Source: Alphaproteobacteria bacterium (lineage in GTDB: Bacteria > Pseudomonadota > Alphaproteobacteria > SHVP01). From it: DNA of 64,000 nucleotides. The stretch is from the NCBI GenBank assembly GCA_038121105.1, contig JAYONB010000005.1, positions 130,274 to 194,273 on the forward strand. The letters are read 5' to 3'. Both the position numbers and the translations under genes were made by a program. Position 1 is the first letter of the stretch, and each line of letters begins with the position of its first letter. The notes beneath the pieces were generated by a model. It searched no databases. It saw only the letters and a program-made list of their open reading frames with translations, and had not been told where the DNA came from. Below, piece after piece: positions 1 through 64,000 of this stretch.

Positions 1-5
1 TGTTT

Positions 6-1847
6 TTAGTGTCGGGTACGAAGCTGGCCGGGGTCGTCGTCGAACAGCGCAGCCAGTTGCTCCATCATGGCGCCGCCCAGTTGTTCGGCGTCGACGATCG
101 TCACGGCTCGGCGATAGTAGCGGTTGACGTCATGGCCGATCCCGATCGCGATCAACTCGACCGGCGAGCGGTTTTCAATCCACTCGATGACCTCGCGAAG
201 GTGCCGATCCAGATAATTTCCGGGGTTCACCGATAGCGTCGAATCGTCGACCGGGGCACCGTCGGAGATCACCATGAGAATACGGCGCTGTTCAGGGCGC
301 GCAAGCAGGCGTTGGTGGGCCCAGGTTAGAGCCTCCCCGTCGATATTTTCCTTCAACAATCCTTCACGCAACATCAATCCCAGCCCACGACGCGCCCGCC
401 GCCAAGGTTCGTCGGCGGATTTGTAGATGATGTGGCGTAGGTCGTTGAGCCGGCCGGGGTTCAACGGTTTGCCCTCGGCCAGCCATTTTTCCCTTGCCTG
501 GCCGCCTTTCCATGCGACGGTCGTGAAACCGAGAATCTCGACGTTCACCCCGCATCGTTCCAAGGTCCGGGCCAGGATGTCGGCGCACATCGCGGCAACG
601 GTCACGGGCCGTCCGCGCATCGAGCCGGAGTTGTCGATGAGGAGCGTGACGACCGTGTCGCGGAAGTCGGTATCGCGTTCCATCTTGTAGGACAGCGAGT
701 AAAGCGGGTTGACGACGACGCGGGCGAGGCGGGCCGAGTCGAGCAGGCCTTCCTCTAGGTCAAAATCCCAAGCGCGCTGCTGCTTTGCCATAAGCCGGCG
801 TTGGAGGCGATTGGCGAGCCGACTGACAGCCCCTTGAAGGTAGTGCAACTGCTGATCGAGATGGCGCCGCAGTCGACCGAGTTCGTCGGCATCGCAGAGA
901 TCTTTGGCATGAACGATTTCGTCGAAGGCCGTCGTGTAGGCGCGATACGAAGGTTCGTTGCGCCGCTGGTTGGCATCGTCCTGCCATTGCTCGGGTCGTC
1001 CGCCGGGTTCTCCGTCGCCCGCCATCTCGCGGCGTTCTTCGGCGCTGGTTCCGGCCGCCGATTCAGCGGCATCATCCATCGAGCCGTCTGCGGCATCGTC
1101 ACCGACGGACTGCATCGTGCCGGAGGATTCGCCTTCTCCTTCGTCGGATTGCCCTTCCTGATCTTGATCGGCGTCGTCGGCATCTTCCGCTTCATCCGGA
1201 TCGGGCTCAAGAACGTCGTCCTCGGCAAGATCGAGGTGCGCAATCAGCTGGCGCGCCAGCTTGGAAAAAGCGCTTTGGTCCGCAACTGAATCGCAGAGTG
1301 CTTTGATGTCTTCACGGGCCTTGCTGTCCAAGGTTTCGCGCCAGGTGTCGACAATATTGCGCGCCGCCTCGGGCGCCGGTGCTCCCGTCAAGCGTTCGCG
1401 AAGTTCGAGACGCACCGCTTCGGCCAAAGGCGCATCCTCTCGCGACCCGGCCTCCTCGGCGCCGCTTTGGCTGTAGTGCTGGTTCAGTGCGGCATCGAGG
1501 TTTTGGGCGATACCCTCGAACTGGAGCGCCCCGAGTGCCTCGATTCGGGCCAGTTCGGCGGCGTCGTAGACTTCTTGGGCGGCGGCGCCGTCCGGTCGGC
1601 GCCGGGCGTGAAGTTTCTTGTCGTGGTGCCGAAGTCTCAGCGCAAAGGAATCGGCAACGCCACGTACGTTGCTGACATCGGCGCTATTGAGGTCGCGGGC
1701 CGGCTGCGGCAAGCGGACCGCATCGTCGCGGAGACCTGGGCTTTCGACGCCAAAGGTAACTTCGAGGTCCTTGACCGCCGAGATCGCACGCGTTGCGGCA
1801 CCGACCGCCCGCTTGAAGTTCTCGGCGGGGCTGCGCGAATCGCTCAC
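6..1847 (-). CDS. cobT: CobT-like protein (cobaltochelatase subunit T family: acidic D/E-rich linker, C-terminal vWA-like region)
   Basis: 613 aa, N-terminus [25 protein letters not shown] long acidic stretch ([23 protein letters not shown]...) is followed by a C-terminal vWA-like part ([14 protein letters not shown]). The ORF is complete with a GTG start at 1845-1847 and lies 3 nt after the cobS-like stop. Confidence 0.8.
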
Positions 1848-1850
1848 GTC

Positions 1851-2855
1851 TTAGTGCGGTTTTGCGAGGGCTGCACTGTCGGGTAGGTCTTCACCGAACG
1901 ATCGCTGGTAGTACTCGGCGATCAAGGTGCGCTCCATCTCGTCGCACTTGTTGGCAAAGGTGAGGCGGAAAGCGAATCCGACATCGCCGAAAATCTGCGA
2001 GTTCTCCGCCCAGGTGATCACGGTGCGTGGCGACATGACCGTTGAAATATCGCCGGACTGAAAGCCGGTACGCGAGAGTTCGGCGACACGCACCATCTTC
2101 TCGATCGTCTTGCGGCCGTCGTCGGTGTCGAATTCCGGGACCTTGGCCAGCACGATGGCTACTTCTTGTTCGAACGGAAGGTAGTTGAGGGTGGCGACCA
2201 AGTTCCAGCGGTCCATCTGGCCTTGGTTGATCTGTTGCGTACCGTGGTAAAGGCCCGTGGTATCCCCCAGACCGATCGTATTGGCCGTCGCGAAGAGACG
2301 GAACGCCGGGTGGGGCCGGATCACGCGGTTCTGGTCAAGCAGGGTCATTTTACCCTCGGCTTCGAGGACACGCTGGATGACGAACATGACATCGGGGCGT
2401 CCGGCGTCGTACTCATCGAAGACCAGGGCCGTCGCGGTCTGGAGTGCCCACGGCAAAATGCCTTCTCGGAATTCCGTGATCTGTTTGCCGTCCCGGATCA
2501 CAATTGCATCTTTGCCGATTAGATCGATCCGGCTGATGTGGCTATCGAGATTCACGCGAATGCAGGGCCAATTGAGGCGTGCCGCGACCTGCTCGATGTG
2601 GGTCGACTTGCCGGTCCCGTGAAGGCCTTGAATCATGACCTTCCGATTGAATTTGAAGCCGGCCAAGATTGCGGTCGTGGTGTCGTGATCGAATTGATAG
2701 GCCTCGTCGATGTCCGGGACGTATTCGTTGGGTCGCGAGAACGCCGGAACAACCAGATCGGTGTCCAAGCCGAATACCTGACGGGCAGAAACGTCGATGT
2801 CTGGGATGTGATCGGGGTCTTTGGCTGCAGCCAAGGTGTTTTCGTTACTCTGCAA
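1851..2855 (-). CDS. cobS: CobS-like AAA+ (MoxR-type) ATPase
   Basis: 334 aa with a Walker A motif (GLHGTGKST) and CobS-like overall length and sequence. The TTG start has AGGA about 9 nt upstream. It is coupled to the cobT-like gene. Confidence 0.8.
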
Positions 2856-2879
2856 CGTCGTCGTCCTAAGTCTGGAGTA

Positions 2880-3455
2880 CTAGGCGTGGCCTGCCGAAAC
2901 GAGATACGAGTAGGCCTCATTTATTCTCTTGAGCCGTTCTTCGGCTTCTTTATCGCCCCCGTTTAGGTCGGGATGGAACCGTTTAGCCAGTTCCTTATAG
3001 CGGATTTTCACCTCCTGGGGAGAGGCGTCGGTCGATAGACCGAGGCGGCGTAGAGCCTTGGCCACCGGGGCCGGGACGCGACGTTTTGGGCGGCGAACGG
3101 ACAGGCTTTCCATGCCCAACGGGTCGTCGCGAAAGAGCCCGAACTGATCGTCGATTCCATCGAAAATCGCCTTTTTGTCGGCCTTATTGCGGCTCTTGCC
3201 GGTTACGCTCCAGGTCGGACGGTGCCAGGTATTGGTATTGTGGCGGTAGGCCGCAACCTCTTCGTCCGACATGCCTTCGAAGTAATTCCAGGACTTGTTG
3301 TATTCCCGCACATGCTTGAGGCAGAACCAATGGTATTGGCCGGTTTGGCCGCCCCGCATCGGTGCGCGATGGGTCCCCTCCTCGGCGCACCCTTCGTGGT
3401 CGCAGACGCGTTTTGAGGTTGTTTCGCGGATGGTTTCGCGAGGATCAAAGGTCAT
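2880..3455 (-). CDS. J-domain (DnaJ-like) protein
   Basis: 191 aa with a C-terminal J domain (KIRYKELAKRFHPDLNGGDKEAEERLKRINEAYSYL, HPD motif). The N-terminus is Cys/His-rich. Confidence 0.7.
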   Translation of the reverse strand: MTFDPRETIRETTSKRVCDHEGCAEEGTHRAPMRGGQTGQYHWFCLKHVREYNKSWNYFEGMSDEEVAAYRHNTNTWHRPTWSVTGKSRNKADKKAIFDGIDDQFGLFRDDPLGMESLSVRRPKRRVPAPVAKALRRLGLSTDASPQEVKIRYKELAKRFHPDLNGGDKEAEERLKRINEAYSYLVSAGHA

Positions 3456-3530
3456 CAGTTAAGTATGATGATTCGCATTGGCTCGGGCAAACCAAACCGA
3501 GCGTGTTGGTGACAAGAAATAGGGTTAACC

Positions 3531-3800
3531 ATGGGCGTGACCATTCGCGATCGAATCCGGACAAAGCTGGCCGTGCTTGAACCGCTCGAATTGGAGCTGG
3601 TCGACCAATCCGAAGCCCACCGCGGCCATGCGGGGTGGCGCGACGGAGGTGAGACGCATTTCGATCTCCGGGTCGTTTCTGCGGCTTTCAACGGCCTATC
3701 ACGGGTGCAGCGCCAGCGGTTGGTGCTGGATAGGCTAAAAGAGGAGTTCGATGCGGGCTTGCACGCTTTGTCTATTCAGGCCCGTGCTCCCGGCGAATAG
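3531..3800 (+). CDS. BolA family protein
   Basis: 89 aa with BolA-like motifs (VDQSEAHRGHAG ... HFDLRVVSAAFNGLSRVQRQRLV). It is divergent from the J-domain gene. Confidence 0.8.
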   Translation: MGVTIRDRIRTKLAVLEPLELELVDQSEAHRGHAGWRDGGETHFDLRVVSAAFNGLSRVQRQRLVLDRLKEEFDAGLHALSIQARAPGE

Positions 3801-3818
3801 TCCTATTGGCGTAAGGAC

Positions 3819-4697
3819 TCAGAGGATGAACGCCAAGAGAAATGGCATCGTCGCAAATGAGATGATCGTCGAGACGATGATGGCGGCGGCAACATCCTGC
3901 GGCTCGCGCTTGTATCGCAGGGCAAAAACATAGTTGAAAATGGCCACCGGCATGGTCGACTGCAGGATCAGGACGCTCCGGACGATTCCATCCAAGCCGA
4001 AAATCTCCGCGACCGCCAAACTTGCCGCGAGTCCACCGAGAAGCCGTGCTATTGCGAATCCGGCGCTTCGCGTAATGCGCTTGATCCTCATGCGGGCCAG
4101 CGACACACCGAGCGTGAGGAGCATGAGCGGCACGACGAGCGAGGCCAGAAGGTCCACCGTATTGCCGGCCCAATCGGGCAGGGCGGTGCGGGTGGCCATA
4201 AAAGGTAACGACAGCAATACGCCCCAAAGGACGGGCGTTCGAATGAGCTGTTTGGCTTGAATGCCGCCGGCGTGGATCGAAATGCCAACCGTGAATTGGG
4301 CAACCGAATGCACCGAGAATGCGGCGACGGCGAGGGCGAGCCCTTCGTCTCCGAAAGCGAAGAACGCCAAGGGTATGCCCATGTTGCCCAGGTTGCCGAA
4401 CATCACCGACGGCAGGTAGGAGGGCAGCGAGAGCTTGAGAACGTATCGAATGGCGAGCGCACCGACGACGGCCAGGACGAATAGAACGGCGAGATAGGAG
4501 CCGGCGATCGCACCGAGCGTCTCGAGCGAGACGTCCAGCCGGGTCAAAGAAGAGAAGACAAGGCAGGGCGTCGCGATCGTCAGGACGATGCCGGTCACGA
4601 AGTCGGTGTCAAAGACGCGCCCGGAGCGTTCCCAGGCAAATCCGATCGCCGCCGTCAAAAACACCGGTGCGACAATCGCAAAGAGATCGCCGGTCAT
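3819..4697 (-). CDS. AEC (auxin efflux carrier) family transporter
   Basis: 292 aa polytopic membrane protein with an AEC/malate-permease-like hydrophobic profile. Confidence 0.65.
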   Translation of the reverse strand: MTGDLFAIVAPVFLTAAIGFAWERSGRVFDTDFVTGIVLTIATPCLVFSSLTRLDVSLETLGAIAGSYLAVLFVLAVVGALAIRYVLKLSLPSYLPSVMFGNLGNMGIPLAFFAFGDEGLALAVAAFSVHSVAQFTVGISIHAGGIQAKQLIRTPVLWGVLLSLPFMATRTALPDWAGNTVDLLASLVVPLMLLTLGVSLARMRIKRITRSAGFAIARLLGGLAASLAVAEIFGLDGIVRSVLILQSTMPVAIFNYVFALRYKREPQDVAAAIIVSTIISFATMPFLLAFIL

Positions 4698-4728
4698 CCG
4701 CTCGACCTAAATGTGAGGGTGGACAACG

Positions 4729-6000
4729 CTACGGTTTCTTCAGCCGAGTGAGGCGTAGCAGCGTTATCTGGTTTCGTTTGCGCCGAACGATCTCGAATCG
4801 TGTGTCGTAATATTGAAAGACTTGCCCGACATCGGGGATGGATTGCGATTCGTGAATGACGATGCCGGCGACGGTCACGGCTTCTTCGTCGGGGAGCGTC
4901 CAACCCAGATCCCGGTTGAGGTCGCGGATGGTGACGCTGCCCTCGACGACCACGCTGCCGTCGGGTTGGGCGCGAATGCCGCGATGGGCCACGTCGTACT
5001 CGTCGGCGATCGGCCCGACGATCTCCTCAAGGATGTCTTCCAACGTGACCATGCCCATCAGCGCCCCGTATTCGTCGACAACCAGCGCAAAATGCTGACG
5101 ACGATCGCGGAACGCGGCCATCTGCTCGATCAACGTGGTGGTCTCCGGAATGAACCAGGGTTCGGCAGCAATCTCCAAGGGGTCGATCGTGGAGCCGTCG
5201 CCGCCCGCGGCGACCAGGGCCCGGAGTACGTCTTTGGCGTGAAGGACGCCGACGATATTCTCAGGCTCGTCCTTCCACAGCGGAAGCCGTGTGTAGGGGC
5301 TGTTCAGTACTTCCTTAACGATGTCGGCCGCTGCCCCGCCGCCATCGACCATTGTCATATTACTGCGGTGGATCATCACATCTTGCACGCTGGTTTCGCT
5401 GAGATCGAAAATGCCGTGCAGCATGTCGCTTTCGTGCTTTACGAGGCCGCCTTCTTCGGCGTGGATCTGGATCGCGCTGCGAAGTTCCTCCTGTGGCGAT
5501 ACGAGCAACGCCCGCGCGTCTCTCTCCGCGCCAAACAGTCGCAACGTCAGGGCGACGACCCGTTCGACGGCAAGGACAAACGGGGTTAGCCCAATAACCG
5601 TCCACCGAATGATCGGGGCGACGCGAAGCGAGGTACGGGTCGGGTGACGCAGGGCATAGGTTTTCGGCAGAACCTCGGCAAAAACGAGCACGAGCGCGGT
5701 CATCAGGATTGTGGCGTAGGCGACGCCGGCATCGCCGAAGCGGTCGATTAAGACGCTAGTGGCGAGTGCGGATGCCAAGATGTTGACCAGATTGTTGCCC
5801 AGAAGAATCGAACCGATGAGGCGTTCTCGCGCTTCGATCAACCGAATGACTGTCTTGGCTCTTTGGTTTCCTTGTTTTTCAAGGTGCATCACGCGGGGTC
5901 GCGACGCGGCGGTTAGGGCCGTTTCGGAACCCGAGAACAAGCCAGAGAGAAACAGCAGCGCGACGATCGCAATCACCGTGATGATGATTTCAATGCTCAT
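4729..6000 (-). CDS. HlyC/CorC (CNNM) family transporter, DUF21-CBS-CorC_HlyC architecture
   Basis: 423 aa. The N-terminus (IIITVIAIVALLFLSGLFSGSETALT) is DUF21 TM-like. Tandem CBS regions follow, with a C-terminal CorC_HlyC-like end. Confidence 0.8.
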   Translation of the reverse strand: MSIEIIITVIAIVALLFLSGLFSGSETALTAASRPRVMHLEKQGNQRAKTVIRLIEARERLIGSILLGNNLVNILASALATSVLIDRFGDAGVAYATILMTALVLVFAEVLPKTYALRHPTRTSLRVAPIIRWTVIGLTPFVLAVERVVALTLRLFGAERDARALLVSPQEELRSAIQIHAEEGGLVKHESDMLHGIFDLSETSVQDVMIHRSNMTMVDGGGAAADIVKEVLNSPYTRLPLWKDEPENIVGVLHAKDVLRALVAAGGDGSTIDPLEIAAEPWFIPETTTLIEQMAAFRDRRQHFALVVDEYGALMGMVTLEDILEEIVGPIADEYDVAHRGIRAQPDGSVVVEGSVTIRDLNRDLGWTLPDEEAVTVAGIVIHESQSIPDVGQVFQYYDTRFEIVRRKRNQITLLRLTRLKKP

Positions 6001-6008
6001 ACCAGGGC

Positions 6009-7115
6009 CTAAGCAGCGCCGCCGGCGCGAAGCGCGTCCAGCACGGCATCGGGCGGAATCTGACGTTCAAGGTGCGCGGCGCCAATTGCCTGGCAAAGCA
6101 CAAAGGTAATGTGACCAGCCTCGACCTTCTTGTCTTGCGCCATATGAGCGTACAAGTTTTCGGCTGTCGCTCTGATTCCTAGGTTCTTCAACGAGGTTGG
6201 CAGGCCCAGCGAAGAGAGATGGGTGCCCACCCGATCGACTTCTTCAAACCCGATCGATCGCGAAAGGTTGAGAGCCATCATCATGCCGACGGCGACCGCT
6301 TCGCCATGAAGGACGCGACCGTCATATCCGGCTTCGGCTTCGATCGCATGGCCGAACGTGTGTCCGAGGTTGAGCAGCGCTCTTGTCCCTGAGGTTTCGC
6401 GTTCGTCGCGTTCCACGATCGCCGCCTTGGCGCGGCAACTGACCGAGACCGCGTGCTGGGTCGCTTTCGTTTCCCTGTTGAGAACGGCATCGCCGTTGCT
6501 TTCGAGCCATCCGAAGAAGTCCGCGTCGGCAATCAATCCATACTTGACCACTTCGGCATAGCCGGCACGCATTTGTCGGTCCGGTAGAGAATCAAGCGTA
6601 TCGAGGTCGATCATCACCATCGCCGGCTGGTGAAAGGCACCCACCAAATTCTTTCCTTGCCGCGTATTGATCCCTGTCTTGCCGCCGACGGAGCTATCGA
6701 CCTGCGACAACAGGGTCGTCGGAATCTGAACGACGCCGACGCCTCGGCGCAAAATACTCGCAGCGAATCCCGCAAGGTCTCCCACGACGCCACCGCCCAA
6801 AGCGACGACAACGTCGTTGCGTTCGATCTCTGACTCCAAGAGCGCATCGAGAACGTGTTCGAGTTGCTGAAAGTTCTTTGTCGATTCGCTTGCCGGAATG
6901 ACGATGCGGCTAGCTTTGATGCTTGCCGCCGCGCAGCTCTCGGCCACCTGCTCAAGGTAATGAGGTGCGACGACCTCGTCCGTTACGATCGCGCATTTCT
7001 TCGCGCGCATCTGCGCCGCGATCGCGGTGCCCACTTCCTGCAACAATCCACGTCCGATCGTGATGTCGTAGTGTTTTCCCGGCAGCCCGACTTGCACAAC
7101 ATCCAGTACGTTCAT
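6009..7115 (-). CDS. aroB: 3-dehydroquinate synthase
   Basis: 368 aa with AroB-like sequence, including a GGGVVGDLAGFAA nucleotide-binding motif. Its ATG overlaps the aroK stop (ATGA at 7112-7115). Confidence 0.9.
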   Translation of the reverse strand: MNVLDVVQVGLPGKHYDITIGRGLLQEVGTAIAAQMRAKKCAIVTDEVVAPHYLEQVAESCAAASIKASRIVIPASESTKNFQQLEHVLDALLESEIERNDVVVALGGGVVGDLAGFAASILRRGVGVVQIPTTLLSQVDSSVGGKTGINTRQGKNLVGAFHQPAMVMIDLDTLDSLPDRQMRAGYAEVVKYGLIADADFFGWLESNGDAVLNRETKATQHAVSVSCRAKAAIVERDERETSGTRALLNLGHTFGHAIEAEAGYDGRVLHGEAVAVGMMMALNLSRSIGFEEVDRVGTHLSSLGLPTSLKNLGIRATAENLYAHMAQDKKVEAGHITFVLCQAIGAAHLERQIPPDAVLDALRAGGAA

Positions 7116-7675
7116 GGCGAGGTGCCCGCTCGAGCGTCGATCTCCGCGACGATCGCATCTACGACCCTTTCGATGGCGGTGTCGCCGCTGTCGACGACGA
7201 TGTCGGCTTCGGCGTAAATCGGGTCCCGTTCGATCATAAGTTTTTCTAGGGTGCTTCGCCGATCGCCGTTCTTGAGCAGGGGTCTGTTGTCGTTGCGCTT
7301 GACCCTTTTGAGGATGGTGTCCAGGTCAGTGCGAAGCCATACCGATAGCGCCTTTCCACGAATCCGCCTGCGCGTCTCGGGGTCGATAAAGGCGCCGCCG
7401 CCGGTTGAGATCACCTTTGGGGGGCCCTCTAACATCCGTTTGATGACCCGGCGTTCTCCTTGGCGAAAGGAGTCTTCACCATGGAACTCGAAGATGTCCG
7501 TTATCGAACACCCCGCCGCTTTTTCGATCTCGGTATCCGCATCGGCAAAGGGCAGGCCTAAGCGCTTGGCTAGTCTGCGCCCGACGGTACTCTTGCCAGC
7601 TCCCATCAGGCCGACCAGCACCACGGCCTGTGCCGGCGGCATATCCCTGCCGCCACGGTTTGCGTTACGTCCCAT
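7112..7675 (-). CDS. aroK: shikimate kinase
   Basis: The P-loop VVLVGLMGAGKSTVGRRLAKRLGLPFADAD is present. The true start may be the internal Met at about 7642 (MPPAQAVV...). Confidence 0.9.
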   Translation of the reverse strand: MGRNANRGGRDMPPAQAVVLVGLMGAGKSTVGRRLAKRLGLPFADADTEIEKAAGCSITDIFEFHGEDSFRQGERRVIKRMLEGPPKVISTGGGAFIDPETRRRIRGKALSVWLRTDLDTILKRVKRNDNRPLLKNGDRRSTLEKLMIERDPIYAEADIVVDSGDTAIERVVDAIVAEIDARAGTSP

Positions 7676-7822
7676 GAACTCGACTGCTACCGATGCTGGT
7701 TTGAAAGCGAAATCTGCACTAAGTAGAATGCCGTATCATCGCCATAATTTGGCAAGATTATACCTATCTTGGCGCGGTGCGTTGAAGTGTCGTGTTAAGA
7801 GTTGAGGTCAGGATCACCACCG

Positions 7823-7963
7823 ATGTCTGTTGCGTCCAAACTGACGATCTTATTGATCTTGGTGCTCGTCGGGGGTGGGGCGGTTTTCCTGGCGACGTGG
7901 GATATCCCCGCACCCACTCGGCAGGTTGAGAAGACCCTTCCCGACAACCGGTTTCCTCGGTAG
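7823..7963 (+). CDS. candidate small single-pass membrane protein (46 aa), not in ORF track
   Basis: ATG at 7823 preceded by GAGGTCAGGA. Translation: MSVASKLTILLILVLVGGGAVFLATWDIPAPTRQVEKTLPDNRFPR. Third-position GC is about 70%, which is genome-like. The stop at 7961-7963 lies 4 nt before the likely start of the downstream secreted protein. Confidence 0.35.
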   Translation: MSVASKLTILLILVLVGGGAVFLATWDIPAPTRQVEKTLPDNRFPR

Positions 7964-7967
7964 CCGA

Positions 7968-9758
7968 ATGAATCACCAGGCTAGACGAAGCGTTTGGCGG
8001 GCGGGTCTCGTCCTGGTCTCTTTGGCCGCTTTTTCACCGGCAGTCGGGCAGCAAGCAACCGAAAATGGCCCAATCCGGCTTGTGCCCTCCAACCAGGCAC
8101 CAGCGACAAATGCCGCCGAAAGCCCGCCTCCTGGACAAGCTGCGCCGCGGCCTGCCGATACCTCGGTTGCCGTGATTGCACTGGATCGGCCCGATCCCTC
8201 GTCGGTGGGGGTGTTGACCGCCGCTGAGGGCGGTTTCGAGGTGTCACTTTGGGCCGGCTCTCGACGGTCCCTTGTCGAGGCCCTGTTGCCGCGGATTCCG
8301 GCCGTGACGCCGTCCCGTGCGCTCCAGTCATTGCGAAAAAGGCTTCTGTTGACGACGGCTCAGGTGCCGTCCGGCGTGTCGGCGGCGCCCAGTTTCCTGG
8401 GCCTGCGCGTTGAGCGCCTTGCGGCTGCGGGTGACTACCCTTCGGCGCTCGCGCTCGCCGCTTTGGCGCCGCCGCAGATTGACGATCCAGCCCTCGACAT
8501 CGTTCGCGTTGAGGGCGCGCTTCTGAGTGGCAACCACCAGAACGCCTGCGAGGTTGTCGAGGCGGTCTTGGCGACCGGTCGCCGCTCGCCCTACTGGGTG
8601 CGTCGTCTGGCTTTCTGCCGCGTGCTCGAGGGCGATTTGGAACGCGCCGTGCTTACGGCGGCGGTCCTACGCGAGTTTCCCGGCGAACCAGATGCCTTAT
8701 TCGACCAACTGCTGACGGTGCTGGCGGACGGCACGGACGCCCCAGTCGTCTCGACAACGCCTCTGACGCCACTTCATTTCGCCATGATCCGTGCGGCTCG
8801 CCGGGCGTTACCTGACAGTGCGGCCGATACCACCGATCCGGCGATGCTGCGGGCGATTGCGACGTCGGCGAACGCTTCGATCGAGGCCCGTCTGCGCGCA
8901 GCAGAAGCGGCCGAGATCGCGGGGGTTCTCTCGCCCGAATCGCTGGCGCAGGTTTACGCAAGTATCGCGTTCAACGATGTCCAGCGAGCCAACGTTCTGT
9001 CTGCGGCGCTCGATATGCCACGCCCATTCGCAAATGCGCTGTTGTTTCAGGCGGCCGTCGCAGAGGAGATTCCGGCGGCTCAGGCAGAGGCTTTGCAGAC
9101 GGCGTTGAGATTGGCGAACGTTCGGGCCCACGGCATGATCGCGCGCGTCAATGCAGATCGACTGGCGGCTTTGACGCCGAGTTCCGACCTCATGTGGTTT
9201 GGCAATGATGCCGGTCTGGCTTTGCTTCATGCCGATCGAAAAAAGGGCGCGCGGGCTTGGTTCGACACGGCGCGGCAGATCGTGTCGGAGTCCCAGCCCG
9301 ATGCGGCGGCGGCAGTATTAGGGCTTTGGGCTCCGCTGACGGTTAGCATGACGGAAGATCCTCTGCCGTGGGTACCCTCGGCGCTTGCCGAATGGTGGGA
9401 TGGCGTTGCCAGTATTGACCTCGACCGAGCCCAGGGTCTCGGTGCCGTAGCGTTCGCCGCGTTCGACGCGGTGGGGTTGGTTGTTCCCGATGAGACATGG
9501 GACGCGTTCACGGTAATGACTAAGCCGGTTCTGGTGCAACGCCCTTCGTTGGGTGCGTTGAGAGGTCTTCACGCGGCGGCAAGGGGCGGTCGTGTGGGTG
9601 AGACAGTATTGTTCGCTCTGGTGATCCTGGGGGAAGCGCATCCCGCCGAGGTTGATGCTGGCACCCTATCGCGCGTCATTGCGGCCCTTGCCGAGGTCGG
9701 TTTGAGCGATGATGCAAGGGCGTTGGCACTCGAAGCGATTGTCGGCCGGAGTCTCTAG
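7968..9758 (+). CDS. Ala/Leu-rich secreted hypothetical protein (signal peptide, helical-repeat-like)
   Basis: The ORF track starts at 7875, but a more plausible start is the Met at 7968 (MNHQARRSVWRAGLVLVSLAAFSPAVGQ, signal-peptide-like). The ORF is about 596 aa with no recognisable catalytic motif. Confidence 0.55.
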   Translation: MNHQARRSVWRAGLVLVSLAAFSPAVGQQATENGPIRLVPSNQAPATNAAESPPPGQAAPRPADTSVAVIALDRPDPSSVGVLTAAEGGFEVSLWAGSRRSLVEALLPRIPAVTPSRALQSLRKRLLLTTAQVPSGVSAAPSFLGLRVERLAAAGDYPSALALAALAPPQIDDPALDIVRVEGALLSGNHQNACEVVEAVLATGRRSPYWVRRLAFCRVLEGDLERAVLTAAVLREFPGEPDALFDQLLTVLADGTDAPVVSTTPLTPLHFAMIRAARRALPDSAADTTDPAMLRAIATSANASIEARLRAAEAAEIAGVLSPESLAQVYASIAFNDVQRANVLSAALDMPRPFANALLFQAAVAEEIPAAQAEALQTALRLANVRAHGMIARVNADRLAALTPSSDLMWFGNDAGLALLHADRKKGARAWFDTARQIVSESQPDAAAAVLGLWAPLTVSMTEDPLPWVPSALAEWWDGVASIDLDRAQGLGAVAFAAFDAVGLVVPDETWDAFTVMTKPVLVQRPSLGALRGLHAAARGGRVGETVLFALVILGEAHPAEVDAGTLSRVIAALAEVGLSDDARALALEAIVGRSL

Positions 9759-9760
9759 AA

Positions 9761-10687
9761 ATGTCGCGCGGTCGAAGCGCTGAAAACCTGATCGACCAAT
9801 TCCTCGAAATGATCTCTGCAGAGCAGGGCGCGTCGCCTCGGACGCTTGAAGCCTATGGTCGCGACCTACGCGCTTTCGCGGCGTTTTTGCTACACCACCG
9901 CGACGATGCAGCTTCGTGCGATGTGGCTCGCCTAAGGACGTTTGTGGCCGACCTTGGGTCGCGCGGCATGACGCCAGCCACCATTTCGCGGAAAATTTCG
10001 ACCCTTCGTCAGTTTTTCAAGTTCCTTGTCCTCGAAGGGGTGCGTGGCGATGACCCTTCGCTCTTGATCGACGCGCCGCGCCAGGGGCGGTCGCTCCCGC
10101 GCGTCTTATCTGATCATGAAGTCGAGGCGCTATTGGTGGAGGCGAGGAATGGAACCGGGCCCGAAGCGCTGCGAACGAGCGCGCTGGTTGAATTGCTCTA
10201 TGCCTGCGGCCTTCGGGTGAGCGAACTCGTAGGATTGCCGCTTGCGCGCATCGACCTTGACGCGGAACTGGTGCTGGTTGTCGGAAAAGGCGGTCGGCAG
10301 CGCTATGTCCCGATCGGCGAATCGGCGGCGGCGGCGATCAAGTCCTATCTAGCGGTGCGTGATGGATTCCTGCCCAACGATCAAGAGTCGCCCTGGCTTT
10401 TTCCCTCGCGCGGCAAAAGCGGGCACCTATCTCGTCAACGTTTTGCGCAGGTTCTCGACGACCTTGCGATTCGGGCAGGTGTTGACCCGCGCCGAATTTC
10501 CCCGCACGTATTGCGTCATGCGTTCGCGTCACAACTCCTCGCCAACGGGGCCGATCTGCGTTCGGTTCAGCAGATGCTGGGGCATGCCGACATATCCACA
10601 ACGCAGATTTACACCCATGTCCTGGAAGAGCGACTGAAACAGACCGTGGCGGCACATCATCCCCTCGCAAAAGAAACGGTTGCCTGA
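9761..10687 (+). CDS. xerD: tyrosine recombinase XerD
   Basis: 308 aa with core-binding and catalytic motifs (..HVLRHAFASQLL..GHADISTTQIYTHV). Genomic context is housekeeping. Confidence 0.9.
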   Translation: MSRGRSAENLIDQFLEMISAEQGASPRTLEAYGRDLRAFAAFLLHHRDDAASCDVARLRTFVADLGSRGMTPATISRKISTLRQFFKFLVLEGVRGDDPSLLIDAPRQGRSLPRVLSDHEVEALLVEARNGTGPEALRTSALVELLYACGLRVSELVGLPLARIDLDAELVLVVGKGGRQRYVPIGESAAAAIKSYLAVRDGFLPNDQESPWLFPSRGKSGHLSRQRFAQVLDDLAIRAGVDPRRISPHVLRHAFASQLLANGADLRSVQQMLGHADISTTQIYTHVLEERLKQTVAAHHPLAKETVA

Positions 10688-11644
10688 ATGAGCACGTTCC
10701 TCGATTTCGAAAAACCTGTTGCCGAACTAGAAGGCAAAATCAAAGAGCTACGGCATACCGCCGATGGCGGGGACGTCAACATCTCCGAGGAATTGTCGCG
10801 TCTCGAAACGAAAGTCGATCAGGTTCTGCGACAGACCTACGGCAAGCTAACGCCTTGGCAGAAAATGCAGGTCGCCCGGCACCCGAACCGGCCGCACTTT
10901 TCGGATTACATTTCCGAGCTTTTTGACGATTTCGTCGAACTGCGCGGTGATCGTGCTTTCGGAGACGACGCGGCGCTGGTCGGCGGAATGGCGCGATTCC
11001 GGGGGCGCTCGGTTTTTGTCATTGGCCACGAAAAGGGTAGCGGTACGGACGGGCGCGTTCGTCACAACTTCGGGATGGCGCATCCGGAGGGATATCGGAA
11101 GGCGATTCGCCTTATGAATCTCGCCAACCACTACCAGCTGCCGTTATTAACCTTCATCGACACACCCGGCGCTTATCCCGGCGTCGAGGCTGAGGAACGT
11201 GGCCAGTCCGAAGCCATCGCGCGGGCGATCGAGGCAAGCCTTCGCCTCGATATTCCCTTCGTCGCCTCGATTGTGGGCGAGGGTGGGTCCGGCGGGGCTG
11301 TCGCGCTGGCTACCGCAGATGCCGTGCTCATGCTCGAACACGCGGTTTATTCGGTGATCTCGCCTGAGGGCTGTGCGTCGATCCTGTGGCGCAGCGCGGC
11401 TAAGGCGCAGGATGCCGCCGAGGCGCTCAAAATGACGGCGAACGACCTATTGGAACTTGGCGTAATCGATAAAGTGATCGGCGAGCCGCTCGGGGCGGCG
11501 CATCGGCAACCGAGCGATACCATTCGATCTTTGGGCGATGAGATCGAACGGACCCTTGCCAAGCTCGCCAATGAACCTGCCGATTCTCGACGCCTACGGC
11601 GTCGCGAGAAATTCCTAGCGATGGGAAGGCCGCCCGCCGCCTAG
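10688..11644 (+). CDS. accA: acetyl-CoA carboxylase carboxyltransferase subunit alpha
   Basis: 318 aa with AccA-like sequence throughout (FDFEKPVAELEGKIKELR...). Confidence 0.9.
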   Translation: MSTFLDFEKPVAELEGKIKELRHTADGGDVNISEELSRLETKVDQVLRQTYGKLTPWQKMQVARHPNRPHFSDYISELFDDFVELRGDRAFGDDAALVGGMARFRGRSVFVIGHEKGSGTDGRVRHNFGMAHPEGYRKAIRLMNLANHYQLPLLTFIDTPGAYPGVEAEERGQSEAIARAIEASLRLDIPFVASIVGEGGSGGAVALATADAVLMLEHAVYSVISPEGCASILWRSAAKAQDAAEALKMTANDLLELGVIDKVIGEPLGAAHRQPSDTIRSLGDEIERTLAKLANEPADSRRLRRREKFLAMGRPPAA

Positions 11645-11656
11645 TCGCGCGGCTTC

Positions 11657-14377
11657 CTAGGCCAGGCGGCCATGGCATTGTTTATATTTTTTTCCTGAAC
11701 CGCACGGGCAGGTTTCGTTGCGACCGACCTTGCCCCAGGTTGTGGGGTCGTTGGGGTCGCGGGCCCCCGCTTTCGGCACGCGCACCAGCGTCGTCGTGCC
11801 GGCCGTGTCCATCTCGTTTTGACCGGTGTTCGGGTCGCTGTGAATCTCTTCGGTTTCCTGTTGGGGTCGCGCGGCCGCCGCTTGCGCCGCCGCCGGCGCA
11901 TCCAGTTGAAGTTCTACATTGGATAGATAGGTCGTGAGATTGACGCGCAACGAGGCCAGCATCGTCTCGAACATGTTGAAAGCCTCCCCCTTGTATTCGT
12001 TTAAGGGGTCGCGCTGGCCGTAGGCCCTCAAGCCGATGCCTTGGCGAAGGTGGTCCAGGCCCAGCAAATGGTCTTTCCAGTGCTGATCGAGAACCTGCAG
12101 CATGAGGCTCTTTTCGACGATCCGCCAAACGTCGGGTCCGTAGCGTGTCGCTTTCTCGGCGAAACGCTTGTTCACGGCATCGGTAAGCCGGTGCTTGATT
12201 TCCTCGTCGGCGATGCCTTCTTCTTCTGCCCAGTTTTGGATCGGCAGGTCGAGCGCGAAAATTCGCTTGGTCTCCAACGCCAAGGCCTCGGTCTCCCACT
12301 GCTCGGCGTAGGCTTTCTCCGGAATGTGAGTCGCGATCAGGTCTTCGATGACTTGGTCGCGCATGTCCTTGAACGTCTCGGAGACGTCATTGCTCTTCAT
12401 CAAGTCGATGCGCTGGTCGTAGATGACCTTGCGCTGATCGTTCATCACGTCGTCGAACTTGAGAAGGTTTTTGCGAATGTCGAAGTTGCGCGCTTCGACT
12501 TTTTGCTGCGCTTTCTCGAGGGCCTTGTTGATCCAGGGGTGGACGATGGCTTCGCCCTCCTTGAGGCCGAGACGGCGAAGCATCCCGTCCATGCGTTCGG
12601 ACCCGAAAATCCGCATGAGGTCGTCTTCGAGCGAAAGAAAGAACTTCGATTGGCCCGGGTCGCCTTGGCGCCCGGACCGGCCACGGAGCTGGTTGTCGAT
12701 ACGTCGGCTTTCATGCCGTTCGGTGCCGATGACATACAATCCGCCGGCGGCCATGACGGCCTGTTTCTCCGTCTCGACTTCTTCGGAAATGCGCTCGGCT
12801 TCAGCGGCGCGTTTCGTTTCCGAAGCGTTTTCGTCGATCTCGTCCGCGAGGCGCATCTCGATATTGCCGCCCAGCTTGATGTCTGTACCGCGTCCCGCCA
12901 TGTTGGTGGCGATAGTCACCGCACCCAGTCGACCGGCTTGGGCGATAATGTGCGCTTCTTGTTCGTGGTAGCGCGCGTTCAAGACGCGATGCGGCAACTT
13001 TCGTTTTTTGAGCGCTTCGGCTAACACCTCGGATTTCTCGATCGAGACCGTGCCGACAAGACAGGGCTGGCCGCGTTTTTGGCAATCCTCGACCAGGTCG
13101 ATCAGGGCGTTCATCTTTTCGGTTGTGTTGCGGTAGACCTCGTCGTCTTCGTCTTTGCGCACCATCGGCTGATGCGTCGGCACCTCGACCACTTCGAGCT
13201 TGTAAATATCGTGGAACTCTTCCGCTTCGGTTGCTGCGGTCCCCGTCATGCCGGCCAGCTTGGGGTACATGCGGAAATAGTTCTGGAACGTGATCGACGC
13301 GAGCGTTTGGTTTTCTTGTTGGATCGAAACCTTTTCTTTCGCCTCAAGGGCTTGGTGCAGGCCTTCCGAATAGCGACGACCTTCCATCGCGCGACCGGTG
13401 AACTCGTCGATGATGACCACCTTGTCGTCCTTGACGATGTAGTCCTTGTCGCGTTGGAAGAGGCGATGAGCACGCAACGCTTGGTTCGCGTGATGCACGA
13501 CGGTGACATTCTCGATGTCGTACAGGGACACGCCCTTCAACATCCCGGCATCCCGCAGGAGTTGTTCCATGTGCTCGACGCCTTGCTCGGAAAGCACGAC
13601 GGTGCGGGCCTTTTCATCCAGCTCGTAGTCGTCGGGAATGAGCTTCGGAATGACCGCGTCGAGCTCACCGTAAAGGTCGGAACTTTGTTCCGCCGGTCCG
13701 GAAATAATGAGGGGAGTTCGCGCCTCGTCGATCAAGATCGAGTCGACCTCATCGACGATCGCGAAGTTGAACGCCCGCTGCACCATCGACGAAAGCTCGA
13801 ACTTCATGTTGTCGCGTAGATAGTCGAAGCCGAATTCGTTGTTGGTGCCGTACGTAATGTCGGCCATGTATTGCTGGCGCCGCTCATCGTCCGGCAGACC
13901 GTGTTTGATCACGCCGACGGTTAGGCCGAGGAACTCGAAGACCTGCCCCATCCACGCCGCATCGCGCGCGGCGAGGTAGTCATTCACCGTCACGACATGT
14001 ACGCCTTTCCCCGTCAACGCATTGAGGTAGGCGGGCAGCGTGGAGACGAGGGTTTTACCCTCACCGGTCCGCATCTCGGCGATTTTGCCTTGGTGCAGGA
14101 CCATGCCGCCGATCAGCTGAACGTCATAGTGTCGTTCGCCGAGCGTACGTTTTGCGGCTTCTCGAACGGTGGCAAAGGCTTCGGGAAGGATGCTGCCCAG
14201 GGTCTCCCCGTTGGCCAGGCGCTCGCGGAACTCCAAGGTTCGCGCGCCTAGTTGCTCGTCGCTCAGCGGCGCGATCGAGTCTTCCAAGCCGTTGATGTGA
14301 TCAACAACCGACTGAAGCTCGCGAACGATGCGATCGTTTGCCGTGCCGAACAGGCGTCTGGCAAGTCCGCCGATCAT
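11657..14377 (-). CDS. secA: preprotein translocase ATPase SecA
   Basis: 906 aa with DEAD-like motor motifs and a C-terminal zinc-binding tail ([14 protein letters not shown]). Confidence 0.95.
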
Positions 14378-14600
14378 CCAGGAAACCTCATAATTGCTGT
14401 GAAAGGAGCATCAGCGCCGGTCTGGCGCTGAACGAGAAATAAGGACCGCCAATGGCCGTGTCAACGGACCGCGATAGAAGGAAAAGGGGGAATTCAATCG
14501 GTCGTGAACGGCCTTCTTTGGCAAAAAAATGCCAAGTTCTCCTGAGTTCACGTGCTACAACCCCACCGCTGCCCCGAAACATAACTCCGTAGAGGACTTG

Positions 14601-15437
14601 ATGAGGTTCCTAACACCCCTCCGATTGATCGGCGCCCTCCTCGCTTTGGCTCTGATTGCCCCAGCATCTTTGGCACAGGCCCAGGACGAGGATCGTGTTC
14701 GCGCCAAGTTTGGTGGAGAGGAGATCCGCCAGTCCGATATCGAGGCGTTCATCAGCCAACTCCCAGAGCAGGTGCGTGGCGCCCCCCGCGACCAGATCGA
14801 GCCCCTGGTGGTTAACGAGCTCATTAACACAAGGTTGGTCGCGCGGCTGGCGCGTGCCGCAGGCACGGAGAACCAAGAGGAGTACAAGCGCCAGCTCGAG
14901 GTCGTGGCGGCGCGCATCCTCCAGAATGTCTACCTCAGCGCCCAAATCGAGGAGCGGCTGACGGAAGATCGCGTCACCAAGGCGTATGACGAATTCGTGG
15001 CGGCCAACCCGCCGACCGAAGAAGTTCGCGCCAGTCATATTTTGGTCGAGGCCAAAGAAAAGGCCCAGTCCATTGCCGAAGAGGTGCGGAGTGGTGGCGA
15101 TTTCGCCGAAGTCGCCCGCCGCGAGTCGACCGGCCCCTCCGCCAGCGCCGGGGGCGATCTCGGGTTCTTCGAAAAAGGCCAGATGGTGCCGACCTTCGCC
15201 GAAGCGGCCTTTGCCCTCGAAATCGATGAGATATCGGACGCGGTTCAAACGCAGTTCGGTTGGCATGTAATCAAACTGACCGATCGCCGCGAAGCGGCGC
15301 CACCGACACTGGACGAGGTTCGCGGTGAGCTGACGCAGCAGTTGCAAGAGGCAATTTTGGCTGAAGTCCTCGCGGAGGCACGCAAGGGCGTGACCATCGA
15401 GACCTTCGATGCGGACGGCAAGCTGATCGAGAACTGA
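14601..15437 (+). CDS. PpiC/parvulin-type peptidyl-prolyl isomerase (SurA/PpiD-like periplasmic)
   Basis: The likely start is the Met at 14601 (MRFLTPLRLIGALLALALIAPASLAQA signal peptide). The parvulin core is RASHILV...GWHVIKL. Confidence 0.75.
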   Translation: MRFLTPLRLIGALLALALIAPASLAQAQDEDRVRAKFGGEEIRQSDIEAFISQLPEQVRGAPRDQIEPLVVNELINTRLVARLARAAGTENQEEYKRQLEVVAARILQNVYLSAQIEERLTEDRVTKAYDEFVAANPPTEEVRASHILVEAKEKAQSIAEEVRSGGDFAEVARRESTGPSASAGGDLGFFEKGQMVPTFAEAAFALEIDEISDAVQTQFGWHVIKLTDRREAAPPTLDEVRGELTQQLQEAILAEVLAEARKGVTIETFDADGKLIEN

Positions 15438-15486
15438 TCTTCACCTATTGCCGGGCGTCTCGCTGCGCCACTAAGATTCGAACGCT

Positions 15487-16725
15487 ATGGCAAAGAGACT
15501 CCCGCGCTCGCCGCTCGCACCGCTCGATACTCCATCTATGCCGCCCATTTCGGGTGTTCGCCTTGCCACGGCCAGCGCCGGCATTTCCTATGATCGTGCC
15601 GACGTCTTGATGGTGGATCTGCCGCCCGAAACTTCTGTTGCCGGCGTTTTCACGAAGTCGAAGACGGCTTCGGCGCCGGTCCATTGGTGCCGCGATATTC
15701 TCCGCAAAGGCACGGCGTGCGGCCTCGTGGTCAATGCCGGAAACGCGAATGCCTTTACCGGCTATGAGGGGGTGCGCGCGGTCGCCGCGACCACGGCCGC
15801 CGTGGCCAAGGTGTTGGGCTGCCGCGCAGACGAAGTTTTTGCCAGTTCAACCGGTGTCATCGGGGAAAAATTGCCCACGGGAAAGGTTCTTTCGGTCGTC
15901 GACACACTTAAGAACGGTTTGAGCGAAACCAACTGGCTTGCGGCCGCCGAAGCGATCAGGACGACCGACACTTTTCCCAAAGTTGCCACGCGTTCGTTTT
16001 CGATTGGCGGCGTGACGCTCAACCTCAATGGGATCGCAAAAGGCTCAGGCATGATCGCGCCTGATATGGGCACCATGCTGGCCTACGTCTTTACCGATGC
16101 CGCAATTCCAAGCGATGTGCTTCAAACCGAATTGGCCGACGCCAGCGACCAGTCTTTTAACGCCATCACGGTCGATAGCGACACGTCGACAAGCGACACC
16201 GTGCTGGCTTTTGCGACAGGTGCAGGTCCGGCACATGCCGCCATCGCGGATCGCAAGGACCCGAACATTCGGGGATTTCGCCGTGCTCTACGCGATCTTC
16301 TCCGCGACCTTGCGCACCAGATCGTGCGCGATGGCGAGGGTGCTTCGAAGTTCGTTCAGATCGACGTCTCGGGCGCCAAGTCCAAGAGGGCGGCGCGCCG
16401 CATCGGTTTGGCTATCGCTAACTCGCCGCTCGTCAAGACGGCGATCGCGGGCGAGGACCCGAATTGGGGGCGTATCGTCATGGCCGTAGGTAAGGCAGGC
16501 GAAGCCGCTGATCGCGATCGTTTGCGCATTTGTTTTGGCGAACATGTCGTTGCTGAGAATGGTGTGCGTGCACCGGGATATGACGAGTCGACCGTGGCGG
16601 CCTACATGAAAAATCCCGAAATCAGCATTGCCGTCGACGTCGGCGTCGGTCGTTCCCGCTTTACCGTTTGGACGTGCGACTTCACAGAGGCGTACATCCG
16701 GATCAACGCGGACTATCGGTCCTAG
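15487..16725 (+). CDS. argJ: bifunctional glutamate N-acetyltransferase/amino-acid acetyltransferase
   Basis: 412 aa with the ArgJ autoprocessing region (..ATGAGPAHAA / TDTS..) and the typical C-terminus TVWTCDFTEAYIRINADYRS. Confidence 0.9.
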   Translation: MAKRLPRSPLAPLDTPSMPPISGVRLATASAGISYDRADVLMVDLPPETSVAGVFTKSKTASAPVHWCRDILRKGTACGLVVNAGNANAFTGYEGVRAVAATTAAVAKVLGCRADEVFASSTGVIGEKLPTGKVLSVVDTLKNGLSETNWLAAAEAIRTTDTFPKVATRSFSIGGVTLNLNGIAKGSGMIAPDMGTMLAYVFTDAAIPSDVLQTELADASDQSFNAITVDSDTSTSDTVLAFATGAGPAHAAIADRKDPNIRGFRRALRDLLRDLAHQIVRDGEGASKFVQIDVSGAKSKRAARRIGLAIANSPLVKTAIAGEDPNWGRIVMAVGKAGEAADRDRLRICFGEHVVAENGVRAPGYDESTVAAYMKNPEISIAVDVGVGRSRFTVWTCDFTEAYIRINADYRS

Positions 16726-16747
16726 AGGATGCACACCGCGACGCTCG

Positions 16748-17287
16748 ATGAACGTACACGCGAAAAGCCTGATCCCACTTAAGACGGCGCGTCTGTGTCT
16801 CCGCGCGTTCGATGTCACGGACAAAGATTCGTTGGTAGATCAGCTCACCGACCCGCAGGTATCGAAGCAACTCGCTTTCGTCCCGCATCCGTACGACGCA
16901 AGTCATGCGGAAGCATGGATCAACGATTGCGTTCGAAACCCACCCGGCAAAATCGTTGGATGTCGTCTCGCTATTGAGCGTCAGGACGACGGCGCGTTTA
17001 TCGGGGGCCTAGGGTTGATCCCCCATGAACGTGCCTTCGAACTCGGTTATTGGCTCGCACGACCCTTCTGGGGCCAGGGCTACGCCACCGAAGCGGTCGG
17101 CGCCGCGGTCGACTTTGGGCTCGGGGCGCTGAATATGCGCCAGATCGTAGCGTTTGTTTTCATGGGAAATCCGGGTTCGACGCGCGTTCTGTCGCGGCTG
17201 GGGTTTGCCTATCGTGGTCTGCAGGATTCAGCGCCCAAGCAGGAGGGACGCAAAGTGCTTCGCTATGACCTCGTAAAGTCCGCATGA
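16748..17287 (+). CDS. GNAT family N-acetyltransferase (RimJ/RimL-like)
   Basis: The start was moved to the ATG at 16748 (MNVHAKS...) to avoid overlap with argJ. GNAT core: GCRLAIERQDDGAFIGGLGL...GYWLARPFWGQGYATEAV. Confidence 0.7.
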   Translation: MNVHAKSLIPLKTARLCLRAFDVTDKDSLVDQLTDPQVSKQLAFVPHPYDASHAEAWINDCVRNPPGKIVGCRLAIERQDDGAFIGGLGLIPHERAFELGYWLARPFWGQGYATEAVGAAVDFGLGALNMRQIVAFVFMGNPGSTRVLSRLGFAYRGLQDSAPKQEGRKVLRYDLVKSA

Positions 17288-18246
17288 TCAATCTGCCCAT
17301 CGTCAGCAATCGGCTGACGATTCGATTGCCGCAAGAATCTGATGCGCCGCGGCTGATCGATTTGCTGAACGACGTCGATGTCGTGGCGTTTCTTTCCCAT
17401 GTGCCCTTCCCTTATCGGCGCGAGGATGCAATCGCTTTCATCGAGTCTGCGAATGGGATGGGCGCGCTACCTGTCGGCGATGCGTTTGTCATTGAAGATC
17501 GCGCCTCAGGCGTCGTTGTCGGTTCTATCGGCGTCCGAACCGTGCACATGCCGGACGGCACCAGGGTCGGCGAAATCGGATATTGGCTGGGACGTGAGAG
17601 TTGGGGCGCCGGGTTTGCCACGGAAGCGGTGAACGCACTGATCTCGTGTTGCCTAACTGACTTGGAATTGGATCGGATAACTGCGGCGGTGGACGCGAAT
17701 AACACCGCGTCGAGACGTGTTTTGGAGAAAGCGGGGTTTCATCCCACTGCGACCGTGGACGCTTGGTACCCTGCGCGGGGGTCGGCGAGAAAGTCCATCA
17801 TCATGGTGCTCGACCCCCCGCGCACGCGGCCGCCAAAAGATGGTTCGGTCCCCATCGTCACCGTCGTCGCGGTGGCGCTATTGGATGGCGATGACCGTGT
17901 TCTGGTGGCCCAGCGCCCGGCAGGCAAGCCGATGGCAGGTCTGTGGGAGTTTCCCGGGGGCAAAATCGCCGAAGGTGAGTCGCCGGAGGAAGCGCTCATC
18001 AGAGAGCTGGATGAGGAACTGGGCATCAACACCGAGCAAAGTTGCCTCGCCCCGTTTTGCTTTGCTTCTCACCGCTACGAAGCGTTTCACCTTCTGATGC
18101 CGCTCTACGTTTGTCGCGTCTGGGAGGGGCACCCTGTCGGACGTGAGGGCCAGGCCCTGCGGTGGGTGGCGGTCAAGCACTTGAACGACCTTGCGATGCC
18201 GCCGGCAGATGTCCCGCTGGTGGCGATGCTAAGAGATTTTCTTTGA
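17284..18246 (+). CDS. GNAT acetyltransferase fused to Nudix (MutT-like) hydrolase
   Basis: 320 aa. The N-terminal half is GNAT (GYWLGRESWGAGFATEAV). The C-terminal half carries a Nudix box (LWEFPGGKIAEGESPEEALIRELDEELGI). ATGA overlap with the upstream GNAT gene. Confidence 0.75.
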   Translation: MINLPIVSNRLTIRLPQESDAPRLIDLLNDVDVVAFLSHVPFPYRREDAIAFIESANGMGALPVGDAFVIEDRASGVVVGSIGVRTVHMPDGTRVGEIGYWLGRESWGAGFATEAVNALISCCLTDLELDRITAAVDANNTASRRVLEKAGFHPTATVDAWYPARGSARKSIIMVLDPPRTRPPKDGSVPIVTVVAVALLDGDDRVLVAQRPAGKPMAGLWEFPGGKIAEGESPEEALIRELDEELGINTEQSCLAPFCFASHRYEAFHLLMPLYVCRVWEGHPVGREGQALRWVAVKHLNDLAMPPADVPLVAMLRDFL

Positions 18247-19149
18247 TGGGTTCGGACCTGCTTTGTCTCCGGTCGAATGCTCTTCCGTGCCCAGCGCCTG
18301 CGCGAGCGGGGTAGTCGCGCTGCCGGGTCGCAGTGGTTTTTGCTGCGATTCGTGAGGCGCCCAGCCGGCCAAATAGATCACGTCGAACGTCGCGGAAATA
18401 CGTCCGCCTTTGCCGTAGCGCTGCACGTAGAGTTCGCTTGTGCGGTCAAAAAGCGTTCGCGACGTAAAATGTTTTCGCCGTTGAACCAGCGCATTGGTCT
18501 CACCCATTGCGCGCAGATCGTGCATCAAGGCAAGGGGCGATGCGTACGTCACGTCGATCCTGTCTTGATCGGCGACCGGTAGGGCGAAGCCGGCCCTTTG
18601 CAACAAACTGCCGGCATCGCGCAGGTCGACGAAGGGGCTTACGCGCGGACTGATTCCGCCCGCGACGTCGATCTCTGCCGCACCGAGACATTCGCGGAGC
18701 TCGAATAGGGTGTTACCGCCGAGAAAAGCGGCGAGGAACAATCCGTCCGGCTTGAGAGCGCGCCGCGCTTGAATAAGAAGCCCCGGGAGATCGTTCGCCC
18801 AATGCAACGCCATGACGCTCGTCGCGAGATCGAATTGTCCCGGCGCGACCGGTAGCGCCTCCGTGTCGCCGATGACGGTGGTGCCCGGTCGCGGCGATTC
18901 GGCCGCCGCGACGATGGTGTAGAGAGATTTGATCCCGCGGGTAGTCATGACGCCCGCGTCCGCCAGTTGCTTTTCGAGGCCGCCACGGCCGCTGAAGTCG
19001 AGTGCCCGGGGGAACGCACGCTTTATGTCCAGCAAGCGATCGGCAAGGCGGGAGGCAACCTCGTCGAACAGAAAGTTTTCAACGGCCCTCCGTCCTCGGT
19101 TGCGGACGACGGACAAGCGATCAAAAAGTGCGTTGTCGGTCATGGACAC
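18229..19149 (-). CDS. class I SAM-dependent methyltransferase
   Basis: 306 aa with methyltransferase motif I-like LDIGCG-type region (VIGDTEALPVAPGQFDLATSVMALHW). Convergent 18-nt overlap with the GNAT-Nudix gene. Confidence 0.65.
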   Translation of the reverse strand: MSMTDNALFDRLSVVRNRGRRAVENFLFDEVASRLADRLLDIKRAFPRALDFSGRGGLEKQLADAGVMTTRGIKSLYTIVAAAESPRPGTTVIGDTEALPVAPGQFDLATSVMALHWANDLPGLLIQARRALKPDGLFLAAFLGGNTLFELRECLGAAEIDVAGGISPRVSPFVDLRDAGSLLQRAGFALPVADQDRIDVTYASPLALMHDLRAMGETNALVQRRKHFTSRTLFDRTSELYVQRYGKGGRISATFDVIYLAGWAPHESQQKPLRPGSATTPLAQALGTEEHSTGDKAGPNPSKKIS

Positions 19150-19250
19150 TAAGCATCGTGCGCCGGGAGTAATGGGCGGCGATCCTACTCCAATTCATGC
19201 CGTTTGCTGCTAAGGTTCTTCCTTTCCGAGTTTTGGGAGCGACGAAGACA

Positions 19251-20294
19251 ATGAAAGCGGTTGTGATCCACGAATGCGGGCCGTCCGATGTCCTGACCTA
19301 CGAAGACATCGACACGCCGAAAGTTGGACCAGGTGAGGTGCTCATCAACCTGAAGACGGTGGGCCTGAACCACTTCGACCTTGATGTGCGCGGCGATATT
19401 TCCGGCTATCTCGAACTCAAGATGCCTCACATCTTGGGCGTTGAGGGTGCCGGCGAGGTGGCTGAGATTGGGTCCGGCGTAACGGCCTTTAGTGTTGGCG
19501 ACCGCGTCATGCCGCAACTCACCACGTCGTCCGGGCAATGCCGCCGCGCGATCTGCAATTGCGCGCTGGGCATGGACAACATTTGCCTGGATTTCGACAA
19601 GCTCGGGGTGACCAGTTGGGGGACTTATGCCGAATACGTCAAAGTGTCCGAGCCCAATGTGATTCGAATTCCCGACGGGTTGTCCGACCTTGATGCCGCT
19701 GCGACCCAGGTCGCCATGGCGACGGCCTGGGAGCTGGTGGTGACCAAAGGAAAGGTCAAGCAGGGCGAGGACGTTGTCGTAAACGCAGCCGGGTCCGGAG
19801 TCGGGTCGGCCGCCGTGCAGATTGCGGCGCTTGCAGGTGCCCGCGTCATTGCAACGGCCGGATCGGACGACAAACTCGACCGGGCGCGACAACTGGGCGC
19901 ATCCGAAGCGATCAACTACTCAAAGCAAAGCATCGTCGACGAAGTGATGAAAATGACCGACGGGCGTGGCGCCGATGTCGTGATCGAGTGTGTCGGTGGC
20001 AACATCTTGCAGCAAAGCCTCGAAGCGCTCTGTTTGAACGGTCGGCTGTCGACCGCCGGGGCGCATGCCGGCGAGAAGGTTGAAATCGATATGATCGAGT
20101 TCTTTCGCAAGCAATTGACGATGACTTCGACCCATTTTGCGCCGGTAGCGACTAATCAGATGGTCCTCAAGCTCGTCAACGAGGGCAAGCTACGACCGGT
20201 GATCGAGAAAATCTTCCCGCTAAAAGAAATGAAGGCTGCCCACGATTTGATCGCCAGCCGAAAGTTCTTCGGCAAGGTCGTTCTGGAAGTCTAA
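19251..20294 (+). CDS. zinc-binding alcohol dehydrogenase / MDR family oxidoreductase
   Basis: The start was moved to the ATG at 19251 (MKAVVIHECGPSDVLTYEDI). GroES-like and Rossmann domains are present (VNAAGSGVGSAAVQIAALAGARVIA). Confidence 0.8.
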   Translation: MKAVVIHECGPSDVLTYEDIDTPKVGPGEVLINLKTVGLNHFDLDVRGDISGYLELKMPHILGVEGAGEVAEIGSGVTAFSVGDRVMPQLTTSSGQCRRAICNCALGMDNICLDFDKLGVTSWGTYAEYVKVSEPNVIRIPDGLSDLDAAATQVAMATAWELVVTKGKVKQGEDVVVNAAGSGVGSAAVQIAALAGARVIATAGSDDKLDRARQLGASEAINYSKQSIVDEVMKMTDGRGADVVIECVGGNILQQSLEALCLNGRLSTAGAHAGEKVEIDMIEFFRKQLTMTSTHFAPVATNQMVLKLVNEGKLRPVIEKIFPLKEMKAAHDLIASRKFFGKVVLEV

Positions 20295-20324
20295 TTCCCG
20301 CTCCCCGCCGTCCATAGCGGTGGG

Positions 20325-21062
20325 GTGATTGGGTCGCTTCGTCAATTCGGGTTGGACGCCGCGAGCGCGGCGGTCGATCTGCTGATTCCGCGTCAGTGCC
20401 CGGTTTGCGGCGTGTTTGTTCAGAATGCCGGGCTATGCGCTGCGTGTTGGCCGGACGCTCGCTTCATCGCGGCGCCTTTATGCGCCCGATGCGGTCTGCC
20501 GTTTGAGTACGATGTCGGCCCCGAAACGTGGTGTGGCGCCTGTCACGCAGCGCCGCCGCCTTTTGCGCGCGCCCGTGCCGCGATGGTCTACGACGACGTG
20601 TCGCGAACGCTGGTCTTAGCGTTCAAGCACGCCGATCGGCTCGACCTAACGCCGCTCGTGGTGTCGTGGATGCAAAGTGCGGGGGGCGACCTCCTGGCCG
20701 ACGCCCAGTTGATCGTGCCGGTGCCCCTGCATCCTCGCCGATTGTACCGGCGGCACTACAATCAGGCTGCGATCCTTGCCAACGCGCTAGGCGTTGCCGG
20801 CGACATACACGTCGCTGTCGACGGGATAAAGCGTGTTCGGCATACCGCCAGTCAAAGCGGACTCGGTCGCAAAGCGCGCGAACGAAACCTTCGGCGGGCC
20901 ATCGCCCCGAGCAGCGGCGCCCGCGCGCAGATCGAAGGACGGCGGGTTCTTTTGATTGACGACGTGTTCACCACAGGTGCGACCGCGGACGCCTGTACGC
21001 GTGCTCTCATGTCGGCGGGTGCGGTTCAAGTTGACGTCCTGACCTTCGCCCGCGTGGTCTGA
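20325..21062 (+). CDS. ComF family protein (phosphoribosyltransferase domain, N-terminal zinc ribbon)
   Basis: 245 aa with CPVCG...CAACW N-terminal Cys pairs and a PRTase motif (VLLIDDVFTTGATADACTRAL). Confidence 0.75.
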   Translation: MIGSLRQFGLDAASAAVDLLIPRQCPVCGVFVQNAGLCAACWPDARFIAAPLCARCGLPFEYDVGPETWCGACHAAPPPFARARAAMVYDDVSRTLVLAFKHADRLDLTPLVVSWMQSAGGDLLADAQLIVPVPLHPRRLYRRHYNQAAILANALGVAGDIHVAVDGIKRVRHTASQSGLGRKARERNLRRAIAPSSGARAQIEGRRVLLIDDVFTTGATADACTRALMSAGAVQVDVLTFARVV

Positions 21063-21165
21063 GTCACTGGATTTTGTTTCGTCGCGGCCCGACACCGGTT
21101 GCGGATTCGGTGACGAGGCACCTAATCTAGGTTAGCTATTACTCAAATCGGCGCGGCGGTGGTCC

Positions 21166-21432
21166 ATGGCGGAAATCGAAATCTATACGACGATGATGTG
21201 CGGGTTTTGCGCTCGGGCAAAAAACCTTCTCAAAAAGAAGGGCGTCGACTTCAACGAAATCGACGTTACGTTCAGCAACGCAAAACGTGGAGAGATGGCG
21301 GACCGGGCCGCCGGACGCTACACGGTGCCGCAAATTTTCATCAACGGCGATGGGATCGGTGGCTGCGACGAGCTGTACGCGCTGGAGCGAGAAGGCAAGC
21401 TTGACGAACTTCTCTCGCGTCCCGCTGCCTGA
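21166..21432 (+). CDS. grxC: glutaredoxin 3
   Basis: 88 aa with the CGFC active site (IEIYTTMMCGFCARAKNLL). Confidence 0.9.
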   Translation: MAEIEIYTTMMCGFCARAKNLLKKKGVDFNEIDVTFSNAKRGEMADRAAGRYTVPQIFINGDGIGGCDELYALEREGKLDELLSRPAA

Positions 21433-21444
21433 TCCGACAACGCG

Positions 21445-22281
21445 ATGAAAGTCGCCTGCCTTCAGGTCTGTGCCGGCGACGATATGGCCCAAAACCTTGC
21501 GCGAGTGAGCGAAGGGGTCAGAGAAGCTGCCGCGGCGGGCGCCGACTTCATCACGACACCCGAAAACGTCGCGCTGATGGCGGCTCGTCGGACGCAGTTG
21601 CTCGAACATGCAGTGGCTGAAGCCGAGCATCCGGCCGTTGCCCGCTTTTCTGAGCTTGCGGCTTCGGTCGGGCGTTGGGTCCTTGCTGGATCGATCGGTG
21701 TTGCGGCCGGTGATGGGCGCATCTTCAATCGCTCTCTTCTCTTTGATCCCGAGGGCAAGGTTGCGGCGCGGTACGACAAGATTCACATGTTCGATGTAAC
21801 GCTACCGGGTGGCGAAACCTATCAAGAATCGCGCAATTACCGGCCCGGTTCAGCGGCGGTTGTCGCCGAATTGGCAGGGGTCACGTTGGGGATGACGGTT
21901 TGCTACGACGTGCGGTTCCCGGCCTTGTATCGGGCATTGGGGCAGGCTGGCGCCCAGATCATAACGGTCCCTTCGGCGTTTACCGCCACAACCGGTCGTG
22001 CCCATTGGTCCGCCTTGCTTAGAGCACGAGCGATCGAAACGGGTGCCTTCGTGGTGGCGCCGGCACAGGTCGGTACTCATCCCGCTAACCGAAAGTCCTA
22101 TGGACACTCGATGATCGTCGCCCCTTGGGGCGAGGTAATTCTCGATGCCGGAGAGGCGCTTGGCGTCACCTATGCCGACCTGGATTTTTCAACGGTGACA
22201 AAAGCGCGGCAGTCGATCCCTGCCTGGGGCGCGACGACCGAGTTTGCGCTGCCGGCCCCAGCCAATAGATGCGCCTCTTGA
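21445..22281 (+). CDS. carbon-nitrogen hydrolase family protein (nitrilase/omega-amidase-like)
   Basis: 278 aa with a CN-hydrolase Glu-Lys-Cys triad context (MKVACLQ..., ...GMTVCYDVRFPAL). Confidence 0.85.
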   Translation: MKVACLQVCAGDDMAQNLARVSEGVREAAAAGADFITTPENVALMAARRTQLLEHAVAEAEHPAVARFSELAASVGRWVLAGSIGVAAGDGRIFNRSLLFDPEGKVAARYDKIHMFDVTLPGGETYQESRNYRPGSAAVVAELAGVTLGMTVCYDVRFPALYRALGQAGAQIITVPSAFTATTGRAHWSALLRARAIETGAFVVAPAQVGTHPANRKSYGHSMIVAPWGEVILDAGEALGVTYADLDFSTVTKARQSIPAWGATTEFALPAPANRCAS

Positions 22282-22336
22282 AAAGAAACTATGCGTTCTA
22301 TATCGGTGACGGAGTGCACCATTCGCGTGACCGAAA

Positions 22337-22786
22337 ATGATCTCGTTCGACCTTCGCTGCGCAAACGATCACGTTTTTGAAGCGTGGTTCGCCAACACCA
22401 AGGCCTACCAGGAACAGGTCGATGCGGGAGAACTCGTATGTCCCCTATGCGGCAACGCAGAACTGGAAAAATCGCTGATGGCGCCGAACGTGGCGACGGG
22501 TTCGAAGCAGCCAACGCAGGTGTCCTCCGCGCCGATGCCGGCGGCTACCGGTGCCTCGGACAAGGGTGCCGAGCTCATGCGGCTTGCCCGGGCGGTGCGC
22601 GCCGAAGTCGAAAAAAATTTCGAGCACGTCGGCAGCGATTTTGCCGAAGAGGCAAAGAAAATTTATTACGGCGAGTCGGAACACCGCGACATCTATGGCG
22701 AGATGACGCGCGACGAAGCCGTCGAACTGCATGAAGAAGGCGTTGAATTCGGTGTTCTTCCTTGGCCGTCCAAGGAAGACGCCTAG
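22337..22786 (+). CDS. DUF1178-like protein (N-terminal CxxC...CPLCG zinc-ribbon)
   Basis: 149 aa (MISFDLRCANDHVFEAWF...LVCPLCGN). This family typically follows grxC/CN-hydrolase in alphaproteobacteria. There is a 4-nt convergent overlap with ubiG. Confidence 0.7.
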   Translation: MISFDLRCANDHVFEAWFANTKAYQEQVDAGELVCPLCGNAELEKSLMAPNVATGSKQPTQVSSAPMPAATGASDKGAELMRLARAVRAEVEKNFEHVGSDFAEEAKKIYYGESEHRDIYGEMTRDEAVELHEEGVEFGVLPWPSKEDA

Positions 22787-23538
22787 GGCCGCGTCGCGAA
22801 CCCCATGTAGTTCACGGCAAGGCTCGAGGATAAGCGCCAATCGCGCGACAACGGGTCGAAGCTTATCCCGCTCAAGTGTTGAAGCTGCAGGTCTACTGCG
22901 CAAAGGTGCCGCCCAAGTTCCGATGGTCGGAGGAAGCGGTTCCAATCGTGTGTCCCGCGAGGAAGCCAACCCAAAACATACTCGGCGCCGATGATGGCCA
23001 AGAGGTACGCTTTCGCGGTTCTGTTTAGCGTCGCCACGACCATGCTTGAATCGTCGCCGCGGAACAAATTGGCGCAAGCTTTGAAGAAGCCCGGCACATC
23101 CGCCACGTGTTCGACGACTTCCATGTTGAGGACGACATCGAAGGTTTCTCCCCACGCCGATAGATCTTCTGCGGTTGCTTGCACGTAGTCGATATCCAGA
23201 CCCATGGTCGCGGCATGGGTCTTGGCGATCTCGATGTTCTCTTCGGAGGGGTCGACGCCGACCAACTTGGCGCCAAGTCGAGTCATCGGCTCGCACAGCA
23301 GCCCACCGCCGCACCCGATATCGGCAATCCGCAATCCGTCGAGAGGTTTGGGGCCTGCAGGGTCACGGCTGAACTGTCGGCAAAGCCGGTCTCGGATATA
23401 GCGAAGGCGGACCGGATTAAGCTGATGCAGCGGGCGAAAGGGGCCCTCCGCATCCCACCAAAGGGCGGACATTCTGCTGAACCGATCGACCTCGGCGCCG
23501 TCGATCGACGATGCGGTCTTGGTCGCGTTTACCGTCAC
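22783..23538 (-). CDS. ubiG: bifunctional 3-demethylubiquinol 3-O-methyltransferase / 2-polyprenyl-6-hydroxyphenol methylase
   Basis: 251 aa with methyltransferase motif I (LRIADIGCGGGLL) and UbiG-like N-terminus. Confidence 0.9.
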   Translation of the reverse strand: MTVNATKTASSIDGAEVDRFSRMSALWWDAEGPFRPLHQLNPVRLRYIRDRLCRQFSRDPAGPKPLDGLRIADIGCGGGLLCEPMTRLGAKLVGVDPSEENIEIAKTHAATMGLDIDYVQATAEDLSAWGETFDVVLNMEVVEHVADVPGFFKACANLFRGDDSSMVVATLNRTAKAYLLAIIGAEYVLGWLPRGTHDWNRFLRPSELGRHLCAVDLQLQHLSGISFDPLSRDWRLSSSLAVNYMGFATRP

Positions 23539-23667
23539 AAAAGGCCGCCTTGCTTGCCTGAGAATGGTGTCGTGTATATGTATACGCGCCCCTGCAGGAA
23601 CAAGAAAATACTTCGGGCAACGTAGTCAACGTGGCGGCTAGCGGCTGCCGAGTTCATTCCGGGTGCT

Positions 23668-24888
23668 ATGTCCGTAATCGTTCAAAAATTTGGCGGCACG
23701 TCGGTCGCCGACCTCGATCGCATCAGGAATGCGGCATTGAGGACCAAGGCGGAATACGACCGCGGCAATAACGTTGCGGTCGTGGTTTCCGCTATGGCGG
23801 GTACCACGAATCAACTGGTTCAGTGGACCGGCGAAGCGGCGGCGTTGCACGATACGCGCGAATACGATGCGGTGGTCTCGACAGGCGAGCAGGTCACCGC
23901 GGGGCTTCTTGCCATCATCCTGCAAGAGATGGGCATCTCAGCTAGATCATGGCTGGGTTGGCAATTGCCGATCCACACGGACTCCTCGCACGGGTCGGCG
24001 CGGATATTGGACATCGATGTGCAGGCGCTCAACCGGCGCTTCGAGGATCGACAAGTTGCCGTTATTGCTGGCTTCCAGGGTCTGAGCGCCGAGAACCGAA
24101 TCACCACCCTTGGTCGTGGCGGCTCTGATACGAGCGCCGTCGCTCTCGCGGCGGCCCTCAACGCCGAACGTTGCGACATTTTTACGGACGTCGACGGCAT
24201 CTACACCTCGGACCCGCGAATCGTTACCAAGGCCAGGAAACTGGACAAGATCACTTACGAAGAGATGCTTGAGCTCGCCTCGCTTGGTGCCAAGGTGCTC
24301 CAAACCCGTTCCGTAGAACTCGCTATGAACTACGGTGTCAGGCTCCAAGTTCTTTCCAGTTTCAACGACACCCCCGGTACACTCGTGGTCGACGAGGAAG
24401 AGATTGTGGAAAAAGAAATTGTAAGCGGTATCGCCTATTCGCGTGACGAGGCCAAGATCACGCTGCGCCGGGTCGCGGACCGGCCGGGAGTCGCGGCGGC
24501 AGTCTTCGGCCCTCTCGCGGAGGCCAATATCAATGTCGATATGATCGTACAGAACATTTCTCAAAGCGATCAATCGACCGATCTGACGTTTACCGTCACC
24601 CGATCGCACCTCGAGCGTGCCGTCGACGTTATCAAGAATGCCCGCGCGGAGGTCGGCTACGAAGAACTCAAGGCCGACGAAGATGTTACCAAAGTATCAG
24701 TGATCGGCGTTGGGATGCGCAGTCACGCAGGGGTTGCCCAACGAATGTTTGCGACGCTCGCCGAGCGCGGTATCAACATTCAGGTGATCTCGACCTCTGA
24801 GATCAAGGTCAGCGTTCTGATTGAAGAAGAGTATACCGAGCTTGCGCTGCGCGCCCTTCACACTGCCTATGGCCTCGACAATGAGTGA
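23668..24888 (+). CDS. lysC: aspartate kinase
   Basis: 406 aa (IVQKFGGTSV...) with C-terminal ACT domains. Confidence 0.9.
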   Translation: MSVIVQKFGGTSVADLDRIRNAALRTKAEYDRGNNVAVVVSAMAGTTNQLVQWTGEAAALHDTREYDAVVSTGEQVTAGLLAIILQEMGISARSWLGWQLPIHTDSSHGSARILDIDVQALNRRFEDRQVAVIAGFQGLSAENRITTLGRGGSDTSAVALAAALNAERCDIFTDVDGIYTSDPRIVTKARKLDKITYEEMLELASLGAKVLQTRSVELAMNYGVRLQVLSSFNDTPGTLVVDEEEIVEKEIVSGIAYSRDEAKITLRRVADRPGVAAAVFGPLAEANINVDMIVQNISQSDQSTDLTFTVTRSHLERAVDVIKNARAEVGYEELKADEDVTKVSVIGVGMRSHAGVAQRMFATLAERGINIQVISTSEIKVSVLIEEEYTELALRALHTAYGLDNE

Positions 24889-25954
24889 CGCGGCGCGTGT
24901 TGACGCTGCTCAAAGACTAGACCGACTTTGGCGACGAGGACGCGAATTCCTGGGTAGCGAATACGCAATCTTGGGCGGCGCGATGAGCTGGCTTTCGGAA
25001 CGGAATCTCGTTTCGGCGATTTCCAACGCGGGTGGATTTGGTGTTATCGCTTGTGGCTCCTTGGGACCCGACGAACTCGGCGCGGAGATCGAAGCGACGG
25101 CCGCGCTCACCGACCGCCCCTTCGGCGTCAACCTCATTACGATGCACCCAGATCTGATGGAACTCATCGACACCTGCGCGCGCCATGGCGTGAGTCATGT
25201 GGCGTTGGCCGGCGGCTTGCCTCCGGCTGCCGCGATCAGTCGTCTGAAAGGCGCTGGTATCAAAGTTTTGGCTTTCGCGCCGGCACTGGCGTTAGCCAAA
25301 CGCCTTGTGCGGAATGGTGTCGATGCATTGGTCATCGAGGGAATGGAGGCGGGTGGCCATATCGGTCCGGTATCGACCGGGGTCCTCGCTCAGGAGATCC
25401 TGCCGTTCATCCAAGAGGTGCCGATCTTCGTCGCCGGGGGGATCGGTCGAGGTGCCGCTATCGCGATGTACCTGGGCGCGGGCGCGTCCGGCGTCCAAAT
25501 GGGAACGCGCTTCGTGGGCGCTTCGGAGTGCATTGCCCACCCGAAGTTTAAGCAGGCGTTCTTTCGCGGCCATGCCCGCGACGCCGTTCTATCTGTGCAG
25601 TTGGATGACCGTTTTCCCGTCATTCCGGTACGCGCGCTCGCAAATAAGGGCACTCAACTATTCCTCGAAAAGCAGCGCGAAGTCATCGCAAAGGTCGATT
25701 CGGGCGATCTGTCGCAGGCCGAAGCGCAATTGGCGATCGAGCGGTTTTGGGCGGGCGCGCTACGCAGGGCCGCTATCGACGGGGATGTCGAACTCGGTTC
25801 GGTAATGGCGGGCCAAAGCGTCGGGCTCGTCAAGAACGAGGAGCCGACCGCCGACATCATCAAACAACTCATCGAAGAAGCCATTGACGCGCTCGATGTT
25901 ATGGCAGTCCGCGAGGCGCCCTCCGGATCGCCTCCCACGCCGCCCACGGGATGA
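24881..25954 (+). CDS. nitronate monooxygenase (NMO/2-nitropropane dioxygenase, FMN TIM-barrel) family protein
   Basis: The start was set at ATG 24881, overlapping the lysC stop (ATGAGTGA). NMO-like motifs: GGFGVIACGS...VQMGTRFV. Confidence 0.8.
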   Translation: MSDAARVDAAQRLDRLWRRGREFLGSEYAILGGAMSWLSERNLVSAISNAGGFGVIACGSLGPDELGAEIEATAALTDRPFGVNLITMHPDLMELIDTCARHGVSHVALAGGLPPAAAISRLKGAGIKVLAFAPALALAKRLVRNGVDALVIEGMEAGGHIGPVSTGVLAQEILPFIQEVPIFVAGGIGRGAAIAMYLGAGASGVQMGTRFVGASECIAHPKFKQAFFRGHARDAVLSVQLDDRFPVIPVRALANKGTQLFLEKQREVIAKVDSGDLSQAEAQLAIERFWAGALRRAAIDGDVELGSVMAGQSVGLVKNEEPTADIIKQLIEEAIDALDVMAVREAPSGSPPTPPTG

Positions 25955-25962
25955 GCTAATCC

Positions 25963-28215
25963 GTGGCGGGCCCCCGTCTTGTGCTGAGCCAACTGCGTTC
26001 GCTAATGGCGAGCGAGGAGGCCCCGCAGAGCCGGCTTGATTCCGTTACCAAAATCATCGCCACCAACATGGCGGCGGATGTCTGTTCTCTCTACCTGCGC
26101 CGCGCGGGCGACGTCCTTGAGCTCTTTTCGACGCACGGCTTGCGCTCTGAGTCCGTTCATCTTACGCGGTTGCGCGTCGGCGAAGGCCTAATTGGCGATA
26201 TCGTTGCCCAAGCTCATACCCTCTCTTTGCCCGATGCGCAGGCGCATCCGCAGTTCGTTTACAGACCGGAAACCGGGGAAGAGGGATTTCGCTCTCTACT
26301 CGGCGTGCCGCTTCAACGCGGCGGTCGGGTGATCGGCGCCCTGAGCATTCAGAACCGGGACAAACGACATTTTTCCGCGGAGGATGCTGAAGTCCTGCAA
26401 ACGGTTGCGATGGTGCTGTGCGAACTCGTTCTCGCATCGAATCTGATCGGGCGGGACGAATATGCCGGCATCGACGGGAATGCGACACTGCCACTGCGCT
26501 TCGAGGGCTTGCCGCTTGCAAGCGGAATTGGCCAGGGTACCGTTTTCTTTCACCGCGGTCCGTCTCCTGTTCACGATCTCGTTTCGGATGATTCCGACTT
26601 TGAAATTGAGCGCTTAGAGCGTGCCGTTGAGAGTTTCTTGAACAGCGTTCGTCACCTGATCGAGGAAAGCGCTCCCCGAATTGGCGACAAAGAGCGAGAG
26701 ATTTTCGATACCTATCAGATGTTCGCCGAGGACGAAGGATGGTTGGATCGAATGCGTCTCGCGGTGCACGACGGCCTTACGGCTGAGGGCGCGGTTCAGC
26801 GAGTCCAAGAAGAAACACGACGGCGATTGGCGCCGACGGCCTACTTCCGCGAACGGATCTCGGATTTCGACGATCTCTCGAACCAGTTGCTGCGGCACCT
26901 GCAAGGCGCCGCAGACGATCTAGCGCACGAACTAGCCGAGGATGTCGTTCTCGTCGCCCGCAGTCTCGGACCGGCGGAGCTTCTGGAGTATGACCACCGC
27001 CGCCTGAAGGCGATAATTTTGGGGGAGGGGTCGCCCACATCCCACATGGTCTTGGTCGCGAAATCACTGAACATCCCGGTCGTTGGCCGCCTAAGCGGCG
27101 CACTCGCGCAAATTGGGTCGGGGGATCCTGTGGTCGTCGATGGCCGGCGGGGCTTGGTTCATCTTCGTCCAGACGACAGCGTGTACGACGAATTGGCCGA
27201 CGCGACTGCCGAGGCCGAGCGTCACCAAGCAGATCTTCAGCTGCTTAAAGACCATCCCGCAGAGTCGAGAGATGGCGTGACGTTTGATCTGCATCTTAAC
27301 GTTGGCCTCCTCAGCGAATTGCCGTTGCTGGATGCGACAGGTGCGGCCGGCATTGGGTTAATGCGAACGGAATTGTTGTTTCTTTCGCACAAAGCCTTTC
27401 CCAGTGTCGAAGATCAAGAGGCGCACTACCGACAGGTCTTCGAGACCGCCGGCACTCGCCCCATCGTCTTCCGAACCTTCGATCTCGGCGGCGACAAAAT
27501 TCTTCCCAATTTGGATCGTTCTCTTGAACGTGAGGAAAATCCAGCATTGGGGTGGCGTGCCCTCCGTGTGGGGTTGGATCGACCTTCCGTGTTGCGCAAT
27601 CAGCTGCGCGCGCTCATTGGCGCGAGCGGCGGTCGGCCGCTGTCGATCATGTTTCCGATGGTCTCCGAGGTTGCCGAACTTGATCGTGCGCGCGAGATCC
27701 TCGAACTGGAATTGGGGCGGGTCCGAAAGAAAGGAGCCCCACTAGCGCCGGAGCAGGTTCGGGTGGGGATCATGATCGAGGTTCCGTCATTGGCGTTCCA
27801 ACTCGACGGTCTCGCCAGTCGCGTCGACTTCGTCTCGATCGGGACCAACGATCTTGCGCAGTACTTTTTCGCCAGCGACCGGACCAGTCCCAAACTTGCC
27901 AACCGCTATGACACGCTGTCGCCGGGATTCTTGAGGCTGTTGCACCATATCCAGGAAAAATGCGCGTTCCACGACATCCCGATCGCCGTTTGTGGCGATA
28001 TGGCGGCGCAGCCGCTGGAGGCGATTTGCCTTGCGGCGCTTGGCTTTCGGACCCTCTCCATGCCGACCACCGCCTATGGTTTGGTCAAAAAAGCCTTACG
28101 TAGCCTCGATTGCGCCGCAATTGAGGCCTACGTTCGGTCACGGCTACCCAGCACCGACCACACCCTTAGAAGCGACATCCGCCACTTCGCCCAAGATCGC
28201 GGTTATTTCCATTAA
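25963..28215 (+). CDS. ptsP: phosphoenolpyruvate-protein phosphotransferase PtsP (EI-Ntr, N-terminal GAF)
   Basis: 750 aa with an N-terminal GAF domain followed by a PEP-utilising Enzyme I core (..MVSEVAELDRAREIL...GTNDLAQY..). Confidence 0.9.
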   Translation: MAGPRLVLSQLRSLMASEEAPQSRLDSVTKIIATNMAADVCSLYLRRAGDVLELFSTHGLRSESVHLTRLRVGEGLIGDIVAQAHTLSLPDAQAHPQFVYRPETGEEGFRSLLGVPLQRGGRVIGALSIQNRDKRHFSAEDAEVLQTVAMVLCELVLASNLIGRDEYAGIDGNATLPLRFEGLPLASGIGQGTVFFHRGPSPVHDLVSDDSDFEIERLERAVESFLNSVRHLIEESAPRIGDKEREIFDTYQMFAEDEGWLDRMRLAVHDGLTAEGAVQRVQEETRRRLAPTAYFRERISDFDDLSNQLLRHLQGAADDLAHELAEDVVLVARSLGPAELLEYDHRRLKAIILGEGSPTSHMVLVAKSLNIPVVGRLSGALAQIGSGDPVVVDGRRGLVHLRPDDSVYDELADATAEAERHQADLQLLKDHPAESRDGVTFDLHLNVGLLSELPLLDATGAAGIGLMRTELLFLSHKAFPSVEDQEAHYRQVFETAGTRPIVFRTFDLGGDKILPNLDRSLEREENPALGWRALRVGLDRPSVLRNQLRALIGASGGRPLSIMFPMVSEVAELDRAREILELELGRVRKKGAPLAPEQVRVGIMIEVPSLAFQLDGLASRVDFVSIGTNDLAQYFFASDRTSPKLANRYDTLSPGFLRLLHHIQEKCAFHDIPIAVCGDMAAQPLEAICLAALGFRTLSMPTTAYGLVKKALRSLDCAAIEAYVRSRLPSTDHTLRSDIRHFAQDRGYFH

Positions 28216-28455
28216 CTATTTGCAAATAAGCGGTTTTCTGATTTACTCACGGGCTGTGAAAGGCGTGGAAAACCAGCTTCTACTGAGGGGGCGTGTTTTC
28301 AACGTCGAACGCTAGGATAAGTGCGGTGCCCCGTGGCGCCGTGTTTGCCGGGATGTTGCCGCTGAGGCAGCTGTTCCGGCGTCCTCTTGGCGCTAGGGGA
28401 GTTGAGAGTTGGTTTGTTGGGCTGACACCACGGGCGGCCGTCGGCGAGGGCGAAA

Positions 28456-30009
28456 ATGGCGAGTCAAGAACCCCAGCGAGATGATCTGACGCCAAACGAG
28501 ACATCGCGGCGGCGATTGCATCTGCGCGAGGTCCGCACGGACCTCGCGGGCTACGATGGAATCGGCGTCGAAATGCGCGCCGCGAGAATTCGCGCAGGCA
28601 CAGAACTGCCGGACATTGCGCAGAAACTACGCATTAGTCAGCCGTATCTCGAAGCGATCGAGGAAGGCCGATTCGACGAACTACCCGGCCACGTTTACGT
28701 ATTCGGTTTCCTCAAGACCTATGCACGGTTTTTAGAGCTCGACGAAGGCATCGTCATCGAACGATTCCGCGCCGAGACGAGCGGCCCGCAACAAGAGGCC
28801 ACCCGATTGGCGTTCCCCTCGGCAATGGATCGTGGGCGTCTGCCGACTGGTCGGTTGCTGCTTGGCGGCCTACTCGTCGCGGTTTTGGCGTATGCCGGTT
28901 GGTTTGTGTTTACCAGCGACCAGCGCAGCACCGCGGACCGCGTCGCGGAGATACCAGAAAGACTTGCGGTCCCCGCGACTAACGAGGTCGATGCGACACC
29001 TCAGCCATCGCCGGTTGCCACATCTGAAGTCGAGCCAAACCAAGGCACCGATGCTGTTGTTGAGGCGCCGCCGCCGACCGTTGTCGAACGCGCTCCTGTT
29101 GGGCAGGACGCTGCCATTCCGACGGATTCGACACCTGGACAGGCTGCGGTCCTGGTGCCCGATGAAGCACCGGTCGTCAGTGCGACCATTCCGCCGATTG
29201 CCGATGCGGCCGAGTCGGCTGATGTTGTGACACCCCCAAGCCAGGTGGTGGAAGCCGCGCAAACGACCGCCGACGCGGAAAGTTCGGTTGTGGTCGAGAC
29301 GCCATCGCAGGAGGCTGCGCAACCGGCCTCTGTCGAGTCGCCAGCAACGCCGGTCGTGGCCCAAACGCCAACCGCAGGGACGAGTGGAGCAATACCCGAG
29401 CCCGCAAGCGCGACAAACGCACCAGTCGATCCTCAAATTACGCCCGAGCCACCCGCGCCGTCGGTTGTGGTTTCGAATCCGGTGGAAATCAGACAACTTG
29501 CCGATGCCTCGACCGCGCCTATCGATGCGGAAAACCAGGCATCGCGTGCGGCGCTGCTGGAAGCCGGGGGCGCTGGCGAACTGGCGCCATCGACCGATGA
29601 ACCGGTCGAGGTTGCCACCCGATCCGATCAGAGCGCACCGCCGCCCCTGGCGACAACGGCCGAAAACACCGATGTGGCGGCCACTGGGGAGTATGTGCCC
29701 CGTGTATTCGGCGCTGGAAACGAAGGTGCGCGTGTCGTTCTCGTCGCCGACGCCGAAAGTTGGGTGCAAGTTCGCACGACGTCAGGGGAACTCCTGCTGA
29801 CCCGCGTTCTAAAGCAGGGGGATCGCTACCTTGTCCCGAATCGATCAGACTTGGTCCTGATGACCGGAAACGTCGGTGCGCTTCAAGTACTTGTCGACGG
29901 CGATGCCATTCCGAAGCTTGGCCCGATGGGCGTCATCGGGCGCAATATTCCGCTTGATGCCGACCGGCTGCAGGTTGGTCAGGTAACGGTCGATTTCGAC
30001 GCCGAATAG
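28456..30009 (+). CDS. rodZ: RodZ-like protein (N-terminal XRE HTH, TM segment, Pro/Ala/Thr-rich linker, C-terminal DUF4115-like)
   Basis: 517 aa. HTH: ELPDIAQKLRISQPYLEAIEEGRF. TM: LLLGGLLVAVLAYAGWFVF. Long low-complexity linker. The conserved C-terminal domain spans RVVLVADAESWVQVRT to VDGDAIPKLG. Confidence 0.7.
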   Translation: MASQEPQRDDLTPNETSRRRLHLREVRTDLAGYDGIGVEMRAARIRAGTELPDIAQKLRISQPYLEAIEEGRFDELPGHVYVFGFLKTYARFLELDEGIVIERFRAETSGPQQEATRLAFPSAMDRGRLPTGRLLLGGLLVAVLAYAGWFVFTSDQRSTADRVAEIPERLAVPATNEVDATPQPSPVATSEVEPNQGTDAVVEAPPPTVVERAPVGQDAAIPTDSTPGQAAVLVPDEAPVVSATIPPIADAAESADVVTPPSQVVEAAQTTADAESSVVVETPSQEAAQPASVESPATPVVAQTPTAGTSGAIPEPASATNAPVDPQITPEPPAPSVVVSNPVEIRQLADASTAPIDAENQASRAALLEAGGAGELAPSTDEPVEVATRSDQSAPPPLATTAENTDVAATGEYVPRVFGAGNEGARVVLVADAESWVQVRTTSGELLLTRVLKQGDRYLVPNRSDLVLMTGNVGALQVLVDGDAIPKLGPMGVIGRNIPLDADRLQVGQVTVDFDAE

Positions 30010-30082
30010 CGCCCGCGCCGCACTTGATTCGTGCGGGTGTCGAGAGGCATAGTCGCCTCAATTCGCCCCTCAACAAGCAGTC

Positions 30083-31216
30083 TTGACAGCCATGAGCGTC
30101 AGACCATACCGCGACATCGTGCGTCGCGATTCCCGCCAGATCATGGTCGGCGACGTCCCGGTTGGGGGCGGTGCGCCGATCACCGTCCAGTCGATGACGA
30201 ACACCAAGACCCATGACGTGGCGGGGACCGTGACCCAGGTTCGGCAGCTCGAGGCTGCCGGGGCGGACATCGTTCGCATCTCCTGTCCCGACGAAGAGTC
30301 AACGAAGGCACTGTCGTCGATCGTGGGGCAAGTCAATGTCCCGATCGTTGCGGACATCCACTTCCACTACAGGCGGGGCATCGAGGCGGCGCGCGCGGGC
30401 GCATCGTGTTTACGAATCAATCCCGGGAATATCGGATCGCAAGCACGCGTCAAAGAGGTCGTCAGTGCGGCGCGCGATCACGGTTGCTCGATGCGGATCG
30501 GCGTCAACGCAGGATCGTTGGAACAGGAGCTCCTCGAGAAGTACGGAGAACCTTGTCCCGAAGCGATGGTCGAGAGCGCCCTGCGACATGCCCGAATGCT
30601 CGAAGATGAAGATTTTCGGGACTTCAAAATCAGCGTCAAAGCGTCCGATGTGTTCCTTGCAGTAGCGGCCTACCAACAATTGGCCGAGGCTTGCGACTAT
30701 CCCTTGCACCTGGGGATTACCGAGGCTGGCGGACTGATGTCGGGTACGGTGAAGTCGTCTATCGGTTTGGGGATGCTTTTGTGGTCGGGAATCGGCGATA
30801 CGATTCGCGTTTCTCTTTCGGCAGATCCGGTCGAGGAAGTGCGCGCAGGGTTCGAAATTCTCAAGTCGCTCAACCTCCGTCACCGCGGCGTGAATATCAT
30901 TTCCTGCCCGTCGTGTGCGCGACAGGCCTTCCCCGTTATCAAGACCGTCGAAACGTTGGAGAAGCGTCTGGCGCATATCACCACGCCCATGACCCTATCG
31001 ATCATTGGCTGTGTGGTGAACGGCCCGGGCGAAGCAAGGGAGACTGACATCGGTCTCACGGGTGGCGGCCGTGGCAACCACATGGTCTATGTGAGCGGCA
31101 TCGCCGACCATAAGATTGACGACGACAAGATCGTTGATCACGTTGTTGAACTTGTTGAAGCGAGAGCACGAGAAATCGACTCTGGCGGTCCGGTGACCGC
31201 CGACGCTGCGCAATAG
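30083..31216 (+). CDS. ispG: 4-hydroxy-3-methylbut-2-en-1-yl diphosphate synthase
   Basis: 377 aa with C-terminal [4Fe-4S] Cys motifs (ISCPSCAR...[11 protein letters not shown]). The start may be the second Met at 30092. Confidence 0.9.
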
Positions 31217-31230
31217 ATCGGATCCGACCC

Positions 31231-32475
31231 TTGGCTCTCCAACCCGTCCGCGGTACGCGAGACATCCTGCCCGAAGAAGGCGCCCGGATGCGGCATGTCT
31301 GCGCGACCTCTCGCGAAACCGCGCAACGGTATGGCTACGAAGAAATCGCGACGCCGATCTTCGAGTTTACCGGCGTTTTCGATCGGACACTTGGTGAAGC
31401 CACCGACGTCGTCACGAAAGAGATGTACACTTTTGACGACCGCAATGGAGATAGTCTGACCTTGCGTCCCGAGGGAACCGCGCCGGTGGCGCGGGCGGTC
31501 GTTTCGAATGGCCTCGCGCAACACGCTCCACTCAAATTTTACTACGAAGGGCCGATGTTCCGCCACGAGCGGCCGCAAAAGGGTCGTTACCGCCAACTCC
31601 ATCAAGTTGGCGTTGAGCTTTTCGGTGTTCCGGGCCCACTTGGCGATGTCGAAGTCATCGCCCTGGGCGCGCATATCTTGCAGCGCCTCGGGCTAACCGA
31701 AAAAGTACGCCTTGAGATCAACTCGTTGGGTGACCCGGAAAGTCGCACCGCATATCGCGATGCCCTTGTCGCCCATCTGGACGGGCACCGCGACAATCTG
31801 TCGGCCGAGAGCAAGACACGCTTAGAGCGCAACCCGCTCCGGATTCTCGATTCGAAAAACGATGCCGACAAGTCGATCGTCGCTGCCGGCCCGCGTTACA
31901 CGGACTATTTGAACGACACCTCCGCCAATTTTTTCGATGAAGTCAAAGCGCGCCTCGATGATTTGGAGGTTGCCTATCAGGTCAACCCGAGGTTGGTTCG
32001 TGGGTTCGACTACTACTGTCACACCGCATTCGAGTTCATTACCGACGAACTGGGCGCCCAGGGAACGGTCATGGCCGGCGGACGTTATGACGGATTGGTC
32101 CAAGCTCTTGGCGGTCCTACGTTGCCCGGTGTCGGATGGGCGGCCGGCGTCGAACGACTGTCTCTTCTGATGGCGGAGCCGCCCGCAACCCCACGCCCGA
32201 TTGCGATGATCCCGGTGGGCGAGCCTGCTGCGGCCGTGGCACTCCGACTGACCCAAGAATTGCGCCACCTAGGGTTCACCGTTGATCTGGGTTTTGCCGG
32301 CAATCTTGGCCGTCGGATGAAGCGCGCAAACAAGGTCAATGCCCGGGCCGCCGTCATGATTGGCGATGACGAACTCGCCGCGGGAACCGCTACTGTGCGC
32401 GATCTCGATTCGGGGGAGCAGGCGACCGCTCAACTCGCTGACTTGGCGTTACAGCTTGAGAAATACAAAACGTGA
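31231..32475 (+). CDS. hisS: histidine--tRNA ligase
   Basis: 414 aa with class II aaRS motifs ([11 protein letters not shown]..; [13 protein letters not shown]). Confidence 0.9.
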
Positions 32476-33557
32476 TTTCTGACGATCAAGTCGAACAACT
32501 CCTCGGCAAGTATGCCGAGTTGGAGAAAGCTCTTTCGGCGGGCCATGGCCAGGAAGGCGATTTTGTGCGCCTGTCAAAAGAATACGCTGACATGGGCCCC
32601 ATCGTTGAGGTGGCCCAGCAACTCAAGTCCTTGCGCGGCGAAGTCGCCGGTCTAGAGGAGATCCTCGCCGATTCTGATGTCGACAAGGAGATGCGTGCGA
32701 TCGCGACCGAGGAACTCAAAGAGCACACCGAAGCGATCCCCAAGATCGAACAGAAGCTCCAGGTCTTGTTGTTGCCCAAAGACGAGGCTGACGCGCGCAA
32801 CGCGATCCTCGAAGTGCGCGCCGGCACTGGAGGTGACGAAGCGGCCATTTTTGCGGCCGACCTGATGAGAATGTACCAGCGCTATGCCGAGGCGCGGGGG
32901 TGGAAGTTCGAGGTTATGTCGGTGTCCGAGAACGATGTCGGCGGATACAAAGACGCCTCCGCAACGATCGCAGGGCGGGGCGTGTTCGAACGGATGAAAT
33001 TCGAATCCGGGGTGCACCGCGTGCAACGTGTGCCAGTCACGGAATCGAGCGGCCGGATCCACACCTCGACCGCCACTGTCGCTGTTCTTCCCGAAGCTGA
33101 AGAGGTTGATGTCGAAATCGACGAGAAAGATATCCGCGTCGATGTCTACCGGGCCTCCGGACCCGGTGGCCAGTCCGTGAACACGACCGATAGCGCCGTC
33201 CGCATTACCCATTTGCCGACGGGGATCGTCGTGACGCAGCAGGACGAAAAGTCGCAACACAAGAACCGCGCTAAGGCGATGAAGATCTTACGGGCGCGTC
33301 TGTACGAAGCGGAACGTATGGCGCGGGACTCTGAACGCGCCGAAGCGCGTCGCAGCCAAATCGGTAGTGGGGATCGGTCGGAACGCATACGAACCTACAA
33401 TTTTCCGCAGAATCGTGTGACAGATCACCGCATCAATCTGACGCTGCACAAGCTGGATCGGCTCATTCTCGGCGAAGGCCTTGACGAAATGATCGACGCA
33501 TTGGCGTCGGAAGATCAATCCGCGCGTCTCGCCGCATTAGAAAGCGGTAGCACTTAG
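32472..33557 (+). CDS. prfA: peptide chain release factor 1
   Basis: 361 aa with GGQ ([13 protein letters not shown]) and PxT ([10 protein letters not shown]) motifs. The GTG start overlaps the hisS stop (GTGA). Confidence 0.9.
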
Positions 33558-33559
33558 TA

Positions 33560-34411
33560 GTGTTGGCGTTTGACGACCTGGTTCAAAAGGCCAGCAGCAC
33601 CCTCGCGGCGCAGAAAATCGCGAATCCGCGCCGCGACGCCAACTTGCTGCTCCGACTTGCGGCGAACCTTTCGCCCGAACAGGCCATGATGGCGCCCTCG
33701 CGAGAAATCGACCGTGAGACGGCACGTCTCTTCGACGCCTTTGTGGCGCGGCGAGCGCGTGGGGAGCCGGTCTCGAGAATTCGTGGGATACGCGAATTCT
33801 GGAGCCTTGAGTTCGAAATCAACGCCGCGACGCTGGATCCGCGCGCAGACAGCGAAGTGCTCGTCGCAGCGGTCGTCGAGACATTGGCCAGACGCGGCAT
33901 ACCCGCGCCTCGGATTCTGGACCTCGGCACGGGAAGCGGCTGTCTCTTGATATCGTTGCTTTCGGAATTTCCCAGGGCCGTCGGGGTCGGCGTCGATTTG
34001 GATCCCCAAGCGACCGCCACGGCAATGCACAACGCAAGAAGGAATGGCGTCGACCGTCGCGCCAGTTTTGTCGTGTCCAATTGGCATACGGCGATCGACT
34101 CGCAGTTCGATGTTATAGTGTCCAATCCCCCTTACATCTCAACGGAAAGAATTCCCTCCCTCGAAGCCGAAGTGCGCCGTTACGACCCGCATCTTGCGCT
34201 CGACGGGGGGCGTGATGGTTTGTCTTGTTACCGTATGATCGGAAGCGCAATGCCGGGGCTTTTAGCCGAAGGTGGATTGGCGGTGTTCGAAGTGGGCTTG
34301 GGCCAGTCTCGTTCGGTCGCAGCAATCTTGACCAATGCTGGTCTGAGCGGGATCGAAATTCGGCCCGATCTAGCCGGAATCCCACGCTGTGTCCTGGCCG
34401 AGAGGGTCTGA
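33560..34411 (+). CDS. prmC: release factor glutamine N5-methyltransferase (HemK)
   Basis: 283 aa with the NPPY motif (VIVSNPPYISTERI). The start is GTG. Confidence 0.85.
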   Translation: MLAFDDLVQKASSTLAAQKIANPRRDANLLLRLAANLSPEQAMMAPSREIDRETARLFDAFVARRARGEPVSRIRGIREFWSLEFEINAATLDPRADSEVLVAAVVETLARRGIPAPRILDLGTGSGCLLISLLSEFPRAVGVGVDLDPQATATAMHNARRNGVDRRASFVVSNWHTAIDSQFDVIVSNPPYISTERIPSLEAEVRRYDPHLALDGGRDGLSCYRMIGSAMPGLLAEGGLAVFEVGLGQSRSVAAILTNAGLSGIEIRPDLAGIPRCVLAERV

Positions 34412-34601
34412 ACTCAGAGAAAAAAAGGGTTGGATTAGGGGGGCTGGCGGACTAGGTTCGTTGCTGGACGACGCGATGAACGGACCCATAGGTCGGGTCG
34501 ACGTTGCCCCAGCGCAAACAAGCACCGATAGGGTTTGGCGGATCGTCTAATCCGCCCACGGCTGGGTAGCGCAAGCAGAAACAACAACGAGTAATGTAGC
34601 T

Positions 34602-35129
34602 ATGAGACAAGGATCCGGTTCGAGGCGTTCGCGTGGGCGCTCTAACGGCAAGCGCTCGTTTGGTCAGGGACCCAATCGCAGCTTCGAAAGCAACGGCCCT
34701 GGCGTAAAGCTGCGGGGCACAGCGGCACAGGTGTTTGAGAAATACCTCGCTCTGGCGCGCGACGCTTCGTCGAGCGGCGATCGGATCGCGTCCGAAAATT
34801 TCTACCAGCACGCCGAGCACTACTATCGTTTGCACAGCGCATTCAACGCGGAGCGCAAGCTCAAGACGGAGAACGAGCGCGCCGAGGAAGAAGACCGTCA
34901 AGAGGAGGGGGCGACCGGCGACTTCGACGGGGCCACCCAGGAAGCAGATAGCGCGGATAAACCAGAGAAAGCCGAGAAACCTGAGAAGGTCGAAAAACCG
35001 AAGAAGGCCGAAGCCTCAGACAGCGATGCGTCGTCCGAGGATGATGAAGAGGCGACCGCACCACCGCCCAAACCGCGTCGGCGTCGCCGGGCCGCACCCA
35101 AGGATACCGAAGCAGAAACTTCGGCCTAA
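34602..35129 (+). CDS. DUF4167-like protein (Arg/Gly-rich N-terminus, acidic and basic C-terminus)
   Basis: 175 aa. The conserved core AQVFEKYLALARDASSSGDRIASENFYQHAEHYYRL fits this alpha-specific family, which is commonly found between prmC and clpB. Confidence 0.65.
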   Translation: MRQGSGSRRSRGRSNGKRSFGQGPNRSFESNGPGVKLRGTAAQVFEKYLALARDASSSGDRIASENFYQHAEHYYRLHSAFNAERKLKTENERAEEEDRQEEGATGDFDGATQEADSADKPEKAEKPEKVEKPKKAEASDSDASSEDDEEATAPPPKPRRRRRAAPKDTEAETSA

Positions 35130-35235
35130 TAGCGCCCGACCCCCTTGTGTTGCCGTGTTGCAACACTATCTACTAGGCGATTTGTCGTTCTCGGGGCGTG
35201 ACCTCGGGAACAGTTGCATTGTCCAGTAGGTCGCC

Positions 35236-37824
35236 ATGGATTTCGAGAAATACACCGATCGTTCTAAAGGCTTCATTCAGGCCGCGCAGACCCTCGCCTT
35301 GGGTCGGAACCACCAGCGCTTCACCCCTGAGCATTTGCTCTCCGTCCTGATCGAGGACAAGGAAGGCCTGGCGGCAAACCTGATCGCTGCCGCAGGAGGG
35401 CGCCCGGAAGACGTGCGATCCGGAACGGACGCCGCCCTATCGAAAATCCCCAGCGTTGAAGGCAGTGGTGCCGGGCAGGTCTATCTGGCCCCTGAAATGG
35501 CGCGCCTCTTTGAATCCGCTCAAGAAATCGCGGAAAAGGCTGGCGACCGCTTCGTCACGGCCGAGCGCCTCCTACTAGCGCTCACGATGGCGAAGGAAAC
35601 CCCCGCCGCCGCGATTTTGGAGAGCGCCGGGGTTACCCCGCAGGGACTCAACGCGGCCATCAATGACGTGCGTAAGGGCCGGACCGCGGACAGTGCAGGT
35701 GCCGAGGGCCAATACGACGCCCTCAAGAGGTACGCCCGCGACCTCACTGAAGTGGCGGCGGCAGGGAAACTCGACCCCGTCATCGGGCGCGATGAAGAAA
35801 TTCGCCGCACGATCCAGGTCCTTTCCCGCCGCACCAAGAATAACCCCGTCCTCATTGGAGAACCGGGCGTCGGTAAGACGGCGATCGTCGAAGGCCTTGC
35901 ACTGCGGATCGTCAACGGCGACGTGCCGGAGTCGCTTAAGAACCGGCGTTTGATGGCGCTCGATTTGGGCGCCATGGTGGCTGGCGCAAAATATCGCGGC
36001 GAATTCGAAGAGCGCCTTAAGGCGGTGTTGAACGAGGTTGCCGCTGCGGCCGGCGAGATCATCATGTTCATCGACGAGATGCATACGCTGGTCGGCGCCG
36101 GTGCGGCCGAGGGTGCTATGGATGCGTCCAATCTTCTCAAACCGGCGCTCGCGCGGGGCGAACTTCATTGCGTTGGCGCCACGACCCTCGACGAATACCG
36201 CAAACATGTCGAAAAGGACGCGGCATTGGCGCGCCGGTTCCAATCGGTCTTCGTCAGTGAGCCCACGGTCGAAGACACGGTGTCCATCCTGCGGGGTCTG
36301 AAAGAAAAATACGAGCTCCACCACGGCGTTCGGATCACCGACAATGCGATTGTCGCCGCGGCGACAATGTCCAATCGCTACATCAGCGACCGCTTCTTGC
36401 CCGATAAAGCGATCGATTTGATCGATGAAGCGGCCAGTCGTTTGCGTATGGAAGTGGATTCCAAGCCCGAAGAACTCGACGAGCTCGATCGTCGCGTGAT
36501 CCAGCTCAAGATCGAACGCGAGGCGTTAAAGAAAGAAACCGATCAAGCGTCCAAGGATCGCCTCGAGGCGTTGGAAAAGGAACTCGGCGACCTTGAAGAA
36601 AAAGCCAACGAACTCACCACGCGCTGGGAAGCCGAAAAGGACCATCTTGCGGGTGCCCAGAAGCTGAAAGAAGAGCTCGAAGCTGCGCGGAACGCATTGG
36701 AAATTGCGCAACGCGAAGGCGATCTGGCCCGCGCCGGTGAATTGACCTACGGCGTCATTCCGGACCTTGAGCAGCGCATCGGCCAAGCCGAGGGTGATCA
36801 AAGCGGCGCCATGCTCGATGAAGAAGTTCGCGAGGAACACGTGGCGGCCGTGGTCTCGCGTTGGACCGGGATTCCCGTCGACAAGATGCTGACCGGCGAG
36901 CGTGAAAAACTCCTCGGTATGGAGCAGGCCCTAGGTGCTCGGGTCATCGGCCAAGATCGTGCGATCGACGTCGTGTCGAACGCGGTCCGTCGCGCCCGTG
37001 CGGGGCTCCAAGACCCCAACCGCCCGATCGGGTCGTTCCTGTTCCTAGGCCCTACCGGTGTCGGCAAGACCGAATTGACCAAGTCGCTTGCCGCGTTTCT
37101 TTTCGACGACGAGACGGCAATGGTTCGCCTCGACATGTCCGAGTACATGGAGAAGCACTCCGTCGCCCGTTTGATCGGCGCGCCGCCGGGCTACGTCGGC
37201 TACGAGGAGGGCGGAGCCCTCACCGAAGCGGTGCGCCGCCGGCCCTATCAGGTCGTGCTGTTCGACGAAATCGAGAAGGCCCACGGCGACGTCTTCAACG
37301 TGTTGCTGCAGGTTTTGGACGACGGTCGGCTGACGGATGGTCAGGGCCGGACCGTCGATTTCGCCAATACCTTGATCATCCAGACGTCCAACCTCGGGTC
37401 TGAGCACTTGGCGGCATTGCCCGAAGGCGCGGACACTGCAGATGCCGAGACCGACGTGATGGAGGTCGTCCGCTCGGCCTTTCGTCCCGAGTTTCTAAAC
37501 CGCCTCGACGATATCGTTCTGTTCCGCCGTTTGGACCGCAACCATATGGATGCCATTGTCGATATCCAGGTCCGTCGCCTTGCGGCGCTTCTGGCCGATC
37601 GAAAGATCAGGGTCGAATTGGATGAAAGTGCCCGTACCTGGTTGGCTGACGCCGGTTATGACCCGGTCTACGGCGCGCGTCCGTTACGGCGGGTCATGCA
37701 GCGCGATCTCCAGAACGAACTGGCGAATCTCATCTTGAAAGGCGATGTCAGCGAGGGCGATACCGTCGCGGTGTCTGCGGGTGGCGACGGGCTTGAGTTG
37801 CGCCCGCAACCGAACGGGGACTAG
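35236..37824 (+). CDS. clpB: ATP-dependent chaperone ClpB
   Basis: 862 aa with two AAA+ modules (GEPGVGKT; [10 protein letters not shown]) and a middle coiled-coil domain. Confidence 0.95.
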
Positions 37825-39197
37825 TTCCGCGCCGCGGTTCGCAGCGGTTTGTCGACCGCGGCGAAGGTTGCTTCCAAGGAGGCGCGACTGGCCTGAAACC
37901 GTTTTAACTCGTCGCCCTCCAGCTTTTGTCCCGTGGGGAGCTTGAGGCTCAACGGGTTGATCTGAGCATTGTTGCGGAGGATCTCGTAATGCAGGTGTGG
38001 GCCAGTGGACCGTCCGGTCGTACCGACATACGCCACGATCTGGCCTTGCTTCACGCGGCTGCCGACCCCGATGCCCTTGGCGAAAGAGTTCAAGTGGGCG
38101 TAAGCGGATTTGTACGTGCTGTTGTGGCGAATACGAAGGTAGCGCCCATAGGACCCATTGGTCTTGGCATATTCGACCACGCCGTCGCCGGCCGCCATGA
38201 TAGGTGTGCCGCGTGCCGCCGCAAAATCGACACCGCGGTGCATGCGCGTGTATCCCAAAATCGGATGTTTGCGCTTACCGAAGCGTGAGGAAAGCCGCGC
38301 CCCGTTGACGGGGGTGCGTAGCAGCGCCTTACGAACGCTTTCGCCTTTTTCATTGAAATAGTCGACGGAGCCGTCGGCCAATTCGTGCCGAATCAGACGT
38401 AACTCGGTCCCGCTCAGCGTGAGCGAAGCCATCAATATGTCGCCGGTCCTGACGCGATTGCCGTCATTGTCGACTTTCGTTTCGAACATCACTTCGAAAC
38501 GGTCGTTGCGCTGGATATCGCGCTGGAAGTCGACATCCCAGCTATAGGCCCGAATCAAGTCCATGATGAGCCGGTCAGGAACATCTTCGGCGGCCATCGC
38601 TTGAAAAAGACTGTCGCGGATCAGGCCCCTTGCACCGACAAGCGCCACGCTGAGAGGTTTCTCGATTGCTTCCGAAAAAAAGGTGTCGTCATCGAGCCGG
38701 TGCGCCGCAACACTCTTCACGGCATCCAATGGAATGACGACCGACAGCAAACTCGGTTTGCTGTTCCCATCCAAGGCTACACGAACGCGTTGGCCCGCAA
38801 GAAGTTTGCGTGGTTCGAAGACGTCCTCAAGCGACACGATCGCTTGGTGTGCCTCAACGCGTGGCACCCCGGCGCGAAGGAGCGTCTCCATGAGGTTGGA
38901 GCCGGGGCTAACTTTGGTTTCCCTAATCGTCGCTTCGGTTCGGCCGCTATGATGACCCGATAGCTCGGAAAGACGGTGCGCGGTTTCGAACGGCAGGGCC
39001 TCGAGCCGCAGGGCCTCGGTTGGTATGAAATTCTGCTGGTTACGCGCCGACAGAATCCCCGGTTCAATGAGCGGAAGCGCGATCGAGCCGAAAACCGCAC
39101 CGACCAAAACGCCCCAGACGAACATCCGACGGTTACCGTCGTCTGCAGATCGCGCGGCCTTTGAAGGCCGGGGAGATTTTGCGAATTTGTCGATCAT
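37821..39197 (-). CDS. M23 family peptidoglycan metalloendopeptidase (N-terminal TM anchor)
   Basis: 458 aa with the LytM/M23 core ([22 protein letters not shown]...GPHLHYEI). There is a 4-nt convergent overlap with clpB (CTAG). Confidence 0.85.
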
Positions 39198-39321
39198 TCC
39201 GACCCGGAGTTGTTGGCGATCGACACGATGCGAATCGCAGCAGCCTATGTCAACAAAAATTTCTTATGAATCAATGCTCTCTGACCCAGACTTAAGGTTT
39301 TGGTCTGGCCAGGGCGGCAGC

Positions 39322-40734
39322 CTAGTGGCGGTCCCGAGGGGGTGTATGGAGGGCGAAGGATTGGGTCTGATAGGTCCAGAAGTGCAGTTTTGGCGACCAG
39401 TGCGCGGCAGGAAGCCCAGCTTTGCGCCATAGGTGCTCGAGGAAAAGCGGACCATGCGGCACTTGTTGCCACACTTGCGGCAGGAAGGTTGCCCGCTTGT
39501 CGCCTTCGCGAACGATGAGGCCGTCGATACCAGGCCGCAAGGCCGCTAAGAGCGCCCCCTTACTTGCCGCGGCGATCGGCGTTGGCGCACTCAGGACTGA
39601 AACCTCCAGGGCGTTGATTTGTGCAAACTCTTCGGCATTCAGGGGCGGGAACCGGGGGTCGCGAAACGCCGCCGCGAAGGCGTTGTCCGCCACATCCACG
39701 ACGAGCGGTCGCTGCGCGGTAAGCGATCCGATGCACCCGCGCAGTCTGTTCTTGAGTTTCAAGGTGACGAACGACGCGCCAGGTTCTCCCAAGGGCGGGG
39801 CATAGCCGTCGGGATTGATGGATAGGGGATGACCGTTGGCGAGCCCGTGACGGATGGATTGCCCTGCAACGTGCAGAACGACCTCGCGCTCGCCGAGGGA
39901 CAGACCTTGTGTGCCCGAGTCCTGAAACCAGATCGACGCATATCCTACCACCCGATCCCTGTCGCCGGCGGTGTCGCCCGATGTTCGATGATCCAGCAAG
40001 TGTGCTTCCAGCCCCGCCGTCTTCGCAACTTCGATCAATCCTTTTATCGGCAACCGACCGCAAGCCCCTTCGTCGGAGATGCCGTCGGCATTGAGTTTCG
40101 TGATCGCCTCCAGCGTGTCGTGGTCGAGTCTTTTGGCGGATTCGTCGTCGAGGTAATGGCTGAGATCTGAACTGACCACCACGAGTGTTCCGGGTTCGGC
40201 TGTCATCACCCTGATGACGTCGGCAACTTGTTCTGGGGTTGCGGCGCCAACGATCAACGGGATCACCGTAAACGATTCAAGGCTGCGCTGCAGAAATGGA
40301 AGGTGCACTTCGATGCAATGCTCGGCTGCGTGGGCGTCATCGCGCACGGAGACACATTCCAGGGTGTCGAGCGCTGCAATCGCCTCGGTATCGACCGGCA
40401 CCATCCCCAGTGGCGTTCTAAACGTCGCCGCGCTAGGGGCGGCGATACCCTGGAAGGCAACACGATGAGCCGGACCGAGGATCAGCACGCGCTGGAACTC
40501 GGAGCGAAACCGGGCCAGGGGTTGGTAGGCGCGCGCTGCCGTTTGTCCTGAGTAGATGAACCCGGCATGCGGGGCGACGATCGCAAATGGCGCTCGGCCG
40601 GGAGGACGCTGGCGTGCGTTGCGCGCCTCATCCATCATGCTGGCGATCAATGCGTCCAACTCGCGCCGATCGGCCGGGTAGAAAAGGCCAGCGACGGCGG
40701 CGGGCCGGGAACGACGGGCGTTTAATTCGCTCAT
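39322..40734 (-). CDS. AmmeMemoRadiSam system fusion protein: N-terminal protein B (Memo1-like) + C-terminal protein A (AMMECR1 domain)
   Basis: 470 aa. The N-terminal part has the Memo signature (GLFYPAD...IVAPHAGFIYSG). The C-terminal part has the AMMECR1 signature (LRGCIGSL...FRDPRFPPL...ATFLPQVW). Confidence 0.8.
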   Translation of the reverse strand: MSELNARRSRPAAVAGLFYPADRRELDALIASMMDEARNARQRPPGRAPFAIVAPHAGFIYSGQTAARAYQPLARFRSEFQRVLILGPAHRVAFQGIAAPSAATFRTPLGMVPVDTEAIAALDTLECVSVRDDAHAAEHCIEVHLPFLQRSLESFTVIPLIVGAATPEQVADVIRVMTAEPGTLVVVSSDLSHYLDDESAKRLDHDTLEAITKLNADGISDEGACGRLPIKGLIEVAKTAGLEAHLLDHRTSGDTAGDRDRVVGYASIWFQDSGTQGLSLGEREVVLHVAGQSIRHGLANGHPLSINPDGYAPPLGEPGASFVTLKLKNRLRGCIGSLTAQRPLVVDVADNAFAAAFRDPRFPPLNAEEFAQINALEVSVLSAPTPIAAASKGALLAALRPGIDGLIVREGDKRATFLPQVWQQVPHGPLFLEHLWRKAGLPAAHWSPKLHFWTYQTQSFALHTPPRDRH

Positions 40735-40740
40735 TGCGTC

Positions 40741-40759
40741 ACCATCTTACTAAGATGGT
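40741..40759. promoter_or_regulatory. perfect 9-1-9 inverted repeat ACCATCTTA-c-TAAGATGGT in the 52-bp divergent intergenic region of the AmmeMemoRadiSam genes (candidate operator)
   Basis: Seen directly in the sequence. It lies 7 nt from the start of the minus-strand fusion gene and 28 nt upstream of the radical SAM ATG. Confidence 0.4.
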
Positions 40760-40786
40760 ATCTCGATAATACGGCGGGAGGAACGA

Positions 40787-41970
<1,184 letters not shown>

Positions 41971-41974
<4 letters not shown>

Positions 41975-42642
41975 CCGTCCGCGTTTCGCAAAGACCCTTG
42001 CCAAGCCGTTTGCCGGGCTTCTTGGCGCTGCCGATAGGCTGCTTTGACCGCCTCGCGTCTTAGTCGCGCGTCGAGAACGCGTTCGCCATGCCACAGGGAA
42101 TTCACTCGCTGCAAATATCGTTCGGATATTCCTGGGGTCGCCGAGTGATAGCGGCCGATCGCCCGGTTCCACGAATGTGTGGCGCGAAATAGATCCTTCA
42201 AAAAGGTCGCCGCATAGTCGGCGTTGGCAGCCGGATCGAAGGCTTCCGCAAGGCTTGAGAACGCATCGGGGTGGTAATGCAGATTGACCTGCATGCAGCC
42301 GACATCGATGTTGCGCACACCGCGGGCCTGTAACGTGCGGACCGCGGCAATCGCGGCTTTCTTGTCTGGGTAGTAGCGAGAGTCCGCACCGGACGTCACC
42401 GTCCAAGGCCAGGGGTAACTTCTGCGTTGGCCGGCGTGCCACCGCCCGCTTTCGGCCAAAGAGATGGCGGACAGCACGAGTTTGGGCAGCCGATGGCGTT
42501 TTTCGGCTTCGCGCGTTTGAGCCCGGCAAATCTGGCCGACTTCTGGCGCGAATGTGCTCTCGCTCGCAACCACAGGCGTGCCGGTGGCGAGCGCAAACCC
42601 AAGGACTGCAAGGAAAACTGGGATTAAGCGATGCGGCATCAT
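41971..42642 (-). CDS. lytic transglycosylase (SLT domain) family protein
   Basis: The start was set at the Met-Met at 42642 (MMPHRLIPVFLAVLGFALATG signal peptide) with GGAGA upstream. SLT core: LVLSAISLAESG...GCMQVNLHYH. There is a 4-nt convergent overlap with the radical SAM gene. Confidence 0.8.
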
Positions 42643-42852
42643 CGGATTCTCCGTGACGAGGTACGAAGAAAAATGCGAACCGCGTGCCAACTAAGCTATG
42701 TGGCTAAAATGCCACTAGTGTCGCAAATCTGCGGCAGTCCGGATTATTCGTTTGGGCCGTTTTACGAGTAGCCACTATATGTAGTGGTGCGGCATCGCAG
42801 TCTCATGCCTTCGATGCCGAATACCCTTTCTGGGTATTTCCTCCCTAAACTC

Positions 42853-42882
42853 GGGCCCTCCTGAAAAGGTGGGCCCCTTTTT
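42853..42882 (+). terminator. strong intrinsic terminator in plus orientation (GGGCCC-N12-GGGCCCC + TTTTT) with no plus-strand gene upstream
   Basis: The sequence is ctcGGGCCCtcctgaaaaggtGGGCCCCTTTTTcg. On the minus strand it also sits just after the FGase stop but lacks a U-tract there; only an A-tract precedes the stem. Confidence 0.5.
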
Positions 42883-42890
42883 CGTCACGG

Positions 42891-43802
42891 CTATTGCGCG
42901 GCATCGGCGTAAACCTGGGCCGGTGCACGAAGCAGGCTGGGGTCGACGGCATTCAACCCCGCCATCAAATCGGCGAGGTTATCGATCAAGGCCGCCATTT
43001 TGGGCGCCCGCGAAATTGTCGCCTCGTCCATGTAAAGCCCCCGATTGATCTCGATCTGCACGGCATGAATGCCGGCGCTGGGCCTACCGTAATTCTGGGT
43101 GACGAAACCGCCGGCATAGGGGTCGTTGCGCGCGACCGAATAGCCCAGATCGTTCAAGCGGCGTTCCAAGAGGTCGACAATGGCAGGATCACAACTCGTG
43201 CCGAAGCGGTCGCCCAGGACGAAATCGCAGCGCCGTCGCCCAGTGTCGCCTTCGACCGCCGAGCCCATCGAAGGCATCGAATGACAGTCCACCAAGACGA
43301 CGGCGCCGAACTGCGCGCGGGTGGCGACGAGGAGCTGCTTGATCATGGCGTGATAGGGGAAATAGAGCCGATCGATTCGCTGCTCTACTTCGCGAAAATC
43401 GAGCTTCTTGCGGTAGATTTCCGCCCCGTTGCTGACCACGCGCGCAATCGTGCCGAGGCCAACCGACACGCGGGCGGAGCGAGAATTGACGAAACTGGGC
43501 AGCGAGCCCTTGAACATCGTCGGGTCGAGCTCATAAGGTTGGCGGTTTGGGTCGAGATAGGCGCGCGGGAACCGGGCTCGTATCAGCGGCGCTCCAAGCC
43601 TAGGCGCATCTTGGAAGAGCTCGTGTACGAAACAATCCTCGGAGCGCCGAATCGCGGTGGCGTCGAGCCGCGATTGGGCCAGGAATTCGTCCGAATAGTC
43701 GTCGCCCGAATGCGGCGACGCGAACACAAACGGCAAGGTTTGTGGGTTCGGCTTTGTCAGCACATAAGCCTCGTTTTCGAGGCTTTCGGGAGGTGCAGTC
43801 AT
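42891..43802 (-). CDS. N-formylglutamate amidohydrolase (FGase) family protein
   Basis: 303 aa with an FGase-family N-terminal motif (PFVFASPHSGDDYSDEF) and a zinc-hydrolase-like fold signature. Confidence 0.8.
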   Translation of the reverse strand: MTAPPESLENEAYVLTKPNPQTLPFVFASPHSGDDYSDEFLAQSRLDATAIRRSEDCFVHELFQDAPRLGAPLIRARFPRAYLDPNRQPYELDPTMFKGSLPSFVNSRSARVSVGLGTIARVVSNGAEIYRKKLDFREVEQRIDRLYFPYHAMIKQLLVATRAQFGAVVLVDCHSMPSMGSAVEGDTGRRRCDFVLGDRFGTSCDPAIVDLLERRLNDLGYSVARNDPYAGGFVTQNYGRPSAGIHAVQIEINRGLYMDEATISRAPKMAALIDNLADLMAGLNAVDPSLLRAPAQVYADAAQ

Positions 43803-43866
43803 CCGGGAAGACTAGCCTCTTTGAGCACGTCAAGGCAGTTCAATTGAGGAATGCGACGCGCGGGGC

Positions 43867-43895
43867 TTGAAACCATCGGACAAATGCCGCTAAGA
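43867..43895 (+). promoter_or_regulatory. candidate promoter for tRNA-Val (TTGAAA-17-CTAAGA)
   Basis: cTTGAAAccatcggacaaatgccgCTAAGA ends about 13 nt before the tRNA 5' end. The -10 element is weak. Confidence 0.25.
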
Positions 43896-43907
43896 GTGGC
43901 GCCGCGC

Positions 43908-43982
43908 GGGCGCGTAGCTCAGTGGGAGAGCACTACGTTGACATCGTAGGGGTCGCTGGTTCAATCCCAGCCGCGCCCACCA
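43908..43982 (+). tRNA. tRNA-Val (anticodon GAC)
   Basis: GGGCGCGTAGCTCAGTGGGAGAGCACTACGTTGACATCGTAGGGGTCGCTGGTTCAATCCCAGCCGCGCCCACCA. Cloverleaf with 7-bp acceptor stem, anticodon loop TTGACAT, T-loop GGTTCAATCC and encoded CCA. Confidence 0.9.
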
Positions 43983-43991
43983 CGCTTCAAA

Positions 43992-45352
<1,361 letters not shown>

Positions 45353-45376
45353 CGCCCTTTTGCAAAAAGGACCGAG

Positions 45377-46096
45377 ATGGGCAAGCAGAAGATCGTTGCA
45401 GGGACCAGCGGTTTCGACAAACCGTGGAAAGGCACGTTCTACCCGGAAGACATCAAGAAGCCGGAAATGCTCGCGTACTACGCCGCGCGGCTGCCGACGG
45501 TCGAGATTAACAATACCTTTTATCGGCTGCCTAAACCGGAGGTGCTGGAGAACTGGTTCGACCAAACCCCTAAGGGATTCCAGTTCGCAATTAAGGCCTC
45601 GCGGCGCATCACTCATATCAAGCGCTTGAACGACGTCGAGGACGCAACCCAGTACCTGATGGAAACGACCGCGGGCCTGAAACAAAAACTCGGCCCGATC
45701 CTTTTTCAGCTGCCGCCGAACGCTAAGAAGAACACCGAGCGTCTCAAGACTTTCCTCGGCACGTTGCCGGTCGATCGCCGCGTGACGTTCGAATTTCGCC
45801 ACCCCTCTTGGTTTGAGCCCGACGCGCTTGGCGCTTTGCGGGACCACGGGGCCGCGCTCTGCATCGCCGATACCGACGACGACCTTCACGTACCATTGGA
45901 ATCGACGACGGATTGGGGCTACCTGCGACTTCGCAAGGAGACCTATACCGCTAGGAGTCTTCAGAAGTGGGTCACGCAAATCACCGCGCAGCCCTAGCGC
46001 GATACCTACGTCTATTGCAAAGGCGAAGAAGCAGGGTATGGCCCACGCTGGGCCGCCCAATTGATGGCGCTCGGCGCGAAAAAAGACGGCAAATAG
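45377..46096 (+). pseudogene. DUF72 (YecE-like) family gene interrupted by in-frame TAG at 45995-45997; conserved C-terminus continues in frame to TAG at 46094-46096
   Basis: The ORF 45377-45997 has a DUF72-like N-terminus (FYPEDIKKPEMLAYYAARLPTVEINNTFY). In-frame after the TAG it reads RDTYVYCKGEEAGYGPRWAAQLMALGAKKDGK, which matches the family's conserved D-x-Y-V-Y-F-N-N...G-x-A...L C-terminal block. Confidence 0.6.
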
Positions 46097-46153
46097 CCAC
46101 CAATGCCGCGTATTGCGGAAAATGGCCGTAATTCGAGGGCGCGACGGCCCCGG

Positions 46154-46182
46154 TTGACTTGCCGCCGATCGGTCCATATTTT
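46154..46182 (+). promoter_or_regulatory. candidate sigma70-type promoter for rpmJ (TTGACT-17-TATTTT)
   Basis: ggTTGACTtgccgccgatcggtccaTATTTTgcg lies about 30 nt upstream of the rpmJ ATG. Confidence 0.35.
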
Positions 46183-46211
46183 GCGCGCCTCACGCTAAAT
46201 GGACGGATGCT

Positions 46212-46337
46212 ATGAAGGTTCTAAGGTCACTGAAATCAGCGAAAACGCGCGACCGCGATAACCGCGTCGTTCGCCGCAAAGGCCGCATTTACGTCATCAA
46301 CAAGCGCAAACCGCGATTCAAGGCGCGCCAAGGTTAA
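46212..46337 (+). CDS. rpmJ: 50S ribosomal protein bL36 (zinc-independent type)
   Basis: 41 aa ([41 protein letters not shown]). It is too short for the ORF track. Confidence 0.85.
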
Positions 46338-46360
46338 CCGCCGCCGACTCGCGAAAAACA

Positions 46361-46388
46361 GGGCGCCAATAGGCGCCCTTTTTGTTTG
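46361..46388. terminator. bidirectional intrinsic terminator between rpmJ (+) and pyk (-)
   Basis: aaaaacaGGGCGCCaataGGCGCCCtttttgtttg. The stem is flanked by an A-run on one side and a T-run on the other. Confidence 0.6.
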
Positions 46389-46428
46389 CCCCTAGTAACG
46401 CGCCTCTCGGCGACCTGCAGCCCCATCG

Positions 46429-47850
46429 CTAGGCTTTGGGGATCCGCGCGACCCGCAGAATGTTGGTCGCCCCCGGGGTGCCAAACGGCACGCCTGCGGT
46501 GACCACGAGTTGATCGTCGGGCCCAGCGATGCCGTCCTGGACCGCAAGCCGGCACGCTCGTTCCACCATATCGCCGAAATCTCGGGTATCGCGCGTGTGG
46601 ACGCTATGCGCGCCCCACAACAGCGCAAGCCGTCGGGCCGTGCCTCGACGCGTTGTCAGGACAATGACCGGGACTGTGGGGCGTTGTCGCGCGGCGCGCA
46701 ACGTAGTCGAACCTGTAGTTGTGTAGGTCACGATCGCCGCCGCGCCGATGGTTTCGGCAACTTGTTTGGCCGCCGCGCTTATGGCGTCGGCCGTCGTGTT
46801 TTCGACTTCGGGGTGCCATGACGAACGGATAACGACATAAGTCGGTTCGGTCTCGGTTTGGCGGATGATCCGGTCCATCATTGCGACGGCTTCGCGTGGA
46901 TGCGCGCCGACTGCGGATTCTGCCGACAGCATGACGGCATCCGCACCGTCGTAGACCGCCGTTGCGACATCGGAGACCTCGGCGCGGGTTGGCGTGGCCG
47001 ATTCGATCATCGATTCGAGCATTTGCGTAGCCACGACAACCGGCTTTCCTTGGTCGCGGGCGGTCGCGACGATCTTCTTTTGGAGGCCGGGGACCAGTTC
47101 AAGCGGCAGTTCCACGCCAAGGTCGCCGCGGGCCACCATGATCCCGTCAGACAGGTTGGTGATTTCGTCGAGCCAATTGATGGCCGACGGCTTTTCGATC
47201 TTGGCCATGAGCCCGGCCCGACCGGCGATGATCTTGTGGGCGTCCGCGACATCGTCCGGTGTTTGAACGAAAGATAGCGCGACCCAATCCACCGCGGACG
47301 ACATCGCAAAGTCGAGATCGCGCCGGTCCTTGTCCGTCATTGCGCGGATCGGCAGCACGGTGCCTGGGACGTTGACGCCCTTGGCGGCACTCAACTCTCC
47401 GCCCGATTGCACTTCGCAAACCATGTAGTCGGCGCCGACCGTTTGCGTGATCAGTCGAACCCGCCCGTCGTTCAAGAGAATCTCGGCACCCTCGGCGATC
47501 GCACCGAATAGTTCGGGATGGGGCAACTGGACGCGATCCGCATTCCCCGGTGTGGGGTCGCTATCGAGCCGAAACGTCTGGCCGGTTTCGACAGTGACGT
47601 CGGCCTCGGCGAAGCTGCCGATCCGAATCTTTGGCCCCTGCAGGTCGACGAGAATCGCGATCGGTCGTCCAAGTTCGTGCTCGATCTCGCGGATCAACGC
47701 GATCAGCTTTGCGTGATCGTCCTTCTTGCCGTGGCTCATGTTCAGCCGAATCGCATCGACGCCGCCGACGATAATTGCCTCGATAATCTCTTTGGAAGAG
47801 GTTGCGGGCCCCAGCGTGGCTAGAATTTTGGTGTTTCGACCGCGGAACAT
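46429..47850 (-). CDS. pyk: pyruvate kinase
   Basis: 473 aa with a Pyk-like sequence (KILATLGPATSS...MVARGDLGVE...). Confidence 0.9.
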   Translation of the reverse strand: MFRGRNTKILATLGPATSSKEIIEAIIVGGVDAIRLNMSHGKKDDHAKLIALIREIEHELGRPIAILVDLQGPKIRIGSFAEADVTVETGQTFRLDSDPTPGNADRVQLPHPELFGAIAEGAEILLNDGRVRLITQTVGADYMVCEVQSGGELSAAKGVNVPGTVLPIRAMTDKDRRDLDFAMSSAVDWVALSFVQTPDDVADAHKIIAGRAGLMAKIEKPSAINWLDEITNLSDGIMVARGDLGVELPLELVPGLQKKIVATARDQGKPVVVATQMLESMIESATPTRAEVSDVATAVYDGADAVMLSAESAVGAHPREAVAMMDRIIRQTETEPTYVVIRSSWHPEVENTTADAISAAAKQVAETIGAAAIVTYTTTGSTTLRAARQRPTVPVIVLTTRRGTARRLALLWGAHSVHTRDTRDFGDMVERACRLAVQDGIAGPDDQLVVTAGVPFGTPGATNILRVARIPKA

Positions 47851-47937
47851 GGTGCCATCCTAGCCGGGTCCGCATTGGGACGACAGCGAACCCCGAAACA
47901 GTTTGGTCCCACTTGCAGTGGGTCATATCCTGAGCGC

Positions 47938-48486
47938 ATGAAAAGGCTCTGTATTTTGATCCTCGCGAGCATGCTGGTGTTTGGTGCTGCAGCATCGGCG
48001 CGTCAGGACGATAGCCGCCTCGATGAACTCTTTATGCGGCTGCAAACAACCGCTGATGCCCAAGAGGCGGAATTGATTGAAGGGTTGATCTGGACGCTCT
48101 GGTTCCAGTCCGGCGACCCCGACACCGATCGCCTCCTCGCGTCGGGCAACGACGCGATGGGGGCAGGTCGATATGACGAGGCACTTGCGCGTTTTTCCCG
48201 CGTGATTGAGCGGGACCCGACGTTTGCAGAAGGATGGAACCGGCGCGCGACGCTCCACTATCTTATGGGTAACTTCGATGCGTCGGTCCGCGACATCCAG
48301 GAGACCTTGGCGCGCGAGCCACGCCACTTTGGCGCGTTGTCGGGTTTGGGCCTCATCAATACCGCCCTAGAGCGATGGGACAGCGCCGTGAAGGCTTACG
48401 AGGAAGCGCTGCGCGTCAACCCGTTTCTATCAGGTGCAGGGTCGAATATCGAAGATCTTAGAAAGAAACTGGAACAGGACATCTAA
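47938..48486 (+). CDS. secreted TPR-repeat protein
   Basis: The start was moved to the ATG at 47938 (MKRLCILILASMLVFGAAASA signal peptide). TPR-like helices (AGRYDEALARFSRVIERDP...). Confidence 0.7.
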   Translation: MKRLCILILASMLVFGAAASARQDDSRLDELFMRLQTTADAQEAELIEGLIWTLWFQSGDPDTDRLLASGNDAMGAGRYDEALARFSRVIERDPTFAEGWNRRATLHYLMGNFDASVRDIQETLAREPRHFGALSGLGLINTALERWDSAVKAYEEALRVNPFLSGAGSNIEDLRKKLEQDI

Positions 48487-48488
48487 CC

Positions 48489-49712
48489 ATGTCGCTCGCG
48501 TCGCAAGAGCCCTCTGAATCTCCCGCCGCAATATCGGCGCCGAATTTCGACCTCAGCGAAGAGCATCGACAATTGCTCGATGAGATCACCCGAAACGCAC
48601 GGGCCCGGTTTGGATCGGATGTCATGCAGCGGGACCTCGAGGGACGATGGCCCGAAGACGGTTTTGCTCAGCTGGCCGAAATGGGTGTGTTGGGGGCGAG
48701 CGTCCCGACGCAATATGGCGGGGCGGGACTAGATCTCTTTTCGGCCGGGTTGGTCGGTCAAGCCATCGGTCGCGTTGATCCGTCGGTGTCCACGTCGTGG
48801 CAAAGCCACGACAATTTGTGCGTCAACAACCTCTACCAAAACGGCAACGAGTTTCAGCGCCGCAAATATCTGCCCGGTTTGACCGATGGCTCGATGGTTG
48901 GCGCGATCGGCATGACCGAACCGAACGCAGGCTCGGATGCATTGGGCGGCATGGCGACCACGGCCGTGCGCGACGGGGACGCCTACGTTCTGAACGGCAG
49001 CAAGACGTTCATCACCAACGGACCGATTGCCGACATCGCGCTGGTCTACGCCAAGACCGCGCCGGAATTGGGAAAAAAGGGTATCTCGGCCTTTATCGTG
49101 GAGCGTGCCTTCGATGGGTTTTCGTCTAGCCCGCCGTTCGACAAAATGGGCATCCGGGCGAGTCCGACCGGTGCGCTCTATTTCGACGACTGTCGGGTCC
49201 CGGTAGAGAATTTGGTCGGCGAGGAAAACCAGGGGATCGCCGTCATGATGTCGGGCCTGGATATCGAACGGGCGTTCTGCTCGATGATGGTTCTAGGCAT
49301 GTCGGAACGCGCCGTCGACCTATCAGTGGAGTACGCGGGCTCGCGCCAGCAGTTCGGGCAACCGATCGGCAATTTCCAAATGGTTCAATCAAAGCTTGCC
49401 GAGATGTATGTCGCGCTCGAAACGATGCGCGGGCTGGTCTATCGCGCGCTGGCGATGGCCAATTCAGTCGGGGCGGGCGAGGGTGGCCGGGGCGAGATTC
49501 ACAAACTCTCGGCGGCGGCCTTCATGTATGCGGGCGAAGCCTGCATGCGGATTTGCGACGAAGCCGTGCAAATCCATGGCGGCAACGGTTTCATGCGCGA
49601 GACCGAGGTGAACCAGCTTTACCGGTCCGCGAAAATTCAGGAGATCGGAGGAGGCACCAAAGAAATTCGCCGCCTCATTATTGCGCGCGAGATGCTGGCC
49701 GCTCGGAGTTGA
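48489..49712 (+). CDS. acyl-CoA dehydrogenase (isovaleryl-CoA dehydrogenase-like)
   Basis: 407 aa with ACAD N-terminal, middle and C-terminal domains (..GSKTFITNG...; QIHGGNGFMRETEVNQLYR). Confidence 0.85.
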   Translation: MSLASQEPSESPAAISAPNFDLSEEHRQLLDEITRNARARFGSDVMQRDLEGRWPEDGFAQLAEMGVLGASVPTQYGGAGLDLFSAGLVGQAIGRVDPSVSTSWQSHDNLCVNNLYQNGNEFQRRKYLPGLTDGSMVGAIGMTEPNAGSDALGGMATTAVRDGDAYVLNGSKTFITNGPIADIALVYAKTAPELGKKGISAFIVERAFDGFSSSPPFDKMGIRASPTGALYFDDCRVPVENLVGEENQGIAVMMSGLDIERAFCSMMVLGMSERAVDLSVEYAGSRQQFGQPIGNFQMVQSKLAEMYVALETMRGLVYRALAMANSVGAGEGGRGEIHKLSAAAFMYAGEACMRICDEAVQIHGGNGFMRETEVNQLYRSAKIQEIGGGTKEIRRLIIAREMLAARS

Positions 49713-50958
49713 TCTCAAGCGGTCGACATCTAGTTTCTCTGAGCGAAAGCGCTGCGAGGAACCCGAGGACCATGAGCACCGGAAAAATCATGAAAGCCTG
49801 TCGATAGGCGGTCTCGCCGTAAATCCGCGCACCCTCGACGAGAGTCCCGTCCCACCCCAAGTCCAATAGCCAACCAACAAGCGGAAGCGAAGCTGCCGAC
49901 GCGGCCATGCCCGCCATGTTGATCAGCCCCATCGCGACGCCGGTTGCGGTCGGCGAATTGCTTTCCTTCGTCACCGCGAAGTTGATGATGACCGCACCGC
50001 TCGCAATGCCTTGGATGAAGAGCAGGACCTGCAGTCCCAGAAGGGGAACCGGCAACATCAGAGTCACAAGCCATGTAATGGCCAACAGTCCAGCACCGAT
50101 CGCCATGACCGGCTTGCGGCGCTGGATTCGGTCTGACAACCAACCGGCGACCGGGCCTCCCAGACCCCAACCGACCAGCACCAGCGAAATCGTCGCCCCG
50201 GCGGTGGTCTTGCTCACGCCATAGACCTCTTGGACAAACGGAACGCCGAACAGTCCCGCAAAGGCGGCCATCGGCGTCACCAAGGATCCGGTAAAGAGTG
50301 CGACCTTCCAGGTCTGGGCGCTGCGCAATACTGAGGCGAGCCCGCGCAGCACCGAGTCTGCAGTTCGCGGTTCGCTATGCATGGGTTTGTCCCGGACGAA
50401 CGGCACCATCAACACCACGATCAGCGCCATCAGAAGGCCCGACCAGAGCATTGCAGAGCGCCATCCTGCCGCGTCGATAAGGGCGGCCAATGGCGCCTGC
50501 CCAAGTACGGCGCCGACGAGACCGATAAGGAGGGAAAGACCGGTCACGGCCGCAAAGCGGTTGGCCGGCAGCCACATGACCGCAAGCGCGAGGGTGCCGA
50601 CCCAAGCCACGCCCGCCCCGGCGCCGACCAAAAGGCGACCCGTTGCCGCGAGGCCCAGGGTGGGTGCGAGCGCGAACAAGAGACTGCCGACGGCGCACAG
50701 TGCGCCCGATGCCAGAAGGACGCGCCGGACGCCAAAACGGTCGATCATCATCCCGATCGGTATCTGTAGCAGCGCGTAGGGATAGAAGTAGTAAGCCGAG
50801 AGGTTGCCCAAGCCCGCGGCGTTGGCATCGAAGGCCCGCATCAATTCGCTGGTCATGACGCTCGGCGCCACGCGTTGAAAATAGGCGTAGCCGTAGAACG
50901 CGGCGGCCAGGCCCCAAATCAACCAGGGCAGTGGCGTGTGTGTCAGCCGGTTGCTCAT
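49678..50958 (-). CDS. MFS transporter
   Basis: The start was set at the ATG at 50958 (MSNRLTHTPLPWLIWGLAAAFYGYAYFQRV) with 12 predicted TM-like segments. There is a 35-nt convergent overlap with the ACAD gene. Confidence 0.75.
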   Translation of the reverse strand: MSNRLTHTPLPWLIWGLAAAFYGYAYFQRVAPSVMTSELMRAFDANAAGLGNLSAYYFYPYALLQIPIGMMIDRFGVRRVLLASGALCAVGSLLFALAPTLGLAATGRLLVGAGAGVAWVGTLALAVMWLPANRFAAVTGLSLLIGLVGAVLGQAPLAALIDAAGWRSAMLWSGLLMALIVVLMVPFVRDKPMHSEPRTADSVLRGLASVLRSAQTWKVALFTGSLVTPMAAFAGLFGVPFVQEVYGVSKTTAGATISLVLVGWGLGGPVAGWLSDRIQRRKPVMAIGAGLLAITWLVTLMLPVPLLGLQVLLFIQGIASGAVIINFAVTKESNSPTATGVAMGLINMAGMAASAASLPLVGWLLDLGWDGTLVEGARIYGETAYRQAFMIFPVLMVLGFLAALSLRETRCRPLEINSERPASRAQ

Positions 50959-51866
50959 GGCGTTGCTCCGGCGCGCTCCCACCGCTCGCGGGCAAGGAGG
51001 ATTCCGGCCAATACCGCAATGCCGCCGATCGCTTGCTGCGCGCGTAATCCCTCGTTCAAAAGCAACCAGGCAAGCAGCGTCGCTGCCACGGGCTGCACCA
51101 ACAGCGTTAGCGACGAAAACGACGCCGCAAGGTGCGCGAGTGCAAACGCGATCAGGCTCTGACCAACCGTATGGGAGACGACCGCAAGGCCAACGAGGAT
51201 GAGCCAACCGGCCAGGGTCGTGGCAATCAAGGACTCGCCCGAGGCGAGGGCGACGACGAGAAGGATGGGCGTTGCCACCAAGCCGGACCACATCATGATG
51301 TCGAGGGTGCCGACTGACCGGCGCAGCATCTTCACACAAATGAGATACCCGGCGTAAACGACGGCGGTCAGTAGTCCGAGGGCGTCACCCAACACACTTC
51401 CATGCCCGCCGAAGCTTGCGCCCACGACCAAAGCCGTCCCGACGATGGCCACGACGAGGCCGATGATGAAGCGTCGTCCGAATGTCTCTCCAAGAAGGCC
51501 CCATGCCGCTAGCGCAACGAAGATCGGCGCCGCGTTGGCAAACAACGTGGCGTTAGCGACCGTCGTCAGCCGGATCGACCAATGCCAGACCGCTAGGTCA
51601 CCGGCAAAAAAGGCTCCCGCAAGACCTAGCAGGACATAGGTTCGGGTGGTTTTAGCGCGCTCGTTCGATCGCTTGCCGCCACTGGGCCACACCAAGAAAG
51701 CGCCGACGAAGAAGGGAAGGGAGAGCAGCATCCGGTGGAACGCGGTGGCCGCGGGGCCGACTTCACTGATCTTGACGAAGATCGGGGCAAAGGCGATCGC
51801 CATCGCCCCGACTAGAAGAGCCGCCAGCCCCAGCCCGGGGCGTATCGACGCCAAATCGTTGTTCAT
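50955..51866 (-). CDS. DMT superfamily (EamA-like) transporter
   Basis: The start was set at the ATG at 51866 (MNNDLASIRPGLGLAALLVG...), giving about 10 TM segments. ATGA overlap with the MFS start. Confidence 0.75.
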   Translation of the reverse strand: MNNDLASIRPGLGLAALLVGAMAIAFAPIFVKISEVGPAATAFHRMLLSLPFFVGAFLVWPSGGKRSNERAKTTRTYVLLGLAGAFFAGDLAVWHWSIRLTTVANATLFANAAPIFVALAAWGLLGETFGRRFIIGLVVAIVGTALVVGASFGGHGSVLGDALGLLTAVVYAGYLICVKMLRRSVGTLDIMMWSGLVATPILLVVALASGESLIATTLAGWLILVGLAVVSHTVGQSLIAFALAHLAASFSSLTLLVQPVAATLLAWLLLNEGLRAQQAIGGIAVLAGILLARERWERAGATP

Positions 51867-51925
51867 TCCCGGCTCGCGCCCCAAACATGGTCGATCAACA
51901 GCAACCGCCCCGGTATAACTGCGCG

Positions 51926-52714
51926 ATGGATCAGGTTTCCGCAAGCGCAACCGCAGCCGCATTCGAAGTGGTCAATCCCGGTGGTGCCGCGCGGGCGGTG
52001 TTGACGTGTGATCACGCCGGGAATCAGGTCCCCGCTGCCTTCGACAGCCTGGGTCTCTCGCCCGATAGGTTGGATGAGCATATAGCATGGGATATCGGGG
52101 GCGCCGAACTTACCCTTGGGCTTGCAGCCCAGCTCGATGCGCCGGCGGTCTTGGCAACGCAATCCCGGCTCTTGATCGACCCTAACCGCAAGCTTGGGAG
52201 CGCGGATTCGATTTTGCGAGTCAGCGACGGTGTGGAAATCCCGGGCAATCAAAACGTGACACCCGACGAAGCAAATATGCGCGCGGCGCTGTCCTTTTGG
52301 CCCTATCACCACGAGGTGGAAAAGGCGCTACACCTATCCGAGCACAAGAAAGGCTTGGTTGCCTATCTCGCGGTCCACACCTTCACGCCGACAATGGCCG
52401 GTGCGCCGCGGCCATGGGACATTGGCGTGCTGTACGGCAGCGACGATCGCATGGCCCGACCGCTGCTCGCCGCCCTCAGGCAGGTGGGCGGCATTTGTGT
52501 TGGCGATAACGAACCCTATTCGGCGGCGCACCCGCCTGGTTATGGGATTGAAGCATATGGCACGTCGGCGGGCCGGCCCCACGTCATGGTGGAGGTGCGG
52601 CAAGATCTGCTAACAACAGCTGAAGGCGTCGCGCGCTGGACCGAAATCTTGACCTCCGCCTTGGCCGCTATTCTGAGCGACGAATCCCTTTTCCGTTTGC
52701 AGTTCTTTCGATGA
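51926..52714 (+). CDS. N-formylglutamate amidohydrolase (FGase) family protein, paralog 2
   Basis: The likely start is the Met at 51926 (MDQVSAS...). FGase-family motifs (AVLTCDHAGNQVP...LAVHTFTP). The stop overlaps the GCS2 start (ATGA). Confidence 0.75.
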   Translation: MDQVSASATAAAFEVVNPGGAARAVLTCDHAGNQVPAAFDSLGLSPDRLDEHIAWDIGGAELTLGLAAQLDAPAVLATQSRLLIDPNRKLGSADSILRVSDGVEIPGNQNVTPDEANMRAALSFWPYHHEVEKALHLSEHKKGLVAYLAVHTFTPTMAGAPRPWDIGVLYGSDDRMARPLLAALRQVGGICVGDNEPYSAAHPPGYGIEAYGTSAGRPHVMVEVRQDLLTTAEGVARWTEILTSALAAILSDESLFRLQFFR

Positions 52715-53844
52715 TCAAAGATCCGCCACTGACGATCGGGATCGAAGAAGAGTATCTGCTTGTCGATACTGAGACGCGCAATCTTGCGACCGATCCGCCG
52801 CCTGAAATGATGGCGATTCTCGAAAAACGCATTGCCGGTCGTGTCGCACCGGAGTTTCTGAAGGCGCAAGTCGAGGTTGAGACCGGCGTACACCAGACGA
52901 TTGCGTCGGCGCGCGATGAGTTGACGGGTCTGCGCCAGGCGATTGCGGAAGCTGCCTCGCAATTCGGTCTAGCGCCGGTTGCGGCAGGTTCGCATCCTTT
53001 TGCTCTGTGGGGCGAACAAGAGCATGTCGACAAAGATCGCTACAACGCCCTTGCCCGGGATCTCCAAGCCGTGGCGCGGCGTCTCCTCATTTGCGGGATG
53101 CACGTTCATATCGGCATCGATGACGACGACCTGCGAATCGATCTGATGAACCAAGCGGCCTATTTCCTGCCGCACCTCTTGGCGCTCAGTACGTCCTCGC
53201 CGTTCTGGCAAGGTGAGGAAACGGGCCTGATGTCCTACCGCACCAGCGTCTTCGATGGTTTGCCGCGAACCGGGTTGCCCGAGCAGTTTTCGAGCTATAG
53301 CGAATACCGCCGATTGGTCGAAGCCATGGTCGGGGCCGGCGTCGTCGAAGATGCCACGCGCATCTGGTGGGATTTGAGACCCAGTGCGCGCTTCCCAACC
53401 TTGGAAATGCGATCGACGGACGTGTGCACGTCTTTGGACGATGCAGTGGCCATTGCCGCGCTGTTCCAGTGCCTCATCAGCATGTTGGTCCGACTCCGGA
53501 AGGATAACCAACGCTGGCGCGTCTACCCCGTTAGCTTGGTCAACGAAAACAGATGGTTGGCGCAGCGCTACGGCATCACCAAAGGGCTAGTGGATCTGGG
53601 CAAAGGCGCGATCGTTCCCTATATCGATTTGTTGAACGAAATTCTGGACCTCGTGGCGGAAGACGCCGATCGATTGGGATGTGCCAAGGAAATTGCCCAT
53701 GCCCGCGCGATCGTCGAGCGTGGCACCAGTGCGACATGGCAAATCGAGGCCTTTCGGACCGCCAAGGACAATGGTGCGGACGACGACAAAGCGCTGAACG
53801 CCGTCGTCGACATGCTGATCGAACGAACAGCCGTCGCGCCTTGA
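52711..53844 (+). CDS. YbdK-type carboxylate-amine ligase (glutamate-cysteine ligase family 2, GCS2)
   Basis: 377 aa. The N-terminus LTIGIEEEYLLVD is diagnostic of the YbdK/GCS2 family, with GS-like fold motifs. Confidence 0.85.
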   Translation: MIKDPPLTIGIEEEYLLVDTETRNLATDPPPEMMAILEKRIAGRVAPEFLKAQVEVETGVHQTIASARDELTGLRQAIAEAASQFGLAPVAAGSHPFALWGEQEHVDKDRYNALARDLQAVARRLLICGMHVHIGIDDDDLRIDLMNQAAYFLPHLLALSTSSPFWQGEETGLMSYRTSVFDGLPRTGLPEQFSSYSEYRRLVEAMVGAGVVEDATRIWWDLRPSARFPTLEMRSTDVCTSLDDAVAIAALFQCLISMLVRLRKDNQRWRVYPVSLVNENRWLAQRYGITKGLVDLGKGAIVPYIDLLNEILDLVAEDADRLGCAKEIAHARAIVERGTSATWQIEAFRTAKDNGADDDKALNAVVDMLIERTAVAP

Positions 53845-53871
53845 TGAAATCGTTTAGGAAGGAGAAGCCAG

Positions 53872-54186
53872 ATGGCAAGCACGGACAAAACAACTGAGAT
53901 CGAGGCCGCCGCATTCCGTCGGTTACTTCAGCACCTGCGCGATCATCCTGAGGTGCAGAACATCGAGCTGATGGGCCTCGCAGATTTTTGCCGGAATTGC
54001 CTGGCCAAATGGTATGTCGCTGCGGCGGAAGAGCAGGGTACGTCGATCGACTATGACGGTGCGCGCGAGATCGTCTACGGCATGCCCTACAGCGAGTGGA
54101 AGGCCAAGCACCAAACCGAAGCGACGCCTGAGCAACTCGCAAAATTCGAAGCCCATAAGGCCGCCGAGGAAGCGTCGGGCTCTTAA
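53872..54186 (+). CDS. DUF1244-like protein
   Basis: 104 aa (..EAAAFRRLLQHLRDHPEVQNIELMGLADFCRNCLAKWY...). Family assignment is from memory. Confidence 0.65.
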   Translation: MASTDKTTEIEAAAFRRLLQHLRDHPEVQNIELMGLADFCRNCLAKWYVAAAEEQGTSIDYDGAREIVYGMPYSEWKAKHQTEATPEQLAKFEAHKAAEEASGS

Positions 54187-54224
54187 CGACACCCTAGAAG
54201 CATGAGCAAGAGAGAACGTAAAGA

Positions 54225-54467
54225 ATGTCAGATTCAACAGTTGCAGCCGACCAATTGCGCTCGTTCGTGGAACGCATCGAGCGGTTAGAGGAAGAAAAAG
54301 CGGCGCTATCGTCGGACGTCCGCGAGGTCTATGCAGAGCTCAAGGCAACCGGTTTCGACCCCAAGACCGTTCGGCAGATCGTGCGGCTGCGAAAGCTGGA
54401 TACGAACGAGCTCCAAGAGCAAGAAGCGCTTCTCGATACCTACAAGTCGGCGCTCGGGATGGCGTAG
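54225..54467 (+). CDS. gapR: DUF2312 / GapR-like nucleoid-associated protein
   Basis: 80 aa. [50 protein letters not shown] closely matches the Caulobacter GapR core (...[42 protein letters not shown]). Confidence 0.75.
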
Positions 54468-54475
54468 ACGCAGCC

Positions 54476-54691
54476 GTGCGTCTCTTCGTCTTCTTTCTTT
54501 GCGTAGGCGTTGCGATGGTCGCGGCCATTGTATTGGCGGTTCTCTACACGACCCGCGTCGGCGACGTTGACGTAAGCCTAGCCGGGATCATCGCGATGAT
54601 CGTCGGCATCGCGGTGACCTTTCTTGTTGGCGGTGGCCTTATGTTTCTCGTTTTCCTAAGTGGACGACGCGATCAAGGCGGGGATACCTAG
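54476..54691 (+). CDS. small two-TM membrane protein (hypothetical)
   Basis: 71 aa from a GTG start, or 58 aa from the ATG at 54515. Two hydrophobic helices (VAMVAAIVLAVLY; IIAMIVGIAVTFLVGGGLMFLVFL). Confidence 0.45.
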   Translation: MRLFVFFLCVGVAMVAAIVLAVLYTTRVGDVDVSLAGIIAMIVGIAVTFLVGGGLMFLVFLSGRRDQGGDT

Positions 54692-54702
54692 CGGGCGACC
54701 GC

Positions 54703-55416
54703 CTAAAACTTCTCCACCCACGGGCGTAGGTCCAATTCTTGGGTCCAGGCGCTGCGGTGCTGGCTGTGTAACTGGAAATAGCTTTCTGCGATCGCGTCGG
54801 GATCCAACATCGCATCGGGTGCGCGTTCTGCCGCAAGGTGTGCCTGCTTCGGCGTATGAATCTGGCCGTCTATATTAGCGTAGGCGACGTGAATCCCTTT
54901 CGGGCCAAGTTCTCGGGCCATGCTCTGCGCCAGGGCCCGTAGCCCGAATTTGCCGATTGCAAATCCGGCAAAACCAGAGCTGCCCCGCATGCCCGACGTC
55001 GCGCCGGTAAAGAGAATGGTCCCCTCGCCCTGCGGCACCATGCGTTTGGCGGCCTCGCGACCGAGGAGGAATCCGCCAAGGCACGAGACCTTCCATGCGT
55101 TCATGACGTAATCGGTCTTGAGGTCGAGAATGCTTCCTTTGACACGCCCGCTGGCGTTGTAGACCGCAACCCCCAACGGCCCGAGGTCGGTCACCGTCTT
55201 CTCGACCAAATTTACGACGGCCGCCTCGTCCGTGGCGTCGGTCGGTATCGCGATGGCCTTGCCGCCAGCCTGTTTGATTTCGTCGACCAATGGGTCCAGG
55301 TGATCTGCGCTTCGCGCACCGACCGCGATGGCATAGCCGGCCCTGGCAAACCGCCGGGCGACCGAGGCGCCGGTACTCGGGCCGAGACCCAATACGATGC
55401 AGCTTTTGTTCGTCAT
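54703..55416 (-). CDS. SDR family oxidoreductase
   Basis: 237 aa with the TGxxxGxG-type motif (VLGLGPSTGASVARRF) and a YxxxK region. Confidence 0.8.
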   Translation of the reverse strand: MTNKSCIVLGLGPSTGASVARRFARAGYAIAVGARSADHLDPLVDEIKQAGGKAIAIPTDATDEAAVVNLVEKTVTDLGPLGVAVYNASGRVKGSILDLKTDYVMNAWKVSCLGGFLLGREAAKRMVPQGEGTILFTGATSGMRGSSGFAGFAIGKFGLRALAQSMARELGPKGIHVAYANIDGQIHTPKQAHLAAERAPDAMLDPDAIAESYFQLHSQHRSAWTQELDLRPWVEKF

Positions 55417-55442
55417 CTTTCCTCGCGATGTTGGGTGTGCAG

Positions 55443-58400
55443 CTACTCTGCCGCTTGTGGTCGTCCCGGGAGATCGTTCAATGCGGACAAGAGCACGTCG
55501 CGTCGCTGGTATGCCGCATCAATGCTCTCGCTCTTGATCGGTCCGAAGCCGCGGATGTCGTTGGGTAGTTCGGCAAGAGCGATGGCGGTGGCATGGGTTC
55601 TAGGAGAAAGCTTCGTCGCCAACAGACCAATCATGTTCTCGTAGTCGTGGATCAACTGGCGCTCGCGCCGCCGCTCTTTCTGGTACCCGAACGGATCGAA
55701 AGGCGTGCCGCGCAGGCGTTTTAGCGCCGCCAGTATACGGAGACTCTTGAAGAGCCACGGCCCGAACGTCAATTTCTTGGGTCGACCGGTCGTTTCGTCG
55801 GGACGTGCAAGAAGCGGTGGGGCCAGATGCAGGTTTACCCGATAAGGCCCGACGAACTGCTGATCGAGAGCACGCCGAAATTCGGCGGTGCTGAACAGGC
55901 GCGCGACCTCGTATTCATCCTTGTATGCCATCAGTTTGAAAAGACCCTTGGCAACCGCCGTGGCGAAGCCGGTTTCTCCAGGCATCTTTTCCGCCTCTGC
56001 CGCTTGGGCCCGTCTGACGACCAGTCGGTAGCGTTCGGCGTAGGCATGATCTTGGTAGGCGGTCAGGAAATCCGCGCGCCTTTCGACAATGGAGTGGGCC
56101 GTTTCCGCAAGTGGCGGCGCTTCGGCGTGGCGGTCCAGGGCCACCACGCCAGGGTCTGCGGCGGTCAGTCGGCCGAGCGCGAAGGCGCGTTTGTTGGTGT
56201 CGACCGAAACGCCGTTGAGTTCGATGGCGCGGATCAATGACTGCAACGAAACCGGGATGTCGCCGCGTTGGAAGGTAAGACCCAAGAGGAACATGTTCGT
56301 CGTGATAGAATCGCCAAAGAACCGTGTTCCAATGGCCGTCGCATCGATGAATTGGGTATGGGAATCGCTGGCGGCGAGGGTGATTTCGGCCCGCAACCGA
56401 TCCGCCTGCAAATCGAAATCGCGGTCCAGGGTAAAATCGGCGGTCGGTGTTTCGTGGCTATTGATCAGCGCGCGAGTGCGGCCGTTCTCGATGGTTGCGA
56501 TAACGTCCGGGCTCGCGGCAACGACGAGGTCGACTCCGAGAATAAGGTCAGCGGCGCCGACATCGATCCGAACCGCGTTTAGGTCTTCCGGGCGTTCGGC
56601 GATGCGAACGTGGCTCGTCACTGCACCGCCCTTTTGCGCTAGCCCGGTTTGATCGATGACGGTGACGCCCTTGCCGTCGAGGTGGGCCGCCATGCCGATC
56701 AGGGCGCCAATCGTGATAACACCCGTCCCGCCCACACCGGTGATCACAATGCCCGCAGGTTTCTCAAGAACCGATGGAGTCGGTGGGGCAAGCGATGAGA
56801 CCCGTTCAAGTTCCGGTAAAGCGCGTTCGTCTTGGCGTAGGGTGCCGCCATGGATCGTCACGAAACTTGGGCAAAATCCGTCGAGACACGAGAAGTCTTT
56901 GTTGCACGATGATTGATCGATCGCCCGCTTACGACCGAACTCGGTTTCTACCGGCACGACAGAAAGGCAGTTGGATTGCACCGAGCAGTCGCCGCAGCCT
57001 TCGCAGACCAATTCGTTGATGAAGATCCGCTTGGCAGGGTCGGGGAACGTGCCGCGTTTGCGTCGCCGGCGTTTCTCGGCCGCGCAGGTTTGATCGTAGA
57101 TCATCACGCTGACGCCCGGCACCGCGCGCAACTCGCGCTGTATCGGGTCGAGGTGATCTCGGTGATGAATCGTGGTGCCGTGGGGGAAAGCGGCCGGGCT
57201 CGCGTATTTCTCCGGCTCGTCGGATACCACGGCAATGCGCTCGACGCCTTCCGCGGACACCAGGCGCGCCATGCGTTCGACGCTGGGGCTTCCATCCGGT
57301 GCCTGGCCACCGGTCATCGCAACGGCGTCGTTGTAGAGAATCTTGTATGTGATGTTCACCCCGGCGGCGACGGCTTGCCGAATGGCCAAGCTTCCGGAGT
57401 GAACAAAAGTGCCGTCCCCGATATTGGCGAACACATGTTCGGTCCGCGTAAACGGCGCCTGTCCGACCCAGGCGGCACCCTCGCCACCCATTTGGCTGAA
57501 CGTTGCGGTTTGACGGTCCATCGACATCGCCATGTAGTGACACCCGATCCCGGCGAGGGCTCGGCTTCCCGAGGGAATTTTGGTAGATCGATTGTGCGGG
57601 CAGCCCGAACAAAAATACGGCGATCGAATGTTCACCGGCACCTGATTGCGCCGTTGTTCGCCACGCGCAGCAAGATAATCCAAGCGGTCGCGGATCGGCC
57701 CACTTCTGGTCATCCGAAGGATCCGATTGCCGATCAGAGTGGCGACCTCGCTCGGCGTCAGAATGCCGGCGGTGCAAAGCACCCGGCGCCCCTCTTCATC
57801 GAATTTGCCAATCACGCGTGGACGCTGTGCCCCGGGAAGATCGTAAAGCTGTGCTTTAACTTGATCTTCCAGAAGCGGGCGCTTTTCCTCGACGACAAGG
57901 ATTTCCTCAAGACCACGCGCAAAAGCTCTAAGTCCGTCGCCATCGAGAGGCCAACTCATCCCAATCTTGAAAACGCGAATGCCGAGCGCGGCGGCTTGCC
58001 TGTCATCGACGCCCAGGCTTTCTAGCGCCTGCCGGACATCGAGATAGGCCTTGCCGGTCGTGATGATTCCCAGTCTTGGCTGCGGCGAGTCGATTACGAT
58101 CCGATCGAAACTATTGGCCCGGGCGAATGCCTTGATCGCGTAGCGCTTGTAGTCGTGGAGACGCGCCTCTTGTTCAAGAGGCGTGTCCGGCCACCGAATG
58201 TTGAGGCCCCCTGGCGGCATGTCGAAGTCGGTCGGGGTCTTGATGTCGAGGCGGTGCGGGTCCACCAGAACGCTCGCCGAACTTTCGACGGTATCGCCAA
58301 CGGCGGTAAAACCGACCCAGGTCCCGGCGTAACGCGACATCGCCCAACCCAGCAATCCAAAGTCGATGTAGTCCTGAACGCTTGCCGGATTGATGACCGG

Positions 58401-58916
58401 CAACATCGCGGCGACGAGGCCGTGGTCGCTTTGGTGTGCAAGTGTCGAGGAAACGGCTCCGTGGTCGTCGCCGGCAAGCACCAAGACGCCCCCGTTCGGC
58501 GCAGTGCCGGCAGATGTGCCGTGCTTGATCGCGTCAAGCGCGCGGTCCAAGCCAGGGCCCTTGCCGTACCAGATCGCGAATACCCCGTCGTAGAGTGCAC
58601 CCTCGAACAAGTTGGTCTGCTGCGTTCCCCACACGGCCGTGGCGGCAAGTTCCTCGTTGATCCCGGGCTGGAAGTGGATGTGATGCGCGTCGAGGTGCTT
58701 CTTGGCACGCCACAGATTGAGGTCGTAAACGCCCAGCGGCGATCCTCGATAGCCGGAAATGAAGCCCGCGGTGTTGAGATTGGCGCGTAGGTCGCGTTGG
58801 CGCTGCATCATGGGCAGGCGGATGAGCGCTTGAGTGCCGGTCAAATAGACCCGGCCAGATTCAACCGTGTATTTGTCGTCGAGGGTTGGTGCGACCGTCA
58901 TCGAATCCGCTTCCAC
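55443..58916 (-). CDS. indolepyruvate ferredoxin oxidoreductase family protein (fused IorA/IorB)
   Basis: 1157 aa with a TPP-binding region and ferredoxin-like Cys clusters (CEGCGDCSVQSNC; CSGCPHN). Confidence 0.9.
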   Translation of the reverse strand: MEADSMTVAPTLDDKYTVESGRVYLTGTQALIRLPMMQRQRDLRANLNTAGFISGYRGSPLGVYDLNLWRAKKHLDAHHIHFQPGINEELAATAVWGTQQTNLFEGALYDGVFAIWYGKGPGLDRALDAIKHGTSAGTAPNGGVLVLAGDDHGAVSSTLAHQSDHGLVAAMLPVINPASVQDYIDFGLLGWAMSRYAGTWVGFTAVGDTVESSASVLVDPHRLDIKTPTDFDMPPGGLNIRWPDTPLEQEARLHDYKRYAIKAFARANSFDRIVIDSPQPRLGIITTGKAYLDVRQALESLGVDDRQAAALGIRVFKIGMSWPLDGDGLRAFARGLEEILVVEEKRPLLEDQVKAQLYDLPGAQRPRVIGKFDEEGRRVLCTAGILTPSEVATLIGNRILRMTRSGPIRDRLDYLAARGEQRRNQVPVNIRSPYFCSGCPHNRSTKIPSGSRALAGIGCHYMAMSMDRQTATFSQMGGEGAAWVGQAPFTRTEHVFANIGDGTFVHSGSLAIRQAVAAGVNITYKILYNDAVAMTGGQAPDGSPSVERMARLVSAEGVERIAVVSDEPEKYASPAAFPHGTTIHHRDHLDPIQRELRAVPGVSVMIYDQTCAAEKRRRRKRGTFPDPAKRIFINELVCEGCGDCSVQSNCLSVVPVETEFGRKRAIDQSSCNKDFSCLDGFCPSFVTIHGGTLRQDERALPELERVSSLAPPTPSVLEKPAGIVITGVGGTGVITIGALIGMAAHLDGKGVTVIDQTGLAQKGGAVTSHVRIAERPEDLNAVRIDVGAADLILGVDLVVAASPDVIATIENGRTRALINSHETPTADFTLDRDFDLQADRLRAEITLAASDSHTQFIDATAIGTRFFGDSITTNMFLLGLTFQRGDIPVSLQSLIRAIELNGVSVDTNKRAFALGRLTAADPGVVALDRHAEAPPLAETAHSIVERRADFLTAYQDHAYAERYRLVVRRAQAAEAEKMPGETGFATAVAKGLFKLMAYKDEYEVARLFSTAEFRRALDQQFVGPYRVNLHLAPPLLARPDETTGRPKKLTFGPWLFKSLRILAALKRLRGTPFDPFGYQKERRRERQLIHDYENMIGLLATKLSPRTHATAIALAELPNDIRGFGPIKSESIDAAYQRRDVLLSALNDLPGRPQAAE

Positions 58917-59067
58917 CCAATTTAGGTAAGGACTATTGACTGTTCTTGCAATAGGTTGTCCATCTTCAGATTGTACCGGGGCGCAGGTGACAAGGCCCGC
59001 ACGGTCACGTGATTTCGCGGAACGGCGGCGCTAAGGTGCGCGCCTCAATGAGGACAAGAAGTTTGGT

Positions 59068-60036
59068 ATGGCAATTGTCGTTACCGGTGCGGCTGGGTTT
59101 ATAGGCTTCCACGTCTGTCAAAGGCTGCTCGCGCGGGGCGAGCAGGTGATCGGCGTCGATTCGGTCAATGACTACTACGATCCGGCCTTGAAAGAGGCGC
59201 GACTTGCCCAGTTATCCGGCGAGAAAGCTTTCACTTTTCACCGTGCCGATATCGCGCACCATGAATGCTTTGACGCGTTGCAGCGCTACGATGTCGTGGG
59301 GATCGTGCATTTAGCGGCACAAGCGGGTGTTCGCTATTCGATCGACCACCCCTTCGCCTACGTCGAATCCAATCTCATCGGACACATGCGGGTGCTGGAG
59401 TATGCGCGGTCGCTAACCGATTTGAAGAATCTTGTTTATGCGAGTTCGAGTTCGGTTTACGGCGGGAACACCAAGTTGCCGTTCTCCGTCGATGATCGCG
59501 TCGATCAGCCGATCTCGCTCTACGCGGCGACGAAGCGCGCTGATGAAGCCTTAAGCTACTCCTACAGCCACCTCTACCGGATACCTCAAATAGGCCTGCG
59601 TTTCTTTACGGTCTACGGCCCCTGGGGTCGGCCGGATATGGCGATCTATCTTTTCACCCGTGCGATCGTCAACGACGAACCCATACGCGTGTTCAATAAT
59701 GGGGACATGTCGCGAGACTTTACGTTTATCGACGACATCGTCTCTGGCTTGGTGGCGGCGCTCGACCGCCCGCCCGTCGATGACGGCGACGCGCCGCACC
59801 GGGTCTACAATCTCGGCAACAACAGGCCAGAGCAATTGCTTGATTTGATCGAAACGCTCGAGACCGCACTGGGCAAGAAAGCCGAAAAGATTCTGGAACC
59901 CATGCAGCCGGGTGATGTGAAATCGACTTTTGCGGATATCGAGGCGAGTCGGCGCGATCTCGGCTTCGAGCCCACCGTGCCGATGTCCGTAGGAGTACCG
60001 AAATTCGTGGAGTGGTACCGCGCCTATCATGGTTGA
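59068..60036 (+). CDS. NAD-dependent epimerase/dehydratase (UDP-glucuronate 4-epimerase-like)
   Basis: 322 aa with VTGAAGFIGFHV Rossmann and YAATKRADE catalytic motifs. The stop overlaps the next gene's ATG (ATGGTTGA). Confidence 0.8.
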   Translation: MAIVVTGAAGFIGFHVCQRLLARGEQVIGVDSVNDYYDPALKEARLAQLSGEKAFTFHRADIAHHECFDALQRYDVVGIVHLAAQAGVRYSIDHPFAYVESNLIGHMRVLEYARSLTDLKNLVYASSSSVYGGNTKLPFSVDDRVDQPISLYAATKRADEALSYSYSHLYRIPQIGLRFFTVYGPWGRPDMAIYLFTRAIVNDEPIRVFNNGDMSRDFTFIDDIVSGLVAALDRPPVDDGDAPHRVYNLGNNRPEQLLDLIETLETALGKKAEKILEPMQPGDVKSTFADIEASRRDLGFEPTVPMSVGVPKFVEWYRAYHG

Positions 60037-60484
60037 TGGTGGCCAAGCAGTCCCCAGCGAACCGGCGATCGCGCTGGATATCATCAGCCAATTCGCCGCC
60101 GAGATTCCGTTTCTCAAGGCGATCTCGGCGTCGATCGAAAAATTGGAGCGTGGACGGTGCCGGTTATCGGCGCCATGGCAGAACCACTTGGTCGGCGACA
60201 CCTCGACCGGCATCTTGCATGGTGGCGTCATTACCACGTTGCTGGATTCAGCCTCCGGGACCGCGGTCTTTTCCGTCATACCGCGCGTCATGCAAATCGC
60301 TACGCTGGACTTGCGGATCGACTATTTGAGACCGGCGATGCCAAACGCCGACGTTTTCGCGGAAGCCGATTGTTACCGGCTCAGCAAAAACGTCGCTTTC
60401 GTTCGTGGGCGCGCCTTTCAGGATACCGACCGGGAAATCGCCAGCAGTCTGGCCACGTTCATGCTCGAATCGAGTTCATTGTAG
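60029..60484 (+). CDS. hotdog-fold (PaaI-like) thioesterase 1
   Basis: 151 aa with a PaaI-like motif (ILHGGVITTLLDSASGTAVF). Confidence 0.7.
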   Translation: MVDGGQAVPSEPAIALDIISQFAAEIPFLKAISASIEKLERGRCRLSAPWQNHLVGDTSTGILHGGVITTLLDSASGTAVFSVIPRVMQIATLDLRIDYLRPAMPNADVFAEADCYRLSKNVAFVRGRAFQDTDREIASSLATFMLESSSL

Positions 60485-60488
60485 CGTG

Positions 60489-60929
60489 ATGGAACAACGC
60501 CAAATCGACCAACTCCGCGACGCCAAGAATCGCAGCGCGCCACAAGACGTGGTGCGCGCCATTCCCTATCTCGAGTTTCTTGGGGTCACCGTGGAGGAAG
60601 AGCCCGGCGGCGTTCTCATCTGCCATCTTCCCTTTCAAGACAAGCTCGTTGGAAACCCGACCCTTCCGGCGATCCACGGTGGCGTTATCGGCGGGCTGTT
60701 GGAGAGCGTGGCGCTTCTCCAACTCATTTGGTCTCTCGACGCCCCGACACTGCCGCGTACGGTCAATACGTCGATCGACTACCTACGCAGCGGTCGGGCC
60801 AAAGATACCTTCGCCCGAGGACGAATCACCAAACAGGGTCGCCGCGTTGCCAACGTTCGCGCCGAGGCATGGCAAGACGATCCGGAAAGGCCGATCGCCG
60901 CGGCCCACGGGCACTTTCTTTTAGGCTAG
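60489..60929 (+). CDS. hotdog-fold (PaaI-like) thioesterase 2
   Basis: The start was moved to the ATG at 60489 (MEQRQIDQL...). Motif AIHGGVIGGLLESVALLQL. It is paralogous to the preceding gene. Confidence 0.7.
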   Translation: MEQRQIDQLRDAKNRSAPQDVVRAIPYLEFLGVTVEEEPGGVLICHLPFQDKLVGNPTLPAIHGGVIGGLLESVALLQLIWSLDAPTLPRTVNTSIDYLRSGRAKDTFARGRITKQGRRVANVRAEAWQDDPERPIAAAHGHFLLG

Positions 60930-60939
60930 GCGGGTTGGT

Positions 60940-62721
60940 TTGACCGAAAAAGACCCGAGCTACGCCTTACCTAAGTGGGACCTCAGCGATCTCTATGCCG
61001 GACCGGACGCTGCGGCGATCGAAGACGATCTAAGCACCACCGCCGCCGCCGCCAAGGCGTTTGAGGAAGCAAATCGAGGCAAGGTCGCAACCCTTTCGCC
61101 AGACGGTTTTGCCGAAGCCATCGCGCGTTACGAAAAGATTCAAGAGACCTTGGGGCGTCTTGCCAGCTACGCCCAACTCCTTCATGCCGGCGATTTGACC
61201 GACCCTGATACCTCGAAGTTCGCCCAGGACATTCGGGAACGGCTCAATGCCATTTCAATAGACCTGATTTTCTTCATACTGGAGATTAATCGTCTCGACG
61301 AGACAAAGGTCGCGGCTCTGTTGACTGGCGAGGCTGCGAAATACGAGCCTTGGATCGAAACCGTGCGGGCGCACCGTGAGCACGAACTTGCCGACGAGGT
61401 CGAAAAACTGTTTCACGAAAAGGCGGTCACGAGCTCCAGTGGCTGGTCCCGCCTTTTCGACGAAACCCTTGCCGCGTCGCGCTATCGGATCGGTGACGAT
61501 ACGCTCACGCTTGAAGAAACCCTTAATCTCCTGTCCGACCCGAATCGTGCGCGCCGGCGGCGCGCCGCGGAGTCGCTGACAGCGACGTTCGATAACAATG
61601 TGTCGCTATTCGCATTAATCACCAACGTTCTGGCGAAAGATAAAGAGATCGAGGATCGGTGGCGGCAGTTTTCCGAACCTCCTGATTCGCGCCATCTCGC
61701 GAACCTCGTCGAGCCCGAAGTCGTCGATGCATTGGAGACGGCTGTCTTTGAGTCCTATGGGCGCACCGCCCATCGTTACTACGCCCTCAAAGCCCGGTGG
61801 CTGGGCCTGGAAAAACTGGAGCATTTCGACCGCAACGCGCCGTTGCCCCAGGCCGACGAGCACCCGATCGGGTGGGACGACGCCCGGACCATCGTGCTGG
61901 ACGCCTACGGGCGTTTTTCGGGCGACCTTCGAGAGATCGGGACGAGGTTCTTCGACAACCCGTGGATCGACGCGGCTCCCCGGCCCGGTAAGGCGCCCGG
62001 GGCCTTTGCCCATCCGACCGTGCCCTCGGCGCATCCCTATTTGCTGCTCAACTACCAAGGCAAGGTGCGGGATGTGATGACGTTGGCCCACGAACTCGGA
62101 CACGGTGTGCATCAGGTTCTCGCGGGTCATAACGGCACACTTATGGCGGATACACCTCTCACCTTGGCCGAGACGGCGTCGGTGTTTGGCGAGCAATTGG
62201 TGTTTCGGTCGATGCTCGAGACTCAAACCGATCCGACACGGCGCAAGCACATGCTTGCGTCCAAAGTCGAGGACATGATCAATACCGTGGTCCGCCAAAT
62301 CTCGTTCTACCGCTTCGAAAAAGCGGTCCATAGCGCGCGGCGTGACGGCGAACTGACGCTGGCGCAGTTAGGCGACCTGTGGCTTGAGTCGCAAACCGAA
62401 AGCCTGGGGCCCGCGATCCATTTGGGCCCCGAATACCGAAACTACTGGACCTACATTCCTCATTTCATTCACGCCCCCTTCTATGTCTACGCATACGCTT
62501 TTGGGGACTGCCTTGTGAATGCGCTGTACGCCGTGTACCAGACGGCCGAGGCGGGGTTTCAAGAGCGCTACCTCGACATGCTGCGCGCGGGGGGCACCAA
62601 GCGGCACCGCGATCTTCTATTGCCCTTCGGATTGGATGCATCTGAGCCGGCGTTCTGGCATCGTGGCCTTGATCTTATTTCTGGGTTCATTGACGACTTG
62701 GAGGAGATGGACGCCGCATGA
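60940..62721 (+). CDS. M3 family oligoendopeptidase (PepF-like)
   Basis: 593 aa with the HEXXH zinc motif (LAHELGHGVHQ) and an M3B-like architecture. Confidence 0.85.
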   Translation: MTEKDPSYALPKWDLSDLYAGPDAAAIEDDLSTTAAAAKAFEEANRGKVATLSPDGFAEAIARYEKIQETLGRLASYAQLLHAGDLTDPDTSKFAQDIRERLNAISIDLIFFILEINRLDETKVAALLTGEAAKYEPWIETVRAHREHELADEVEKLFHEKAVTSSSGWSRLFDETLAASRYRIGDDTLTLEETLNLLSDPNRARRRRAAESLTATFDNNVSLFALITNVLAKDKEIEDRWRQFSEPPDSRHLANLVEPEVVDALETAVFESYGRTAHRYYALKARWLGLEKLEHFDRNAPLPQADEHPIGWDDARTIVLDAYGRFSGDLREIGTRFFDNPWIDAAPRPGKAPGAFAHPTVPSAHPYLLLNYQGKVRDVMTLAHELGHGVHQVLAGHNGTLMADTPLTLAETASVFGEQLVFRSMLETQTDPTRRKHMLASKVEDMINTVVRQISFYRFEKAVHSARRDGELTLAQLGDLWLESQTESLGPAIHLGPEYRNYWTYIPHFIHAPFYVYAYAFGDCLVNALYAVYQTAEAGFQERYLDMLRAGGTKRHRDLLLPFGLDASEPAFWHRGLDLISGFIDDLEEMDAA

Positions 62722-62957
62722 TCGAGAAAGGCTCGACGGAGTATGCAATCCTGGTTGCGCTGTGCGATATGCCGCGCCCCGTACGAGGGATGTCCGAAGC
62801 CATGTTGCTCCGAAACTATCGATCGTCGCGAGCGATTCGCGCGCTCTCCGAACAGGGTTTGATCAAGCGGCGCGGCTGGCATGACGGGCCGGGCGGGATT
62901 TGGGTGCCGACCAGCGAGGGCGAGGCTATGGTTCTTGAGAAAGAACCGGGTCGGTAA
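62718..62957 (+). CDS. small hypothetical protein, winged-helix-like
   Basis: 79 aa (MIEKGSTEYAILVALCDMPRPVRGMSEAMLLRNYRSSRAIRALSEQGLIKRR...). ATGA overlap with the M3 peptidase gene. Confidence 0.5.
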   Translation: MIEKGSTEYAILVALCDMPRPVRGMSEAMLLRNYRSSRAIRALSEQGLIKRRGWHDGPGGIWVPTSEGEAMVLEKEPGR

Positions 62958-63026
62958 TGCGTTAGGTCAATTTTGTGCGCGGCGGGAGTCTGCTATAAGA
63001 CCCTCGCCAGAATGTTAAGGAGCGGC

Positions 63027-63155
63027 CATGGCTGACGAGCAACAGATTGATCTGCCCCAGAAACAGCAAACTTGGGCTGGATTTACGCGTTTGGTGCAAT
63101 GGTCATGCGGGCTCAGTGTCGTGACGCTGGGCCTCATGGCAATCTTTCTTCTTTA
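63027..63155 (+). CDS. aa3-type cytochrome oxidase subunit IV-like small membrane protein (42 aa), not in ORF track
   Basis: MADEQQIDLPQKQQTWAGFTRLVQWSCGLSVVTLGLMAIFLL, with AAGGAG 7 nt upstream. The QQxTWxGFxxxxxW + TM pattern matches the bacterial CoxIV small-subunit family, which is often found immediately upstream of pntA in alphaproteobacteria. Confidence 0.6.
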
Positions 63156-63219
63156 GGTGGCCAGGCCAAGCGTGGCGGCACCGGCCACACCCGGACCTAC
63201 CGGTTAGATCGCACCCAGG

Positions 63220-64000
63220 ATGAAAGCGCTTGTCATAAAGGAGCGTCAGGCCCACGAGAAACGGGTCGCGGCGACTCCCGAGACAGCAAAGAAATTTGCC
63301 GCGCTGGGCGTTCAACTCGTGGTCGAGGCCGGTGCGGGCCTTAACGCGAACATCCCCGATAAAGCCTACCGCGACGCGGGCGCTGAGGTTGTCGACGATG
63401 TCGCATCGGTGACCGACGTCGACCTATTACTTGCCGTTCAGCGACCCGCAGGCAACGGCGCGGACCCCGTTCAGTGTCTAAAGAAAAGTGGCGTGCTCGT
63501 CGGTATGCTTGCGCCGACGGCGGAACCGGATCGCGTACAGGCTTTTGCCGATCGCGGGGTCTCCGCGTTCTCGCTTGAATTCCTACCTCGGATCACCCGG
63601 GCGCAAAGCATGGATGTGCTCTCGTCCCAATCGAATCTTGCCGGCTACAAGGCGGTATTGGACGCGGCCGACGTCTACGACCGTGTGATGCCGATGATGA
63701 TGACGGCCGCTGGTACTGTGGCGCCGGCAAAGGTCTTTGTCCTCGGGGCCGGCGTTGCCGGACTCCAGGCCATCGCGACGGCCCGCCGCCTCGGCGCGAT
63801 CGTGTCGGCGACCGACGTGCGTCCTGTCGCTAAGGAACAAGTCGAATCGCTGGGCGCGAAGTTCGTCATGGTCGAATCGGCAGAGCAAGAAGACGCTGAA
63901 ACCGAAGGCGGATATGCGCGCGAAATGAGCGCCGAATACCAAGAAAAACAGCAAGAACTGGTGCGCACGACGTTGGAAAAATCCGATATCGCGATCTGCA
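63220..64000 (+). CDS. pntAA: NAD(P) transhydrogenase subunit alpha part 1 (dI domain), 5' partial at window end
   Basis: The ATG at 63220 is preceded by AGGA. The translation (MKALVIKERQAHEKRVAATPETAKKFAALGVQLVVEAGAG...VFVLGAGVAGLQAIATARRLGA) matches the PntAA dI domain. The ORF runs off the window. Confidence 0.9.
   Translation, partial: MKALVIKERQAHEKRVAATPETAKKFAALGVQLVVEAGAGLNANIPDKAYRDAGAEVVDDVASVTDVDLLLAVQRPAGNGADPVQCLKKSGVLVGMLAPTAEPDRVQAFADRGVSAFSLEFLPRITRAQSMDVLSSQSNLAGYKAVLDAADVYDRVMPMMMTAAGTVAPAKVFVLGAGVAGLQAIATARRLGAIVSATDVRPVAKEQVESLGAKFVMVESAEQEDAETEGGYAREMSAEYQEKQQELVRTTLEKSDIAIC

Follow-up and report, generated by a model that had tools for sequence, protein, structure and literature searches.

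The divergent AmmeMemoRadiSam genes of this locus raise the question of whether the perfect palindrome between them is a control element shared by both genes and, if so, of which kind. The window, by which we mean the whole 64,000-nucleotide stretch of alphaproteobacterial DNA that was analyzed, carries on its minus strand a gene encoding a Memo-AMMECR1 (B-A) fusion protein (ORF 39322-40734, 470 aa), composed of a TIGR04336 AmmeMemoSam_B (Memo-like) domain at residues 10-270 followed by a TIGR04335 AmmeMemoSam_A (AMMECR1-like) domain at residues 285-460. The radical SAM gene is encoded on the plus strand (ORF 40787-41974, 395 aa, TIGR04337 at 632 bits). In the loci retrieved here, the AMMECR1/MEMO1/radical SAM trio spans many bacterial phyla; it has homologs in archaea and eukaryotes and, to our knowledge, no established function. 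In a full-text literature search, AmmeMemoRadiSam was mentioned in six papers, never in a title or abstract, and nothing was found on its regulation.

The ends of the flanking ORFs leave a gap of 52 bp (40735-40786), as reported by the sequence-only reading from which this work started, and the palindrome sequence, coordinates, and gene identities given there were also correct. Its description of the spacer as almost filled by the palindrome was overstated, since the palindrome occupies 19 of 52 nt. The element is a 9-1-9 inverted repeat without mismatch, the arms of which, ACCATCTTA (40741-40749) and TAAGATGGT (40751-40759), are exact reverse complements about C40750. In order, positions 40732-40789 read CAT TGCGTC ACCATCTTA C TAAGATGGT ATCTCGATAATACGGCGGGAGGAACGA ATG. 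The landmarks of the spacer are as follows.

40732-40734, minus strand: ATG of the B-A fusion gene, from ORF calls
40741-40759, no strand: perfect 9-1-9 palindrome ACCATCTTA c TAAGATGGT; L081, L082, and L092 share its inner 17 nt (40742-40758) unchanged
40744-40756, no strand: conserved core ATCyTACTAAGAT, a 6-1-6 dyad, with 12 of 13 positions invariant in seven lineages
40787-40789, plus strand: ATG of the AmmeMemoRadiSam radical SAM gene, from ORF calls

The 19-mer occurs once in the 64-kb window. With a minimum arm length of 9 nt and a maximum loop of 4 nt, the whole window (G+C content, 60%) contains six distinct perfect inverted repeats, or eight including nested ones, and first-order Markov shuffles gave 2.6 +/- 1.8 on the nested count. 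Because similar perfect repeats are thus not rare in the window, the palindrome alone is worth little: a 9-bp perfect inverted repeat is by itself weak evidence and unremarkable somewhere in a window of this size. In one given 52-nt spacer, the chance expectation of such a repeat is about 0.002. The longest perfect inverted repeat of the window is a G+C-rich 11-2-11 repeat, CGCGAGGTCCG ca CGGACCTCGCG, at 28525-28548, near the start of the 28456-30009 ORF. The decisive evidence for a putative control element between the two genes is its conservation at orthologous loci.

A genome scan with the radical SAM protein retrieved the same species (L001, 99% identity, an uncultured alphaproteobacterial MAG), and all other loci showed at most 72% identity. 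A divergent B(-A)/radical SAM arrangement with short gaps was present in 55 of 80 genome loci. Searching with the B-A protein yielded closer relatives at 84, 76, 71, 71, 68, and 57-62% identity. The set of seven lineages used below comprises the window, L081, L082, L092, L083, L085, and L100, with B-A identities to the window of 100, 84, 76, 68, 61, 62, and 57%, respectively. Gene calls gave the 52-nt gap in L082, L083, L084, and both 71%-identity lineages, P0004 and P0005, for which the comparison covers gene layout, their spacer sequences being outside the alignment; for L081, L092, L085, and L100, the 52-nt gap was deduced from the gap-free alignment. The spacers are listed in window orientation, with the reverse complement of the B-A start codon, left flank, dyad, right flank, remainder, and radical SAM start codon separated by slashes.

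Window: CAT / TGCGTC / ACCATCTTACTAAGATGGT / ATCTCG / ATAATACGGCGGGAGGAACGA / ATG
L081: CAT / CAGGAC / ACCATCTTACTAAGATGGT / GTCCTG / ATGAAACGGCGGGAGGAGCGA / ATG
L082: CAT / GGCGCC / TCCATCTTACTAAGATGGG / GTCTCC / ATGAAACGGCGCCATCGTTAA / ATG
L092: CAT / ATCAAC / ACCATCTTACTAAGATGGT / GTTCTC / ATGAAACGATGTCCCTAACAA / ATG
L083: CAT / GTCACC / CCAATCCTACTAAGATGGT / GGCCCG / ATGATATCGTGTAATTAGGCT / ATG
L085: CAT / CTCCAC / CTAATCCTACTAAGATCGT / TACCGT / ATGGTACTGCGAAACTGATCG / ATG
L100: CAT / TTCCAC / ATGATCCTACTAAGATAGA / GGCTTG / GCGGTACCGAGAAATTAGTCG / ATG

Across all seven lineages, the spacer measures 52 nt with zero indels, and the position of the palindrome is fixed. Invariant positions number 12 of 13 within the core (40744-40756) and 4 of 39 in the remaining spacer (Fisher p = 1e-7, seven lineages), compared with only 6 of 40 third-codon positions in the adjacent coding DNA (six-lineage set). 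The core is composed of A/T at 9 of 13 positions, with C at 40746 and 40750, G at 40754, and the pyrimidine y at 40747. Its symmetry is kept at 5 to 6 of 6 pairs in all seven lineages and reaches 8 to 9 bp per arm in four; the 17-nt sequence CCATCTTACTAAGATGG is unchanged in the four closest lineages. Since the core is unchanged in related uncultured bacteria, these data argue that the palindrome is a real control element, under purifying selection in a clade of uncultured alphaproteobacteria.

This conservation has a clear phylogenetic boundary. A motif scan covered 101 loci totaling several hundred kilobases, 12 from the palindrome clade and 89 others. The pattern ATCYTANTARGAT was found once per locus in 12 of 12 clade loci, always in this spacer, and in 0 of 89 other loci. 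Neither the sister clade nor any of 54 more distant divergent loci has the palindrome. Sister clade members (L087/88, L089/90, L098, L099, and L101; 58-62% B-A identity) have longer spacers and no dyad. A general feature of AmmeMemoRadiSam loci was rejected as an explanation, as the spacers of the 55 divergent loci (80 scanned) share no dyad or motif, and TAAGATGG at no more than one mismatch was not enriched in divergent spacers (7 matches versus 5.5 expected). Conservation at orthologous loci, proposed by the sequence-only reading as a check on the palindrome, was therefore confirmed inside one clade, for the 13-nt core in seven lineages and the 17-nt palindrome in four, and not beyond it. 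Isolated matches occur in distant loci: L010 has an exact copy of the half-site ACCATCTTA, and L065 has one of TAAGATGG. In L010, a distant alphaproteobacterial locus (B-A identity, 45%), TAAGATGGTGT lies on the minus strand about 47 nt upstream of the B-A start; it is an exact 11-nt match to one arm as found in L081 and L092, and the partner arm is absent. The sister clade has a conserved word of its own, CyATGTATG, located 7-8 nt from the B-A start codon (L087:2939-3000, L098, L101, L089, and L099), and in some members this region forms a 6-4-6 inverted repeat, TCATAC ccat GTATGA.

In two relatives, the arms extend further than in the window. L081:130-168, corresponding to window positions 40731-40769, is a perfect 19-1-19 palindrome (TCATCAGGACACCATCTTA c TAAGATGGTGTCCTGATGA) that includes the B-A start codon and ribosome-binding site (RBS), and L092 has perfect arms of 12 bp. 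The sequences of these arm extensions are lineage-specific. At flank positions 10-15 of the four closest lineages, 15 of 24 cells are complementary versus 6 expected (p = 1e-4). No operator needs such extensions, and so strong an RNA hairpin would be harmful; we therefore infer that they are a by-product of templated quasi-palindrome correction, a known mutational mechanism, acting on an already palindromic core.

Both halves of the core resemble −10 hexamers facing outward, and several further candidate expression signals surround them.

40739-40743, minus strand: RBS-like GGTGA, located 4 nt from the ATG of the B-A gene; its GGT forms the outer end of the palindrome arm
40744-40749, minus strand: −10-like TAAGAT (TAGGAT in L083, L085, and L100) facing the B-A gene, 9 nt before its ATG; putative function
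40751-40756, plus strand: −10-like TAAGAT, invariant in 7/7 lineages and oriented toward the radical SAM gene, the ATG of which follows after 30 nt; putative function
40766-40772, no strand: weaker conserved block ATAATAC (in relatives ATGAAAC, ATGATAT, or ATGGTAC), mirroring the B-A start codon
40776-40781, plus strand: GGGAGG, RBS of the radical SAM gene, −11.2 kcal/mol, in the window lineage and L081 only

A scan of the seven lineages for σ70-like geometries identified two arrangements present in 7/7, both on the palindrome hexamers. On the minus strand, a −35 candidate GTwyCA (40772-40767) is separated by 17 bp from TA[AG]GAT (40749-40744), and on the plus strand, TCGCkC, located within the first B-A codons, is separated by 18 bp from TAAGAT (40751-40756); each −35 candidate matches the consensus at 3/6 positions. 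Hexamer positions T1, A2, A5, and T6 are invariant on both strands, and the lone variable core base corresponds to position 3 of the minus-strand hexamer. TAAGAT at 40751-40756 is the sole plus-strand hexamer with A2 and T6 conserved in all seven lineages, which bears out the suggestion of the sequence-only reading that the palindrome overlaps the −35/−10 zone of the radical SAM gene. Transcription starts predicted from the palindrome hexamers are located at ~40737 (minus) and ~40763 (plus), about 26 bp apart. A promoter scan of 900 nt of the window returned a single match, on the minus strand, with −35 CGGACA (40793-40788), a 16-bp spacing, and −10 TATTAT (40771-40766). This −10 keeps A2 and T6 in 3/7 lineages, and the predicted start of the B-A mRNA would coincide with the outer edge of the palindrome, at ~40759. 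The block at 40766-40772 could serve either as a −35-like GTwyCA at 17 bp from the minus-strand hexamer or, for a B-A promoter starting at the palindrome edge, as a −10-like TAyyAT.

Against a generic 16S 3' tail, the GGTGA duplex was computed at −9.3 kcal/mol, in the top 3-4% of the background (16-mers, −3.9 +/- 2.6 kcal/mol). The 9 nt between the minus-strand hexamer and the B-A ATG are variable and nearly always include GGTG or GGAG, and the duplex energy is kept at −7.5 to −10.8 kcal/mol in 6/7 lineages though these 9-nt sequences differ. Because of this maintenance, and because distant B-A orthologs are mostly leadered with a canonical Shine-Dalgarno sequence, we conclude that the B-A-proximal arm overlaps the real RBS of the B-A gene, in agreement with the earlier claim of such an overlap. 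A leaderless design as a general trait of B-A genes was rejected, given that TAnnnT was found 4-12 nt before the chosen start in only 7 of 51 distant loci. The radical SAM gene has duplex energies of −1.6 to −3.0 kcal/mol in the five lineages other than the window and L081.

Symmetric to the B-A ATG, at 16 nt from the dyad center, five of the seven lineages carry a mirror ATG. An ATG is thereby found at the 10th nt after each hexamer, for the B-A gene in 7/7 lineages and on the mirror side in 5/7. In L082, L092, L083, and L085, the mirror ATG opens a mini-ORF of 5-6 codons (MKRRHR*, MKRCP*, MISCN*, and MVLRN*), the stop of which lies 0-3 nt before the radical SAM ATG, and these four lineages lack a radical SAM RBS (−1.6 to −2.9 kcal/mol). 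The mirror ATG of L081 reads in frame into the radical SAM gene, L100 has neither a mirror ATG nor a radical SAM RBS (−3.0 kcal/mol), and in the window lineage, the mirror ATG is now ATA, accompanied by the strong GGGAGG.

No regulator gene is adjacent to the palindrome, as noted previously: none was found among the ORFs of at least 150 aa within ~8 kb. These encode RF1, PrmC, DUF4167, ClpB, an M23 peptidase, an SLT-like protein, an FGase-like protein, an alpha/beta hydrolase, pyruvate kinase, a TPR protein, and acyl-CoA dehydrogenase. Two neighboring ORFs had no Pfam match (33554-34087, minus, and 45287-46177), the former of which overlaps the PrmC ORF on the opposite strand. The order FGase-like, SLT-like, radical SAM, B-A, M23 peptidase, and ClpB is kept in close relatives. 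The radical SAM ORF and the convergent, weakly SLT-like ORF of 239 aa (41971-42690, minus) overlap at their 3' ends by 4 nt (41971-41974), and this gene order was kept in all relatives fetched. On the other side, the 124-nt gap between the B-A and M23 peptidase genes contains a perfect TTGACA, 17 bp, and CATCGT at 39225-39253 (minus) and no terminator-like site; on these grounds, the M23 peptidase gene may have its own promoter instead of depending on the one controlled by the palindrome.

Taken at its most general, the palindrome is most likely a shared on/off site, that is, a conserved, sequence-specific cis-regulatory element common to both divergent genes. Its position suits joint control, because it overlaps both the B-A RBS and the sole σ70-like geometry conserved in each direction. 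Our preferred and still tentative explanation, to which we would give a little less than even weight, is that it is the operator of a putative symmetric regulator encoded elsewhere in the genome, placed over two abutting −10 hexamers and controlling both genes jointly. A symmetric, presumably dimeric, DNA-binding regulator would bind the dyad, which covers the only conserved −10-like hexamers (outward TAAGAT on both strands) and the B-A RBS. The bound dimer would exclude RNA polymerase from both promoters, and the B-A fusion gene would be turned on and off jointly with the radical SAM gene, co-repression being the simplest case. The binding of a protein, the assignment of the promoters, and the direction of regulation are inferred. 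The symmetry of the site goes beyond that of two −10 boxes, as the two hexamers deviate from the consensus in the same way, with G at position 4 in each, and the weakly read middle hexamer positions are as invariant as T1, A2, and T6. At a saturated neutral background, the shared G4 and the invariant middle positions point to a symmetric, sequence-specific ligand, and the outward TAnnAT on both strands together with the invariant center points to −10 function. An operator laid over −10 hexamers is the simplest model because it covers both sets of features. The dimeric repressor or activator site envisaged by the sequence-only reading is thus favored by conservation and geometry; however, the same bases can be read as abutting −10 hexamers that need no regulator, and binding is putative.

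Several observations count against an operator. The central base and innermost TA/TA are invariant, which is unusual for helix-turn-helix dimers and natural for −10 hexamers; each half fits an outward TAnnAT, rare for a random operator; the arm extensions of 12 bp in L092 and 19 bp in L081 go beyond what an operator needs; and there is no regulator within ~8 kb, nor a copy of the palindrome in the sister clade and distant loci. Searches of the 64-kb window for a second site gave 16 matches to the 13-nt core at up to three mismatches (20 expected) and eight half-sites with one mismatch (4.3 expected), none of them qualifying as a second site. Likewise, no second site was found among the 101 loci, and this set therefore carries no regulon signal. 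No known operator with ATCTTA/TAAGAT was found in the literature search.

A bidirectional core promoter without any regulator is a reading that we regard as rather unlikely and that, like the operator, explains most of the data, each of the two accounting for something the other does not. Two abutting outward −10 hexamers, TA(A/G)GAT, each followed by GG, would give rise to a B-A mRNA that has little or no leader and to a radical SAM mRNA whose 5' end lies ~23 nt before the ATG, and the palindromy would stem from −10 symmetry and from arm homogenization by template-switch mutation. This agrees with the finding that the only σ70-like geometry conserved in 7/7 lineages uses the palindrome hexamers, with the invariance of T1, A2, A5, and T6 and the restriction of core variation to hexamer position 3, with an A/T content of 9/13 in a genome of 60% G+C, and with the ATG at the 10th nt after each hexamer (B-A, 7/7; mirror, 5/7). 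Distant orthologous spacers also contain A/T-rich −10-like hexamers on both strands, the lineage-specific growth of the arms in L081 and L092 would fit mutational quasi-palindrome correction, and symmetric −10 elements are described to drive divergent transcription (bioRxiv 10.1101/2020.01.31.928960). On the other hand, the predicted B-A start lies downstream of an RBS-like motif kept in 6/7 lineages despite sequence turnover, distant B-A orthologs are mostly leadered with canonical Shine-Dalgarno sequences, both −35 candidates match at 3/6, and generic −10 function leaves the invariant positions 3-5 and the common non-consensus G4 unexplained. Furthermore, the hexamers abut, and their starts, ~26 bp apart, fall outside the 7-25 bp definition and the favored distances of 29, 23, 18, 12, 10, and 7 bp reported for bidirectional promoters. 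Another reading, which we consider doubtful, is a compact, mirror-symmetric expression module in place of a classical operator, in which each arm would contribute a −10 hexamer, a GG(T)G tract, and, exactly 10 nt downstream, an ATG. The 13-19 bp element would launch a leaderless or nearly leaderless B-A mRNA in one direction and a leaderless mini-ORF of 5-6 codons in the other. Since the mini-ORF stop lies 0-3 nt before the radical SAM ATG, the mini-ORF could be translationally coupled to the radical SAM gene, which is RBS-less in the four mini-ORF lineages; the window lineage would have swapped this coupling for the new GGGAGG, losing the mirror ATG (ATA).

A 5'-leader RNA hairpin that masks the RBS of the B-A mRNA and either limits translation or stabilizes the message appears improbable. 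Transcription from the promoter found by the scan (−35 CGGACA, 40793-40788; −10 TATTAT, 40771-40766), the only match in 900 nt, would start at ~40759, and the mRNA would open with ACCAUCUUAGUAAGAUGGU, a 5'-terminal hairpin with part of the RBS (GGUGA) in its 3' arm. The minus-strand RNA hairpin, which includes the GGU of GGUGA, has a predicted energy of −11.7 kcal/mol (z = −4.0). By sequence inspection, its 3' arm plus GA pairs at 9/11 positions with the 16S 3' tail, and its 5' arm mimics the anti-Shine-Dalgarno sequence; the computed duplex energy is −9.3 kcal/mol. Moreover, where three lineages have C in place of T at 40747, a G-U wobble results on the minus strand, and flank positions 10-15 of the four closest lineages are paired in 15/24 cells (6 expected, p = 1e-4). 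Against this stands the lack of pairing covariation, which stayed within shuffles for helices of 8, 9, and 19 pairs on either strand of the seven-lineage alignments, with 86% and 84% of cells paired on the two strands. Arm positions 7-9 are unpaired in L085 and L100, where the B-A RBS lies outside the stem and the core is kept. Since covariation does not exceed shuffles and these outer pairs are lost, the conserved thing is the sequence and not the pairing. In addition, the proposed −10 keeps A2 and T6 in just 3/7 lineages, and in L081, the full hairpin would reach −34 kcal/mol as RNA, burying both RBS and AUG, which is hard to square with expression if it is transcribed whole. An Rfam scan of 40500-41000 gave only three sub-threshold matches (E >= 0.5), none over the palindrome; a hairpin transcribed as a whole is putative. 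A palindrome that arose by chance or by mutation alone, without a function of its own, is by far the least probable reading. It could draw on the six distinct perfect 9-bp repeats in the window (eight counting nested ones, versus ~2.6 expected on the nested count) and on a single exact, unrelated occurrence of the 17-mer in a 392-kb contig of IMG/VR; it is opposed by a core that is invariant in seven lineages with saturated neutral sites and by a fixed position in an indel-free 52-nt spacer. What probability remains beyond operator, core promoter, hairpin, and chance belongs to mechanisms outside these four.

The palindrome was compared with several known systems. With the palindromic operators of dimeric bacterial transcription factors in divergent regions, it shares dyad symmetry, conservation at orthologous loci, overlap with the promoter or RBS of both genes, and, in distant lineages, a well-kept half-site beside a slightly degenerate one. 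Unlike these, it has an invariant dyad center and half-site centers only 7-10 bp apart, and it belongs to this class as a candidate. In the bidirectional promoters described by Warman et al., −10 elements overlap and starts are mostly 18 bp apart, with a defined range of 7-25 bp (bioRxiv 10.1101/2020.01.31.928960). The palindrome resembles these in having opposite-strand −10-like hexamers in one short pseudo-symmetric sequence serving divergent genes, and such hexamers are present on both strands in 7/7 lineages; however, they abut with 1 bp between them instead of overlapping, and the predicted starts, ~26 bp apart, exceed the range. RBS-sequestering leader hairpins, e.g., RNA thermometers, likewise have an anti-Shine-Dalgarno-like arm able to pair with an arm containing part of the RBS directly upstream of the start, but here there is no covariation, two lineages have lost the pairing of the RBS part, and no Rfam family matches.

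Three more specific identities were considered and rejected. Resemblance of the palindrome arms to the σ32 consensus CCCCATnT raised the possibility of a heat-shock promoter; on neither strand are the arms CACCATCT preceded by a CTTG at the required 17-18 bp, and the clpB promoter differs. Upstream of clpB, at 35144-35171, there is a heat-shock-type promoter-like sequence, CTTG-N17-ACTATCT, which resembles the alphaproteobacterial σ32 consensus. A mobile-element or phage site was dismissed, as the single exact 17-mer in IMG/VR has no AmmeMemoRadiSam genes in the surrounding 2.8 kb and is consistent with chance. The RcsB box of NarL/FixJ-type response regulators, TN(G/A)GA-N4-TC(T/C)NA (PMC7913699), contains the same half-site words, TA(A/G)GA and TC(T/C)TA, and shares the R/Y degeneracy at the single variable position of the core. 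In the palindrome, their order is everted and the spacing is 1 bp, not 4 (TCYTA-N-TARGA), which excludes an RcsB box as such, and we regard the likeness of the half-sites as only a lead towards LuxR/FixJ-type regulators.

The motif is new, and the kind of element that it appears to represent is familiar; its interpretation as an operator is plausible but unproven. The value of the finding is limited by the confinement of the element to one clade of uncultured alphaproteobacteria, as opposed to AmmeMemoRadiSam loci in general. Within this clade, the conserved control element offers a concrete experimental handle on the regulation of the AmmeMemoRadiSam system: the 19-mer could be used as bait for a binder or as a reporter for switching conditions, and either could hint at the physiological role of this system.

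Follow-up and report, generated by a model that had tools for sequence, protein, structure and literature searches.

The spacer between two minus-strand genes, an N-formylglutamate amidohydrolase (FGase) gene and an SLT-like gene, very probably (about 0.9) holds a plus-strand gene for an alpha-r8 (MmgR/SuhB-type) small RNA (sRNA), which would have its own sigma-70-type promoter and end at the intrinsic terminator at 42853-82. All positions are those of the window, the whole 64-kb stretch of DNA that was analysed. The sRNA is an ordinary member of a curated family in a canonical genomic context, and in that sense it was already known. The features of the spacer and its borders that bear on this assignment are listed below.

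41971-42642, minus strand: SLT-like gene (SLT domain, lytic transglycosylase-like; Pfam PF01464, 23.3 bits against a cut-off of 21.3), divergent from the sRNA
42700-42715: hairpin 1, GTGGC-taaaat-GCCAC
42771-42788: hairpin 2, GCCACTA-tatg-TAGTGGT, with six Watson-Crick pairs and one G-T
42790-42819, plus strand: fifth hairpin, a 5' stem-loop CGGCATCG-N14-CGATGCCG with arms CGGCAUCG / CGAUGCCG (8 bp), outside the Rfam model
42820-42838, plus strand: hairpin 3, AATACCC-tttct-GGGTATT, the 'weak hairpin' of the family, with a 4-bp core ACCC/GGGU at 42823-26 and 42832-35
42837-42846, plus strand: the single-stranded 10-mer UUUCCUCCCU, an anti-Shine-Dalgarno seed that contains CCUCCC
42853-42882, plus strand: hairpin 4, the rho-independent terminator, with a GGGCCC-N12-GGGCCC stem-loop at 42853-76 followed by C and U5 at 42878-82
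42891-43802, minus strand: FGase gene (Pfam PF05013, 261.9 bits), convergent with the sRNA

The four stem-loops described in the sequence-only reading (hairpins 1 to 4) are all present in the sequence (42400-43100 examined), and both flanking genes are on the minus strand, as it had stated. Hairpin 4 is also the plus-oriented terminator that it described, with a G+C-rich stem at 42853-76, a C, and TTTTT at 42878-82. On the minus strand, where a U-tract was said to be lacking, the hairpin is followed by GAGUUUAGGG, which holds three U only. The FGase stop codon lies 8 nt from the U-tract of the sRNA and 14 nt from the terminator stem. A PDB sequence search with the SLT-like protein (frame 41974-42642, minus strand) returned no match.

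Family identity of the sRNA

An Rfam search of the region, a check that the sequence-only reading had proposed for 42660-42890, did find the sRNA, although as a member of a known family and not as a new candidate. The matching family is RF00519 (suhB, 'Makes More Granules Regulator RNA, mmgR'); the hit spans plus-strand positions 42816-42891 and, at 53.8 bits, exceeds the gathering score of 41. It covers model positions 1-77 of 77, with E values of 6.7e-10 for the region and 2.9e-08 for the whole 64-kb window, in which it also passes the gathering threshold. RF00519 was the sole Rfam match in the region (Rfam release 15, clan competition), and the alignment covers hairpins 3 and 4, the linker UUUCCUCCCUAAACU between them, and the U-tract. 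With this match, the core idea of the sequence-only reading, a plus-strand sRNA that ends at the terminator and is antisense in orientation to both neighbours, is borne out.

We additionally built our own covariance model (CM R1) from 12 Rfam-confirmed homologues, with an Rfam-like structure supplied by hand; the structure given by RNAalifold on a MAFFT alignment was discarded, as its first hairpin was mis-drawn. The CM scored the window sRNA at 79.3 bits and found one alpha-r8 copy in the window. In the account of the family given in PMC12559287, alpha-r8 RNAs are characterized by a weak hairpin, an internal single-stranded 10-mer UUUCCUCCCU directly 3' of it, and a rho-independent terminator, and the same account, citing Lagares 2016, places one alpha-r8 copy next to the FGase gene in most alphaproteobacteria. 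All of these hallmarks, namely, the weak hairpin, the single-stranded UUUCCUCCCU, the rho-independent terminator, and the adjacency to FGase, are found at the locus. The 10-mer occurs as a single copy in the 64-kb window and is invariant in 12 of the 12 aligned homologues. It is unpaired from C42840 on in both the MFE and centroid folds, with U42837-U42838 paired in the extended stem of hairpin 3.

An alpha-r15/AbcR identity was rejected, as suhB was the sole clan winner, the window holds one copy, and the neighbours are FGase and the SLT-like gene. AbcR genes are arranged in tandem beside a LysR regulator gene (VtlR/LsrB) and not beside FGase. A small open reading frame within the RNA (24 codons from the GTG at 42787) was likewise rejected: it has no Shine-Dalgarno (SD) sequence, the hairpin varies by indels among homologues, and the 10-mer is invariant, including at the would-be third codon positions.

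Folded as a single RNA, 42691-42886 had a z score of -7.1 against shuffles. When the spacer was split by segment, 42787-42886 had a z score of -6.4, with 0 of 200 shuffles folding as well, compared to -1.7 for 42644-42786 (10 of 200), which places the folding signal in the 3' 100 nt. The minus strand of the spacer also folds well (z of -6.4).

Conservation and covariation in homologous loci

We fetched 80 loci with the FGase protein from species-representative genomes. The nearest record (L001) is an 'Alphaproteobacteria bacterium' metagenome-assembled genome (MAG) at 99%, either the source MAG itself or one almost identical to it, and the next two (L002 and L003) have 87% and 78% FGase protein identity. 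The remaining loci, with 51-62% protein identity, come from Rhodospirillales, Hyphomicrobiales, Stappiaceae, Acetobacteraceae, Parvibaculum, and others. Of the first 20 loci, 12 had an RF00519 hit at the gathering threshold, and FGase was on the other strand in every case. Our own CM detected 53 copies in 51 of the 80 loci, in addition to the window copy, and all of them were on the strand opposite FGase. The modelled 3' flank was at most 90 nt from the FGase stop codon in 31 of the 53 copies and overlapped the stop codon in five.

The structure of the RNA covaries among 52 distinct homologues. Standard pairs made up 91.8% of the cells, and double changes were seen in 12 of the 14 pairs. None of 500 shuffles reached any of the five covariation measures, and slid partners paired in only 28-61%. 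The weak hairpin (hairpin 3) had double changes at all 4 pairs across the 52 distinct homologues, while the terminator (hairpin 4) had compensatory changes in 8 of 10 pairs, with 93% of the cells paired. The sequence-only reading had made the conservation and covariation of its hairpins a test of the proposal, and the outcome is divided. Hairpins 3 and 4 covary, but hairpin 1 retains only TGTG-N10-CACT as an invariant part in L002 and L003, its stem being partly broken in L002, and hairpin 2, with a core that is intact in L001-L003, has lost 1 nt in the 3' arm in L002 and L003, which shortens its stem to 5 bp. Two further upstream stems (42720-35 and 42737-57) were rejected since neither L002 nor L003 keeps them.

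The sRNA stretch (42787-42882) is 98, 96, and 90% identical to L002, L003, and L022, respectively, compared to 78, 73, and 62% for the FGase coding sequence. The spacer upstream of the sRNA promoter is 80, 68, and 10% identical to the same loci. The RNA is thus under purifying selection, and together with the covariation, this indicates a functional, selected RNA gene.

The gene order is conserved as well. A tRNA-Val(GAC) gene at 43908-43982 on the plus strand is divergent from FGase, and a tRNA gene with the same position and orientation upstream of FGase was found in 17 of the 20 Rfam-scanned loci. Because this position is kept, the conserved block can be written as tRNA - FGase - alpha-r8 - (SLT-like). 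Of the 51 loci that carry mmgR, 19 have the SLT-like gene as the divergent neighbour of the sRNA; in total, the gene was found in 23 loci.

Several side observations were made on the gene neighbourhood. On the far side of the tRNA gene, 43992-45020 (minus strand) encodes an alpha/beta-hydrolase (PF00561, S33 aminopeptidase-like) that resembles proline iminopeptidase. Next to the SLT-like gene, the AmmeMemoRadiSam gene set occupies 39322-41974, with a Memo-AMMECR1 fusion (PF01875 and PF01871) on the minus strand and, divergent from it, a radical SAM protein (PF04055) on the plus strand; the set is kept in L002 and L003. Tandem alpha-r8 copies occur downstream of FGase in L057 (2177-2256 and 2434-2512) and L058 (2277-2349 and 2462-2535), from Beijerinckiaceae and Acetobacteraceae MAGs, and in L058 both copies have promoter regions of their own, which are similar. 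Another group of loci (L014, L015, L025, L027, L046, L052, L070, L075, and others) has the sRNA 550-680 nt past the FGase stop codon, and this gap of about 0.6 kb presumably corresponds to one small inserted gene. A few loci have a gap of 0.9-2 kb between the sRNA and FGase.

Extent of the transcript and control elements of the spacer

The full-length sRNA is probably about 94 nt long (about 42789-42882, plus strand) and, judged from the comparison of loci, would form three stem-loops. Its 3' end is the U-tract, and we infer the 5' end to within about 3 nt. The extension at the 5' end beyond the Rfam model is suggested by promoter homology and by a covarying leader hairpin. The following elements are involved.

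42674-42689, minus strand: candidate sigma-54 type -24/-12 promoter of the SLT-like gene, TGGCACGCGGTTCGCA, with 1 mismatch to TGGCAC-N5-TTGCW
42751-57, plus strand: putative weak -35 element, TTTGGG/TTGGGC, 17-18 nt upstream of the -10 box
42775-42780, plus strand: putative -10 box CTATAT, aligned with the (C)ATAT(A)T found before the GCGRCA anchor of homologues
42789-94, plus strand: GCGGCA, homologous to the GCGRCA anchor

The upstream region follows a common plan in most copies: CTTGAC or CTTGAT, a box TGCRNYGCR, (C)ATAT(A)T, a second box with GCGRCA at its end, a variable-length hairpin, and then the weak hairpin. The CTTGAC/CTTGAT element of homologues lies about 17 nt upstream of (C)ATAT(A)T, and the alphaproteobacterial sigma-70 consensus is said to have been given by MacLellan et al. 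in 2006 as CTTGAC-N17-CTATAT. In L002 and L003, the TTATTCGTTTGG block and 42770-42815 are conserved. At this locus, an E. coli-type promoter and terminator scan reported no promoter and missed the terminator, as its rules (a 3-8 nt loop and TATAAT) do not fit: an internal stem mismatch gives the terminator a nominal 12-nt loop, and alphaproteobacterial -10 boxes (CTATAT) fail the TATAAT test. A sigma-54 promoter in front of the sRNA (TGGTGC-N4-CGCA) was rejected, its spacing being off by one and the sequence not conserved.

The 5' hairpin (42790-42819), which is not among the hairpins of the sequence-only reading, was predicted in both the MFE and centroid folds. Within the clade, it has one compensatory change (L022, G-C to A-U) and two wobble changes (L002 and L003). 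For the family as a whole, the sRNA strand of the leader folds better than its complement, with means of -16.0 and -12.9 kcal/mol, respectively (Wilcoxon p=3e-4; mean z of -1.8). In 28 of the 44 distinct leaders, a hexamer directly preceding the weak hairpin pairs 6/6 with the anchor hexamer, with 17 arm combinations (for example, GCGGCA/UGCCGC, GCGACA/UGUCGC, GCGAUA/UAUUGC, and GUAGCA/UGCUAU) and a loop of 2 to about 30 nt. These covarying arms and the strand-biased folding indicate that the variable hairpin behaves as RNA. In the window itself, the 5' hairpin has no strand asymmetry (-15.3 versus -15.5 kcal/mol; z of -1.75). In Sinorhizobium meliloti, the PhaR site of mmgR ends 13 nt before the mapped start site (PMC12542648), and when this distance is transferred to the homologue L045, the start falls on the G/C of GCGAUA, the first base of the variable hairpin.

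The mmgR promoter of S. meliloti carries a PhaR/AniA operator, CAATTGTGCACCGCAGCATTA, with the core YGCRNYGCR, and binding of PhaR was demonstrated by electrophoretic mobility shift assay (PMC12542648). This core was not found on either strand in 42600-42900. PhaR core boxes are also absent in L001-L003 and L022, but one or two are present in 43 of 53 family promoters (background of 0.86 per kb). The sequence CTGCGGCAG at 42728-36 was rejected as a PhaR box because its spacing is wrong and it varies in L002 and L003. As the operator is absent, the regulation known for the family cannot simply be transferred to the window sRNA. Most alpha-r8 promoters (L014, L023, L026, L027, L045, L053, L060, L076, etc.) have two PhaR-like boxes TGCRNYGCR with core starts separated by about 21 nt, the first between the -35 and -10 elements and the second overlapping the inferred start site, and Stappiaceae have three; for S. 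meliloti mmgR, only one PhaR box is listed (PMC12542648).

In the window, the site of PhaR-like box 2 is occupied by hairpin 2, a palindrome with the conserved core CACTA-TATG-TAGTG that lies over the putative -10 box and start site and has one perfect match in the 64 kb. Since it straddles these elements and loses a 3'-arm base in relatives, hairpin 2 does not appear to be an RNA structure and is probably an operator at the DNA level. Hairpin 1 also lies outside the sRNA, upstream of the sRNA promoter and 11-26 bp upstream of the sigma-54 -24 element.

The divergent SLT-like gene has a candidate sigma-54 promoter of its own. The TGGCACGCGGTTCGCA element is the sole match to TGGCAC-N5-TTGCW with at most 1 mismatch in the 64-kb window, and as 1.6 such sites are expected by chance, it is the position and the conservation that carry the weight. 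A corresponding element (TGGCAC/T-N5-YYGC) precedes the approximate start of the orthologue by 28-71 nt in 15 of 23 loci (the window, L002, L003, L006, L015, L017, L020, L022, L032, L034, L036, L044, L049, L052, and L070), with GG and GC fixed and the spacer variable. Four of these orthologues (L032, L036, L044, and L049) keep the promoter with no sRNA adjacent to them. The comparison points to a promoter at 42674-42689 (minus strand) that is conserved across distant alphaproteobacteria. With GG at -25/-24, transcription of the SLT-like gene would start near 42663, giving a leader of about 21 nt with the SD sequence GGAG and no hairpin.

These elements bear on how much of the spacer is transcribed. 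A short sRNA of 77 nt that starts near 42809-42816, as in S. meliloti, would turn the repeat at 42790-42819 into an operator at the DNA level. This form agrees with the start of the Rfam model at 42816 and with the 77-nt length of S. meliloti MmgR (PMC8401924, PMC2573895); in the window, moreover, the repeat folds equally well on both strands, and its 5' arm overlaps the remnant of PhaR-like box 2. We nevertheless consider the 77-nt form rather unlikely. There is no -10-like element before 42809-16, the -35 and -10 boxes of homologues are positioned for a start at the GCGRCA anchor, and the 13-nt distance from S. meliloti (PMC12542648) lands on that anchor in L045. In addition, the arms covary in 17 combinations around a loop that ranges in length from 2 to about 30 nt, and wobble pairs favour the sRNA strand family-wide (p=3e-4). 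The sequence-only reading had instead proposed a novel sRNA of 150-190 nt that includes all four hairpins and starts between 42640 and 42700. That 42691-42886 folds well as one RNA (z of -7.1) would agree with such a length, but the fold signal comes from the 3' 100 nt, with the upstream 143 nt at a z of only -1.7. Hairpin 1 and the other upstream stems are lost in L002/L003, the arm of hairpin 2 is short by one base, and the upstream part is only 68-80% conserved, compared to 96-98% for the sRNA. The proposed promoter region is also at odds with the comparison, as homologous promoters map to 42751-80, and 42640-42700 holds the start codon and SD sequence of the SLT-like gene and its minus-strand sigma-54 promoter. 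We therefore regard the longer RNA as very improbable and estimate a length of about 94 nt (about 77-96 nt), roughly half of that proposed, containing only hairpins 3 and 4 and the 5' hairpin; hairpins 1 and 2 would be part of the promoter DNA.

Two other readings assign the hairpins to the flanking genes. As an alternative, the sequence-only reading had suggested a structured leader or attenuator of the SLT-like gene, which would be a minus-strand RNA; the gene is directly downstream in that direction, and the minus strand folds well (z of -6.4). However, a transcript that starts near 42663 from the sigma-54 element at 42674-89 has a 21-nt leader that contains none of the hairpins, and on this account the leader reading fails. 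The orthologues in L032, L036, L044, and L049 keep the same promoter with no sRNA beside them, and the wobble pairs of the structured elements speak for the plus strand, so that this reading is hardly tenable. It also appears most improbable that hairpin 4 is a terminator or 3' stabilizer of the convergent FGase mRNA and that the resemblance to an sRNA is incidental or that of a decaying relic. There are 14 nt, and no other terminator, between the FGase stop codon and the stem, and the sRNA abuts or overlaps this stop codon in many loci, but the T-tract is on the plus strand only, with UUU after the stem on the minus strand. Furthermore, the full CM match includes parts that do not belong to the terminator, and the RNA is nearly identical across relatives with proteins at 55-87% identity. 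The hairpin is the first structure met by the convergent FGase transcript, 14 nt after the stop codon, and it may also serve as a weak shared or bidirectional terminator for FGase, which is compatible with the sRNA reading.

The least ordinary aspect of the locus is its clade-specific promoter, which has no PhaR boxes and has a new palindrome. One speculative scenario is that the sRNA promoter of the window clade was rewired, with the two PhaR operators typical of the family replaced by the CACTA-N4-TAGTG palindrome CACTATATGTAGTG, and that one activator could switch on the SLT-like gene and shut off the sRNA. The centre of the palindrome lies upstream of the divergent sigma-54 start by about 117 bp, a spacing typical of enhancer-binding-protein sites. 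We consider this scenario unlikely. If it were true, a shared switch would couple cell-wall remodelling to the alpha-r8 regulon, which is not described for MmgR, SuhB, or SisA.

Proposed mode of action and comparison with known systems

In the preferred reading, the sRNA would be transcribed from the plus strand from its own sigma-70-type promoter with the -10 box CTATAT at 42775-80 and would end at the intrinsic terminator at 42853-82, giving a transcript of about 94 nt with three stem-loops. In this RNA, the middle hairpin and the terminator would flank UUUCCUCCCU and leave it single-stranded. By analogy with studied members of the family, the anti-Shine-Dalgarno sequence UUUCCUCCCU, together with Hfq, may pair with the ribosome-binding sites of target mRNAs and lower their translation. 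An Hfq-binding 3' module would be consistent with the U5 tail and with the A/U-rich UAAACU that precedes the terminator. The rest of the spacer would be a compact divergent control region, with the sRNA promoter and its palindrome on one side and the sigma-54 promoter of the SLT-like gene on the other.

The main value of this result is a correct annotation, as an unannotated spacer in an uncultured alphaproteobacterium holds the alpha-r8 riboregulator of its lineage. In studied species, alpha-r8 restrains the storage of PHB and shapes starvation and stress responses. In these species, alpha-r8 is described as tying carbon storage (PHB) and stress responses to nutrient status (PMC12559287, bioRxiv 10.64898/2025.12.09.693200, PMC8401924), and loss of the MmgR core in S. 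meliloti leads to more phasins and PHB (PMC8401924, PMC7143759). The by-products of the comparison may help those who work on the family. They are a covarying 5' hairpin outside the Rfam model, two PhaR-like boxes about 21 nt apart in most promoters and none in the window clade, and a conserved sigma-54 promoter on the divergent SLT-like neighbour. They leave the identity of the element unchanged.

Among known systems, MmgR of S. meliloti (Sm8/SmelC689) resembles the window sRNA in its weak hairpin, single-stranded UUUCCUCCCU, and rho-independent terminator. Like the window sRNA, it is encoded on the plus strand between two reverse-strand genes, and it was first found as an 'orphan terminator' (PMC2573895), by the same line of argument as in the sequence-only reading. 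However, MmgR is 77 nt long, whereas the window sRNA is probably about 94 nt, with a 30-nt 5' hairpin. The promoters differ as well: that of mmgR has a PhaR/AniA operator (PMC12542648) and is NtrC-responsive, while that of the window clade has no YGCRNYGCR and carries a CACTA-N4-TAGTG palindrome over the putative -10 box and start site.

SisA of Caulobacter crescentus is also an alpha-R8 RNA that lies downstream of FGase and has the same 10-mer. According to PMC12559287, this 10-mer is the pairing core, its action is Hfq-dependent, and SisA is titrated by the sponge RNA CrfA. Caulobacter has four paralogues (SisA-D) and the sponge CrfA, with SisA as the FGase-linked copy, in contrast to the single copy in the window. 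Another member of the family of the window sRNA, SuhB of Sphingopyxis granuli TFA, limits the accumulation of PHB and, together with Hfq, base-pairs with thnR and phbB at their Shine-Dalgarno regions (bioRxiv 10.64898/2025.12.09.693200). Activation by a LysR-type regulator through a T-N11-A site is a feature of SuhB. Finally, AbcR1 and AbcR2 (alpha-r15) combine a 5' hairpin with a suhB-like module made up of a second hairpin and the terminator (PMC3346310), an arrangement that resembles the three-hairpin RNA predicted here, but the 5' hairpin of the window sRNA carries no anti-Shine-Dalgarno loop.

Follow-up and report, generated by a model that had tools for sequence, protein, structure and literature searches.

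A widespread FGase–GCS2 gene pair that may act on a small glutamyl-type amide

A gene for an FGase-family hydrolase and a gene for a GCS2-family carboxylate-amine ligase lie side by side in the window, a 64,000-nucleotide stretch of an alphaproteobacterial contig, and form a widespread pair of which the window copy is an ordinary member. This FGase–GCS2 cassette is fairly probably the functional unit, acting on a small-molecule amide and not on a protein, with the three small genes that follow it standing outside the chemistry. What YbdK-like ligases do in the cell is a long-standing question, and both enzyme subfamilies are widespread and go by the generic or probably misleading names "carboxylate-amine ligase" and "N-formylglutamate amidohydrolase". 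The conserved cassette offers a concrete handle: a joint assay of the two enzymes narrows the substrate search and might uncover a salvage route or a new small amide metabolite.

ORF calls and Pfam matches placed five genes on the plus strand, in agreement with the sequence-only reading of this locus. The first (51926..52714) encodes a 262-aa FGase-family (COG3931-type) zinc amidohydrolase (PF05013, E 1.3e-39, 137 bits against a cutoff of 28.9), and the second (52711..53844) a 377-aa GCS2-family carboxylate-amine ligase of the PRK13515 subfamily (PF04107, E 2.2e-59, 201.7 bits against a cutoff of 21). The FGase stop codon and the GCS2 start codon share the sequence ATGA at 52711..52714 on the plus strand, as that reading had described. 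These are followed by genes for a 104-aa DUF1244 (SMc04008-like) protein with a CRNC motif (53872..54186; PF06844, 130 bits against a cutoff of 27), an 80-aa GapR-family nucleoid-associated DNA-binding protein (54225..54467; PF10073 (GapR_DNA-bd), 118.8 bits), and a 71-aa small membrane protein with two predicted hydrophobic segments and a GTG start (54476..54691). A spacing of 27-38 bp had been given for the three small genes; the first two gaps are indeed 27 bp and 38 bp, whereas the last, from gapR to the small ORF, measures 8 bp if translation starts at the GTG at 54476 and 47 bp if it starts at the ATG at 54515, and so lies outside that range.

The gene for a 303-aa EamA-family transporter (50955..51866, minus strand; PF00892) is divergent from the FGase gene, again as first described. 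The EamA and FGase start codons (the latter at 51926) are 59 bp apart, and the EamA gene shares 4 nt with the MFS gene downstream of it (49678-50958). On the other side, an SDR oxidoreductase gene (54703..55416, minus strand; PF00106) is convergent with the cluster. An alternative FGase start, the ATG at 51887, would give a protein of 275 aa; the start at 51926 was favoured because homologues are 262 aa long. A search for a sigma-70-like promoter found none. The terminator-like hairpin at 54466-54483 was treated as a chance feature, as it overlaps the small ORF start and is not kept in loci L005 or L103. An Rfam search of 49000-56500 gave zero matches, and PADLOC gave no meaningful defence-system matches, GapR yielding weak coiled-coil-type matches only.

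In a comparison of homologous loci, 45 of 77 species-level genome loci had FGase immediately upstream of GCS2 and on the same strand, and 33 of 63 metagenome loci had GCS2 immediately downstream of FGase. This recurrence places the arrangement far beyond chance. It also answers the objection that orthologues of the two genes might never be adjacent, and the earlier claim of a linked FGase–GCS2 unit is borne out by adjacency conserved in many lineages. Among 84 pairs, the two genes overlap in 38 (by 4 nt in 23) and are separated by 0-30 bp in 29, giving an overlap or a gap of at most 30 bp in 67. FGase–GCS2 is a conserved unit in many lineages, probably with translational coupling.

Genomes outside the Alphaproteobacteria carry the pair only, their other neighbours being unrelated. 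The carriers comprise several Bryobacterales/Terriglobia-labelled MAGs, one Latescibacterota- or Gemmatimonadaceae-labelled lineage and a Woeseiaceae MAG, and represent fewer independent cases than the labels suggest, all except the Woeseiaceae MAG belonging to one clade. In these genomes FGase and GCS2 have the same nearest relatives. Pairwise distances for the two proteins correlate (r = 0.63), with none of 1000 permutations giving a value as high. These comparisons show conservation of the cassette and its inheritance as one unit. Loci L041 and L083 are 89% and 95% identical and have neighbours in common. Across lineages, no third gene was found to be conserved beside the pair in the loci compared. 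Fusion proteins were absent among the listed homologues, all of which are single-domain; a 679-aa ORF in L063 has an N-terminal extension that holds no Pfam domain. A full-text literature search found no paper on the FGase–GCS2 pair.

The pairing is facultative, and each gene also occurs without the other nearby. Among close GCS2 orthologues about 40% have no FGase nearby, and among close FGase homologues about half have no GCS2 nearby. GCS2 stands in a housekeeping context without FGase in a Methyloceanibacter-type clade. In one clade that has GCS2 and no FGase, the upstream genes are VIT1, DAHP synthase, NadE and GltX; elsewhere, GCS2 genes that lack the partner have unrelated upstream genes (acetyl-CoA-synthetase-like, GGDEF-EAL and CNNM proteins). 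E. coli ybdK is not known to have an FGase neighbour. No GCS2 lies within 5 kb of FGase in three FGase clades, nor in five or more scattered FGase-DUF1244 lineages. In L138 and L140 the stand-alone FGase gene adjoins one for an MR/MLE enzyme, and the resulting dipeptide-epimerase lead was dropped, the enzyme being nearer to cis-3-hydroxy-L-proline dehydratase than to Ala-Glu epimerase.

The frequency with which each gene is seen alone is what would be expected if the two enzymes were unrelated, the FGase being a histidine-pathway N-formylglutamate amidohydrolase, the GCS2 protein a stand-alone weak gamma-glutamylcysteine ligase, and their adjacency an inherited gene order. Annotation pipelines do label FGase homologues N-formylglutamate amidohydrolase. 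We consider this reading very unlikely, because the pair alone recurs outside the Alphaproteobacteria, in the Bryobacterales-dominated clade and the Woeseiaceae MAG, and because start-stop overlaps are found in 38 of the 84 pairs. The FGase itself also argues against it. Searched against the NCBIfam models, it matched no family at E <= 0.01 (HutG included, if such a model exists there), and its neighbourhood, with EamA, MFS, acyl-CoA dehydrogenase, pyruvate kinase and SDR genes, contains no hut genes. The window FGase is not a HutG-type enzyme.

Among structures in the PDB, the FGase sequence matches 2ODF (Atu2144) with an E value of 2.6e-27. An AF2 model (pLDDT 88.5) was compared with known structures using Foldseek, giving a TM score of 0.84 to 2ODF and of 0.65-0.69 to the FGase 2Q7S; the matches are FGase-family structures, followed by amidase_3, M14, AstE and aspartoacylase deacylases. 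Residues D29/H30, H151 and E223/R225/D227 are invariant in 15 homologues. HutG (PF05013, 2Q7S) has its Pfam family, fold and His/Asp/Glu constellation in common with the window protein, but the model suggests that the latter is structurally nearer to the uncharacterised Atu2144 than to the annotated 2Q7S.

The GCS2 protein matches NF010039 (PRK13515) with 508 bits against a cutoff of 371. It falls outside the E. coli YbdK orthologue group (NF010040, 222 bits against 425), and its scores are below cutoff for all glutamate-cysteine ligase models (NF010043, 310/409; NF010045, 205/395; TIGR02048, 51/249; EgtA, 17/371). The PDB entries 1TT4 and 1R8G are matched with E values of about 1e-43. Superfamily motifs of GCS2 comprise GhExE in strand 1, acidic residues in strands 2-3, [HD]x[NH] in strand 4, Ex[RK]xxD in strand 6 and two arginines (PMC2588565). 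The corresponding residues in the window protein are G10-I-E-E-E14, E48, E55, H131-V-H133, R223, R227 and E232-M-R-S-T-D237, and the superfamily residues are invariant across 14 homologues. With all superfamily catalytic motifs kept, the ligase active site is intact, in line with the initial assignment. E. coli YbdK (1R8G, 1TT4), the activity of which is cited in PMC2588565, is of the same Pfam family and has the catalytic motifs in common with the window protein, but represents a different subfamily, the window protein passing the PRK13515 cutoff and failing the YbdK equivalog.

The sequence-only reading had also entertained a peptide-tag-like conjugate. In Pup-type tagging, the ligase would attach a small tag via a glutamyl carboxylate and the hydrolase would remove it. 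PafA/Dop pupylation has its ligase superfamily and its ligase-plus-hydrolase logic in common with the pair, PafA, the Pup ligase, being a superfamily relative of GCS2 (PMC2588565) and the cassette coupling a ligase to a hydrolase. However, the window ligase is of the canonical small-molecule type, matching GCS2 only in Pfam, and is not of the PafA/Dop type, and the hydrolase is not a ligase homologue. No Pup-like or PafA-family gene is present, proteasome and AAA ATPase genes are absent within 8 kb, and the non-alphaproteobacterial loci have no conserved small ORF beside the pair that could encode a tag. The C-termini of DUF1244 proteins vary (window, 3FYB, 2O35), and the known relatives of the FGase-fold hydrolase either remove acyl groups from small N-acyl amino acids or cut amide bonds in peptidoglycan. 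The peptide-tag reading thus found no support, and we regard it as highly improbable.

In the favoured reading, an FGase–GCS2 cassette for a small-molecule amide, the ligase would activate a carboxylate, most likely the glutamate gamma-carboxylate as in characterised family members, and join it to an amine or amino acid. Acting in one short pathway with the ligase, the FGase-type enzyme would hydrolyse a glutamyl-type or N-acyl-amino-acid amide, and may either release the substrate of the ligase or remove a transient glutamyl group after another reaction. A small glutamyl-type amide is our best guess for the substrate. The genes for DUF1244, GapR and the small membrane protein may be co-transcribed with the pair here while taking no part in the chemistry, and GapR would be the nucleoid protein of the lineage.

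PuuA/PuuD and EgtA/EgtC are gamma-glutamylation pathways that couple a ligase with an amidohydrolase, and EgtA is a GCS2-family enzyme. Like these systems, the window pair combines an ATP-dependent GS/GCS-superfamily ligase with an amide hydrolase, the two being encoded in one operon. The Puu and Egt hydrolases have a glutamine-amidotransferase-type fold, whereas the window hydrolase has the carboxypeptidase-like FGase fold, and intermediate-modifying enzymes of the Puu/Egt type are not conserved beside pairs of the window type. As a counterpoint to the cassette, production of both enzymes in fixed ratio would cost ATP to no purpose if the ligase formed and the hydrolase broke one and the same bond; no conserved third enzyme is encoded beside the pair to separate the two steps.

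A thiol-related gamma-glutamyl cycle is a specific version of the same explanation. Here GCS2 would make gamma-glutamylcysteine or a related gamma-glutamyl thiol, FGase would cleave it back or trim a derivative of it, and EamA and the CxxC protein DUF1244 would serve the same cysteine or thiol homeostasis. Characterised GCS2-family enzymes ligate glutamate to cysteine, and the window protein does have sub-threshold matches to several glutamate-cysteine ligase models, although it is below the cutoff of every such equivalog. In 12 loci a glutathione-disulfide reductase gene (TIGR01424, 634 bits against 606) is found at a distance of 0.8-2 kb from GCS2, but this gor neighbourhood is confined to one clade, which is without FGase. 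The cysteine/O-acetylserine exporter of E. coli is an EamA-family member, and the CRNC motif of DUF1244 is kept in all three sequences compared (window, 3FYB, 2O35). Outside the Alphaproteobacteria, however, neither EamA nor DUF1244 is beside the pair, and two of three gammaproteobacterial DUF1244 genes are away from thiol genes. We regard the thiol cycle as possible but doubtful.

All five genes could instead form one functional operon, in which DUF1244, GapR and the small membrane protein are modified by the pair or co-regulated with it. Spacing in the window is tight (27, 38 and 8 bp), and in most alphaproteobacterial loci no more than about 120 bp separate GCS2 from DUF1244. GapR, where present, is downstream on the FGase strand in all loci but one, and the small ORF begins 2-8 nt past gapR in three lineages. 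We nevertheless judge this unlikely, since the three small genes are all missing beside the pair outside the Alphaproteobacteria, the block can lack either GCS2 or DUF1244, the distance to GapR reaches about 4 kb, gammaproteobacterial DUF1244 has other partners, and the small ORF is restricted to those three lineages. In Caulobacter, moreover, GapR is a genome-wide nucleoid protein (PMC5587793).

The distribution of the small genes follows the alphaproteobacterial gene order. DUF1244 is found downstream of GCS2, or directly behind FGase, in alphaproteobacterial loci only; DUF1244 and GapR together occur near the pair likewise in these loci only, with gaps of 9 bp to several kb, and directly follow FGase in some genomes where GCS2 is absent. 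Three gammaproteobacterial DUF1244 genes have neighbours unrelated to the pair. The proposal that DUF1244 and GapR are partners of the pair is weakened by the persistence of the block without GCS2 and by its absence around gammaproteobacterial DUF1244. We read DUF1244, GapR and the small membrane gene as synteny partners, better explained as an alphaproteobacterial block, and this lineage-specific order of gapR and DUF1244 guards against over-reading the five-gene cluster. As a counterpoint, the persistent one-strand order FGase-(GCS2)-(DUF1244)-GapR across several alphaproteobacterial orders could exceed inertia. It is unlikely that the cassette makes and processes an unrecognised glutamyl-type metabolite, possibly a thiol conjugate, or else that the lasting same-strand order FGase-(GCS2)-(DUF1244)-gapR-small membrane gene marks a real regulatory or biochemical link of this chemistry to the nucleoid protein GapR. 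The range of such a metabolite would be wide in the Alphaproteobacteria and extend to the Bryobacterales-dominated non-alphaproteobacterial MAG group.

The window DUF1244 protein matches the structures 3FYB and 2O35, with a C-terminus that differs among the three. GapR matches NF010247 (119.7 bits against 94) but does not reach the Caulobacter GapR equivalog NF052541 (89.6 bits against 140), so it was classed as a family member and not as a verified equivalog. It matches GapR structures in the PDB with E values of 1e-19 to 1e-23. Caulobacter GapR (CCNA_03428) has the DNA-binding domain and a similar size in common with it (E 1e-19 to Caulobacter structures), whereas in the window a small membrane gene follows closely behind. 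This small ORF gave zero matches in Pfam, NCBIfam and PADLOC. Its only conserved counterparts are in L005 and L103, where the GTG start falls 2-8 nt past gapR and a GGGLMFLVFLSxRR-like C-terminal segment is shared. A divergent EamA gene adjoins FGase in many alphaproteobacterial loci, whether GCS2 is there or not, and in no non-alphaproteobacterial locus. The SDR gene is part of the same alphaproteobacterial synteny block, and 12 loci carry an orthologue of it downstream, on the opposite strand, with E values of 1e-59 to 1e-98 (L009, L029, L034, L054, L074, L081, L085, L089, L096, L099, L103 and L117).

Five genes lie on the plus strand in 51926-54691, and their ORFs and Pfam matches agree with the sequence-only reading: an FGase-family gene (51926, or 51887, to 52714; PF05013), a GCS2-family ligase gene (52711-53844; PF04107), a DUF1244 gene (53872-54186; PF06844), a GapR DNA-binding protein gene (54225-54467; PF10073), and a small hydrophobic ORF of 71 aa (54476-54691). 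The FGase start at 51926 is favoured by 262-aa homologues. The predicted ATGA, in which the FGase stop codon overlaps the GCS2 start codon, is present in the sequence. The 27-38 bp spacing reported for the three small genes holds for the first two (27 bp for GCS2-DUF1244, 38 bp for DUF1244-gapR) and fails for the last, which begins 8 bp past gapR from a GTG start, or 47 bp from the ATG preferred by gene callers. The EamA transporter gene is indeed divergent from the cluster (minus strand, 50955-51866), with its start codon only 59 bp (or 20 bp) from that of the FGase, and is followed by an MFS transporter gene on the same strand that overlaps it by 4 nt, the two together spanning 49678-51866. 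This EamA-MFS pair was also observed in L005, L039 and L062, loci retrieved by homology searches; in the window, the 3' end of the MFS gene overlaps a convergent acyl-CoA dehydrogenase gene by ~35 bp. The GCS2 gene is identical to that of the uncultured alphaproteobacterial MAG contig JAYQJC010000003.1, and the identical gene occurs in the same order on contigs from several metagenomes.

To assess conservation of the FGase-GCS2 neighbourhood, a GCS2-anchored search with one genome per species was carried out, yielding 80 loci at ≥58% identity, whose ORFs were scanned by phmmer. Of these loci, 77 had enough upstream sequence, and in 45 the gene immediately preceding GCS2 on the same strand encoded an FGase. 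An FGase-anchored search of metagenome contigs gave 63 loci in which 600 bp or more of downstream sequence was available; GCS2 comes directly after the FGase in 33. Among 84 pairs, stop and start codons overlap in 38, consistent with translational coupling, and 23 of these are of the window's 4-nt type; spacings are 0-30 bp in 29 pairs and >30 bp in 7, and 10 are without an assigned start codon. FGase and GCS2 distances are correlated across 72 pairs (r = 0.63, reached by 0 of 1000 permutations). The pair occurs alone, without the small genes, in MAGs labelled Bryobacterales/Terriglobia, Latescibacterota or Gemmatimonadaceae, and Woeseiaceae, where the remaining neighbours vary by locus and the nearest relatives of the two proteins coincide. 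These non-alphaproteobacterial cases form one clade, Woeseiaceae excepted; within them, the FGase and GCS2 of L041 and L083 are 89% and 95% identical and share upstream neighbours under different phylum labels, so that independent transfers are few. Together, these results show a conserved cassette whose two genes move together. Either the label or the bin of at least one of L041 (labelled Latescibacterota) and L083 (Gemmatimonadaceae) is questionable, or the genes were transferred very recently. Both enzyme families are routinely annotated, and the window locus is an ordinary member of a many-species pair. None of the papers searched mentions the linkage, a set that excludes the amidoligase study to which the sequence-only reading refers. 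The finding provides a well-defined enzyme pair for experiment, not a novel type of system.

The pairing is facultative. In a Methyloceanibacter-type clade, the 6 kb around GCS2 contain no FGase; the neighbouring genes there encode VIT1, DAHP synthase, NadE, GltX, glutathione reductase and an SDR. The glutathione-disulfide reductase (TIGR01424, above cutoff; L012 7893-9287 and 11 other loci of this type) is encoded on the opposite strand beyond the SDR, 0.8-2 kb away from GCS2, and was seen near GCS2 only in this clade without an adjacent FGase. FGase homologues without GCS2 (41-56% identity) stand alone in Competibacteraceae-like and other clades. In 11 of the 63 metagenome loci and in L085, DUF1244 and usually GapR come straight after the FGase, with no GCS2; loci of this form are L085 (4001-5147), L097, L099, L103, L105, L107, L114, L119, L137, L144, L150, L155, L159 and L167. 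In an approximate neighbour-joining tree built from 110 FGases, GCS2-linked members are dispersed over the whole tree and those with DUF1244 next in line occupy at least five lineages scattered across it, a pattern that fits GCS2 having been cleanly lost, or moved elsewhere, more than once. One of the five or more, L103, is the sister of the window's clade, and its FGase and DUF1244 are separated by just 74 bp. Lone FGases of one clade (L138 3678-6910; L140 1526-2644) are convergent with an MR/MLE enzyme resembling cis-3-hydroxy-L-proline dehydratase (356 bits, below cutoff), with a 2OG-Fe(II) oxygenase also nearby in L138. In L086 (1-4840), a lone homologue and an operon for an oligopeptide-type ABC transporter (SBP_bac_5, two permeases, ATPase) are transcribed divergently.

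The ligase scores 508 bits against the PRK13515 equivalog, above its cutoff of 371, and falls below the cutoffs of the YbdK equivalog and all glutamate-cysteine ligase equivalogs. It looks competent, carrying the full set of motifs by which PMC2588565 defines the carboxylate-amine ligase superfamily, all invariant in 14 homologues: GhExE (G10-I-E-E-E14), acidic residues E48 and E55, HxH (131-133), R223 and R227, and ExRxxD (232-237). Structurally solved relatives are YbdK (1R8G) and 1TT4. The FGase has no NCBIfam match, and in one source a close homologue carries the name COG3931. Its AlphaFold model (pLDDT 88.5) is closest to uncharacterised Atu2144 (TM 0.84), followed by the annotated FGase 2Q7S (TM 0.65-0.69), amidase_3, M14 carboxypeptidases, and succinylglutamate desuccinylase and aspartoacylase. 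Asp/His, His and Glu-x-Arg-x-Asp positions are invariant, as are several arginines; the former suggest a metal amidase that is active and the latter a substrate that is acidic, with residue roles assigned by inference. No hut genes lie near the FGase in the window.

By family knowledge, the ligase would activate a carboxylate with ATP and join it to an amine, and the FGase-fold enzyme would cleave an N-acyl-amino-acid-type amide. In characterised GCS2 members, the activated carboxylate is the glutamate gamma-carboxylate. Fixed-ratio co-expression argues against the two enzymes simply forming and cleaving one shared bond. The hydrolase would more likely supply a ligase substrate; alternatively, once an enzyme encoded elsewhere has acted, it would strip off a glutamyl group added only transiently, as in the Puu and Egt pathways. 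A thiol or cysteine version has no more than weak hints in its favour: glutamate-cysteine ligation has precedent in the family, glutathione reductase is a neighbour in a single clade, DUF1244 has a CxxC motif, and the divergent transporter belongs to the EamA family. The suggested peptide-tag-like conjugate is not supported: none of the defining partners of a Pup-like tagging system was found with the pair.

The small membrane ORF encodes two hydrophobic segments and is kept only in the window's clade, L005 (7752-7964) and L103 (6437-6655). Across these three diverged lineages its GTG start lies 2-8 nt past the gapR stop, and a C-terminal GGGLMFLVFLSxRR-like segment is common to all. It has no family match, and none follows gapR in the other loci examined. 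The ORF looks like a real, lineage-restricted gene, linked to gapR and not to the enzymes. A terminator-like hairpin with a T-rich tail (54466-54483), immediately past the gapR stop and overlapping the small-ORF start, is not kept in sequence in L005 or L103 and is probably a chance match.

Among the loci examined, DUF1244 and GapR accompany the block only in Alphaproteobacteria, downstream on the same strand in all loci but one, at distances from 9 bp to several kb, with either gene sometimes missing. Gammaproteobacterial DUF1244 homologues were retrieved with the Alcanivorax sequence from PDB 3FYB. No FGase, GCS2 or GapR was found in the contexts of three such genes, which comprise an ABC-F ATPase (Alcanivorax), formate dehydrogenase and molybdenum-cofactor genes (Modicisalibacter), and GST and M14 peptidase genes (Paraglaciecola). 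In the last (L170 620-4333), a single case, the co-oriented genes upstream of DUF1244 encode the glutathione S-transferase and an M14 peptidase of 905 aa; M14 peptidases are also distant fold matches of the FGase model. Since EamA, pyruvate kinase, SDR and M3 peptidase genes repeatedly flank the block in alphaproteobacterial loci, whether or not GCS2 is present, we read EamA / FGase-(GCS2)-(DUF1244)-GapR / SDR as a conserved alphaproteobacterial gene order, in which GCS2 is an optional insert beside the FGase. Just past the SDR, the window encodes a 1157-aa ORF (55443-58916, minus strand) with TPP_enzyme_C, POR and DUF6537 domains, which looks like a 2-oxoacid:ferredoxin oxidoreductase fusion and is also present in a few related loci.
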